Below, piece by piece: positions 1-64,000 of a stretch of DNA of 64,000 nt; the stretch's first letter is position 1; each line of letters starts with the position of its first letter. The notes under the pieces were generated by a model that did no database searches, had not been told where the DNA came from, and worked only from the letters and a program-made list of their open reading frames with translations. The position numbers and the translations under genes are program-made. The stretch comes from Trichosphaerium sp. ATCC 40318 (lineage: Eukaryota; Protista; Tubulinea): positions 124,001-188,000 of the forward strand of contig JALMLS010000081.1 in the NCBI GenBank assembly GCA_038496445.1, written 5' to 3'.

Positions 1-983
1 CATTCATTGGCACTGCTTTAAAATACCTACATTACGTACAAAACAGCATCGCAGGGAGTATGGGTACATTTTTGAGGTGGGTGTGTCTGATTGTTTTCGT
101 TTGTGGCGTATTTTCGCAAACCGTAGCTCGTACGTGATTTGGTGTTACTGTAGACAGGTTTTTCCGAATTGCCACACAAACAAACCTTTTTGGTAATTTT
201 TTTCAAATTTACTGCCGCTTTACTGCGCCGTAACGCAAGTTACATTGCCTGGTAGAACAGGATGTATTGTTGATCCTTTTTGGCTGTTTTAGATGTTGTT
301 CCGCGTTAAATAGACTAACACTGCATCAGCGTCAGCTAACAAGGCAGAAGATAAGCTAGTGACAGGTGTCGCCATAGTACGTAATTAATTTGTACTAGCG
401 CACAACATTTCTCTAGGCGGTAGTGGTAGTACTCTTGTTGGCTCTTGGCGGCTTTCTACTGTTTCTATGGCTAAGGTAGGCGTTTGCCAATCTCATTTCC
501 TCCCCTTTTGTTGACACGACGTGTAGAAATCGGTATTTACGATCTCTAAAAACATACAAGCAAAAATCGGTACAGTCTAACGGTTTTTTTGATGTTACTG
601 CATTTGTTTTGTCACAGCACGTGAAGTGCTCATAACCACTATTTTACGCACGCACGTGTGGCAAAAATTACGCGTGACACGTGCACTATACAATTACTTT
701 GGTGACTAATGAAGCTGTAGGAGGAGAAGCTCACAGGCTGGAAGCTCTGGGTTAAAATATTCTTTCAGTTCATTCTCATAGGCACGCTTGTCTTATAGTA
801 CATCCTCCACGTCAAACTGATTAACTTGCTTTAGAGCTTATCTCATTGGGTGCGCGTTTGCATCGAAAACGGTATTTAGCATAACTTGTCAATAGTTTTT
901 ACCATCGTGGGGATCATCTCGTTAGAGCAGCGAACAGGTACACTGCAACAGCTTGTGACTTTACGTGTTGTTGTTATTAAAGT

Positions 984-2480
984 TTGTGGTTAGAGGCTGA
1001 ATGGCGAGGCTTGGACATTGGCGCTATACGCATAGCGTTCTACGTCATTAATGTGGGGCTAAAATACCTGTTGTTGATTGCTGGCTATTTGTTGGAATAT
1101 AAATTCACCAACATCAAAATGCACGCGAAACCACTTCTTATCTTTTATATCACCCATGGCGCTAAGCTCTAATCCTTAATCTAGGCGTATTACAGTGTAC
1201 TTGGGATTGCGACCTGATTGGCTAGAGCTACTAGAAGGGTACCTACACATCCATCTAGCTTTATATTTTATTCTGGCTTTCTTTGTGTTATGCTACTGGC
1301 AGAGATGTAACCAACTGTGTAGATTTGTATTCATTCCTTCTGTTATAATAGATGGCTTTCTTGTAAACGCTGAATTCTTTGTTAATGATACTGTGAGCTT
1401 CTTTTCTTTCTATGCATCATGCACTCATCTTTTTTTTTTAAGGGCGATTTATTTGACTACGATTCCATCGTCCTCCTTGTTTTGGATACTATTCTCTACA
1501 TTAAATTCGTCATCATGTTTACACTCCAGCTGCACAGGGCAGAGCCTGTCGGTTATTGGTGGACGTATCATGTGCTTGCTATAATGGTACCTACCGCGAG
1601 TTACTTTAATCTACATAAAGCTGTAGCCCACACAAAAACTTAACTTCTTTTTGGTAGTATTCGTTGCTCATGTTCATCTATAATCTCACCGTTATCTTTT
1701 TACTTGTATTGGTTCATCTCAATGCAATTGAAGAGAGTGGCATGGACGTAACTGTGGACATGTGGCTGGTACGTTATTACCAAGAGTTGATTTGGTCAGG
1801 TCCACTAACTTGGATTATTGCAGCTCATATTCAACGTTGTAGTACACCAATATTTGTCCTCTTACTCTAGTATGGTTAATCAAGGCATTACTACATTACA
1901 TAGAGGCTTCAAACAAATGCCAAAGCTTGAGGCAAAGGTACAATATCTCGACTAGCTACTACTATACAGTATAATTTATTTTAACCTTATGGGAAATAGC
2001 AAATTCGAATATTCCTCATATATTTCAGAGGTACACTACTACAAATCACGTCATTTGTGTTAATCTCGTCGCTGTTTTTAGAGGTGTGGTATATGATGCT
2101 CATTAATGTGGTTGTTTATGCTGTCACATACTATATGTACGCTGTTGTTTGGCTCATCACAGCACGTGTTGCAACCAGTATCCGTGATGAGGTTGTTCTC
2201 AAAATTGGTGCGCATTTGTTTGCCTGCGGTAATATGTCGTTTTAATCCAATTCTATGCACAGGTATATACATGGTGCTTGTATTGGCTAATGTTTTGAAT
2301 GGGTTTTTTATGGTTAACTTAATATATGGCACATTGAAGCGCATTGGTTCTTGGCTGCGGTGCAGCATACAGTTGAATGATAACATAGGTTTAGATTGTC
2401 GAACATATGCCAAGCAGATCAACAAAATCATTGCTGGCCGTGCTAGCTTTTCTTGTGATGTACACATGCAGATTCGTTAG
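984..2480 (+). CDS. Putative multi-exon multi-pass membrane protein (possibly degraded)
   Basis: Chain of overlapping hydrophobic + strand ORFs separated by GT..AG-like segments. No family motif recognised and boundaries are uncertain. Confidence 0.25.
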
Positions 2481-2942
2481 CCTTTTGTTGTTGTTTTGTA
2501 CTATAATACAGTTCTTTGATGAATAATTTGTTATTTTAATTTACTTTATATACATTCAAATTATTTGCTTTTCCTTGCCTTAGTACAATCTGACTGAGTT
2601 CAAAAAAATGCTTGGAACCCATAATCACCTGTAAAAAGTGGTTTAATAGAGTTATTAGGCTAATATCCTTAAACTGCTCAAATACATATTTTCTGTTGTT
2701 TTTGTCTAAAAATGATGATCTCCAAACCACCATGAAACCACACATTGTACCTAAATATACCCAATGCTACATTTATTTTACTTTTTCACATGATTGCCTC
2801 ATTGGGCACAAAGCTGAACAATTAGCAAAAGTGTATAAAAAAGGTAGAAAAGTATTAACAAGCCAATAACTACTTTTTTCCATTGGCTCCTGTTTTGATA
2901 TTCACAAGTGTAAAAAAAAGAAAAATGTTGCTGTATCCTAAT

Positions 2943-4869
2943 CAAGGCTGAAAATAAACAAGGCTTTGCCTTAAATACAAAAGCATTTTTGTAAAATCAG
3001 GCATTAATGGCAAAAATCAGGCATTCAAAAATGGCAATGCCTGATTTTGCAAAGGCAATGGCAACAAAGGCAAAAATCAGGCATTGAAATAAAGCTTTGT
3101 TGGGCATTGCCTTAATTGTTGCAATGCCTTGTTTTTTTAGGCAATGCCTGCTCTAGTTTGTTTATGCATTGCCAGCCTTAAATTTACAGACACCAATTAG
3201 ACATTGTTTGTGTACACATTGTGTGTTAAGGATACATTGGTTTAAGCTAAGTCTCCACCACACCAACAATTCTTAAAGTTTTTTTTTCATTTACTACTGA
3301 TGTTTTATATAGACAATGTCACCATGCATGTAGTATCTTATGGATTCTAATGAAACCACTGCCATTCGAACCACAGCACCCAAATGCACCTACAACAGGA
3401 GTACAGGTACTTTAAACCATTTTTCCAGTCTGTGAAAATATTATTGGTACCAATAATTTGTTACTTTTTTTTCTAGTTGAAGGTTTTTTTTCACATGAAG
3501 GACATTGAAGGTTTTTGTGTTTTGTACTGTACTTTAATAAATGAATCACTATTGTATGCCTATATAAAGCCTTGTTTTATGAGTGAATAGTGCCTGGGTT
3601 ATGCCCAAAAATTGAGGACAAAAATGCCTTATTGTAGCACAAAAAACGAGGCATTATTGGACCAATCAGGGCTGAAACTCAGCTAGGCATTGCCTTAAAA
3701 AATGATGCATATTCCTAACATTTGGCATCGGATGGCAAAATCAAGGCATTTGCATTTGGCATTGCCCAATAAAATAAGGCATTTTTACAAAAAGGCAATG
3801 CCTTCATCAAAAAGGCATTAAAACCAGGCATTTTTTGGCATTGTTTGGCATTGCATAAAATCAGGTAATGCCTTGTATTGCATTTTTTGGCATTGCATAA
3901 AATCAAGTAATGCCCTGTATTGCAAGTACTTTATGCCTTTATTATGCCTTATTTTTTTAAGCATTATATGCCTTGTATTTTAATTCATATATAAGGCATT
4001 GCCTATACTATATCATAGGGACTGATCACTTTAAGGAAGTGTTTTAAGGTAAGTAACAGTCAAACAACTTTTACACTTTTTTTTCCACATCACCTACTGA
4101 CGTTTTATATAGACAGGCATCTAGCGCTCTTAGTAATTGATGAAATTAGACGAAACCACCGCCAAACGAACCGCAGCACCCTATTTCACCTACAACAGTA
4201 GTAGGAGTGAACTCCGCGATATTTCCAGGACCGCGGAATTCTAACACTACAAGGTAAGTTTTTTTTTTCTACACCATCTCATATTTTCTTTAAGGTTTTT
4301 TCAAATGTGGACTTAGGAGTTTTGTGTATTGTATGTGTACTGTATTATAAAATAAATAGTTGTGTTATTACCTGAAAATGCCCTGGTTTATTAAGCACTG
4401 TAGACTATGATAATGCTGTCTTTTTGCCTTCAAAATAAGGCATTGATGCATGAGTTATGCCCTAATTTGAAGGCATAATTCTTTAAAATATGCAGGCAAA
4501 ACCATTGCAATCTTGTGTACCAGATGCAAGCATTTTTCATCAAATATAAGGCATTTTTGGAGCAAAAAATAAGGCATTGCCCTATATTTGCCTTTTTGAA
4601 TGAGGCAAAAACTAGGCATTTTTGTAAAAAATAAGGCATAATTTGGATGAAAATGCCTAGGCATTGTCCAAAAATGCCTTGTTGAGTTTCAGCCCTGTTG
4701 CTTGCTATTTGGCCCAAATATGAGGCCCCAAAGCCCAAAATTACAAAGCAATACCTCCTATTTGCTCTTTTTTTCTGGCAAAAACAAAGCAATTTGGTGC
4801 AAAATAAGGCTGTACTTGGTGGCAAAAAAACCACTTTTCCAAAAAAAGCCTTATTTAGTTTCAGCCTTG
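2943..4869. mobile_element. Non-autonomous TIR DNA transposon (outer copy), TSD AT
   Basis: caaggctgaaaataaacaaggcttt at 2943 is the inverted match (2 mismatches) of aaagccttatttagtttcagccttg ending 4869. AT on both flanks. Dense AGGCA/TGCCT subterminal motifs. Confidence 0.75.
3667..4697. mobile_element. Non-autonomous TIR transposon of the same family, nested in 2943-4869
   Basis: Perfect 15-bp TIR cagggctgaaactca (3667-3681) / tgagtttcagccctg (4683-4697). Internal ~4050-4400 is homologous to ~3260-3600. Flanks AT/TT do not form a perfect TSD. Confidence 0.75.
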
Positions 4870-5027
4870 ATAAAAAGTGCCACCAAAAAAGGAAAACTCA
4901 GGTTTTGTAATAACAAAGAAGAATGAAACAGTGGTGGAATCAGACAAAATACGCGTGCCTAAAATGTGCCATTTGCGTGGAAAATAAACGTGCCCAAAAC
5001 GTGCCATTTGCGTGTTTTAACCATGTT

Positions 5028-5406
5028 CTGTCCTTAATAGAAATTTGGAGAAAAATTCAAAATAAAAAAATTGACAAACTCAAAACTCAACCATCTCACC
5101 CCAAAGCCGATCGCCTCCAATTGTTAACAATAAAACATGTATTTCCACCCAAGTAAGCAGTAGTTAGGTTTGTATCAGCATGGCTCTAAAAGTAGGCGAA
5201 AAAATCTAAAAATACCCAAAAACCAACAATTTCTTGATTTTCCTATTTTTTGTGAATAACTCAGGTCTACTAGTACGAATCCTTTAAAAAACAAAGTATG
5301 GCCCACTATTAGGTACAATGCATGGTTTCGTGGTGGTTTGGGGTTTGGTGTCCCTTTTTAAGGCAAAAATGATAGAAAATAGGTATTTAGGGTAGTTTAA
5401 GGATAT
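5028..5406 (+). repeat. ~379-bp direct repeat, copy 1
   Basis: Near-identical to 7441-7819. Diverged partial copy at ~10310-10455 and inverted partial copy at ~7190-7246. Confidence 0.9.
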
Positions 5407-5407
5407 T

Positions 5408-7042
5408 AGTGCTGTCATAATAACCATAAAACAAAAACCAGTTGACAATATTTTTCCATATATTATCTATTTCCTGTGGAATAAGAAGTGGTCTAGCAAA
5501 ATATAAGATTTGAGATTGAGCATAAGTGCGAAGGATGGAGTGCTTAGCTCTGAGAGTTTTAGCATAGGGTTTCCATGAGTTGAGAGACTTGATAATATTT
5601 TCCAACCCTTTGTGAAAATCAAAAGTGAGAGTTTTATGGGAAAAGAGTGAAAAACCAAGATATTTGTGGACCTAGCTGAAGGCAGTAATTGAGGAATATT
5701 ACCAACCACATTTATTTGAAAACACTTGGCTTGATTTAAAAACAGGCCAGAGGCCTTAGAGAACTTATTAATAAGGTTTAAACAAAAATCAATGTCTTTG
5801 GTGGAGGAAGAAGTGAGCAGAGCGTCATCTGCAAACAGAATTTGTTTTAAAAGTAAAAACGTAGCTTTGGCTCCAGTAACATCTTGACATTGGTTAATCC
5901 TACGATTAAGAGGTTCCAGCATGATGGCAAAAAGAGTTGGTGAAAGAGGATTGCCTTGGCCAGTGCCTCTCTCTACTATGAACATTTTGTTGGAAACAAC
6001 TCCATTAATACAAATAGCTACTTGTATTTGAAGTTGTTTTACCAGGGCAACAGCAATAGTTTTTGGCACTCCAATGTGTATGAGAAGTTTAACTAGAATA
6101 TTGTGAGCACAACTGTCAAAGGCTTTTTTGTTGTCCAAAGGACTGAGAGATAATGGTGTGCCAGAATGCTGATGAGCTTCTACAATTTCCAAGGTGGCTA
6201 TCTGATTGTCAACAATGTCACGACCTGGAATAAACCCATTTTGGTTAGAACTAATAATGGATGGAAAGAAATTGAGTAGCCTGGTATTGATAATCTTCAT
6301 GAAGATTTTGTAATCGTTGTTGAGTAACACTATTGGCCTATAATTGTCAAGTAGGCTGGGATCATTTTTCTTGTATAGCGGACATATAATACCCCTACCA
6401 AACCAATCATGGTTAGAACCTTGCATGATGTCATTGAATAAAGGGCAAAGATGTCTAGCAATAGAAGAACCTAAGTCTTTGTACAAACACATAGATACTC
6501 CATCAGGACCTGGAGCTTTGTTTGATGGCATAGACTTAATGGCATCCAGGATTTCTTTGAGGGTAATAGGTTTTGACATGCTGTTAGAGATACGATCTTT
6601 ACACAAAACATTCCAATAAGATAAAAACTCGTCCATACCTGCTTCATCTCCACTCCAGTTTGCATAAAGGTTTTTCTTATAGTAAAGCAGACCTTTATTG
6701 AGCATGCCAGGAAGGCGAGAGTCCATCGGATGGTTAGCAGAGCGACGAAGCTCCTTAATATGTTGAGACGCTTGCTTGTCTTTGAGGATTTTGGTGAGAT
6801 AAGGTGACGGCGTTTCCTCGCTGGTCACTCGAGACACTTGGGAACACATGGACATGAACTCATGGCGTTCTGCCATGAGTTCTAGGTAACGGGCTTCTTC
6901 TTCTGGCGTCAGGCTGTTGTTGTTGGCTATTTTGAGAGTGTACTCTTTCCAAAATCTAATCCGTTTGTTAAGAAAAATTTTTTGGTTACACTTGGCATCT
7001 CTAATAAGCGCTGCTTTGAGTTCTTTATAGTCCAAAGGATAT
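5408..7042 (-). pseudogene. Truncated non-LTR (L1/Tx1/TRE-like) reverse transcriptase
   Basis: Motifs KAPGPDG, YRPIVLLNNDYK, QNGFIPGR, DNKKAFDS, GQGNPLSP, FADD. Frameshift near 5665 (KYLGF lies in another frame, continuing into ORF 5387-5605). No endonuclease domain; both ends truncated. Confidence 0.9.
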
Positions 7043-7440
7043 GTGGAAAATAAACATGTCCAAAACATGCTCAAAACATGCAATTCACATGCTGTCAGAT
7101 TCCACCACTGTTAAGATTTGCTGTTTCAACACATCAAAGCTACTTTATTTGGCACAAACACTGACATTTCTCTTGAAAAACATATTTTTTATGGAGTTTT
7201 AGATTTTTCCAGTTACTTTTAAAACCATGCTGCTACAAACCTAACAATGCTATTGGCAATATTATCATCAAATGTATATCACCAAATCTGAATCTGAGGC
7301 TACTCTAAAATATTCAATCAATAAGGAAAAATTTCTGTTGCAATAGATGCCCAATCACTTGAAAAATATCTGCAATACAATAATACATAACTGAATAAAG
7401 TTTTAATGTACTTTTTGACAAACACTCTTTTTTAGCTACC

Positions 7441-7819
7441 CTGTCCTTAATAGAAATTTGGAGAAAAATTCAAAATAAAAAAATTGACAAACTCAAAACT
7501 CAACCATCTCACCCCAAAGCCGATCGCCTCCAATCGTCAACAATAAAACATGTATTTTCACCCAAGTAAGCAGTAGTTAGGTTTGTATCAGCATGGCTCT
7601 AAAAGTAGGCGAAAAAATCTAAAAATACCCAAAAACCAACAATTTCTTGATTTTCCTATTTTTCGTGAATAACTCAGGTCTACTAGTACAAATCCTTTAA
7701 AAAACAAAGTATGGCCCACTATTAGGTATGATGCATGGTTTTGTGGTTGTTTGGGGTTCAGTGCCCCTTTTTAAGGCAAAAACGATAGAAAATAGGTATT
7801 TAGGGTAGTTTAAGGATAT
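7441..7819 (+). repeat. ~379-bp direct repeat, copy 2
   Basis: Near-identical to 5028-5406. Many of the differences are at CpG sites. Confidence 0.9.
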
Positions 7820-9000
7820 CTCTATGCGCTGAATAGCTAAAAGAGGATTTCCAATACTCCGAATAGTGTTAAACAACTTTAAACACACTGTAGAAACGCT
7901 ACCTGCAAGTACAGCTCATAATGTTGAGAATAAAAAAAACGGTTTGTGGTTCACACGTGTTTCATATTTTACAAGGTCTAAGTGCTTCAAACATGAACTT
8001 CTTGTAGAGGTAGGGTTTTTATGGCCTCTAAAGTGCAGTTGAACGAAGGTACGGAACCGAAAAACGCTAAATAATGAAAGATGTCTTCAATGGGTTTATA
8101 CTCCTTCGGAATAGTACCACACTCATGTTTACGCGTAAAATAAGATGCCAATCTACTTTAAGCTTCCCAATTAGCTCGTCTAATGTAAATTGTTGATAGA
8201 TCCTAATGAATGGCCTCGTTAGCTGGCGTAATCATAGCTGTGCTTGGGATGCTGTATACACAGGTTTACAGTCTGTTGGTGATAACGTACATTTTTGAAG
8301 CTGCAAGTGGATTTACACGTGCTAGGTGTTTCCTACTCTTTCAGTGCTTTTGAGAGATCCAAGCACAGAAAATAAAGAATTATTCATTAAACAGTTTTTG
8401 GCTGATCTCTATGAACGTTTTCCGAAGGAGAAAAAGAAGATTGAAGCGGCATATATCAAACAACGTTCTGGCATATATTCAACACTATTCAATGTTGATG
8501 CTGTTCATGAGTTTGTGCAACAACAATGTCTTGCTTTTCATGCGACCTATGAGTATGATGTACAATGCAACTGTGAAGGTATTGTGCCCATATTTATAGC
8601 TATAACATCGCATAGAATACCAAACAAAACCTGTGTTTGTTTTTGCACCTAGAAGCGTCCAACACAATTTTGAAGAATGGGTAAACAAGAAAATTGGCAG
8701 AGCTTCAAACTGCAAAACATGTCGCTATGGTGGTTCCAAAGAAATCAAGGCATACAATATCTCAACATTACAGTGCTTACACAATTATAGGCTATTACTT
8801 TGCCGTTGTTACTTACAGTACTGCCAAAGAATGATTTCAATAACATTCCAGAGTTGTTTATGCATAACAAACAGTACTAACATAATTATGGTTTCATTTA
8901 ACTTTACATAGTGAGTGGAAAGCACAGTACATAATTATGTGGCAGCCAAATCCAAAACATTTTACATGTTACGTCAGCAGTAGTGAAATCGGGATTTTGA

Positions 9001-9185
9001 CACGTACAATATACGTACGTGGCACGTACTTTTCACACGTACAATATACGTACGTGGCACGTACTTTTCACACGTACAATATACGTACGTGCCACGTACT
9101 TTTTCACACGTACAATATACGTACGTGCCACGTACTTTTCACACGTACAATATACGTATGTGGCACGTACGTGTTACGTACGTAT
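9001..9185 (+). repeat. 35-bp tandem array (~5 units), cacgtacaatatacgtacgtg(g/c)cacgtacttttca
   Basis: Period 35-36 nt, units starting at 9001, 9036, 9071, 9107. Confidence 0.95.
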
Positions 9186-10608
9186 TAAACAAAATAAGTA
9201 AAATTGTACAAAAAGAACTGTATCAACAGTTTCTACTATGTACATCATAATAAACCATACTATTGAGAAATTGTATTTTATTTAACCATTAATTTGGCAT
9301 GGTATGTTTGTAATGATTTTCCAAATATGTTTTGTTTCCATTGGATCAAGTACTACAGCTGTGTTTCTGATTATGTTATTTGCTGTAACAGTACTGTAAT
9401 CAAGATTTTGGCATATACAAAACCTGTATATGACACATACTTTTGCCTTGTACTGTGACACATACTTTTGACATGTACCTAACCTGCATGTGGTACGTAC
9501 TTACTCAAAGGTATGTTAAAGTATCTGACATTGTCAAACACAACCCAACCCAAACCTACTTTTTTTTTTTTTTTTTCAAAAAAGGTGAGTTTATTGTGCC
9601 AACCCAAACCTACTGATAAAATGGCCTTTTACACTAAAAATTATGTTGATAACAGTTGAAAGGTTCACAAAATGCTTAACTCTGTTAGTTTTTTAAGGAG
9701 AATCAACAAACCACATGATATTTTGGAGATTTCAAAAAATTACTTTCTGCCAGACACACAAATAGCCAGTGTATCCTTTACAATGTCATTGTCTCTTTTT
9801 TGAATGAAACTATGCCAAAGCTATTGGAAGTATGTTTGTCAAACATATCTCACCAAATCTAAATGGATGGTCTGACTATACTTTGAAATATTCATCTAAC
9901 AAAGAAACAGCTATACAAAACAGTTTTGTTATGCATTGTATCTAAATGGCCAACTTTATTTTTTTGAACTATATGTAAAACAACTTGTAAAAAAATGCAT
10001 GCCTGGCCTGTATGTGTGGCATGTACTTTCAAACTGTATCTAATTTGTATGTGGCATGTACTTTTAACATGTACATAAAAAAGGTAAAAAAAATTTGCCC
10101 AAAATTCTGGCATTTGGTAGCCAAAAAATTCAAAAAAAATCTCAAAAAATAACAGACAGCTTGTAGTCGCAAGGTACGAAACCATGTATTATTAATAAAA
10201 GAGGGTGTTTTAGGATTATTAGGGCATTTACTTAAAAACTAGAGGAGAAAACTTAATAAAGTGCAAAATGTAGCTTTTTGCTGTGTTTTGTTGTTTTATT
10301 GCATAACTTAGGTCTCTTTGTACGAACCACTCAGAAAATGTAGCATTAGGTATAATTAGGTACAATGCATGGTTTCATGGTGGTTTGGGGTTCAGTGCAC
10401 CATTTTTAGGCAAAAACGACAGAAAATATGTATTTGGAGTAGTTTAAGGATATTATGGCTTAATAGCTCTATTAAACCACTTTTTAAAGGCGATTATGGG
10501 TTTCAAGCATTTTTCTGAAGTAGTCGTTAAGTTGTGGTGGTTAAGTTGCAGTTGTAGGTTGGTAAGGCATGATGATAGAAATATCTCCTGAAACATGGTC
10601 GTTTAGTG

Positions 10609-10668
10609 GTAATGTATTGTAATGTATTGTAATGTATTGTATTGTAATGTATTGTAATGTATATGTAG
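10609..10668 (+). repeat. (GTAAT/GTATT)n microsatellite
   Basis: Pentamer tandem repeat read directly. Confidence 0.85.
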
Positions 10669-10740
10669 TTGTAATTACCAATAAACCAATCCATCGTTTT
10701 TAGTATTTTTTGTTCAAAACGAGGCAAAATTCCAACTTTT

Positions 10741-11018
10741 GACATGTACAATATACGTACGTGGCACGTACTTTTCACACGTACAATATACGTACGTGGC
10801 ACGTACTTTTCGCACGTACAATATACGTACGTGGCACGTACTTTTCGCACGTACAATATACGTACGTGGCACGTACTTTTCACACGTACAATATACGTAC
10901 GTGCCACGTACTTTTCACACGGATGAAATACGTACGTGGCACGTATTTTGACACGTACAATATACGTACGTGCCACGTACTTTTTCACACGTACAATATA
11001 CGTACTTCACACGTACTT
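10741..11018 (+). repeat. 35-bp tandem array (~8 units), same unit and orientation as 9001-9185
   Basis: Read directly from the sequence. Confidence 0.95.
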
Positions 11019-13451
11019 CCGATTTTACTACTGAGCACCAACAGCGGTTGGTGGTTTGTGGATAACATGAAAAACCCAACTATTGGTGTTAAATCAAACC
11101 CATGTTTGTTTTTTTTGACAAATTAATAGTTGACAACTGTAGGAACAAATACAAAAGTGCATGGTGATGGGTGGAGAGTTCAGCGTGTAATATACAAATG
11201 TGATAATCCATATAAAGTCACTTTGGATGTCAAACATAGTCACAACATTCGCACCACCAAAAGAAGTACTATTCAAATAGACTTGCTTGATGAGCCCAAC
11301 AGTTCTGATTCTATGTTTGTACCCACCAACAACAATAGCAATGAGCATGATGAGGCTTTTTCAGTTGAAAATAAAGAGACTGCTAAAGCTACAATATTTG
11401 TTCCTGGTCCAAAACACAAGAGCATTTCTATTGTTGTTGTACTTGGTAGACAAAGGGCCTTGTGGTTTGAAAAGGCTGTGTATTATGACATTTTTCAATA
11501 TAATAGCTAAGTTGTTCTAGGGCAATAGAAAGTGGATTGTATGGGTGAAGATGACAATTAGTAACAAAACTTGTGAACACGATATGTGGGAAATAGAAAC
11601 AAAAGAAATAACTGGCTTTAAGAGAGCATTTAAAGAATGGAAAGCCCAGCAGGACACTGTTCTAGAAAAGCTTGCAAAAATAGGAATAGGACACTGTAAT
11701 AATCCTTCTCGTATGTATCTAACAACTAGGTTTTGCAGTGGATGCCCTATGTATCGGCAATGGGTTACAATTGATGGAAAAACAAAGCTTGTTACCATTC
11801 CACAGTTTTATTGTACAAAATGCTTTTACAAGTGCCACTAGATTGTATACATTGGTATAGATAATATCCCATACTAAACACTTGTATTTGGGGCTTCTGT
11901 AGTATAGGAGAAGCATTTTGTGTAACTGAGGAAGGCGGGTTACACCTAACTATTTGTTTTAGGTAGAATGCTGTTGTATTTAACTTCTCTACTTGTTTTG
12001 TGAGCCGTACTGAGGTGTTGTCTAAATGTGTTATGTACTTTCATGGTTTGTATCAACGGTAAAATAGCCTATGTGTGATTTGAGGTAACATTTGGCGAGA
12101 TAACACAGCTTTTTGCTTTTTTTGCAAATGTAAAAAAAGGCTAACATCCATGCGCATTTGGATGCATATTTTTTGCATTTTCAGCACCGCCAAAAACAGC
12201 ACGGCAGCACTATAAAAGAACAGCGGAGTTGTTTCCGAACGGTTTTACTTCATTTCAGTGAGCTGGGCTTATTCAGCGCATGGAGATATTATGGCTCAAT
12301 AACTCCATTAAACCCCTTTTTAAAGACGATTATTGGTTTTGAGATTTTTTGCCTAATTAGGTAAGTTCTTGCTTAAGCATTTACAATAAGGCAGGATTGG
12401 TGAAAAAAGCAGGTAAAATGGCAAAAACATGAAGTTGGTTGATATAAACTGGGTATTGTTTATGTTGGAAGTGTGTACCAAACCTCTTTGTAATTGTTAT
12501 GTGTTATGTATCATAATAAACTGTTATTTTCTTTTCCTCTATAAAGTGGTGTTTTATGTGTGCCCAAAACATGTGATATACGTGGCAAATAAACGCCCAA
12601 AATGTGCCCAAAATGTGTCCAAAACGTGCGATTTGCGTGGCCAGCATGTGGAAGAGAAACGTGCCTTTTGTGTGGAAAAAAAACATGTCCAAAACATGTC
12701 CAAAACGTGTCTTTTGCGTGGAAAATAAACATGCCCAAAACATGCCCAAAACATGCGATTCGCGTTCTGTCTGATTCCACCACTGAATGTGAATCAATGC
12801 CAGATGAAGAAAAAATCACAAATAAAATGTTATGGAAAGCTACCAACTGGTTAGCTGAATTCAAGGATATTTGGAAGGATTGGGATGGTTTACTTTTTCC
12901 TCCAAATCTCTCCTACCACTGATTAATCCTCACAATACTCATATTAACAAATGTATAATCCACATATTTATCCAATTTCACCATTGTAGGTAATCTGTAC
13001 ATGGCACATACTTTTGACATGTACTTAATCAGCAGCTAACTTACAGATTAAAACAAATAGCAAATCAAACACAACAAAAATGTTAACCTGGCCAAGATTT
13101 AAGCATCATTTAAAGCCAATTTATCAGTTATAACAAATACAAAATTAAGATTTACACTCCAAAATAGGTAAATTCTTTTGAAAAATCAATACCAAGCTGA
13201 CCTCATAGCAAATCATGGTATTGTGTTGGTAAATGAAAACTGGAAAAACTGCAAAAAGTAGTGAAATGTAAAGGTTAAACTGGAAAAACAAAGCCCTCAT
13301 CCAGGAAACAGTGTATGATGAGGTGTATGTGTTTTGGAATGAGTATAAAATTAAACAAAGCATGTATAAAAAAGTAAATTTGAAACAGGGAATCTTTAAA
13401 TATTTACCTGAATAAACAAATAACAATCAAAAGCTGCAATTCATACTACAA

Positions 13452-14576
13452 ATGCTTCAAGGCAAAGTGTACATGCAATGTAGAACTGTTCACGCGCTAC
13501 ACGCGCCGCAGGTTACGAAAAGATCAAATACACCGCGTAATCGCAGGCACCGAGTTCAAACAAGGCCCATCAGTACTGGCGCACACTATAGACGCGTTAT
13601 ACGCAACCAATCTTATACCCACTCATTCACCTGCCAAACGCGCTGGTTCTGTACGGTACACGCAAAGGATACAGTGAAATCAGAAGAAAACAAAAAAACT
13701 GAAGAAACAACGCCCAATCAGGCCCCTCCGTCCACTACTGACGCGAACGCTATCAAAAAAGCGAAAGAGCTTGAGGATAAATTAGCAGAGCTGAGTGACG
13801 ACGAGCAAGACGCACTTTACAAAAAAGAACAACTGGCTATACTCTTGAAGCAACGCATGCACAAAAAAGACGAGTTGAGCGCTATTGCACGCGTAAATTT
13901 CAGCATAAAGTACGCTACACTACCAAACCAACGTCATCGCTCATGCGCGTACCTAGGTACTTATTACCAGGTGTCCAATTGTACACATGTGCGTAATATT
14001 GTACAAATGAAGTTGAGTATCCACTAACAAGGCTTTAGATGTATGGCTAGGAGGATTAGCTGCCTTGGCCGGCATTACACATCTAGCAGGTAAACTGTCA
14101 AAATATTGTTAGTCTACAATGTTTACTTACACCTTTGGTAACCAACAGGGGCAGACACAATAGTGCTAGCGTATAATACCCTAGGATTGGCGTCAATTGC
14201 TGACTTGGAGGCCTATGTACAAACCAAGTCGGCGCTGTTTCAACCTTTTTTCGCAGCCCTGTACATAAACGAAGTGGCAGAGTTCATACGATTGCCGTAT
14301 GTCATTGGTGCTACTTACTTAAAGCAACAAAATGCTCCAGGATTAGCGCCAGAACTGCAAGACTATTATCACACCTATGACAATTTTTTGAAGAGGCGCA
14401 AAGAACGCAAAGAAGAACGCGCTCGAGCTATAGAACAATCCAAAGAAGAAAACTGGGAAAGAGCACAATACTACTGTGGTCCAGAGGCAATGCCAGAGTC
14501 TTTAAAAGACAAATCCACGAACGACGGAGAGAAACAAGAATCCAAAGACAAATCTACAGCGGCGCCAAGCACGTGA
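13452..14576 (+). CDS. Probable mitochondrial FAM210/DUF1279-like membrane protein
   Basis: Arg-rich presequence-like N-terminus and hydrophobic GADTIV...FFAALYINEVAEFIRLPYVIGAT segment. Three short introns. Confidence 0.45.
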
Positions 14577-14843
14577 ACATGTGACAAGTAGAATTTCAGT
14601 TTTTTTTTTCTCCTTATGATTTCCACTTTGATCACTCTTCATCTATGTAACCAACGCACCCAAATAAAGTTAGGAATCATTGTATACTAATACACGCTCT
14701 TTTTTCATTAAATAACTCCCACGTGAATGAGAAAAACTGGCGCTGACTTTTTTTTTCTGGAGAAAAAAACTGAATAGCTTTTGTACTTGCGACCCGCAAG
14801 GTTCGTTCCTGCACCACAACGATCATTATCCTTGCTATACAAG

Positions 14844-17800
14844 ATGGATAAGCCTTTTAACGTTATACGGACTAAGGTATCCATGAAGAAACGGCGCTAC
14901 ATATCTGGAAAGTTTAATCTAGGTACGGCACGCCTTATTACTTCTACTTACCGCAAAACGCACAACTATTTACATTACACCTTTCGGCAGACTTGTCCTA
15001 CATAACCGATCGCATCATAGCCATGGGATTTCCAGCGCAAGGTACGTAGTCCACCAGAAGAATAAAAATTTTGAAATGGCAAGCAACGCACGTTTTTCGA
15101 AGCGGCGTGCTAGATAACGCTGTAAACCCCAAATTTCCGTGACTTTAGTTCGTTCGCTAGTTGCGTACTCTATATAAAGTGCGGTTATGTGTTTTGCACT
15201 CTGGGCTTGACGCACGTGCAAATGAGTTGGAGCTGGCACCACCTTACTGCGCACATAAATTGAATTGACATTAACAAAACAAAACTAACGCAAAAAGGTA
15301 TTGAGGGTCTCTATCGTAACAGCATGAAGGACGTAAAGAACTTTTTGACCACAAGCCATCCAGTACGTGGGTTGATTTTACCCAAATGACTCATATTATG
15401 TTCACGTTACATTGCAAGCCACTCACCGCTCTTAGAATCACTACAAGGTAATTACATATTTTATTGAACCATTCAAGTACAATTTGTCATGACCCATTTC
15501 GACTACCCCACCACTAGATTTACAATCTGTGCTCCGAAAGAAAATACAACCATGACCACTTCCAGAATAGAGTGGCTGAATATCCGTTTGATGATCACAA
15601 TCCTCCGCCCTTTGATCTTATCATCAAAATCTGCGCGGACATAACTGAATGGTATATACACTTGTTTGCACTTATCCAATAATTCCCCGCTTTAGGCTAG
15701 ACAGAGATCCAGCCAATGTGGCCGTACTTCACTGCAAGGCTGGAAAGGCAAGCTTTATTAAGCACCAGATTGGCGACAAAGTTAGATGTCCTCCTAATAT
15801 ATATTGTTTTCTTTAGGGCAGAACTGGAACAATCATATGCTGCTACCTCCTTCATTCTTGTACCTGCAGAACCGCCTCCCAAGCGCTCACATTTTTTGGT
15901 GAAAAGAGGACACATGACGGTAACGTAAGTGTTACAATACCATCGCGAATGCCACATCATCGATACGCTTATATAATCTTCTAACCATGTTTTTTAAAGG
16001 GTGTTACTATACCTAGCCAGCAGCGCTATATCACATACTTTGAGCAATCTCTAAAGCCCTCTGCGAGCTACGTTGGATCTCGCACGGTGTATCTTAACTC
16101 TATTCGTGTCTATAACCTGCCACAAAAACGTGATAAATACTACGTCGGCATAGCAGTCCGCCCCAAACGCTCATTTTATGCTAAACCCGCTGTACGTCCT
16201 CTATTCGCGTCCAAGACAAGCCTGTTCGCGTTCCTGATACACCACATTAGTCCAGAGATACCCAAGGACGCGAAAACTGGATGCGTTTCAAGCTGAACGG
16301 CATACCTGTTAATGGAGATGTCAAAGTGGAGCTCTTTTACAAAAACGTTAAGGTACGCTTATAACGCTACTGTAGCTCTCAACATTAAAGTAAAAAAGCA
16401 TCGATTGTTTGGCGTTTGGATCAATACTGAATTCATACGCAAAAACAAACAACGTATCGTTTTTCACAAGTCAGATTTGGACCACAACGATGCAGACAAC
16501 AGACTCTATCCTTCAAACTTCCGCGCTATAATCACTTTTGATATGGAAGCAGCAGTACGTTATAATTCAAGCACGTGTGTGGAACCTGTTTGGCTAACAG
16601 CATGATTCATAAAAGACAGACGAAAATGGAGAAAAGCCTTCACCAAAGTGTCCTTCATGCAAATTGGATATTGGAAAGACACTTTCTATCATGTTCAAGG
16701 ACAGATGTTATCATTGGGAATGCCTTACTTGCGAAAAGTGTAACGCTTCCCTTGTGGAACGAGGTAGACCTTGGCTCTATTAACGACTAGGTTATTAATC
16801 TTTTCTCTCAACAGGCATTTGTGTGGTCCAAATGACGCTCAATGAAACTGGCAAGCTACTGTACGAAAACCAGCAATCTGAATGACCTTCTGTTATCATC
16901 GTATTAACCGGCATAGCTGCGAAAATTGTGAAGAAGGATTCTTGAAACGATGCATTGGGTGCGCGCTTACACCTTAAATATCCTCCTCTACAAAAGATCT
17001 AACATGACCGCGGTTAGATGCAACAAGCCCGCACACAACGACAACGCTTTCGATATTTCTGGTCTTGGGTGGATATGTGGATCATGCTTCAAATGCTCAA
17101 AATGTGATGGCATACTAATGCACCCATCGTAGGTTCCATCATAATTTTTGTAAAAACACACTTCAAAATGACCAACTAACCCCGTTTAGTGATCCCAACT
17201 TCGATCCTGTTTTTAATGACTACGCTGTAGTTGATGGCGAGCTTATTTGTGCAGGTACGTCGCTTAAATATGACGTTTAAGGGTATCCCGTAAGGAATAT
17301 AACTTGTGATAGCACATAAAAACCCAGAATTACTGCAGCAGGCATATGAGGAGGTACAGAATCCAAACCATTGATATGGGGTTAATCAATCGTGTAGTAT
17401 GTTGAAGCTGAAGCGCTTGAAAGTGCGCAAGAGTCAGAAGAGCAGCCTGAACAACCACAAATAGTAGTTGAATCGCCGCCACAGCCTGATTTGGAGGACT
17501 CATCGACAACAGGTCTCCAAAATCTGAAAGCGATCTCTTATTTTAACATGATCCGTTAGGTTTTCTGATAGACGAGTTTGATCAAGTCAGTGCAGGACTA
17601 GAGCAACTACAGAACGATGTAATGTGCATGGAAGTCCCAGGTTCGACCTACATTCCCGTATTTAGACATTGTATGTATGATTCAATTCAAACTAAGTTCG
17701 TCACGCTTGTAGAGTCCAAAACCTTGCAGCGCGCAAATTCAGCAGCAAACCACAAGGCGTCACCGCCTGCGGAGCCTGTTTTAAAAAAGGTGCGTAAAAC

Positions 17801-19559
17801 ATTTAAAAATGGCTAGTGGCGGTTTTGACATTTTTGGTTGTGCAACATAGGTCAAGTCCACATCAGAGCTACAACCTCCGGATGAAGCTGGTAACGGTTT
17901 TAATAAGACAGGCGTCAAGTCTAGATCTCGTTCAGTACTGAGGATGGCGGAGTACAGGAAAGAACCCGGTACACATCAACGCACTTGTACACACGATCGT
18001 ACGAAACTAAGACAGTATTTCAAGGCCGGAGATTTGTGTTGCTTATCAAGGTGGACAAGAGGGAACCTGTCAAGATGCGCGTCACAGTCAAGACGGCGGA
18101 AGAACTCAAAAATGCAGTTTTGGAAAAGGTTCAGGTTTCAAATGTGCGCTCCATGAAGTACTACGATAGGGACTTCAAATCGTACTTGGCTATCGATCAA
18201 CTCGCAGAATTGCCTGATGCCGTCATAATACAAATCCAGACAAAACAAAGCAAGTCACAATCCCCCAACAACAAACTACTTTTGAATTAACAAACTACAC
18301 TGCCCTTTCACATTGCATCTCACTGACTCATTCACTCAGGCGGTTCTTCATGGAGTAATGGGAATGGAAATGGCGATTGGCAAACTTCCAAACCAAAGAA
18401 AAGGTAAGTAACCTTCCATTCGCAGGCAGTAGCTTACGCCATCAATTGTAGAGGACGATTCGTTAGTGTTCACAGAAGGCCATCGGAAACGCCTCCACCA
18501 AAGCCAAAACCTGCACCTGCACCTGCGCCTGTACCCCCTAGGAAAGAACCAACTCCGCCTGTGGAAGACAAGTCGGGTACAACAATCCTTTCTTACCTAC
18601 CTTCAAAAAAAAGTAACATTTATTTGCACATAGTGTCAAAGCGTTCAGCAAGATGCTCAGTTGACAAAAAGTACGGATTTGCTTTGCATCCCACTCATCT
18701 TATTTGTGTTTTTTGTCTCATTGTGTTGTAGTGCCAGTGTCATTTATTGCAAGCTTTGTAAAGGCGCCATCATAGATCAGTATTTCACAGTAGGATCAAG
18801 AGATCAAACATGGTACAAAATCACTAATCCCCTTATCATCATTGTGCGTTCTAAAGCCAATACCACTCGTAGGCATGTTAAGTGCTTCAATTGCACAGAT
18901 TGTGGCAAGTTTTTGGAAGGAGAAAGAGTCGCAGTCACCGAAGCTAAGGGCCTACAGTGCAGATCATGCGCCAAAAAACCAACGATTAAGTGTGCCACTT
19001 GTGGAGAGTTCATATACGGCGTACACACTGAAGCAGTTGGCAAGATGTACCACCCAAAATGTTTCGTGTGTACGTCCTGCTCTAAGCAGCTCCAAGGCAA
19101 TTTTCACCTTGTTGGAAACGAACAACTGGTACGCACAATTAAACAATGCCATCGTGAAAGCGACAGTACACAACAGTGCTCGTTCTAAGTCGTTTCTTTC
19201 TAGCCACATTGTTTGGACTGTGGGCCTGGGGCAGCACGCGGTGGACGTACTGTTGGGGATTGCCTTACATGCTCTAAACCGGTCTCAGACGCAGGAAAAT
19301 ACTTAGAATTTGGGTACAGTGCCGCAGAACGCATCTTAGCGCATCGCTAATCTTTTTTGCCAAACTACAGAGATAAAGTTGTACATAGTGAGTGTTTTGT
19401 GTGTTATCAGTGTAAGAACAAACTCGATCCAAGCATGTTTTATATCGAGGGCAACAAGGTATGGAACCACAGTCACAAAATGACAATTTTCTTTTTTTAA
19501 TGTAAATTACACGTGTTCACGTTTTTACGTCCACATAGTTGCGCTGCGCCAATTGTTAA
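14844..19559 (+). CDS. PTEN-family phosphatase + C2 + multiple LIM domains (lpten-like)
   Basis: VSMKKRRY, LSYITDRIIAMGFPA, GLYRN, YPFDDHNPP, HCKAGK|GRTG and GVTIPSQQRY. A C2 region follows, then about five LIM-type CxxC..HxxC..CxxC units and a Pro-rich linker. Confidence 0.9.
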
Positions 19560-19684
19560 TTAGAATGTCGACTGGCCACTTTTTTTTTACAGTGCGGGGG
19601 TCATTTCAAGTGTACTTTATAATAATGGAAACTAAAAAAAAGCTGATTTTGGTTTACAACTACAGCTGTATGCTTTTTTTTTTT

Positions 19685-22324
19685 TCAGTTCACTTGGACT
19701 GCTTTCTTTTTTAGTTTAGCTGCCCGCCTAGAGCGTTCAACATCTTTGTATCTATTCCTGTAGTCTTTCACCTCCTTCTGAAGTGCAGGATCCAAGGTTT
19801 CCCAATGAGAATCCTTGAGAACGTGGTAGTAGTTACGCAGTATAAAGTCAAAGCTATCTTCGCGTAGAAATAAACTCTTGAACGCATCTGCCAGCGCTAG
19901 TGAAAAAATAAACGTTAGACCACGACATACGCGGAACTGTACCAAAGAGTAACACAGCGTTCTCTACGCAAAGGTGTCCTAACAAGAACATTTCGCTGCG
20001 ACGTCTGAGATTCTCAATCATGAACCTGCTGCTCAACTCGAAAACTTCTTGTGCTGTGCTCGCTATTATTTCCTATTTGATATCAACACAACCAGTAGTA
20101 TTACAAAGCCGCCACGTACACCCTTCAAGTTGGAAGAATACAAGTACTTCAGTACTCGCCTAAAGCCTTCAAAGCTGATATCCGGAAATGATATGTTGCC
20201 GTCCGTGCTCTCTTTCAACAATGAAGCGCCACAAAACATGGCCCTGCGCACGCATTAAAACCATAATTTAACAAAATCCTACGCACTTGAAGTAATCAGA
20301 TCTAGCCTGCAATATAATACGGTGAGCGCTGATGGATCGGTTTCCAATAGTTATTGTAGCGTCTGAAAATTTTGATTCATTGATGAGCGCCTGCATCTCA
20401 GACGCGTACGTCGATGCAGGTACGCGATCTACACGTATCACACTGATCGCTCGCTCCGAAAGTGCTTCTGTAGATTGGTTTTGAGTATGGAGAGTCGTTA
20501 GAGTGATAAGCTGTACCTAGTCTGTCCAGCTCAGCCCACTTGGCTAACTTTACCATATCTTCGAGGTACTTGTGATTACAGACAAACTTGTCAGCGTACA
20601 GGTATCGCAACAACGTCTTCACTATAGAAAGCCTGTGTTCTGACAGATCGAGAACGTATGGTGCCCTAGTTGAATATGTGAGTGCGAGGTTACACCGCTT
20701 TTAAGAAAGGACAATAAACATGTTCAAAACGTAGACACGTACTCCAGCTTTGAGATGATATCTCTAAATTTTGGCCAACGGCCCCATAATAATATACAGT
20801 GGGCGTTTAGCTCTTTGCCATCTACACAAAGTTAACGCAATTTGTAGCGAGGTGGCGTGGATGATTTGTGTGTACCTTGACACAATACTTTCAAATCGCT
20901 AAAATCCATCTTATTTACGAGCACCTCAAATCCAACCTCGTCTTTCAAATACTGAGATCTCGCCATTCTCCGTAATTCTCTTGTGGCATAGAACAACGCA
21001 GTCTAACCAATCCGTTAATTGATTTTGTTGGGTTTTTTTTTGTTTTCCATTCAAAAAATGTAAAAACGTGTCACCTTGTCTTCAATGGTGTTCTTGATAT
21101 CTATCACCGCAGGGAATCTATATAGGTTTAGCGAATATACACAAGGCGATTTTGTATCCTCATACTTGGCAGCGATCATTTTGAATATCTTCGTTTTATT
21201 TGACAAGATCGCAAGGTGGAGCGCACTGTTGCCTACAACGTCATTTACCTACATTATATGCAACACAAACTAATTGCAAAAAGGCATACCGTCTAAAGGT
21301 TCCTGTACAGAGGCATCGAGATCCTAGGTTGAATGATGAATACATAGAGCCAATGAAATACAAAGGGGGCGGTTGTTAAATTGTACCTCACGCTCTAGCA
21401 GCAACTCTACTATGTCAGCATAACCAGATCTCGATACCATATGCAACGCAGTCTCGCCTACAAACAGTATACTTAACCATAGGTATTTAACAAGATGATC
21501 ATTTCAATGCTATTCTGTGAAAACTCTTGGTACCTTCTTCGTTCTTTAGGTTGACGTCACAATGTCCAACCTCTATTAGAAATCGGGCAATGTACTTATG
21601 ATTCTTAATGCAGCATACATGTAATGGCGTGCCGTGTTTGCTGCTGTTGTGATTGACAGAGCCTACATTCGGGTGAGCCTCCAGTCAGGGAAAATTATGC
21701 GAAATGACACATTACTGCTTGTAATGTATAAAAACGAATGAGGTGTGCTTACATCCATTCATGAGTAGCAGTTGAACAATATCTACCATGCCTCTAGCAG
21801 AGGCAATGTGCATTGGCGATACAGTCCTAAAATTTGAGTTTGTAGACGAACGAGAGGGAGAAGGTAGTAGCACACCTGCAAATGATGGATGGATCAGCTC
21901 CAAAACGGAATAACTCTTCGACGATTTCGCCCTCACTACGCAACACTGCCAAGTGCAGTGGTGTTAATCCGCGGCACCTGAGATGAATGAGTACACATGA
22001 CGCAAAAACTGTTAAAAAAAGCAAGAGTGTAACGCACACAATGTTTGGATCAGCGCCAGCGTTCAATAAAAACGGAACAATGTAGTTATAGCGTCTAAAA
22101 ATCGCCTTGGGTAGATTTTAGCGAAAAGGTGTTACAATAACGCATCGAAATTGTGTCTTTACGCTTATTACGCTTACCAAATACAAGGGAGTGTATCCTT
22201 GCTGTTTTTCATTAATGTTATCTTGTAAATTGGGTGCCGTCCTCAAATACTCCAAGGAGCCAGTCTCAACATGAGCGTGAATGCCTCTAAACTCTTTATA
22301 GGTCTGTGGGTGGCGTGCTGTCAT
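19685..22324 (-). CDS. Ankyrin-repeat and tandem BTB/POZ domain protein (ABTB-like)
   Basis: GYTPLYL, GLTPLHLA and GADP ankyrin motifs; two BTB domains (AHCILLWGRWP; AHRIILQARSDYFK..AMF..FRRVLKYLYS). Confidence 0.85.
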
Positions 22325-22637
22325 TGTTGCGGAGATTTACACTCAGACTGGGTTTCTACACTTGAACGCGCTTCTACAGGCGTATTTCCGCGTTGCACGT
22401 TATTACGGTTGTAAGTGTAATTTGTACAAACCTTCAAAAAGGGTCAGACCTGTCTTGACTCAACTCAAAGCACTGCATTCCACATCACACAGATCAGGCC
22501 GTTTTAGAAACTCTGCGCTAGTTTCGTAGGCGACGCCATAAGAGGCAGAATTTCATAACGTTTCTTGATTATTATCTATTTTTCCTTCAAGAGTTTAAAC
22601 CAACCTTATCGCTCGGAGTATTCACATTGCGTACGCA

Positions 22638-24975
22638 ATGTCAAACGGTCAGGTACAAGTTCCGGTTTATTGTTTTCCGTGTACTTGGCTCACAGCATAC
22701 CACAATAGGCAGAAGTACTCGTGTACCTCGCTAACTCTTTCCCTTTTAAATATGAGACAGTTGTGATCAAAGAGAGACAAACCGCCAACGCACTCAAGTT
22801 TGCGGTGTGTAAGAAGTACGTAGACGTTACAAAGACGTGTTGGCGTGTTTCGTGCGATCAAATGTCACATTTTTGAATTATATTATGATTATGTGTAAAC
22901 CTGGTGACTAACCAACCGTTACTACGCCAACGCGCCCCTTATATACGTCACGTGCTAACTCGATTTTTTTTTCCTTTTTAAAGACAAGGCATCACCACAC
23001 GCTTCGACGACTACAGTAAGTCATTTTTTACTTATTACTCACCTGTCCTACTACCCGCCACCACTGCCAACCAAAAATCTGACACTTATTTTTATCACGC
23101 AGGTATTTACTGGTTGCATAACAACACAAAAGTAAAAGAACTCCCTGAAAAACCGTATGCATTGCACGTTAAATGGGGGGAGAAGAGCGGAGCAAAAAAC
23201 AAATTTCTGTTTTTGAACGTAGAAAAACAGCAAGACTTCAAAAAGACGCTCAAAGCAGCACGTATAGAACAATCTACTGAGCGAGGCGATCCCATTGGAG
23301 ATACTATAAAATTTCTTACAGCCCATGCACTTGAGGAAGTAGGTCTGTTCAGGGTGTCAGGCAGTCAACGCAGAATTAGAGAAATTGTAACTCTCTATGA
23401 ACAAGGTGGCACTGTACGTTTTAGCAATTTAGCCCATTTGTCACAACTATTTGTTATAAATATACCTAACAGGCTCATTTAAGGTGACACCCGATATGTA
23501 CGGAGGGACACACAATGCTGCAGGTATTTTGAAACTTTGGCTGCGCGAGCAAGACATTCTCATCCCGCCAGACTTCACACAACGCCTCAATGACATTGGT
23601 AGTACGTATTTATATGAAAAAACCAAATAATTATATATGGAGCCAGTCGCTTATACCGCGTTCTAGCCAATGAAAGTGATGAAGAGAAATGCGCAGACGG
23701 CATTTCAGAAGTATTCAAAACAATTAGCAAGGAGCGCATAGCCAATCTTCACAAACTCTGCTTGTTTCTAGAAAAATTAGCTCAAGGCTCAGCAATTAAC
23801 AAGATGGATGCTGGCGTACGTGCATACTTTTACGTCCTTTTTTTTTTTTTTTGACATTCGAAAAAAAAAACACGTGCTTTTTACAAAAAAAACGTGTATT
23901 GCCCATTAATCCATGACTTGTAGAACTTGTCAATTATCTTTTGCCCGATATTTGATATATCGGCACCTGTATTCACAACAATGATAAACCAGCTGTCAAG
24001 GATATTCACACCACTCATATCCTCAAGTCCAGCCGAACCAAAGCAAACCACAACCATAAATACGCGAACGCCATCAATTGACGCTTCACCTGCCCTACGC
24101 ACAGCAGCGGAGACAGCACGCATCATGAACGAGGCTCCTGCAAAAGCACCACCGTTCAAGCCCGCGCCATTCAACGCACCGCCTAAAGTGCCACCAAAGT
24201 CCGCACGACCTGTCAATACTTTCCCCAAGAGATCATTTGTGCCACAAGTACAACAAAGACAACAACAACAGAAGCCGGCTCCACTGGTTTGAACCCTTTA
24301 TTTCGTGATTTAACAGTCTAACGCAACCCCTTTTTAGAAGGCGATCAATCCTCGCACCTTTACAGACAATGCGAGTGTGGCATCAGAAGAATCAGATACA
24401 GACACAGATCCTTTCCAGATGATAGAGGGATTGCAGTCTGAGTTTGCCGAGTTGGAGGTAAATAACCATAGTGGATCCACTCTGGAGCTTTTTTTTTTGT
24501 ACCTTTTCTGACACCTCCTTAGGCACATATTGCAAATATTACTTTTGATGACGGAGATGATGAATTAGATGATGTTGTGGACACTGCCATAGAGGAGAAC
24601 TTATTCACATCAGTGGATGATTTAGTGAGCACGCCATTTTCACTTCCATCCAAACCTGTGGCATCGAGGAGACCTCTAGCAGCCAGTGAACCTATTCCAG
24701 ATACGCCTGATGGTGCATCCAGAAAGGCTCTGAGTTCATCAGCGGCTGAACCATACACAGGAGCAAGGGCACTACCTAGGACGCCTAAAGCAGCTAGACC
24801 AAAGAGCTTTTCCGCGTTTAAAAAATTACCTCCTAAGAAGTTTGGCACTGGCAGAGGCAAATTTCGCATACAGGGTAAAGGCAAATTTGGTGTGAGAGGC
24901 AAATTTGGCGGGAGAGGCAAGGGTAGAGGCCGAGGTAGAGGCAACTTTGGGCCAAAGAGAGCTCCATTCCGCTAG
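22638..24975 (+). CDS. RhoGAP protein with PH-like N-terminal part and Pro-rich, Gly/Arg-rich tail
   Basis: GLFRVSG arginine-finger motif, AGILKLWLRE, NKMDA..NLSIIFCP. Start uncertain. Confidence 0.8.
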
Positions 24976-25159
24976 CCACGTAAGAATGAAAAAAAAACAA
25001 TGATGGCAATTCACCTGTAAAATAGATTGACTGTGATTTTTCTCAGAGAAAAAGTTGTTGTTGCATTATTCTTTTTTTTTTCACAGGGCTTATTTATTAA
25101 ATGACAAAATACAATTCTTTTTTGGTATCATCAAAGTATGTATGCGTACAACAACAAAA

Positions 25160-28100
25160 TTAATCATTGATGCCGGGTAACTTGGTATTAGAAGGCAAAC
25201 CTCTATCTGGCTTGAACACAGTAGTTCTAGGTACCATGGTGATGCAATCAGGTATTGGGCAAACAGAGACACATAACTAGGGCAAGTATTGTGAGTACGC
25301 CAAATCACAAAAACCAACAAAAGACAAGAAAATAAAACAACGTACAGTACAACCGGTACAGTCGTCTGTGATCTCTGGGAGATGTGTTTCAGCGTCGAAC
25401 TAGATAACTCCGTTAGCACGTATTATTAAATGATCTAGTGGGCTCATCGCACCTTGATGGCCTGGTAGCCAGAGTCGTTACATGTCATGTAGCACTTGCC
25501 GCAGTTAATACACATCTCAGAGTCTACGATAGCTACAGCCTGTTGTTTGTTGTCTAAATCTGTGTACTTTCCGATCCTATCAAGTGCAGCGCCCTATGCC
25601 GCGTGTGAGTTACGCTACAAATAGTTTATCGAGTACTCTAATGTCCTCAATTGATGGGATCTCCTTCTGTTCTGGTTCTCGTGGTTTTGGCGCTGTTTCG
25701 AGTAGATCTGTCTTGGCAGCCCATTGCTTCAATGCATCGCGGCGTTGTTGCTCATAGTGACCAAATCGAGGTAATCCTTTACCAATTTCGTTCAAAACAG
25801 TCTTCATGCGACTGGCTGGAGGGCTGATGTGGAGAAATAGGTTAGATTACACTGTTTGTACACGAGTAGTGTGCATAACACAAAAATAAAGTAGCGCACC
25901 TTTGGTAATCCCAATCAGCTAGATCCTTACGAGATTGCATGTACAAGCACGCCTTTAATCCAGTGATGTAATCTAGGATTAGTTAGAAAGAATGTTGCAC
26001 AAATAGGATGCGCGATGGTGACGAACCTTCAATCACTGTAAAATCTTGATTCTGTACGCTAGAGCATATTTGTACAACACCAGCACCTGCAAAGAAGAAT
26101 TGCATGGCTACTTCAGCGCTATCGATACCGCCAACGCCCATAATTGGGTATCCTGGGAATTTGTTACCAACAGCGGACACCTGCAAACAAAAATGAACAA
26201 CACTTGTCAGACCCACTATTGTTAAAAAGTACCATCTTTAGCGCAACAGGTCGAGTTGCGTTTCCAGAGACACCACCGTATGTGGTTTTCTTCTCTTTAC
26301 CAACTGCTGGCCAAGCCGCTGAGTTCGAGGACAGTCCCATCAATCCTGAGATTGTGTTGATGGCAGTCACACCTGTAGCGCCTCCCTTCTTTGCTGCATC
26401 AGCAATGACGGTCACATCAGTAACATTTGGAGTCAACTTGGCAAACACTGGAATATCAACAACTTCAGTGACCCACTTGCTGATGTTCTCTACGAACACG
26501 GCATTTTGACCGCATGCGATACCCATGCCTCTCTCTCCCATACCGTGTGGGCATGACAAGTTGAGTTCTAGAGCATCAGAACCTGCACGGGCTGCCATTA
26601 CAGCGAGCTCTTGCCAATCCTCTTTAATATAACCGCACATAATACTACCGACAATAATATGTTCTGGGAAGTCTTTCTTTAGCTCTTGTATGCCCTTGCA
26701 CCAGTAAGTTGCTGTCTTTTCAGAAATGAGCTCAATATTCAAGAAGGATGATTGTCCAGGTCCATAGTGGTAATTACTGGTTGTACCACGCACGATACGT
26801 GGCGATACGTTGGTAACAACATCTTTTGCGAGACTGAAAGTCTTTGTTACGGCAAATCCCCAACCTGCTTCGAATGCCCTACATTTCATGTTTAGTACAT
26901 ATTCACCACCAGAAGGGAAACAAAATAAATACGTACCTTCTAAGCATAGGCGCAGAAGTACATGGCGTTGCAGAAGCGAGACCAAATGGATTGATGAACT
27001 TGAGGCCTGCAAATTCGACGGAAATGTCAACCTCGTCAATAGGTGTACAAAAGTTTGGCAATTGTGGTTTGGCTACGAGCTCAGCTGATAGTGGAATACC
27101 GTGTGACTCTTGTAAGTACTTGTGCATATACCAAGCGGCTTGTTTACCATCATTGGTTGCTTCAACAGTGGTTCCGTGACCCTTTTGAAATACAGTGAGT
27201 ATAGATATGGACAATCTAATAATAACGCAAAGTGTTCTTTATACGCACGATTAAATCACCGCCACAGAACAACCACTCGGCTGCCTTACTCTGACCTGTT
27301 TCGCGATCTACATCAGCGCATCCCCACTTGTCGAGGGTCAATGGTGCAACAGATTTTAAGTCGTCTACTTTAGATCCAAAAGCGGAAATAATGTGATCGC
27401 CTGAGAACATCGTATAAGCAATAATCAAACAAGCAAGCCCAAGATACGTACATTTGACGCGAATGAAAGAGTCTTCATCATTGTAATACAGGCCATCGTC
27501 ACCCTTTTCTCTCTTGTAAAACTCAATGGCAACTACCTTGCCTTCCTTCATCACAACCTTCTTTGGGTTGCAGTATGGCATAAACTCGCACTTTTCAATC
27601 CTGACAAGGTCCACTTCCTCTTCAACAGCCTAGCAAACATTTTATTAAAACGACGTGATTTGACGTGATTAGCAAAAACCACATGAAACTTACTCTCATT
27701 TCAGGTGTTGCTCGTCTAAAAGCGACGTATACACGCTTGGAACCACAACGCAATGCTGATGTGGCGCAATCCATAGCTGTGTCACCAGCACCCAATACAA
27801 CTGTTCGTCCTTTCAATTCCATGAGTTGTGACTGAGGGAGGGCGAACAACGATTAGATATAAAACAACATTACCAATATGTCACTACTTACCTTGCATCC
27901 GCACATGCCTGGCTTTGATGCTTTAGATACCAATGGCAAAAATTCCTTGCTTGTCCAGAAGCCATTCTCAGATTTTAGTCCTTTAAACACATCCGAAATT
28001 TTTGGCTAAAAATTGAGAAACAGGTGAGTATTGGTGCTAAACAACGACATTGTAAAACGTACATCTGGCATACCAATACCCATAAATACGGCGTCATTGT

Positions 28101-29390
28101 CTTTCTTTAAACCATCAAGTGTAAAGTCTTTACCAAGTGCTTTACCATGCTCAACCTATTAAACCACCAAAATTCAGTACTTCGCTTTTTTTTTCTTTTT
28201 TTCTTCTCGAAAATTTACCTTGACGCCAAGATCCTTCATCAATTTTACTTCAAAATCGACAACGTCGTATGGCAGACGAAACTGAGGGATTTCAGTGGAA
28301 CTCAAACCACCAGGGAACTCATTACGCTCGTAAATCGTAACATTTTGATATCCCAAACGAGCCTTCAAACAACTTTTAGCAAATCGTACATTTGAAGTGT
28401 TAATGACGTACGAGAAAGGTAGCGCAACTGATAGATGCTGGTCCACATCTATTTCGAAGAGTATCAATAATGGAAAGAATGCTCAATAAGCGGACAAAAA
28501 AGCAATTTAAAAAAAACTGTACCCTACTAAAGCGACCTTGGCTTTATAGCTTGGTGGTAACTCAGAGAGTTTTGGTAACGACGAATCGCGTATTTGTGGT
28601 ACACCCATTTTTTTAAAGATTTCTGTTGCGAATTGCTGCAAACCGCCGATATTAATAGCACCTTAACGTTAAGCGTTAATCAAAGGAAACGAAATGGTTT
28701 TTCAATCATTTTAAGCAAAAATGGCTTTTGTACCTTCTTCCGTTGCAGCGAGATTACAACCGCCAACGCAAAGGTCCGAGGTAGGGCATACCATACCGCA
28801 AGTCAAACCAAGAGGGTTATCAGAGAAAATCTTTTTCGCGGCACCGTAGTAATTTCTAGTGCTTATAGACGAGATGAACGCTTTAATATCAAGTTGCGTT
28901 GGGCACGAGCTTTGGCAAGGCGCATCAGCGCATCTGTGTAAAGCGATAAATACACGACATACTAACAAACACGCAAGTTAACGCATTGATGTAAAATAAG
29001 CGTACTTTAAACAACGAGCTGATTCAAACAAAGCACCACGCTCTGTTAGCGTTGTTGGTTTAATGTCCGTAAAGTCGCGATGCTTAGCGCAACCCTAGAG
29101 CAAGTTACACAAAACAGTTAGGAAAGGTATCGTTAAACACACCGATTCACACTCAACATTTCGCTTCCAGTGCTCCTTGGCCTTAGAGGTTGCGTCGGTT
29201 GACTTGAAGTTAGCGTATGATTTAACTACAAGGCGTTAAAACTAGACCTTTAACAAATGGAAACCTTTGGGGTGAAGTGCTAGTATCTACAAAGCGTATG
29301 AGAATAGTAACAAACCAGAAGCGTTAATTTGGCAGGTATTGTACGCACCTCAATATCAGCTACTTGGGACACTTGCTTTAGCTTTGACAT
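25160..29390 (-). CDS. DPYD: Dihydropyrimidine dehydrogenase (NADP+)
   Basis: [92 protein letters not shown]. Confidence 0.97.
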
Positions 29391-29660
29391 GTTGAAGGGC
29401 GTGTAAAGCTGAATGCGTCTAAATTAATTGGTTGGCCTACTTTTCAATTTCTGGCTTAACCTCTTCTCGAAAAACCTAACCCTGGAATTCCCTGGCAGCA
29501 ATGGGCTTATCACCATTTTACCCAAACTCAAACCAACGTACGCAATACTTCTCCTGATTGATTACCACTTCGTTTACGACTTTTTTAATCTAATTTCTTC
29601 AATAATTACACTATTTACTACACCAATCGCTAAAGTACTTTTTAGTAGAGAGAATAAACA

Positions 29661-30736
29661 ATGGCTGATCTACCATCAAATTTTAAACCTGGTAAGTTTG
29701 CAAGAAAGCAGAAAGTACCGAAACCTGAACTAACCTCAGTTTAAGGCGACTGGATGTGCCCTAACTGCAACGCCCATAACTTCCGTTCTCGCTCTCAATG
29801 TATGAAGTGTAACGCCGAAGGCGGTAGCGGTGGCGGCGGTAGATCACAGCGTAGAGATTACGACGACAACCGCGGTTACGACCGAAGAGGTGGTCGCGAT
29901 AGATACGACGACAGAGGCGACCGTGGCGGCAGATTTTGTACGTAAACAACCCACAAAGCAGCGGAACGCCATTTTTACGTCTGCATTCGATAAACACGCA
30001 ACAAAAAAACCGTATTGGTTTTTATTCTTTGGATTTTATTGATTATTTTATCTTGTTCTCACCCTCTTTTCCAGCCCGTGACGATCGTGGTCGCGATTAC
30101 TCTCGATCACCACCTCGTGGCCGTACACCTCCAAACTTCAAACCTGGAGATTGGATGTGCGACGAGTGCGACGCACACAACTTCTCTCGCCGTGACACGT
30201 GCATGCGCTGCTCCAAGGATCGTCCTGCAGGCGGTGGTGGTGGTAGCAGCTACGGCGGTAGCAGATACGGTGGTGGTCGCGATGGCGGATACAGTGGTGG
30301 TCGCAGCGGTGGCTTTGACCGCCCTGACAACTTCAAGCCAGGCGATTGGATGTGTCCAAACTGCAACGCCCATAACTTCCGTTCTCGCTCTCAGTGCATG
30401 AAGTGCGCAACCTCTAAGGACGAAGCAGGTGGTTTCGATGATGATCCAAGAGGCGGTGGTGGACGCAACGACCGTGGTAATGACCGTGGTAGCTACGGTG
30501 GCGGTCGCGGTGACCTCCCACCTAACTTCAAGCCTGGAGACTGGATGTGCGACGAGTGCAGCTTCCATAACTTTAGATCAAACACTGAGTGCAAGAGGTG
30601 TGGTGCTAGTGCCCCTGGTGAAGGTTCTCCACGCGGTAGCAAGCGTTCAGGTGACTATGAAGACAATCGCGATAACAAGAGAAAAAGATTCAACCGCGAT
30701 GATGACTCCGAAGAAGGCGATGACAGAAGAAGATGA
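29661..30736 (+). CDS. RGG-rich RNA-binding protein with four RanBP2-type Zn fingers
   Basis: Four FKPGDWMCxxCxxHNFxxxxxCxxC motifs with RGG/SR-rich linkers. Introns ~29692-29745 and ~29939-30074. Confidence 0.9.
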
Positions 30737-31176
30737 ATATTTTCGAATACGCAATAAGCGCTGAGCACAGGCCAAAAAAAAAAGTACAAAGAACAAATTT
30801 TTATGGTGGTGTGGTAGTAAATTTCAAGTACCGATATAAGGGTTACAAAAAACGAACGGGTGTCGGTTGGAATTTAATGTGAGGGGTTGAGGCGTTGTGA
30901 AAAAAAAGATTGTGTGGGACGTTTTTGTCATAAAAAAACGAACAAATATGTGCGAACCGACCGATTGATGGCGGGGGGTTATAGGGCAAGTGTGGCTCAA
31001 GAAATAATGCCACAAGTTTGCGGTGTAATAGGAACAAATCCTCTTGTCAAAAAAAAAGCTCTCGTTCTTTATACATCGAGCAGTAAAAGCAATCCTTTCT
31101 TTTCCATGTTTATGTATGTTTTTATCTCCCGTTTATTGTTGTTGTATTTACAAGTGGGTATTGCGCGGATGGCAGT

Positions 31177-32342
31177 ACTAGTCCCAGTTGGCTCCCCACT
31201 GTATTTTTTCTTCTTGTGGTTCTGGCTGTGGCTCTGGAGTCGGTTCTACTGCCTGCGGTTGAATGCTCGGGGTTACTGGTTCGTCAGCATCCTCGCTGTA
31301 TTTGGTGCTGACAGTTCTCCTGCAATTGCGTTAGATAGCAGAACAAAGTGCAACAACTCATTACCTTGGAGGAGCCTGATTAAAGGATGAGCCCCAAGTC
31401 TCGCGCTCTGGCTGGAAGGTGTCCTTGGTGTCGACAGTATTTACTTCTCCATCGCGTGTCAAAAGTTGCTAGAAAGATTATGAGATTACATTCCTAAACA
31501 ACGTCCGAATGCGCACCTCTCTGACCATGGTTTTTTTCGGTTCTTTTGTTGATTTGGCACACATTTGTCTTGTGTGAGGCCAAACGAATAAGACCTGGTT
31601 CAGGCGTTAACAAAAAAACAAGGCCTAACAGAAAATAGGATTGTTTCGTACCCAAAACAGGCATGCAAAACAGTCAATAGTGCACGTTATGATGTACATA
31701 TTATACCTGCATGTCCAGTCCGGATATTTTTTAGAGAGCGTAGTCTAAAGGAGCCGATTGAGAAGGGGAGATAAAAGGAACAACAAAATGCGACTACAAT
31801 ATTACCTGGCAGTGGGACTTTGCTGTACTTACAGCTGTCACATCAAATGCAGCAGAAGCGCCATATCCTGTAGCGATGAGCAAGGACGCCAAAATTATCT
31901 TGCGAGATGGTTTAGCAAACAACGTTTGATCAAAACGGCAAGGACCACACTTACAATAACCCCAAATGTTTTGTTGTTTTTAATGACAGACCAGTAAATA
32001 CTACTGGCGGCTATTATAGTCGCAGCTACTGCTGTGCACGTGCGCAGTGCTATATTCTTAACAGGCCACGTACATCGCAGTGATCCAAATCCTTTGTTTG
32101 CTAACACGGCTGAGTTAGCAGTGATAATACCGTTAACATCGATTTTGTTTGGTTACATTGGAGCTGTGTTGGTTGCGCATTCGATTGACACTCAATTTTG
32201 TACTAATTAATTTGGCGTCAGCGCTGGCGTATGGGTTTTGCGTACCGTATGCTGATTTACCGTAAGGTCTTGATTTTCTGGGAGAATTTGATTTTAAAAT
32301 GTAAATTAAAGCAATTAATAATCGCTACCTGGAATCTGCATG
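31177..32342 (-). CDS. Small multi-pass membrane protein with Pro/Glu-rich C-tail
   Basis: Hand-spliced exons give hydrophobic helices (IILASLLIATGYG; YIITCTIDCFACLFWVLFVW) and a tail ending WGANWD*. Confidence 0.4.
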
Positions 32343-32571
32343 CCACTAAAGACAAGCGACGTGACGGATATCGCCTTGTTTGAAGTTAGAATTATCCGGT
32401 GGTCGTCAAATATTACGTACGAGTACCACTAAGTGAAATAGTGCCGATATAACGGCCCATCTATTCATTAGGTGAGAGCTTGTAAAAAATGAGAGTCAAT
32501 GTTCTTCTAGCACAGTTTGTTAGCCTTTGTGATGATCTACTGAGTGCTGCTTCGTACGTGGCACAATAAAT

Positions 32572-34643
32572 ATGCTCGTTGGCGCTATTAGGGTAATCGT
32601 TGTTTGTCAGTACATTATTAACAAATATAAAGCTACCAGGCGCGCTGAAAGCGTAGCGGTAATACGTCAATGGTACTAATCACACTTTACAACTTATTTT
32701 GTGTAATTCAGCTACAAGCACACATACACGCCACACAACGCGTTTAAAACTACAAAGCAAGCGTACAAATAGGTCAGTGTCAAATACACTCGCGAAATAC
32801 TTTCCACAAGACATGGTAGAGGCCAAATCAACAGAAAGACAACTCGCCTTGCCAAATACGCACAAGAGCGCACTAATAGCAAAAGAATATAAAAAAAAAA
32901 CAAGAGAAGCAGTGACGTTCCATTGGGCCAGTCTTTGCCTTGCAACAATGTACGCTCTCTCGACAAAATCCTTTTTAAACGATGCTGTATCACGTTGTTC
33001 ATTTGTTTAATGTAGTAAAGTTCCAATCGGTGTGGTAAGTGAATTTGAATAGTTGACATAGTGAAAGGGTCTTTTAGCCAAGTCAGTTTAACCAACTTTG
33101 GACTGGTTTTAGGTTTGTAACAGTTCAGCCATTATCACTGACGGACTCTTCGATATAACAAATGTTATAAGAAATAAGGCGTACACTGCGGGCTACAAAG
33201 GTACCATTTGTTTAACAACAATGCTGCATTTAAAGTGGCGCAATCACATGTCTTTCGCTTTTTTTCTAATAATTGTTATAGCTTCTGTGCCCGTATCCAC
33301 TATGACGTATCCATACGGAAAGGGCAAGTACATGCCTTTATATGGCGTTTTGGGCGCATCAATGTCGATGGGTACGTTGTCGGTAAACGTATCCGGTTGT
33401 GCTAAATGAATCATCTCAAGGTGTTATTGCATGCATGACAGGTTTGGGATTTGCATCATTGGTTTCTGCACCATACTGCGTACGGATTTAGAGATGATTG
33501 TATAAGAATAACATGTATCAAAGGTGACATTTGCAGGTGCTGTTTCAGCTTGTGCGCTGTTTTTTGTGCGGGGAGGTCTCTTTCAGTACTACCAATCTGG
33601 CAACAATAAAATGGTGGATGGCAAGAAGAAACACGATGCTCCAGAACATAATCTGGTATATGATGAGGATAACGTACCAGCATTGCGTCATAGAGAAGCA
33701 CTATTACCATCAATAATAGCATTTGGATCTGCTTTTGTGTCAGCAGCAGGAGTACCATTTGTGGATGCATGTGGTGGTACGTGTTTCCTTTCTACAACCA
33801 TCAGTCTCATTTGTTTATTATTTTCTAGTCTTTATCATCGCTGCCTTCACTATGAGGTCTGTATGGCTGACATACACTCGCAATGCGGCAGCATTAGTTG
33901 AAAAGAATGTGGAGCATGTCAAGTTTGAACAGATATTAGCAACTCTTGATGAATTGAAGCTTCCTGTTGAGGTTTTCTACAATTTACGTGTGCGCAACAT
34001 GGGTCCGTATTTTGTAGCAGACATGCGAGTCTTGTTGCCAACAGATTTGGATATTGAGAGCGGATGTAGTCTGGTCAAGCTGATACAAACAAAAGTTGAA
34101 CAAAAAGTGCACAGACTGAGGGAGTTCAACATTGTGCGTCACTACACTGGATTCTCATAACAAAGTGTCATAGTCTTATTCTTTCTGTTATAGTTTATGG
34201 ACTGCGAATCCGAAGAAGAACGGAAAAAGAAGCGGTCAGCCTCTAAAATACCGTTGATACACAACAAGATATTTAAAATTGTTGAAGAAGTACATTCATT
34301 AAATTGTTCCTTTTTGGAAGTTTTCATCGCAATAACACAGGGCTTTTAGGCTGATTTGTTTCGTGTTTATAAGACGTCCAAGTACCATTCATATATATTT
34401 AATGACTACCATGTTGTGTTATTCACTGCACATGTGGATCCAACGTTATTACCATCGTACGTCTACAAACAACCATGTTTTGGAATGTGTATTGATGTTG
34501 TGTCTGGTTGTAGAAAACAAGATGAGGTTTCTAGTGGCTTGCGTACCTTTATCCTTGAACAATTACAAGGCGTAGTCGATGATGTTATCATCAATACTGA
34601 TGTGTATCCTCTAACAGATGGAGCGATTGACGTATTGAGATGA
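32572..34643 (+). CDS. Cation diffusion facilitator (CDF)-like protein, probably organellar, with degenerate metal site
   Basis: SSAIITDG, TYPYGKGKY and a C-terminal ZT-dimer-like NLRVRNMGPYFVADMRV, plus an extra C-terminal domain. Confidence 0.7.
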
Positions 34644-35069
34644 ATGATATCCATCAAATCCACGAAAAAAAAAATAGAAAAAAAGAAAACAAATAAGAAA
34701 TGGTTCTGATTTCATCTGGTTGATTGGTTTTTTATTAAACGTTACGTTTTACTGAATTGTAAGGGCATTAAGAAGTTGGTATTAAGAATTTCTATTGTTG
34801 TTGCCTATTAGATACTTGCAAACAAATAGACATATTTCAAGACTTTCGAGAAAATTCTGAGTTTCCTTATTCGGGAATTAGCAATATCCCTTCTTTTGTA
34901 ATAGAGATTTGGTAGCTCAACTATCACACCTTCGAGTACTTCTACGGTTGCTTTAGCTTCGCCTTCTCCTAATGTTACTGATTACGCGTTATATCTTCAT
35001 TGAATTCATAAACACCTTAAGTCTCCAATTCTGTTTTCTTTTTGTTTGACGTGATTATATCACGGGAGA

Positions 35070-36994
35070 ATGAAGGAGGGTCGTGTGTGGTTAATTATTC
35101 TGGCATTATATGCGTTGTCTTCCGCTGTGGTGATGCTGTTTGCATTTCCTTTCTCTGGAAGTACATTGCACCCTTTTTCGCCTGAAACCGGTAACACAAT
35201 GCATGTTACGCTGCAGCATACGCCACATGCCTTAGAAAATCTCAATCCGGTGCCAGAACCTACAAAACCGGTAGAAGAGCACGTGACAACGCCAAATATA
35301 GTGGATATTAGCCGCAAACCTATTATAGAGCCTCATGTAGATAACTCTATTACAAAACCAACATTTAAGCCTCTGGAAGTGCGTCATTACTGTACTAATG
35401 CGTGTTAACTTTCATCCAAGCGTCTGGATCCGATAATTTACGGTGATGAACCTAAATTGCTTATTTACGCTCCAAATGGTCAATTAAACAGTACGCATGT
35501 CTCTATTATAGCGTACAACCTAACTTTTGAGTGCAATAGATCAACGGAAGTGCGCTAAAAAAACCACGTCGCATAAATCATCTCACGTGATATTTATAGG
35601 TCCTTCATGGATGCACTAGGTTTCGCACGTGTTCTTAACAGGTATCATAAGAATACCTTGTTTTTTTTTAGTTTTTAACACATTATACGCTGCAGGACAC
35701 TCGTGTTACCTTACTTATCCTTTCGGTATGTTATTACTGTTAGCACATGTCTCATTCTGAGCATTCTTTAGGCATAACTACTTGCAACGATTCGAAAACA
35801 ACATGGGCGTGTACGCTCCTATTGGGTGCTTTTTGTGCTAATTTCTAAGTATCATCAAGTAAGACGACATACGTTCATATGCAACAATATTTTGATGTGT
35901 CAACGGTGCAAGGTATCAAACTTGTGCGCCCAGGACCATACCTACGGGATGTATGCGGTAATATAGTCACGTTACATGACGTGCATCAAACAAAAGAGAC
36001 GAACCCAAAGAAATACTACAACAAGTAAGCCACTGCTCATGTGACAGTCAATTCACTAATGTCTGTTTGTCAGGAGGTTAGGGTTAAAGTGGGACAGTAC
36101 GTCATTTCTAAAAACAAGTGGTTTAGTACAATGTTTATTGAGTTGGATATTAGTCAAAAAGCACATGAAAACAAATACAAAAAAATGGAACACTGAAGCT
36201 GTGCATCGAGCTTTTGGAGGAATCCAAACAACATGTTTGTGCTTAGGTGTTCTATTCAATGACTTTGAGCATCCTTCAAAGTTAGCATATGCAAATCTTA
36301 GACAATCTATACGGTTTGCATCGTGGGTTATGAACACAGCCAGAGTACGACATTTCAAAACTGAAAGTTGGAACAAAGGATTGACGTGATTGTACGTTTA
36401 GGATGTGCGGTCTACACTTGGTTTAAATGAAAAACCGTTTCTAGCACTTCATCACCGTAGAAGACCAGCGTACGTCATATTTCTTGAGTGTATTTCTTGT
36501 AGGGATTGTGTTTTAATTGCGTGGTTGTAGAGAAGGGTTTTGTATGAAGCACCAAAAAGCCCGATTAACGTGTACTTTACCACCGGAATATGTCATAGCA
36601 AAAATACATGAAGCATTCACTAAATTTAAACTACATGCAGACACACCAATATTTCTTGCATCATCTATTACAAATGCAACTGAGGTAGATATCATCAAAT
36701 CTGCTTTTCCAAGTACATAACCAACAAATGTTTAAAAACACTGTCCAACACTTTGTCTTAGATTGTAGGACTTATATGCCAGTCTACACTATAAAACAAT
36801 CTGACGATGGGTTGATGATATCCATGGTATGATGTGTTGTAATATTCGGTGTTGGAGCTTAATTTTGTTAGATTGACCAGTTGCTGTGTTCTTGGGCGGA
36901 TTTCTTTCTGGGTACTTCGCAGAGCACTTTTAGTCATATTATACGAGAAGAGAGGACTATTGTACTTGGCAAGGATAAGGGCATCACCTTTTGA
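35070..36994 (+). CDS. GDP-fucose O-fucosyltransferase-like type II membrane protein
   Basis: N-terminal TM and Pro-rich stem; GQLNN, ARVLNRTLVLP, FLALHHRR, IFLAS, IDQLLC..ADFFLGTSQSTFS. Confidence 0.8.
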
Positions 36995-37244
36995 CCAGAC
37001 TAGCTACATTTTTTTATTATTGTATGTCGCTTCCCTCTTGTACTTGTATTTATAATTCTCGAATATTCCCTTTTACTTCAAACTTCCATCAGTTGTTTAT
37101 GTTGAGTCACAGTTGCCCCATTATTAGATCAACAATTCTCGTTGTTATTGCAGGGATAAAGCACCATTTTTTTGTTGTAGTATTCTTAAGATCATCAATG
37201 GAAATTGGTATAGTCTGCCAAGGTATAATTTTGTATTTTGATTT

Positions 37245-38104
37245 CTAGTAGTTGTAGGTTTTTTGTTCACAAAACCTTTCTATGGCTTCTACAGTTGTAG
37301 GTGTGTATGTATCATTAATAACTACTGTCCCAGTTTTGTATCCATCCCAACTTAAAGAGCACTAGAAAAACACGTGTCATTGTTTGTAACTTGGTAGTTT
37401 GTTATCAGCTCAAAAATATTGTCACGTGATTAAACACGTGTAAATAATCGTGATGGCATGACGTACACTGTATGGGATAATTCCTGAAATTCGTATTGCT
37501 TTAAATTCCTTTATAGTTTGCTTCTGCTTTAAAGTTTTTCGTTGTCTTCTCTTTCGTTTGTTCCTCTTATTATTCGCTTTGTAATCACACCTCCCTATTA
37601 ACATGCACACCCCTTTCCTGCGTGATATAGTGGTGCGATGGGTATAACGGATCTCATAGGTTAACGTGACAGTGCCCAAAGCATTAATATCTCTTCTCCT
37701 GCAGAGTTTCGAGTTAAACAAGGTTTTATTTCGAAACAAACCGTACCAGTTGGGTGAAGGTTGTATGTTTATTGTTTTAACATGCTCGCCTCGTTCTAAT
37801 TTACATGCATAAAGGCCAGCAAATTCCAGAACGTAGTGTTGCATTTTTAGTTGTTTTAGTAGCCCTTTGGTATCACTGTCGCTGGTTGAAATCTCGTAAG
37901 TACGTTTTAGCGCTCTTAGCCCTGTTTAAAAGTTATTAACGAAGAAAGTGCCAGAATTTAATCAAAAGTGTACGTACACGCGTTTTTACCACCCGAGAAA
38001 GTGTTTACAAAGGCGCAGGTAGTGCTAAACTTTGAAAGAACAAAAATATCGCATAGGTCCATCACACATACTATAAGCTCCGGCGGCATATCAAGAAGCT
38101 CCAT
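37245..38104 (-). CDS. F-box protein
   Basis: N-terminal LLDMPPELIVCVMDLCD..LSKFSTTC. Two introns. 3' end possibly degraded. Confidence 0.55.
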
Positions 38105-38297
38105 TGCCAACAGGGTATTGTAGAAAAATGTAGCTCTTCGCGTTTACTTGAATATTCGCGTAAACTTTAACGATTTTTTCCTGTTTGGCCATCCGACTGT
38201 TGGGACATTGTTGTTTTACGGTTTTTACTTAATTTATAAATTGAATCTGTCTTGGGTTTACAGTGTCAGTGATGGTTATCTTACATTATATACATTA

Positions 38298-39324
38298 TTA
38301 CGGTGATGCCTCGGAATCCGATTCTGTGACTGAACCAAGTGAAGGTAGAGCAGTTGCTTTTAAAGGAGGTGGGGATCCTCTAGCTATGCTGTTCTTTGTG
38401 CTCTATACAATGAGAGTTAATATAGCGGCTTTGAAGCGGTATACGTGTACCCCCATTGAACAAGGTAGACGCGTAAAGTCAGAGTTACTACGTGGCCTTC
38501 TTCTTCTTTGTGATACGCTTGTTGGGATGGCTCTAGGAGTTGATGGTGTGAAAGTGTCTTCATCGCTTATTTCTGGATGTGCTAGTGCCATTTGTGCTGT
38601 ATATTCTCCTTCTTTCTGCTTCCATAGCTTTGTTATAACAAGAAAGAGGTATGGCTTGACCTGAGGACCGATTTAGCGAATAAGGCGGTTTTTTTGGGTT
38701 TTTTGTACCTCATCCTCGTCCATCTCGCTTAGTTTTTGTGAGAGACGCCTAGAGATGCAAATGAGATCAACGTAAACGATATAAAAAAAGATTTCTGAGC
38801 ATACTCATTTAACCAAACCCAGCCAGCTAGTATTTCGTCTAGTGAATTCGAGGCAGCGATTTGGTAGTAAGGGGAGTAGTTATAGACAATACGAAAATTC
38901 TCGGTTGTGGGGTCGGAGAACACGAACCGACCCAATTTCCCAAACACACCTATTATAGTACTTTAGCGTTATACAATTCCAAAGATAAAGAGAAAACTCA
39001 AGCGGAAATGTCTTTTAAAACCGTTGGTTTGCGTTTCAACAATTGGTGGTTTTGGGAAGTGGAAGTAATTGCAGCTCTGCCCTTCAAAAATGAGCGAACA
39101 GGAGTTCATAAAGGAGTATGGTGACAAATTAAGGCGTGTAGGTAATATTCGTACCGGATACACCTGAATCAAAGCCTATGTGCGCGTTAGTACAAGTAAA
39201 GCGCGTTTATATAAAAAAAAATTGTACCTTCTGTAAAATGGCGCTGAAGAGAGAAATGATCGCTTCGCTTTAATGTGGCCCATAGCAGACCAGAGCCAAA
39301 GGTTTGACGAGGCTTAACCCACAT
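38298..39324 (-). CDS. Protein consisting of a TBC1D8/9-like N-terminal domain and a Ser-rich tail
   Basis: MWVKP..LLW...HFSLQR and FRIVY..YQIAASNSLDEILAGWVWL resemble the TBC1D8/9 N-terminus. No TBC domain. Confidence 0.55.
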
Positions 39325-40443
39325 TATTCGCACTTCATAAGGAAAGAAGTTGCGCCTATCGAGTCTTGTTTACAATTATTCGCTGGAAGATAACTTGGTT
39401 GGTTACTGTGAAACTGGAATTCAACGTCTCTTGCTACGAACGAAAAATTGCCGCTGGTAAAGAAAATGAACATGTTTGACTTTTTGTCTGTGTTTTCGTG
39501 AAGCGAAGTTGTGCAATTTGGTGGAAGTAAAGCTTAGCCTAGAACCGACAAAGCCCAATGATTGTGTTTATCTGTTCTTTGTATCATTATGTGACTAGTT
39601 GCCTGCATTCAACAAATTCAACTTCTTGCTTTTGTTGTTTGCCGGTTTTATTCAACTCTTTGCGCATGAAACGATATTTCCTCCAGGTGGTTTGAATTGT
39701 AATCAACTAGAAAAATTTAATGACAGCGGTCTCCTTTCGTCGATGTCAAAGGTACAGACTTTGAGATTGCGTTTACCACAGTGAGGAGATATGCACCAAG
39801 GTTTTGTGAACAAGCAAATCAGCTGTACAGGCCTGAATAACGGAACGTTAATCTACTATCTCAGTTCGTTGGTCCTATTGATACTACCAACCCATCAAAT
39901 GCAGCATTACAAGGTACATCACCACTGAACGGTGCTGGTGTCACTGTCTCAGATTTACGATTACAACCGAGCCTTAAGAGATGGCCCTCCTACAATTGGT
40001 AATTAACACTTGACCAGGCACATTTTACACTGCTAAAATCCAACTATTTCGCTCAGGAAGCACTTTATTTGTGTTGTAGTATCCATTGGAGCACTTTTTA
40101 CGATAAAAATAAATGACTAAATAACTAGTTGACTAACTTGACTGAGGACAATACAGAATTCAAGAAAATATCCAATCAAACGAATAGAATGATGCTTAAT
40201 GCACAACGTATCTTTATCATAAAACATGGAACTGTCAAAAGCTCATGAGTGTAAATAAACATTTTGTATGTCAAAGAAAAAATAAGAAGCAGCGAAAGAA
40301 GGTTCTGTCACATTTTTGAATTTTCACCGAAAAAGAAAATTGCCTTTACAACATTATATTACACGGCTATGTTGTAGATTAGCACTATCATTAATATAGT
40401 GCTTTGGACAATAGAATAGGTCAAAGTTTGAATGGTTTTCGGA

Positions 40444-43400
40444 TTAATTTACTTTTATTTTGTCTTCGTAATTGATCCTTCTTAGTGTACAGAATAAGAT
40501 GATAGTCAGATCAATTACAAAAAATATTGGAAGAACCCATCCAGTCAGGTAATCAGAATCATCATCTTCATCCTCTTCCTTGATACACTTATGCATCTTT
40601 AGAAGCTCCTTTATTTCATTAGCACGTTTTTTGTACTCAGCCACTTGACCTGCAGGCAAAAAGTTAAACAGTGGATTCTACTACTCCAAATACAACAGTA
40701 CCATCAAGCAAAACCAATCTTTCGAGTGCTTGTGACCATGCTAACCGTTCGCTTGAATCAACAATATTACGAATGATAGCACCAGCATGGCTGTACGCTC
40801 TTTCAAGCTTATCCAAGGGGAGGTATGATCGAACATTTGGTTCATAGATTGCTTTTGTACGAATATTATCTAGTATACTATACGCTTCTTGCATTGTTTC
40901 TGAAGCTGCTTGCAATGCATTAACAATGTAGTTGCGGTGAGCGACATCTGTATCAAACGCAGAAAAGTGGTATTTGCTTGATGTTTCAGAAAGAGGGCTA
41001 TCGCCTACAGACCAAGCCCAATCCTATTGGCTTAAGTCAATACCATAGTTTTCGAAAAAAAAACCGCCAAAAACATTCGACGCACTTGAACTGTCTTATT
41101 GTTTGCCTCGCTAAATCCAACATGGCGTGATAATGTTCCACTTAATACCTCAACTGTTGCTGCCAAACATCCCTTCATGGGTCTCATTAGATCTATTTTT
41201 ATCGTAGTTTAGAATTCAGAGAAAAATTTAAAGGAGTTGATTTACCATAGTAAATTTTGTCTCCGTTGCAATCCAATTGACTAGGATGTTTGCGTTCTTT
41301 GGACTGTACAGCCAATACCATACCAGGAAGAGCCTTAGGCAGATGTTTGTTAAAGAGGTAGTGATGTTTGGATGAGAAAAATTCCTGTTTTTTGTACCTT
41401 GGCAGTGTGGTGATGATCGATCAGTACTGGTGATTCGTATGCCGTTGAAAATAAGAAAATAGGAATATGTCTTGTGCCGCTACCGTATGTATCATTTGAT
41501 GAAAGGCCTTCCATTTGAAGTGCAGTCAATTGTTGATAAAACTTTAGAGAATCAATGTAAAGTGTATCAGCTGAATAGAATTGTCCTTCATCATCTAATG
41601 CAGGTGAATTACTGTGCTTCAAAGAACGTGCAAACGCTAATGAAAGCTCAGCATCGTCTAACATGGACAACCTACAAAAAACAAGTCAGCAATTTGTTCA
41701 ACTCTTCTTTTTGTTTTTTTCTCGTTTCAGAACAACCACGCACTCTTTGAATCTGAACGTGAACTCTTGAGAAGGCAACTTAAATTTAGCTATCTCATGT
41801 TTGAAATCATCAGTATTAAAATTATGTCTCCCGAGTGGGTCGTAATCCTAGAGCCGCAAATAAACGAAAATGTTTCCAAAACAAAAACACTCAAAGAAAA
41901 GAATAGTTTCTCAGTCAAGCTGTTTCGTACTTTGTGAGTCTTTATGACATAGAAGTCAAATGTAACACGTTGTGTGTAATATGTACGATACCGTGGTTGT
42001 GGAGGAGTTATCAAGTGTGTAATAGCACGTGATGTGACAGCATGAAGATCTGATAAAAATCTTCCTTGTACCTCAGCTGTCCAAATCTTATCAGTATTTT
42101 CTAGTTCCTTGTCCACGATATCATGAAGAAGACCATCAATCGTGGTATCCGTGGTCGTAGACGCTTCGTGTATACGTAGAGACACTTGTTTGCAAAGAGG
42201 ACTATCTTCTCGTTTCTTTCTTAGACAGTATTGCGTGTAGTGCTTTTTTGCGATTGAAATCATGTTTGCTCTCACAGCTCCTTCATGTTCCCTCTGGAAC
42301 GTTGCTTGTTTCTCTAACAGATAATCAAAAATGTCATTATCCTCGAAATGAGGGGATTGGTACCTGTGGATTTTGGTATTTTGGAGTGAACTGAAGGCAG
42401 TGAGTGCGTGTGCCTGAAACCGACTCCGTCTTGAGCTGATACTGTAGTACCCCATTCAAAAGGGCCAGCAGTCAAGTCAATAAACATCATGCGACCATGT
42501 GATACCCACGTGTCAACCAAACAGTCAGAGCAAGGTACCATACCTCTTAGGACCTCATAGAGATATCTCTTTTCATATCCTGTACCTTGTACTGCTGTAT
42601 ACTTTGCAACTTCTTCAATAGTTCTTTCTTGCTCTCCTTTGATGAGTGCGCACTCTGGCATGTCGGCATTGCTCTCATCTGTGCAATCTTTTTCAGAATT
42701 TTGTAAAGACCAATCAACCACGTCGCCTTTTACGAAAATAGAGAGGTACTGCTTCGCCCATTCCTAAAAAAAAGTATTGTTAAATCAGGGGAGACTAATT
42801 TTTTTTTGAACAAGCACGTGCCATTGAATCTCTCATCACGTCATGATCGAAAACATGTTTATCTTCACCTTCCGCAAAGTATCTGGAATGATAGTCTTCT
42901 ACAGTATCATCACCTTGCTTTCCTGATCTCCCAGAGCCCTGTTTTTTGTAGAAATCCGAAAATGAAGCAATATTAAGAGTACCAAAGCTCTGTTAAAAAC
43001 ATTAAAAAATTATTTTACTTCTTTGGGTCTAACGTACTCCCTTAAGCAGCTCAATCTCCTTTTGTGAGTATCCAACTCTATATCCATATACTTGATCCTA
43101 AGAGAACATTATTGACAAGATATATTAGAAGAGTGATGAATAAAAAGAGTACCTTGTTGTTTACTGGGCGAAGTGGGTTAAGTACGAAAATAGTATATGA
43201 CTTAGTGAGACCAAGATCATCAACAAGGCTCTCTAGTAGCCCAGCAATCTTGTATGGATTCACATAATATTCAGTATCTTGCCCTTCTGTCTCATTACCG
43301 GACTTTGGGCCATCTATACTGCATTGTTGTGCGTGAGGATCAGAGGCACGCTAAAAAACAAGATATCACAATGTGTCACCATTTAAACTCTCTATCATTG

Positions 43401-44064
43401 TCTAATTGCGTACTAGATGCCATAAGATTGCATCTTGTAAAATGGTAGTTACTAGAGGTGCTGTGCGGATGAGATGCAACCGGTATCTGGAGGTGAAGGA
43501 CAATTTTTAGAAAAACATGAAAGACCACTTTGAGAGGATTATACGCTTCTCTTTGGAGACGTACTTGTACCGAATGACGTATGGGGATAGTTTTGCTTCG
43601 TTTTTAAGCATTTTATCGCCCAGAACCTCATCTGTTGACGTTGATTGGAGAACTGTATCCAGTCCTGCGGACATCCACGCTTCTAGAGCCTCCCATGATA
43701 GATGAATGCCTAAAGGAATGATTAAACAACATGACACGTAGGTTTCTAATTGGTTTAGGCGTTACATGCTGAAACGTGTTAAAAACAAGCGCACCCGTGT
43801 TACCATCGCCTCTAAAGCCTATTGGTACAATATTTACATGGACAGGAATAGTAATCTCGTTCATTGGACTAAAGTTCAACATAGATGCGAGAGACGCTAT
43901 AATGTTATGATGGGGTGGCGAAATAGAGATGTACCTTGTTCGTTAAACGTAAACTGCTCTACTTTGTTTTAATAACCATAAAACAGATGATTGGGCGTAC
44001 TGAAATCGGTTGCAGTGCATAATGCGCAAAAGCAACAGAAGAACACCAATATTAGATTTGACAT
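40444..44064 (-). CDS. Large conserved signal-peptide + C-terminal TM protein (plant At4g16180/At5g58100-like family)
   Basis: PVHVNIVPIGFRGDG, YTIFVLNP, FIDLTAGPFEWG, IPIFLFS, WAWSVGDSPLS, RNYIV, C-terminal TM. Confidence 0.7.
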
Positions 44065-44459
44065 GGCACTTTTGATTGCATATGCCGTACTGTGCGTATC
44101 TTACACTGACCGGGAGTAATAAATGTAGTTAAGGCTACGTTCACTTGACATAACGGTATAACCACTCTAATCGATTATGAGACGATAACAACGGCGTTTC
44201 AATGACATTGAAACGTTAATTGACGCTTTCACTGGCAAATGAAGAACCATTTGATAACACGGCCTTACAGCCCTTATTGTAGTATTTCAAACGCTACAAT
44301 CACTACATACAAAAACACGGTACACGTGAAATAAAGTCGAGACGTGTTTGGATTATGGATTTGGTTTTTTTTTTTGAATTATTTGTACATACTAAAGAAC
44401 CCTGAGGACGCCTTTTTGGGCGTGTTAGTTCTTTTCTTTTTTTCTTTTTTTTGTCCTTA

Positions 44460-47400
44460 TCAATCATCCAGTAAATCGAGAATGTTAGGTACTTCAACAT
44501 CACTTTTTTCAGTAGTAGTGTCAGGTGCGATAGCGACATTGCTAGATTTGTTGATAGCATCAGGAGATTGTTGTTTAGGTTTTTCATTTTGTTGATCGTC
44601 AACACTCACTGATGGAGGTGTATCGCTATTATTTTCTTCAGCGTCCTCAACAACATCTTCATTATCATCATTATCTTCTTCACCAGCATCATTATCACCA
44701 TCAGGTTTCTTTGTTGAGTCGCCAGTAAACACATTTGTGAGAACCTTGTCAACATCTTTTTCTTGCTTTTCAACTGGTACATCAGGGACAAAATTGGTGT
44801 ATTCTCCTTCCTACAAGATGACACAAAATTAGTACACAACAACAAATACAAAAGACATGACAAGAAGAATTTTATCAATAGTTCCTAGAACTTTCATCCG
44901 TACCTCTAACAACAAGTCGTTTAATTTTTTCTTTTCTTGAGCCATCTCGAAGATATGCTCCTCACATGATCCTTCTGTAAGTAACCTGTAAACATATACT
45001 TGCTTTGTTTGACCTAATCGATGGGCCCTATCCTCAGCTTGTCTATCAACTTGTGGGTTGAACGAAGTGTCATAGAAAATGACAACATCAGCAGTTGCCA
45101 AGTTGATTCCAAGACCACCAGCACGTGTCGACAACAAGAACGCAAATATGCTCTTATCCTTATTGAACTTATCAATTAGACCCTGACGCTCACCAACAGG
45201 TGTTTGTCCATCAAGACGTTGATAAGGAAAGTCCAAATCCTCAAAGAGGAGCTCAAGGATGTCAAGAAGTCTAAACGAAAACTATTGTCAGAATTTTGGA
45301 AACATTGCAGTCATTCGTTCGTACCTTGTCATTTGAGAGAATATAAGGACTCTATGTCCTTCACTCTTAAGTTTAGGTAGTAATGCAGCTAATTTTTGGA
45401 ACTTTCCAGATGAGTAGAGCATCGTTTCTAAACAAAAAAGTCAAAATCGGTCATCGCTTTTTAGCAAAAAAAAAAAAAGGCAAAGTAAAAGGTTGCCACG
45501 TGAGCAATTCAAAAAATCACAACAATCATATCCATTATAATACCTCGTTTTAACGCAAATTTTTGCATATAGTGAGGAGTACAAAATCGAGCAAGCTCGA
45601 AATCGGAGTATCCTTGAAACTCCTTTGTTAGATCAGCAATAGGATCTTCCGCATATTTTGGGTCGTTTTCTTTTAAGGTTTGTACAATTTTATCGACCAT
45701 CTCATCAGAGTAGAACGACCTCACAAGGATAGGATGATTCGATGTCTATAGTTTATAAAAATCAATAAAGCGTGGGTTTGGGGAGGAGGTAAATAGAATC
45801 AAATCAAACGTACTTTTCTGAGTTGCATGAGAATGTTATTTAAAAATTGGTTGATTGATACTTTCTTAGTATTAACATCAGTAGTGTTCTTCTCCCATAC
45901 TTGTCGAGAATGCATATATAATCTTTTATAAAACTCAGATTGATGATCAGTCATCTTGCACCGAATTACACACTCAATTTTTGGCTTGAGGTTAAGATTG
46001 ACCTGAGAAAACACAAGTCAGCAAAAAAAAATGTCGCAAAGAGGAAAAAGTTGGGTTGACCTGAGATTTTAATCTACGAAGGATGAATGGACTTAAAATC
46101 TTCTTCATGCGCTCCACATATGTATCCTTTGTTGAAGACTTTGCTTTTTTGTTACGTATGTATTCTTTAAATAGTTTTTTAAACTCAGGAACAGAATCAA
46201 AGAGCTGTGGCATTAAAAATTTAAGAAGATTCCAAAGTTCCTCCAAATTATTTTGAAGTGGTGTTCCTGTAAGTAACAAACGATGCCTATTTAGAATGTA
46301 AGTATGAGTCAATAACAATAATAAAATACGACAGAATGCAACAAGATACCAAGGGAGGTAAATTTACAAACTGCTGACGATCAAAGAGGAGATACAACAA
46401 AAAGTTGATTTTTTTCTTTTAAAAAGTGGGTTTCTTGGTTTGGTTTTTGTCGTACTGTGAGTTCATCATTGATAGAGCTTGGAAACGTAGTGAGCTCTTG
46501 TTTTTAATATTCTGTGCTTCATCTAGTACTAAAAAGCAGAATTTCATTTTAAGCAAGAAATTCCTGTCAACTTTAGGAAATGACATTTCATAAGTTGTTA
46601 AAATTACCTACAAAACGATTAAAAACCAAAACAAAAAAAAAATAAATTAAGAGCCACGTACATCATAGCGATATGGATGTTTTAGAAGTAACCTTTGATG
46701 ACTAATACGCTGTTCTTGAGCACCATGGTATACATGAATTCTTAAATCCGAGCACCAACGTGTCAATTCGTTGTGCCACTGTGCCAGGGCTAGGTAAAAA
46801 GTTAGGTCAATTTCTTTTTTTGTTTGCCTCAAGTCAATTGCTTACTTGATGATGGAACCACTACAAGGTGAGGTGGCTTTTCTCCTTCCATTTTCAGTTT
46901 AGCAAAGAGAGATATCGTCTGTACAGTCTTGCCAAGACCCATCTCATCAGCGAGAATACCATTAAGTCCAGCCTTGCTTAAAGTATACATCCAGTTAAGA
47001 CCCTCAGCCTGATATCCCTTTAGGACCAACATATCTGCCATTATCTCTGGCTTAGTTGTAGAAGTTCCATCAGTATTAAGTGTCTCAGAGACGCGCTCTG
47101 AAAGTTCTTCACACTTTGTGATGAGACCAGCAATTTTTCTATCTTGCCATTTCTTTGGTGCAGGCTTCTTTTTATCGAGTACGACAACAGGTTCGCTCTC
47201 ATCAACCTCTTCCTTGTCATTTGAAGAAGAAGATACCTTCTTTATGACTTGTGTATTACGGCGTATAATTGTACCATTTCTTGTACGTAGGGTTGAAGGA
47301 GGAGTTGTTGGCGTCTCTTTCTAAAAAACAAGTATTTTTAGTTTTCTTGAAATTATTTTGTTTTGATTGAGGTAAAAGCTATTACCTTGACATCTTCCAT

Positions 47401-49413
47401 TGGTGTATCTATTGTACCATTATTATCTGTTGTATCATTAACAAGATCAAGAATTTTGCTATTAAGCTTTGGCTTTGGTAGATTTGGGGCAGTTGGTCCT
47501 CTTCGTCTAGGTACAGTCCTTGATGCTGTTCTGGTACCTCCCCACGATTTATTATAGTGCTTTGGCTTATTCTCTGCTGCTCTTACATCTCCGCGTTGCG
47601 CATTAAGGCGGTGAATAGGTTTAGGTTGAGCTTGAACTTGAGGTTGATAGGATTGGTCATTATCTACTCAATCGTTTAAAAAACGTTGCAATCAAGCACA
47701 GAAACAGATGAAAAAAAAGAAAAAGTGTACCCTGTGCAACCCGGTTAAGAAGAAAATCAATCGCGTCTGCCAAGTTGTTTTGAGAGTCCTTAAGTGCTGC
47801 CATAGCCTCTTCGCCAGCGAAGCCCTAAATATCAACGTGTTAGCGGTGATACGCTTCGAGCTTTGAGTTTTGTTAAAACGCACCATATTTTTCAGTTTTT
47901 GCACATTAGCATACGAAACAGTGACTTTAACTTCACCACCTTCGTCGTCCGAATCTACAAGCGTAGGATCGATACAAGTGCGCTTAGGTTTTCGTTGTCG
48001 TGGTTTTTTCTTTGTTGCCATCCTACGACGCTTTACAGGGCGCTCAAGTACACTAGAACCTACAGGTCTTTCTCGCTTTACAGCCTAAAAGAAAAAAGTA
48101 GTTGTAAGTATCTTTTCATGAATGAACAACGTTTAAAACGCACCTGAGTAGTTTCTTCTGGTTCAGGCTTAAAAGAAGCGTCTCTGGCCTCTCCATCGCT
48201 ACTATCCTCTTGCTCGTTGTCTACGTCATTTAATGACTAATTGAAGAAAAAAAAACAACAAAAAAAAAGAGGCTCGTCATTGTTATGCTTACTCTGTGCA
48301 TAAGTTTGGTAGGCTGACATGATATCCTAATTATTTCTTTAGAATAGGTTATTTGATTACTTAAAAATAAAGAAAGATTAATTTACTAGCGTAAACAAAG
48401 CTTATTTTAAGTCATCATCGTCCGTTCAACATGTTTTGCACAACGTCAAATTAAAAAAAATTCCCTAAAATAGAGCACGGTATGGTACGTACAAAATCGT
48501 CTGTAACTGTCTCCTTAACAACATTCCTACTTCTAAGCTTCGATCTCGTGGTTGGAACAAACTCATCATCATCTGTAGGATGATTACGGACGATGCTACT
48601 ACCACCCAAATTTGGCGTAAAAGATGACCTATTTGACCACCTTGTACCCCTAAAATCCAATCAAAATTATTTCATACACCACTATTACGGCTTTCTTGTA
48701 TTATCGAAACATTGACAAATTGTATTTTTTCAATTTTTTTTTTTTTGTTGTTTTCTTCTTCTGAAAAAAGCTGAAAAAGACAAACAAAGTTGATGGATTT
48801 GTTCCCATTTTTTCTTTATTCCATTACGGAATTTTAAAATAATATTTATACTTAAAGTACCCATTCCCATATCCCAAGCGTGACGGGTTTCCTGATTCAA
48901 ATATTAGAATTGAGCAAGTGGAGAATGATTCATTTTTTTCTCACTGTTTCTTGTAGATAGCCATGCCGGTTGGTAGGTATTCGTAGTGTACGATGGTTGC
49001 GTCTTTGGAGCGGATGGGGTATTATGCCCGTAAAAATCGAAAAACTCTGTAATTAGTTATTTTATAGCACTTCATGGGTGTTTAATCAATATCGCGTACT
49101 TCCTAGGCGTGTATTTCCAGGAGTAACTTTTTTCTTGCGGCCGCGCGGTGAATCTACTATAAAGCCCGTGTCTCCGTAGCTATTTGACTTTTTAGCGTAA
49201 TTGACGATCATAGAACGCACTCAAGCTCTTCCTCAGAAACATCGTCTTCTTCAGGTTCTAATTCGTCGTCTTCATCAATTTCAAAATCGGACTCCCTCGC
49301 CTCGTCTTCCTGAATGCAGTAAGAAGCGATTATTCGCAGAACTGCTGTAAACTGCTTTGGTGTGCCTCAATAAAGTCAGGATCTTCAAAAACGTCATCTT
49401 CCTCGCTTTGCAT
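44460..49413 (-). CDS. SMARCAD1: SNF2-family chromatin remodeler, SMARCAD1/Fun30-like
   Basis: [62 protein letters not shown]. Acidic N-terminus and a CUE/UBA-like helix. Confidence 0.85.
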
Positions 49414-49498
49414 CGTTGTTGTAAGTAGACAGAATAATATAGCGCCAAATTGCCGCGCTTAAATAAAATTAGCCTAAGCTTATGCTACGGAATCTGCA
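49414..49498. promoter_or_regulatory. Compact bidirectional promoter between SMARCAD1-like and DBR1
   Basis: Divergent predicted start codons with only 85 bp between them. Confidence 0.5.
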
Positions 49499-51345
49499 AT
49501 GGAGGCAGTGACGGAAGAACAACCTGTACAACAGACCCCAGTTACACAAGAGAATGAAACAGCTGATAATGACACCAAAGTACAAGTTTTTACAGATGAA
49601 GTGTCTAAAGTTACTGTACGAAGCCTTTACGTAGTTTTGGACTAATAAATGTGCAGATAGCTGTTGAAGGTTGCTGTCATGGAGAACTAGACGCTATTTA
49701 CAATACAGGTATGCCACGGCGCATTTTCGTACGTACTAAACCAGCGCTGTGAAGGAAATTGAAGAAAAACATGACAAAAATATTGATTTAGTTCTACTAT
49801 GCGGGGATGTACAGGTACTACGATTATATACGTTCACACCAATCCTCCACTCTAACAAAAATCGAGGCTGCGAGAAATCAGGCAGACATGGCTTCGATGG
49901 CAATGCCTCCAACCTACCGAACTCTAGGAGACTTTCACCAATACTACAAGTAAGTACAAGCATACCACTCCTTTTTTTTCGTTAACAGCTTTCAAAGTGG
50001 CGAAAAAAAAGCTCCATACCTCACAATAATTATTGGTGGCAATCACGAAGCAGCTTTGTACTTTTGGGAGATGTACGCATGTCTACAAGTGTTACAAAAA
50101 GAAATTTTTCAATGAACCTTCCTTCAACGTTCTCTTCGTATTCACTCTTTTAAGGCCCTTTGGAGGATGGATTGCACCGAATATTTATTACCTAGGATTC
50201 GCTGGTGTAGTAAACTACGGTGGATTACGTATTATGGGGCTATCTGGGATCTTCAAACATTACAACTACTTTAAAGGTAATATCTCTTTTTTTTGGTGTA
50301 CTAGCTGCTTGCTTTCAAGTCTCTCATGTCTATTTGACACAATAAGACCTTATATTATGTATTCAGGTCATTGGGAAGCTCCTCCTTTCACAGATAATCA
50401 TTTGGTAAAGAAGAAATCGTATTACCATATTAAAGAATACCAAATATGGAGAATGTCTCTTCTCACTGGAAATTTCGATGTTGCCCTCTCCCATGACTGG
50501 CCTACAGGTGTTTATAATCATGGTGATAAACAAACACTTCTTCGTATGAAACCATACTTTCGTCAGGAGGTAGGTGGTGTCTCTTATTTTTGATTTCAAA
50601 AAAAAAACCACTAACTTTTTTGGATCAAAGGTTTATTCAAATAGACTTGGTAATCCACATGGCAAATACCTTTTAGACAAATTACAACCAAAGTATTGGT
50701 TTTCTGCTCATTTACATGTTAAATTCGCTGCTGTTTGTCCACATACGCATAACAACAAAGAAACAAAGTTTCTTGCTCTTGATAAGTGCTTGCCTGGTAA
50801 ACATTTCTTACAGGTAAAACACGCACTTTTCTATTTTTTTTTTTTTATTGCTGTTGTTGACGTTTTTTTGAGGTTGTTGATGTTGATTGCTCATCTGAAG
50901 GAGAAAAAAAATTAACATATGATCCAGAGTGGCTTGCTATTACTAAAATGACGTGGCGGTTCTGGCCATCAAATCATTGGCAGCTGACTGATGAGATGTA
51001 AAATCTTTTTCTTTTTTTTACCTTTTCTAAATTTCAATATTGTAGGAAGGCTATACTTACTGTTGATGATGAGACACTGTCTTGGGTTAAAAAGGAATTT
51101 AACGGAAATTATGAAATTCCTCTTAATTTTGAAAAGACTGCAAGTTTGGACTCAGAAGAGGTTAAATTGGCGCCAATCACTGACTTTACACAAAATCCTC
51201 AAACAATGGCGTTAATGAAGGTAACAAAATTTTTTTACTTTTGACCTTCTTCTCATTCATAGAAACTAACTGTATTTTCAAGCGGCTTGGTATATTTCCT
51301 ACACCAATAGAACCTGAGGCTAACCCTGAGGAGATTGAATTATGA
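49499..51345 (+). CDS. DBR1: RNA lariat debranching enzyme
   Basis: [60 protein letters not shown]. Confidence 0.96.
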
Positions 51346-54282
51346 TGTACAACCTCTTTTGTAATAAATCAATTGTTTAACCTTCTAATTGTTGCTCACC
51401 AATTCAAAAATGAATTAAAAAAAGTGACTACGACTCCAGCTGGTGGTTCAATGCTAGGATAATCACTGTGTATGAGAACTGTTTTTCTCCGCTTTTCCCG
51501 CTACCAAGACAGGTGGAACTCACGGAGAGGCTGTAAAACAATGTACTTTGTACGTCACGCGATCGATAGGAGTTATCAAAACGTTTATTTAGTGAGTGTG
51601 GTGTCGTGTGTACGAGAATAATTCTATTTCATGGCGCAAGGCTTCGAAAGAGTTTTCCAAGCGCCTATCATATTTATTCTACGCAAACAAGAGTATTCAC
51701 TCGTTGTTTTGATTGTCCAGAAGCCATCTATTGAAAATTCGCTTTAATAGCGTTGATGACCTACCATTTGTTATTTTCTACGCTCAAGAACCATGATAGC
51801 GTGCCTGTGCATGGTTTGAAATGTGATGGCCTGTAGATAACTTAGAATAGTAAAGAGTTCCTTTGTGATCTGTTACTTCGAACGAACCACCCCTGGGAGT
51901 ACTGTTAACCCAATCAAAACGGACAATAAAGCTAAAATAGTATTCCAGTTACCTATTTTTCCTTCCCAAAATCGTAGCATCGTTTCCTAGAACGTTGAGG
52001 TTTGGAATTGCAGCTCTAAGCTTTTCTGCAAAAGCTGTAAAAAAAAATCTCGTTAATACGCATGTATTGACCTCTAAACGCTATTTCATACCTAGGTACT
52101 GCTTTTTGTAACCTCACATGGTACTAAAACGCGATTGTAAGTATAAACGGCTACACGGAGGTATATTATGGTTTACCAGTATTCTACGTGTATAAATCTT
52201 GCTGCTGCTCTTGCTGCCATTCTCAATTAGTGATTAAATAATGCTGTCTGGTCGCTAATTTATAGTTACGAATACTTCTGTTGACTTTCCACGGAAGCAC
52301 CTTTTTTGGAATACCCTTCCTAGGAAATGTTGCGCTATTCACGTAAAGTTGCTATTTGAATCACAAGGCATTACTTTGAGTAGAGTCTTTATTGTACATG
52401 AGCTTGTAGTCAATAACGCCTTGATATTCTAAAAGTGTTTGTACTCCAGATCCAGATATGTGTAATGTCAAACTATCATTATTGCTAAGCGTAATGTATC
52501 CACCCGCCATTAAACCTGACTCCACAATGTAGATACCATCCAGTTGTTTGAGTATGAGCTCTGGAGATTGAATAAACCATCCCATTTCATCCATGCTGGT
52601 TGTGTCTTGTATTCTAAGTCAGTCGACTTCTACTTAACGATTCGGCGTCTGTACGCTTCCTGCGTGCGTAGGAGATCCAAGTTCGGCTATTTGCAGTACA
52701 GAAGTGATGAGCGAAGCAAAGAAGCCGAAAACTGGGCGAGTTTTATTTGTTAACAGGCACCTCAAATGACAAGGACACTATTCGGGTTTGCCAAACGGAA
52801 AATTGTTAATGTCACGACAAGAAGGTACGAGGTACGAGTTATAAGTTAAGTCTACTTTATTAGTCTAAGTACAAGTGTATTATTGTGACAACATAGTATC
52901 CAAAAAGGTGCTACGTTTTTTTCAACGAAACAGTGACGGAAAGAAACGGTCCTAATTTCGGTCTTCCGTGGGGCGTCTACAGGAGTCTTTTGTAGTTAGA
53001 TGAACACTTTTTATGAGCAACTGTATGAGTAAGCAAGACTGGTTTGGAGGGAAGACAAACGTATCAGTGGCTCTAACGCAACACACGAGTAAGTGTTTAT
53101 ATCTTAGAACATACATTTAACAAGTGGTATTTATGAAGGAAAAATGGATCCTCAAAGTCAGTTTTCTCAATAAATTCAGTTTTTAGGATCAGAAAAAGTT
53201 TATCCTTTTTTCAAGGGCTTGCCATCAGTTATCTGTGCTTGGCAGTATCTGGTAATCTAAGGATTGTGAGGTTGGTCAAAGTTCCTCAAACGCCTGGAAT
53301 TCGTGAGAATTTACAGCCATATGACAGTTATTTTGACACTTTCTTTTGTACACATGATAAAACGACAGAACCGGTACAACATACTGAAAGTTGCTGGCCG
53401 TCTTTACTTAAATGTGTACCACGTGGCTTAATGTCGGTAAGAATTGTGATTTAGCCAGTGGCGGAATTCGTTAAGTCATTTTAACAAAATGCTCACTTAA
53501 TCAGTTTTGATGAGGTTTAACCGCAATTACCGGGAACGAGAATGCTCGGAAACGGTAGAAACAACGCGTTTATTGCGATTAAGCACATGTTTGCCTTTTT
53601 TACCGTGTCACTATTTTATTGACACGCAATTACAGCTTGAAAAGCGTTTATTATGTGGTTTGTTACGTAAAAGAAGCTTTCAAACGCTTGTTATCAACGA
53701 CACGAAAAAATAGCAAAATTTTCTCGTCGCACAGTGCCGATCCCTGAAGGAGCGGTCCTCATTGGCGAAATAAACGTATCTGGTGAGGGTTTGGAGCTCA
53801 AAAGCGCGTGGGCACAACTTTTTTTCCAGCGCGAGATACAAAGCATATCTGCGACAAAAGCGCACTTCATAGACCCCGTATCACCAGCGCCCACAAAATT
53901 ATGAAGACTCGGCGTTGCTAGCGGGTAGTCAAAGGGCGTAATCTGCAAAATTCCGCTTGCGGAGAAATAATATAACCTCACCCTAATTGTGATTAAGTGT
54001 TTAATATTGTAACGGACAGTTGTGAAGTATTTGCTAACTAATTTATTATCTTCTATACAAGACTTAGACGTCATCCAAACGTCATATAATCGCTAGATAG
54101 CGATATAATCACGGAGTCTCTCTGAGCACGTGAATACTCTGATAATTCAATGAATCCAATCCTCGAGACTTCTCGTCTAACATATCGTTACAAATATCAC
54201 CCAGCTAAACGCATTTAATCCCCTTCAAGTTCTCCTTTTACTTTATAACATTTGCTCAACGAAAACTAACTGTGATCATACA

Positions 54283-55305
54283 ATGGAAAAGAAAAAACAA
54301 AAACAAACCCAGTTCAACCAAGTATTCGACCTTGTTTCGCTACCAATTGAGTTAATAGTCCATATTCTCAAACAAGGGACATATACACTTCGTACAGCCC
54401 AAACGTGCATTCTTTTACGAGATATAGTTCACAACCATGTTGGGTATGGTCATATCCATATTAAAAACACAAATGAAGTTCAGATGCTTTCTGGTAGCCC
54501 ATTACTCCACAATACGACTATTGATTTTTTTCGAGAAAAGCCAACAAACGACATTATTGCAGCATTGGCAGGTGTACACACTATCTCCTTGTATGATTGT
54601 CAATCAATAACAGACAATGGCATTGTGGCATTGGCAGGTGTACACACTATCTCCTTGTATGGTTGTCAATCAATAACAGACAATGGCATTGCGGCATTGG
54701 CAGGTGTACACACTATCTCCTTGTATGGTTGTCAATCAATAACAGACAATGGCATTGTGGCATTGGCAGGTGTACATGAGATTGATTTAGCACATACAAA
54801 AGTAACAGATGAAGGCATTGCGGCATTGGCAGGTGTACACACTATCTCCTTGTATGGTTGTCAATCAATAACAGACAATGGCATTGCGGCATTGGCAGGT
54901 GTATATGAGATTGATTTATCACATACAAATGTAACAGATGAAGGCTTGAAGGCATTGGCAGGTGTACATAAGATTGATTTAGCAGGTACAAATGTAACAG
55001 ATTCAGGTATTGCAGCATTGGCAGGTGTACATGTGATTAATTTAGCACATACAAATGTAACAGATGAAGGCTTGAAGGCATTGGCAGGTGTACACACTAT
55101 CTACTTGTATGGTTGTCAATCAATAACAGACAATGGCATTGCGGCATTGGCAGGTGTACATAAGATTAATTAATCACATACAAATGTAACAGATGAAGGT
55201 TTGAAGGCATTGGCAGGTGTACACACTATCTCCTTGCATGGTTGTAAATCAATAACAGACAATGGCATTGCAGCATTGGCAGGTGTACATGATATTGAGT
55301 TTTAA
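54283..55305 (+). CDS. Intronless F-box + leucine-rich-repeat protein with in-frame TAA at 55171-55173
   Basis: LVSLPIELIVHIL F-box followed by 11 LRR units of 22 or 21 aa. Repeats continue in frame past the stop to TAA at 55303-55305. Confidence 0.85.
54562..55290 (+). repeat. Coding tandem array of 66-nt and 63-nt units
   Basis: Near-invariant junction gcattggcaggtgtaca recurs every 63 or 66 nt. Confidence 0.9.
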
Positions 55306-55829
55306 TCTCCCTCATCACAAAAACAATCTTCACCCTAACACTTTTTCACTAAACGCTATTTTGTAGCCTTAAAACGTACAGAAACGCAGTGTAGTCATTG
55401 TAAGTAATAAAATTAGCGTTTAAGTTACTTGTGTAATCTGTATTTTTAAGAAAGCAACACATTAAACATAAGTTCTGGATGAAGCAGATGTTGCTTAGCT
55501 TCGGAAGATACCTCTATTTCTTTGAAGGTAAAAGGAACAGGCTCAGTAATGTCCCATGCACAAGTCTTCTTGTAAACAAACCCTTTCTTATTGCCATACT
55601 ATTAGGCCGTTTGTGCTAATTTGAAGATGACTCGATGCATCATTCATAGAGAAACGTTGCGCTTATGTGTCAAACGTTTGTTGATGTGTAATGCTGTCAC
55701 ACAACCAAAACAAGCCTATCACAACTTACTTAAGCGAATTCATCTATCCTTATATTTAAGGGCTGAGTAAGAGATTTACATTAACAAACATTTGTTTTTC
55801 TGTTGCTTATGTACTCCAAAATGTATACC

Positions 55830-56505
55830 GGTGTGTTGTAGAGCAACCAAGAGTGCCTCCAAAAATACTACAAAAAAAAGAGTTTCAACATGTGAAAGTT
55901 TTAGCACATGGTGCTATTTGCATAAACATACCGTCTCCAACACCTCTACCCTCCTTAGAACTCACTTCAATGTAACTATAAGCCTATTTTCACATGAGAT
56001 ACAAGTTGTTGATTGGGACTAAAACACAATATGAGTTCCATGTACTTGTATTTCCCTTGCCAATTGGTAACCTTGTTCAGTCACGATTATCCTATCTTTT
56101 GAAGTTGTTTGTCTTAAATCTGATTTTGTTCCAACTAGTATAACAGGTATATTTGAAATATTGTGGTCCTTCTCGTATTCCAACTTCTCCATGAGCCACT
56201 AAAATAGTGTTTCTCAGTAAAATACACTTGTTTTTCGGTAGGTACTTTTGTTTTTATGTTTCTAAAACTTTGTGGGTTGACAAGGCTGAAGCACAATAAA
56301 AACAAATTCTAAAAGACACGCAACAGTTAGTAATATATGTGCATTGAAACCTGTATGGAGTACTGAATTGTTGTAGGAGTAAAAAACTCGAACATTTGCA
56401 TACTCACTGTTTCCTTCAGTATCAGTCACCTCTGTACAGACTGTCATCAAGTTGAACGTGGTTGCTGTGTATTTTCTTTTATAAAGGAATTCAATTGATA
56501 CCTAT
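55830..56505 (-). pseudogene. Rho/Rac-family GTPase remnant
   Basis: KYTATTFN (switch I-like), DTEGNSEY..R..SY (DTAG-like), IPVILVGTKSDLR, EQGYQLAREI. No P-loop found; stop/frameshift near 56020. Confidence 0.6.
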
Positions 56506-57107
56506 TTCTATTGGTGCACCAAAGTGAACAGTGAATGAACTACAACAGTGAGCATAGAACTTAATTTTTTCAGAAAATGATGTTTCGGAACACGTGATTT
56601 ATTACAAAAACAAACAAGTTATTTGGTTAGTGCGTACTATGAATCAGCAACATTGGGAGCAAAATCTAGAGGAAACGTTCCAGCTAAAAAGCACAAAACT
56701 AAGCGATTGCAAAGATTCCAAAAACTCAATTTTGCACTTTTGTCTTTGGCTACACTAAGCCCACAATATGGTTTTATTAATGGATCTGCATTACTCACTT
56801 GCGTATGTTATGACCAGAGATGTTTTACCTTCAAACCGAGTTATTTAAACACCCAATACTCCAAAACAGATTCAAAAATTCCCGTTAGTGATACCTACAC
56901 CGGCGTCACCAGTAACAACCATTTTTATGCGTTTTGTTGCTTTATTCGCCATGTGATAGTAGTTGTTTGTAAAAAATTGACTGAACTGAATGCCCTTGAC
57001 TTCCCCTTTTAAGTTGGTTGATGTAAAATGAAATATTACTACATTATTTTTAAAGGGGTGCTCTTTAATAGTAGAGCACGTGCTCTAGGAGACTCTTTTT
57101 TTTTTTG

Positions 57108-59814
57108 TTACACGGAATGAACAAACATCTTAAACTGATATACACCTGTTGCGCTATAGGTTCCATAGCTAAACATAAGGCGTTGAGAATAAGTCCATCC
57201 ACTGCTTAGTATATGTGCTCTTCCTTTTTGGCAAACACTACTAGCGTTTGGAATACGCTCAGGGATAAAGTTGACATTGGGTCCAGAACGCTAAAAGCAA
57301 CATGAGAAGATGGCTTGTATCTCCAATACGTATGTAAAACAATGACGTACTTGTATCACTAGCCGTCTGTTTCCAGCACCTGTAAAGCAATTAGGGCTAT
57401 ATGGTACATAAACATCAGCATAAGCTCCGCTTATTGTCTTCAAAGTAACAATCCATTCTAAAAGTTGTTAATTTTATATGTTGACTACCAAAAAGGGTAC
57501 CTGTGTTTGAGCTTTGGACGACGTTTGTCAATACAAATTGACTTGCAGATACTGGCGCAATGTTAGGGTACGGATTTGAGGCTGGAGAATGGTAAGATCC
57601 CAAGTCATGAACTGGACCAATGTTCGCTGGCCTAAAGGTAAAGTTAGCATGTGTTGGTGAAATAGACCTGTACGATTTTAGTGTCAGCCAATCTCGGAAT
57701 GGTCGTTGTGTTCCACCATGATTAGGGTTGTAAAGACCATAGGTCATCTGTATCATGACAATGTCATTGTCTTTCAACTGGATAGGGTTTGGTAGATCCA
57801 TACGCAGTTCGTAGTAGCATTTACCCAAATAGGTAATTGCGCACGGTGGAGGTGTTGTAGGAGGTACAGTTGTGGGCGGAAGAGTGGGTGCAACAGTGGT
57901 AGGCGCTACAGTTGTCGGTGGAAGTGTTGTCGGTGGTAATGTTGTTGGTTGCAGAGTAGTTGGAGGTGAGGTAGTTGGTGGCAACGTTGTTGGTTGAAGT
58001 GTTGTTGGAGACGGAGTTGGAGGTGCTGTTGTTGGCGGGGATGTTGGCACTATAGGAGCTGCTGTTGTGGGTACCACAGTTGGTGCCGGAGTAGGACATT
58101 GTGACTTGGAGTAAAAGAGTCTGTCTTCTGGGATAACTTGACGACCTGCTCGTGGTACATACCACTCAAGTTTAATATTACCATCACCTTCGTGGTCGTA
58201 GTATTCAACAGTAATTGGATAGTGCAAGTCTTTTACCAGGTGATATCCAAAGTACTTCATGCCAGTTGCCCCAGATCCCCATCTTACAAAAAATATCAGT
58301 AAGAGATCGCAATAGATTATGACAAATCGTACTCAATAATCTTCGATCTGGTTGCAAAGTATAGCCTCACACCATCGTCTGCGTTGACAACAAAATAAAA
58401 TGTTCCTGTAACTGGTGCTTTGACATATCCCTTAAGGGTACATCAGATGTCTTCACAAACATGGATAATGTACACGTACAGTCCATCGAACAGATATCTT
58501 ACTTGAGGGAAGATCCTGAGGAGTGCCAGCCGACCAATCGATATTTACAGTAGGATCAGCTTGAGGTTTAAGAATATTTTCAAACGCTGATTGAGTAGGT
58601 ATGTGTGGGTTTCCAGTATACTCAAAGTACTCTGCTAAGAGACCTTTTCTATGATATCCTCCGTTGCAAACTAAACTGCTATTAATATGAATGCTTTATA
58701 ATAGGCAAGGATGGATACCTGAAGGTGTTGGTCGGCACTTTCTTACTGAGAAACCAAACATTCCTGTACTTCCAAACATGTTCGCTGAACATCCTCTTGT
58801 AGGATACTGCTCACGAAAAGCTGTTTCCATCCAAGACTGACCTATAGTATCACGTTAGCACAATTTATTTCAGGTGGTAAGTACGTACCGTTGCAGTGAT
58901 TGTTAGGGCAGTCAGCGCAAATGCCACCAAAAGCAGTTTCTGTATATCCTATAATAATCAAGTTAGCTAAACATAAAAGTACGGTAAACTCTCTAACTCA
59001 CCAGTGGGACACTCTGGAGGCCAGCCAACATCGGAGCAATAATGGAGTCTACATTGACCATATCTAGCAAAGCCTATTTGGAACACAGCATCTAAAAAAC
59101 TCTATAATTAGCCGAAACATAAACTGTAAAGTAAAAAGTGAATACCATAGCATAGCGCATTGTCTGACCAAAAAGTGCCTTCTTCAGGCGTAGCATCCCA
59201 AGATACACAAGTCCAATCTACAAAACAGTAAACGCGATGATACAAGCACGTGCTGTACCTGCAGGGTGGGTAGCGTCATTGACAAATTTGAAGTTCATAT
59301 CAATTGATGTTTCCCAACACAAAAAGTTGTTTTGCCACGAATCCGGGTCTAGTGGCTCATACAACCTTTCACACGATTTACCAGAAACTGGACCTTGCGT
59401 GCTGAACTCAAAGGCACCTAAATATACAATCAGGCTACATTTATAGTGCAAAGTGAAGGACGTACTTGCGTCGCCTGTGTGTTCAGTCCAACACCAATAA
59501 TTGTCACTCCAGGAAGTTGCGGGAGGTTCGTTTGGATCGTCCAATGATAAACAGTGCATGTTGGCCACAGGTCCGCTTGTAGAGAACGCATACATCGGAT
59601 TACTACCAAGAGCTTCAGAGTTCCGCTTTACAATAGTAGACGAACTCGTTTGTAGAGCACCTTGAGTTGTGTTAGTAAAGTACTTATGTTGCTTTCGTGA
59701 GGGCCTACATGAAGTAGTTGTAACCAAAATTGCAAAGAGAAAAAGGTAAGGCTACGAAGGATTTAGTTGTTGGGTATTTGTTACTAGTAGTAGCATGTTT
59801 ACGTAAGTTGCCAT
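57108..59814 (-). CDS. Secreted protein: 3x Cys/Trp repeat domain, PA14 domain, Pro/Thr mucin-like linker, C-terminal domain
   Basis: Signal peptide; GLLAEYF..SVRWTGY..ADDGVRL..YPITVEYY..LEW (PA14); PTT repeats at 57850-58090. Confidence 0.8.
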
Positions 59815-61706
59815 CTCTTTGAAAATCACAGGTTTAATGAAAAAGTCAAGTAGTACTGTAAAGTGAACGCAAGTCGTAAACTGTTCTTTGAAGCAAACAC
59901 AAAAAATGCAAGCAAGAAACCCTACAGCGTTGTGTTCATTCTATTGCCAAACTGTGCTAGTATAGGCTATAGGTGTTAGACTTTGAGGCTTTGAAGTCCG
60001 CGTAGAATTAGTAGAAAATTGAAGATTTTTCATGTTCTTTTTATGTTGTAATGAAAAACGTCACACTTGGAGCTTCCTTTTTCGTTTATCGCAAGCTCGT
60101 GATTTATTACTAATGTGTTTATTGTCTGTCACCGTTTTTAAAGAAAACACAAAAAACTAAAACAAGCTACAACGTTTCATGGCTCACGTGATTTTCAGCG
60201 CATAAATTAGTTCTATGAATTCATATTAACGACTTATCGTTAACAAATACTATCTACATAGCACAAACAGCTAGGAAAAGACATCAAAGAGAAAACATAA
60301 CCAATTTGAAAAGTATTCAGAGAAACTTGGTCATAGTAAACATTTGAACTGTATTTTGCGACTTCGAAAACAACATTGCACATGAGCAATAAAGGCTCGG
60401 TCTCCTGCCATGATTTTCACAAAAGAGCCACGAAACAAAACCATTGAACCTTCAAATTTGTACATATGTATCTCCAGTTGTACTCTCGTTTTGTTGGTGA
60501 CCAGTTGAACGCAACACAAGAAAATAATAAGAGTGTACAAGTGCAAGCTATGTTGGTCTGCATCACGTTCGAACACTTTGTAAAAACTGTGCTATCAATT
60601 TGCTAGCCCCGTCCGGCGACTGAGGACTCAATTTGTTGATGGTGTAGGGAGAAAAAGCACTTCCATCACACTTCCTTTACATTTCCAGATTTTACCCACT
60701 CCCTTAGAATCCAGTTACACCTCTTGCGGCGAAAATGTCTAATATAGTAAACGACTTGTTTTTTATTTTGTGAGAAAAAATATCCATTGTAAATTTTATG
60801 AAACCTTCCATCATTGATTGCTAACTTATCTTTTGCTGGTTGACCATTAAAGAAAATCTATCTACTGCTCCAACTTGATAATCATTTACGACTGTCATCG
60901 ACATTACCGCTCCAAGCAGAAGTTGTAGTATCTGTATAAATGTATCGGTATTTAATCTGACCGTCTGTACCGTCATGTGCCAGTTCCAGTTTGAGTCATA
61001 ATAAACGTGTCCACTGTGTCTGCATTGGTGGTAATGCTTTTGCAAGTGTATCAGTGTTCGCAATTACACCTTGCATAAGAGCACAGTCTTTCATCATAAA
61101 GAACCTCAAATAGAGTCATACGAGCTTGAATAGAAATGCCAGCGATGAAATCAAAAGTAGGGGTTGTTGCATAGTTATGTAATGTTGGTAGCTTAGTTTC
61201 TTTTTGGTTTTTTTTCAAAGTTGTTTTTAAAGGTCAAAACAACGTGATTTCAAATAACATTTTGTGGCTTTTTTGCTATTTTGTTTGTCACCTTTTTGAC
61301 AAATTGGTATTGTTAGCAAGACAACGGTGTAGGAAATATGAGTAAATTAACGTGAGAAGACAACATTAGTTCAAAAAAAACACAAAGTGCAAACATTCAG
61401 TGATTGGTTTGCAAGTGTCGTTAAAAGCAGGTATGTGTTCAAAACCGCTTTTAGAAAATGTTGTTAAAAATCATTACCCTGCATTGAGTGGTTCTATGCT
61501 CTGTAGCACGGTTTTCTGACAAGAAAAACCATCCAATTTTTGTGATATTTTTTTAAATTTCAACAGGTTGCGTCTCACATAGTTAGCTTGTTGTTAATCA
61601 AAATATATCACTATCGCAAATTGACTATTTCAAATTACTCATACACCTAGAAGAGGTTTTTCTCTGTAGCTACAATACGAACTCTTGCAATGAAGGGACG
61701 GTGCTG

Positions 61707-63654
61707 CTAAAATCCCAAACTAGTTCCAATAGAACTCAGAGCAAGTACTACACAAACTATTCTGGCTTGCTTGTACTCAACATCAGATTTCGTGTTAGTT
61801 AGTTCAGCAAGCGTCAAAGAAAATTTAATCTAATATTATATTTACAAGTCTTGTTGTTTTATTTCTGTATCTTTCTTTTTTTTCCTCGTTTCTATATTCA
61901 CCTTTTCAAGAGGTACTGTATCACTCTTAGGTTTTCTCCTTATAGCTGTTATTTGTGTTATATCAGCCGCAATTATGCATATCCAAAGACACGACCATAC
62001 AAAGAACCATCCCGCCGGGTATCGAAAAAATGGAGCTGCTCCCATAAGAGATATAATCATAGCGAGAATAGAAAAAACAGCGCTGAACATTAATTGAGAA
62101 GTGATCTAAAACAAAAACAATAGTTTAGTTAGATGACTTTCAAAGGAAAATTTTTTCTGACCTGTTTAATTTTGAGGACCTCTGGAGTCTTATGTGTAAC
62201 TTTATATAGCGCAATCAGTACTCTTGTACCATTAAACAATAAATAGGATACTACACATGTAGTGGCAATAAGGTAGAGAGCAAGAGCTGCTTGATAGACG
62301 TAATTTGCGTATCCGAAAGCCAAAACGAAAGCAATACTAAAATCGACTAGAATGATTATAAATATGACTGATACGCATGGTATCAAGAATTTGTGAACAT
62401 TATGTCTTGTGTGTTGCCTAAGTTCTTTTACATTATGAAGCATCTCGTGCCTACACATGGGTTAACATTGTAAAAACAAAAACCCTATTTTCTTATTTTT
62501 TTCTTACCAGTAAAACGCAATGATTACTGACGTTGCTAGTGATAGTGATGGTAATACTGTTATAGCGAAGTCGTGCAAAGCTTTTGGGAATATTCTCCGC
62601 GAATAAATTGGATCGATTATAATATACAGTGCCCGTACTATATTCAAAGTCAACAAACTTAAACAAAAAAATACGCCATGGGCCAAAGTGCGTACATGTG
62701 TTTGCAAAAATTTCTATGATGAGGCATGTGTGAGAAAGAGAGAATTTAAGCCCATTTCTTTTAGTAATTATACGAAGCTTGTGACATGCAATAAAAACAG
62801 CAGCAACTGCCAAGGTACCAGCTATAACCGAAAAGTAATACTGCAAACGAATAAGAAAAATACAGCGTAAAACAGCGAAAAAACGTAAAACAGCGAAAAA
62901 ACGTACAAACCCAAACTCGTTTATGCCTGACCATGGGTTGCTGTCTATTTATTCTTAACGGATTGGTATCACAAATTCTATTAGAACGTACCAGTACGAT
63001 GCAAGGTGACCATGAACGAAGGGTATGTGCCATTCTTGGGTGTATTCAAAACTTTCAAAATTTGAGCCAAGTCATCTCCTGCTTCCACTGTTGGTATCGC
63101 TGTAAGCTCAGGAGCTTGATTTTTATTGATTCTAAGGTAAGACAAACCCCCTGCCACCTCTTTACGAAAAAAAACCCGTTAAAATCTGACAGTTGTGCAC
63201 TAAAAACCTAGCACACGTGCTTGAAAATGTTTCAGATATTACAAGAGCTAAAGCTCCTTTATCAATTGCTTCAGCGACGAGATAACCCCAGTCATATGTG
63301 CCTGTTGTGATGTACACTATATTTCCTGAAACGTTAGGACTGACTAAGGAAACAATGGTCCCTAAAGAACAGTTACATTGCATGAAAAGTGAGCGGATAA
63401 ATAAACTCGCCGTCGTGAAAACAATATTACCTTGAATTGATGGCGTCCTCCACGCGTCCTTTGATATCCATCCGACGTCTGGTGTATTAAATGAACCTGC
63501 TCTATGCGTTGGCAATCAAAAGGGGGTAAAACAAATAGCTACAGGAAGTATATATAAACTTACGAGTATACGAGGAGTTTGTATTTAGTTCTAGTGCGCA
63601 CACAGGACCGCTCATGGTAAAAAATAATGCCAAAAGAAATCGTTTCATCAACAT
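61707..63654 (-). CDS. Signal peptide + PA-like ectodomain + multi-pass (about 7 TM) membrane protein
   Basis: VSGNIVY...AIDKGALALVI (PA-like) followed by several hydrophobic helices across introns. Confidence 0.55.
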
Positions 63655-64000
63655 CGAAATAGGGAAATGTGCTGCTCACGTGAGTAATCACGTGCCGCTT
63701 TATGAGGTTTTTAATATAGGCCCTCTTCGACGCGCTATTAGCCGCTTGATGTGATTTCTTCGACGACGAGAGTGATCAAATAGAAGCGAAATATCGTCAG
63801 GTATTGTTACGATCGGAATTTGTTCAGTATTTGAAATTCTTAGGTTGTGTTTTTTTATCGCGACGTACTCCCTTTTTTTTTTTATTTTGATTCTTACTAA
63901 AACTAGATTATATTATCACGTGACGACTCATCATCCAAGCATAGCTTGGTATAAATAAACGTGAAACCAAATTAGAAATTATTTAAAAGGTTTTTTTTTG

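Follow-up and report, generated by a model that had tools for sequence, protein, structure and literature searches.

What kind of mobile element carries a spliced, protease-like gene and no visible transposase? The 64-kb stretch of Trichosphaerium DNA analysed here (the window) contains one such element, at 7820-12285. Both of its ends carry 16-bp terminal inverted repeats (TIRs) that are 15/16 identical, CTCTATGCGCTGAATA on the left (7820-7835, plus strand) and CTCCATGCGCTGAATA on the right (12270-12285, read on the minus strand), and these are bordered by ATAT target-site duplications at 7816-7819 and 12286-12289. The joined outer flanks correspond to two uninterrupted paralogs with a single ATAT in each. 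One lies around 10450 on the plus strand (10334-10514, inside a nested element, with its ATAT at 10450-10453) and the other around 2666 on the minus strand (2606-2786, matching the joined flanks). The observed inverted repeat coincides exactly with the empty-site breakpoint, and an inverted repeat of at least 20 nt with at most one mismatch appeared anywhere in 1 of 200 shuffles. A duplicate of the left flank at 5028-5406 was rejected as a clean empty site, its homology ending two bases past the ATAT. The first-pass annotation had described 16-bp TIRs, an ATAT duplication, an empty-site paralog near 10449 and an element of about 2.4 kb, and all of this holds: without a younger, 2,056-bp CAG-ended insertion the outer element is 2,408 bp long. 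It is a real mobile element, and its anatomy is confirmed.

The younger insertion (8978-11033) is a non-coding DNA transposon with CAGTAGT...ACTACTG ends, 35-bp subterminal arrays at both ends and a 2-bp AG duplication. The outer element was itself inserted into an enclosing CAG-ended element (4929-12785; CAGTGGTGGAATCAGAC ends, AA duplication). Within the window there is one copy of the outer element and no autonomous partner with its TIRs. A 20-mer of TIR plus target-site duplication gave four matches in metagenomes, none accompanied by the partner TIR (three inside bacterial genes, the fourth with no long ORF), and we treat these as chance matches. No relative was found in viral and plasmid collections.

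Motif-guided hand splicing yields one continuous model of 440 aa without a stop, in which all the motifs quoted in the first-pass annotation stand at their expected places. A splice search blind to those motifs returned a 465-aa frame and recovered four of the six introns; the reverse strand reached 215, and among Markov controls the longest frame was 236 and the median 62 (0/150 reaching 440). The splicing is a prediction from sequence. Intron 8750-8790 requires a GC donor, and both this intron and 8874-8911 were picked from motifs. The 5' exons (8021-8222, plus strand) are ambiguous: introns 8114-8162 and 8185-8222, for example, would give ...RLIWRNHSCAWD, or the frame could start at the ATG at 8206. 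Introns are 37-57 nt long, most of them 37-43 nt, versus 51-69 nt for the introns of the host DPYD gene.

All exons lie on the plus strand. The Cys box WRNHSCAWD is encoded at 8206-8286, with the putative catalytic Cys codon at 8239-8241 (motif level). It is followed by a predicted helical thumb region at 8326-8578 (codon-position bias p=0.002), which includes a QQD-box-like DAVHEF (8497-8514) and the first Zn ligands, CNC (8566-8574), and by a fingers-like region at 8616-8749 with CKTC at 8711-8722. The exon at 8791-8873, bearing LPLLL (similar to USP box 4), is a motif choice and is absent from the blind search result. The His-box exon begins at 8912-8977 (KHFTCYV, putative catalytic His at 8958-8960), is interrupted by the nested element and resumes at 11036-11085 (GWWFVDN, putative catalytic Asp at 11061-11063). 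The frame through HFTCYVS/TNSGWWFVDN is kept only when the nested element is removed together with the two duplicated bases. This CAG-ended insertion later split the outer copy, parting the putative catalytic His from the Asp, and the copy is therefore probably inactive at present. The exon at 11143-11477 (codon bias p=2e-5) encodes the last USP-like strand, RVIY, an acidic low-complexity linker and then VLGRQR, and includes a SIM-like IQIDLLDE (11271-11294) and FVPGP (11397-11411). A beta-beta-alpha segment, the part labelled chromodomain-like in the first-pass annotation, and a terminal Cys/His finger resembling the piggyBac CRD occupy the last exon (11521-11841). We set aside the possibility that 11478-11520 is a deletion junction, with LWFEKAVYYDIFQYNS the start or end of a piggyBac core, and kept it as an intron because the blind splice search picked it, it is 26% GC with a branch motif like those of the host, and the similarity to the core is non-significant.

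The model contains USP-type boxes in the order Cys box, QQD box, Zn finger, His box and Asp, assigned at motif level (residues 12, 85, 108/144, 160, 200, 215 and 237; reference order in PMC4243247 and PMC8983731). The Cys-to-His and His-to-Asp distances are 188 and 15 residues, compared with 220 and 16 in USPL1. Divergent USPs of the USPL1/CYLD type have a C-x-x-D Cys box and lack Gly-His-Tyr, as does the element's protein. They also share with it a compact domain with a four-Cys finger and a very short loop ahead of the His strand (USPL1 is peptidase C98; PMC8983731), whereas the element's protein has no detectable sequence similarity to them and is transposon-borne. A USP-fold cysteine protease is thus a plausible reading of the motifs. 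Of the protease proposed in the first-pass annotation, the motif order and the USPL1-like triad spacing stand, whereas exon-by-exon searches added no profile, sequence or fold confirmation. They returned no UCH or Peptidase_C98 profile match, no candidate homologous protein, nothing significant among PDB sequences, and no real match for any domain in Pfam, NCBIfam, PHROGs, PDB or a phmmer search of 1.84 billion proteins. Two phmmer matches of the last exon among the 1.84 billion representatives were both tandem-repeat ORFs and were rejected as spurious. The best PDB match, a MYT1-type C2HC finger (2cs8, E=0.027), was also discarded, the first two Cys and the second His being absent. The Atlas protein search gave leads below 0.9 only, with MULE as feature neighbours at lead level. 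AlphaFold, run without an alignment on exon 2 alone (an 84-residue fragment), predicted a generic ferredoxin-like fold (pLDDT 71).

The termini of the element fit piggyBac, and at motif level the tail of its protein resembles a piggyBac CRD. The TIRs of piggyBac elements are 12-19 bp long with the terminal motif C[CAT][CAT][TGA][TAG][TGA], and ATAT is a rare target among them (PMC5381638). The 16-bp TIRs described here fit this motif at 6/6 positions on the left and 5/6 on the right; the target is ATAT instead of the canonical TTAA. A Repbase subgroup, 'piggyBacA', may also show ATAT duplications. We class the element as piggyBac-like and not as a canonical piggyBac member. Its Cys-rich tail, C-x12-C-x2-C and then C..CF-x3-H-stop, closes the frame as CRDs do, and the same 13-residue C2-to-C3 spacing and terminal CF-x3-H occur in piggyBat and Callosobruchus piggyBac P0006. 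By eye, seven of the eight CRD ligand positions can be placed, with one missing and an 18-residue insertion; alignment to four piggyBac C-termini gave a best p of ~0.05 among 8 tests, the others being non-significant. Judged by motif only, the tail bears a closer resemblance to the zinc finger that binds piggyBac ends. The acidic linker follows the protease domain; in piggyBac transposases, an acidic disordered linker stands ahead of the core (PMC9499001). The DDD core itself (PF13843) was not found in six frames with HMMs built from piggyBac sequences (best p=0.12), and the modelled frame has no space for it; no core was detected anywhere in the element, as would be expected of a non-autonomous copy and in line with the earlier remark that no transposase is visible. 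The element thus resembles piggyBac-like elements (PMC5381638, PMC8086355) in its short C-T-C TIRs, its 4-bp palindromic AT-only duplication, its terminal Cys/His finger similar to the piggyBat/PGBD-type CRD and its acidic linker, and it differs from them in the ATAT target, the missing DDD core, the introns and the N-terminal protease-like domain.

On balance, we lean towards the element being a non-autonomous copy with an internal deletion, derived from a protease-fused piggyBac-like clade whose target is ATAT and whose ends are CTCY. The parent transposase gene would have encoded a USP/USPL1/CYLD-like cysteine protease, an acidic linker, a DDD core and a C-terminal zinc finger. This copy would have kept its two ends, the exons for the protease, the linker, some 80 residues whose origin is uncertain and the finger at the C-terminus. 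The catalytic core would have dropped out while the spliced frame stayed open. The 2.4 kb is roughly what might remain after the loss of an intron-rich core. An open frame across a deletion, which counts against this reading, would be expected in about 1 of 3 cases. Movement would presumably have occurred in trans, by cut-and-paste with a full-length transposase, and the product may be a Cys-His-Asp, Zn-finger isopeptidase acting on ubiquitin or SUMO conjugates. In the parent, the protease would be tethered to the transposase and probably shields it from ubiquitin/SUMO-dependent removal; alternatively, it may loosen silencing or repair that depends on SUMO/ubiquitin at the transposon. The protease had been presented as cargo. 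It does lie inside the TIRs, but a separate capture is less simple than a retained N-terminus of the parent transposase.

It is unlikely, in our judgement, that the element belongs to a distinct protease-only family, amplified and selected, whose product is a deubiquitinase/deSUMOylase with a divergent chromodomain and a zinc finger that counters silencing in trans. Such a family would account for a spliced frame that stays open over 440-465 aa with the triad intact, and for a chromodomain-like order that can be followed by eye (strand VLGRQR, strand WIVWVK, DMWE, helix F..W); hhalign and pairwise alignment both place DMWE...FKEWK on NTWE...FQKWR. It would also suit the CpG depletion of the repeats here (observed/expected 0.23-0.40, compared with 0.84-0.95 where the DNA is gene-rich), a local pattern that fits the suggestion that this genome methylates its repeats. 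However, Pfam gave no chromodomain match (PF00385), and a 16-sequence chromodomain HMM, applied exon by exon, scored 1.2 bits (p=0.12), against 32-64 bits for true chromodomains in a control set chosen on the KW.G..TWE motif. The aromatic cage (Y/F before VE; KW; Y/F after G) is mismatched, with Ile at the first position, WV for KW and Met/Thr at the third, and the Trp of the segment is one position out of register with the cage. AlphaFold without an alignment predicted strand-strand-helix for the last exon (pLDDT 41), with no chromodomain among the fold matches. The chromodomain-like assignment is not borne out by the Pfam, HMM and cage results, and the description 'chromatin-reading' is left without support. 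An equally good reading of this segment is a degenerate end of a piggyBac core (R..W..x14..N..x17..F), also non-significant, and the window holds a single copy of the element. More doubtful again is the version in which the core-less form is the amplified, selected family, and its transposase-derived protein, with a still active SUMO/ubiquitin isopeptidase, a non-canonical chromo-like module and the end-binding finger, would work in trans as a sequence-targeted anti-silencer that strips marks at the element's own ends.

A Pack-type origin, in which a host gene or several host exons (a divergent USP together with other pieces) unrelated to the transposase were taken up between piggyBac-like ends, seems improbable. 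An intron-containing gene within TIRs and the lack of detected transposase similarity would be consistent with it. However, the introns are shorter than those of DPYD, suggesting that they have long resided in a compact element, and a host-type USP match was absent from every database searched.

We give still less weight to a non-autonomous Sola1 element, or another with a 4-bp AT target, carrying an accessory protease, an affiliation to which the first-pass annotation had pointed. ATAT is compatible with the AWWT target duplication that is the hallmark of Sola1, but the one family compared has 28-36-bp TIRs starting with GGACC (PMC3845634), whereas those found here are 16 bp long and start with CTC. 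Short C-starting TIRs fit the piggyBac motif, the terminal Cys/His finger likewise points away from Sola1, and the modelled frame has no space for a transposase core.

Least probable of all is that the N-terminal domain is another Cys/His-rich transposon protein with chance motifs and not a USP-fold protease: the missing profile or fold match, the generic ferredoxin-like model of exon 2, the lead-level MULE neighbours and the two introns selected to suit motifs would agree with this, but six USP-type boxes are correctly ordered and spaced, an excision defined by the DNA itself restores the His-Asp box whatever the splicing choices, and the whole fold cannot be judged from single-sequence models of a fragment 84 residues long.

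Ubiquitin/SUMO proteases recur among unrelated DNA transposons. Ulp1 or OTU domains are carried by Ginger1, Mutator and Helitron elements, of which Ginger1-9_HM additionally has a PHD reader, and Trichomonas XP_001314237.1 is a fusion of transposase_11 with Peptidase C19; a role for such proteases has been proposed (PMC2836005). What these share with the element described here is the carriage by a DNA transposon of a ubiquitin/SUMO-family cysteine protease, putative in our case and usually part of a fusion with the transposase. Ginger1, Mutator and Helitron belong to other superfamilies and carry Ulp1 or OTU, whereas the putative protease here is USP-fold-like (Cys...His-Asp, Zn finger), and the Trichomonas C19 precedent sits on an IS4/IS5-type enzyme. 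A literature search returned no paper on ubiquitin/SUMO proteases in piggyBac elements. If our preferred reading of a deleted, protease-fused piggyBac-like derivative is true, an ATAT-target clade with a USP-fold domain would extend protease carriage to a superfamily that is easily assayed in cells, and the role of the protease could be addressed with a Cys-to-Ala mutant. The core-less derivative with its open frame would matter if it proved multi-copy and conserved. The locus also adds a clean filled/empty-site proof of an ATAT target, within a nest of three levels from which the order of the insertions can be read.

The outer element (7820-12285) is a real transposable element, confirming the first-pass annotation, which described a transposon of about 2.4 kb with 16-bp terminal inverted repeats (TIRs) and an ATAT target site duplication. 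Its 16-bp TIRs (7820-7835 and 12270-12285) match at 15/16 positions, with one mismatch (an inverted repeat of such length occurs in 1/200 shuffles), and ATAT lies on both flanks. After removal of the element and one ATAT, the junction aligns with two further copies of the repeat that surrounds the insertion; within the window these lie at ~10450 (+), the empty site previously placed at ~10449, and at ~2666 (-). Because the rejoined flanks match two uninterrupted repeat copies, the target duplication is 4 bp. Nested within is a younger inner element (8978-11033) that ends in CAGTAGT/ACTACTG, is flanked by a 2-bp AG duplication and carries 35-bp subterminal arrays. When its excision was tested with 0-3 duplicated bases, the frame was kept with 2 only, yielding HFTCYVS-TNSGWWFVDN, and the outer element without it measures 2,408 bp. 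Both lie within a 7.86 kb CAG-ended element (4929-12785; CAGTGGTGGAATCAGAC ends, AA duplication). Thus, the order of insertion was enclosing element, outer element, inner element.

The subterminal arrays of the inner element (8995-9185 and 10735-11018) have the same orientation at both ends and are CpG-rich, with a CpG observed/expected of 2.7 in the left array versus 0.27 in the depleted core. The right end of the enclosing element is present a second time at 7043-7110, and a truncated non-LTR retrotransposon fragment is embedded in it at 5467-7083 (-; RT domain PF00078, E=5e-31). The left flank of the outer element (7441-7819) is duplicated at 5028-5406 (379 bp, 96.6% identical); the duplicate ends two bases past ATAT, with its breakpoint at the insertion site, and this could point to a rearrangement made by transposase. 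At 12147-12155, 120 nt inside the right TIR, a TCCATGCGC / ATGCGCAT motif repeats the TIR core and is a candidate subterminal binding site. An inverted repeat of 60 bp (82%; 7186-7245 and 7576-7635, 330 nt apart), one arm of which recurs at 5163-5222, is possibly a small nested element.

The gene in the outer element (+) is predicted to comprise exons at 8206-8286, 8326-8578, 8616-8749, 8791-8873, 8912-8977 plus 11036-11085, 11143-11477 and 11521-11841, encoding 440 aa with no stop; its translation start is uncertain. Predicted introns are 37-57 nt long with a G+C of 31% versus 38% in exons (p=0.04); codon-position bias is evident in the long exons (pooled p=1e-6). A protein-blind search for the longest spliced frame, compared with 150 Markov controls and the opposite strand, gave 465 aa versus a control median of 62 and maximum of 236 (n=150) and 215 on the opposite strand. 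It recovered 4/6 model introns; the other two were chosen from motifs, and one requires a GC donor.

Along the model run Cys12 (WRNHSCAWD), DAVHEF at 85, CNC at 108, CKTC at 144, LPLLL at 160, His200, Asp215 and RVIY at 237, in the order of USP Cys box, QQD box, zinc finger, His box and last strand. Both the C-x-x-D Cys box and the lack of Gly-His-Tyr are reminiscent of CYLD and USPL1, and IQIDLLDE in the linker resembles a SUMO-interacting motif. The reference order of USP boxes is that of PMC4243247. Cys-to-His and His-to-Asp distances are 188 and 15 residues, compared with 220 and 16 in USPL1, which is without blocking loops (PMC8983731); in the model, just five residues lie between the pre-His strand and the His. 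Exon-by-exon searches of Pfam, NCBIfam, PHROGs and PDB sequences, which divergent short exons would escape, gave no match for the protease domain. Homologue searches with the outer-element exons returned zero candidates, and the predicted fold of exon 2 alone is generic. For the USP-like protease proposed earlier, box order and near-USPL1 spacing suggest a USP-type assignment at motif level; none of these likenesses reached statistical significance.

The last 50 residues close the frame as C-x12-C-x2-C, a long loop and C-x2-CF-x3-H-stop, a His/Cys arrangement of the kind found in piggyBat-type CRDs (PMC8086355). This tail shares with piggyBat and Callosobruchus piggyBac P0006 the 13-residue spacing from second to third Cys, TR[YF] directly before the third Cys and the terminal CF-x3-H. 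It lacks the first Cys, an extra 18 residues are inserted in its loop, and p is about 0.05 at best when it is tested against piggyBac by shuffling, so we take the likeness as a resemblance. TIR length and the first six bases also fit piggyBac, for which ATAT is a rare recorded target (PMC5381638). ATAT likewise fits the AWWT duplication of Sola1, suggested initially, but the Sola1 TIRs described in PMC3845634 measure 28-36 bp, with G as first base, versus 16 bp here. As first reported, no transposase is visible: the core was found neither in the outer element nor in the window. We class the element as piggyBac-like rather than as a canonical piggyBac, because two defining features, the TTAA target and the DDD core, are both absent. 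A giant-virus MAG contig encodes, at its own positions 9855-10880, a piggyBac transposase with a long insertion in the CRD; relatives occur in metagenomes. GIGHCNN...TTRFCSGCP (11677-11750) partly matches a MYT1-type C2HC finger (PDB 2cs8, E=0.027), which we rejected as the first two Cys and second His are absent.

The chromodomain, and with it chromatin reading, is not supported. When the two exons were scored one at a time against a set of 16 chromodomains taken from viral and genome contigs, the C-terminal half reached 1.2 bits (p=0.12) versus 32-64 bits for true domains on the same half, and the N-terminal half gave nothing; the control is generous, since the set was picked on a motif absent from this protein. 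The cage positions have diverged (Ile replaces the first aromatic, WV replaces KW, and the third position is not aromatic), which leaves methyl-lysine reading unsupported. By eye, the order of structural elements looks chromo-like, and aligners pair DMWE...FKEWK with NTWE...FQKWR non-significantly; the segment can also be read, likewise non-significantly, as a degenerate piggyBac core end.

The initial interpretation is supported in part, but not in its striking claim of a cargo protease that reads chromatin and belongs to an undescribed family. The outer element would instead be an internally deleted derivative of a piggyBac-like transposon with a fused protease and would have moved in trans, its protease-like part being the retained N-terminus of a fused transposase rather than a cargo gene. 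The protease would be a ubiquitin or SUMO isopeptidase with a zinc finger and a Cys-His-Asp triad, and in the parent its target may have been the transposase or proteins at transposon ends. Taken as a whole, we consider this account slightly favoured. A core-less form selected for anti-silencing, for which the open frame leaves room, seems to us unlikely. The inner insertion later disrupted the element by separating the putative catalytic His from the putative Asp, and the present copy is probably dead. The outer element would work like protease-bearing transposons described before: Ulp1 and OTU domains have been reported from Ginger1, Mutator and Helitron elements, and Trichomonas has a transposase fused to a Peptidase C19 domain (PMC2836005). 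Within the literature covered, a full-text search found no paper linking piggyBac with a ubiquitin/SUMO-type protease.

The window is of eukaryotic origin and includes LIM, RanBP-finger, helicase, LRR and DPYD genes; the introns of DPYD measure 51-69 nt and have GTAC/GTAA/GTGC donors. The gene-rich part has a CpG observed/expected of 0.84-0.95, versus 0.23-0.40 in most repeat interiors, a depletion compatible with the repeat methylation suggested earlier, which it does not itself demonstrate. A noncoding stretch at 2940-4900, with many GGCATT/AATGCC motifs and internal repeats, is probably a further non-autonomous element with subterminal arrays. An LRR gene at 54283-55173 is without introns and made of near-identical 63-66-bp repeats.
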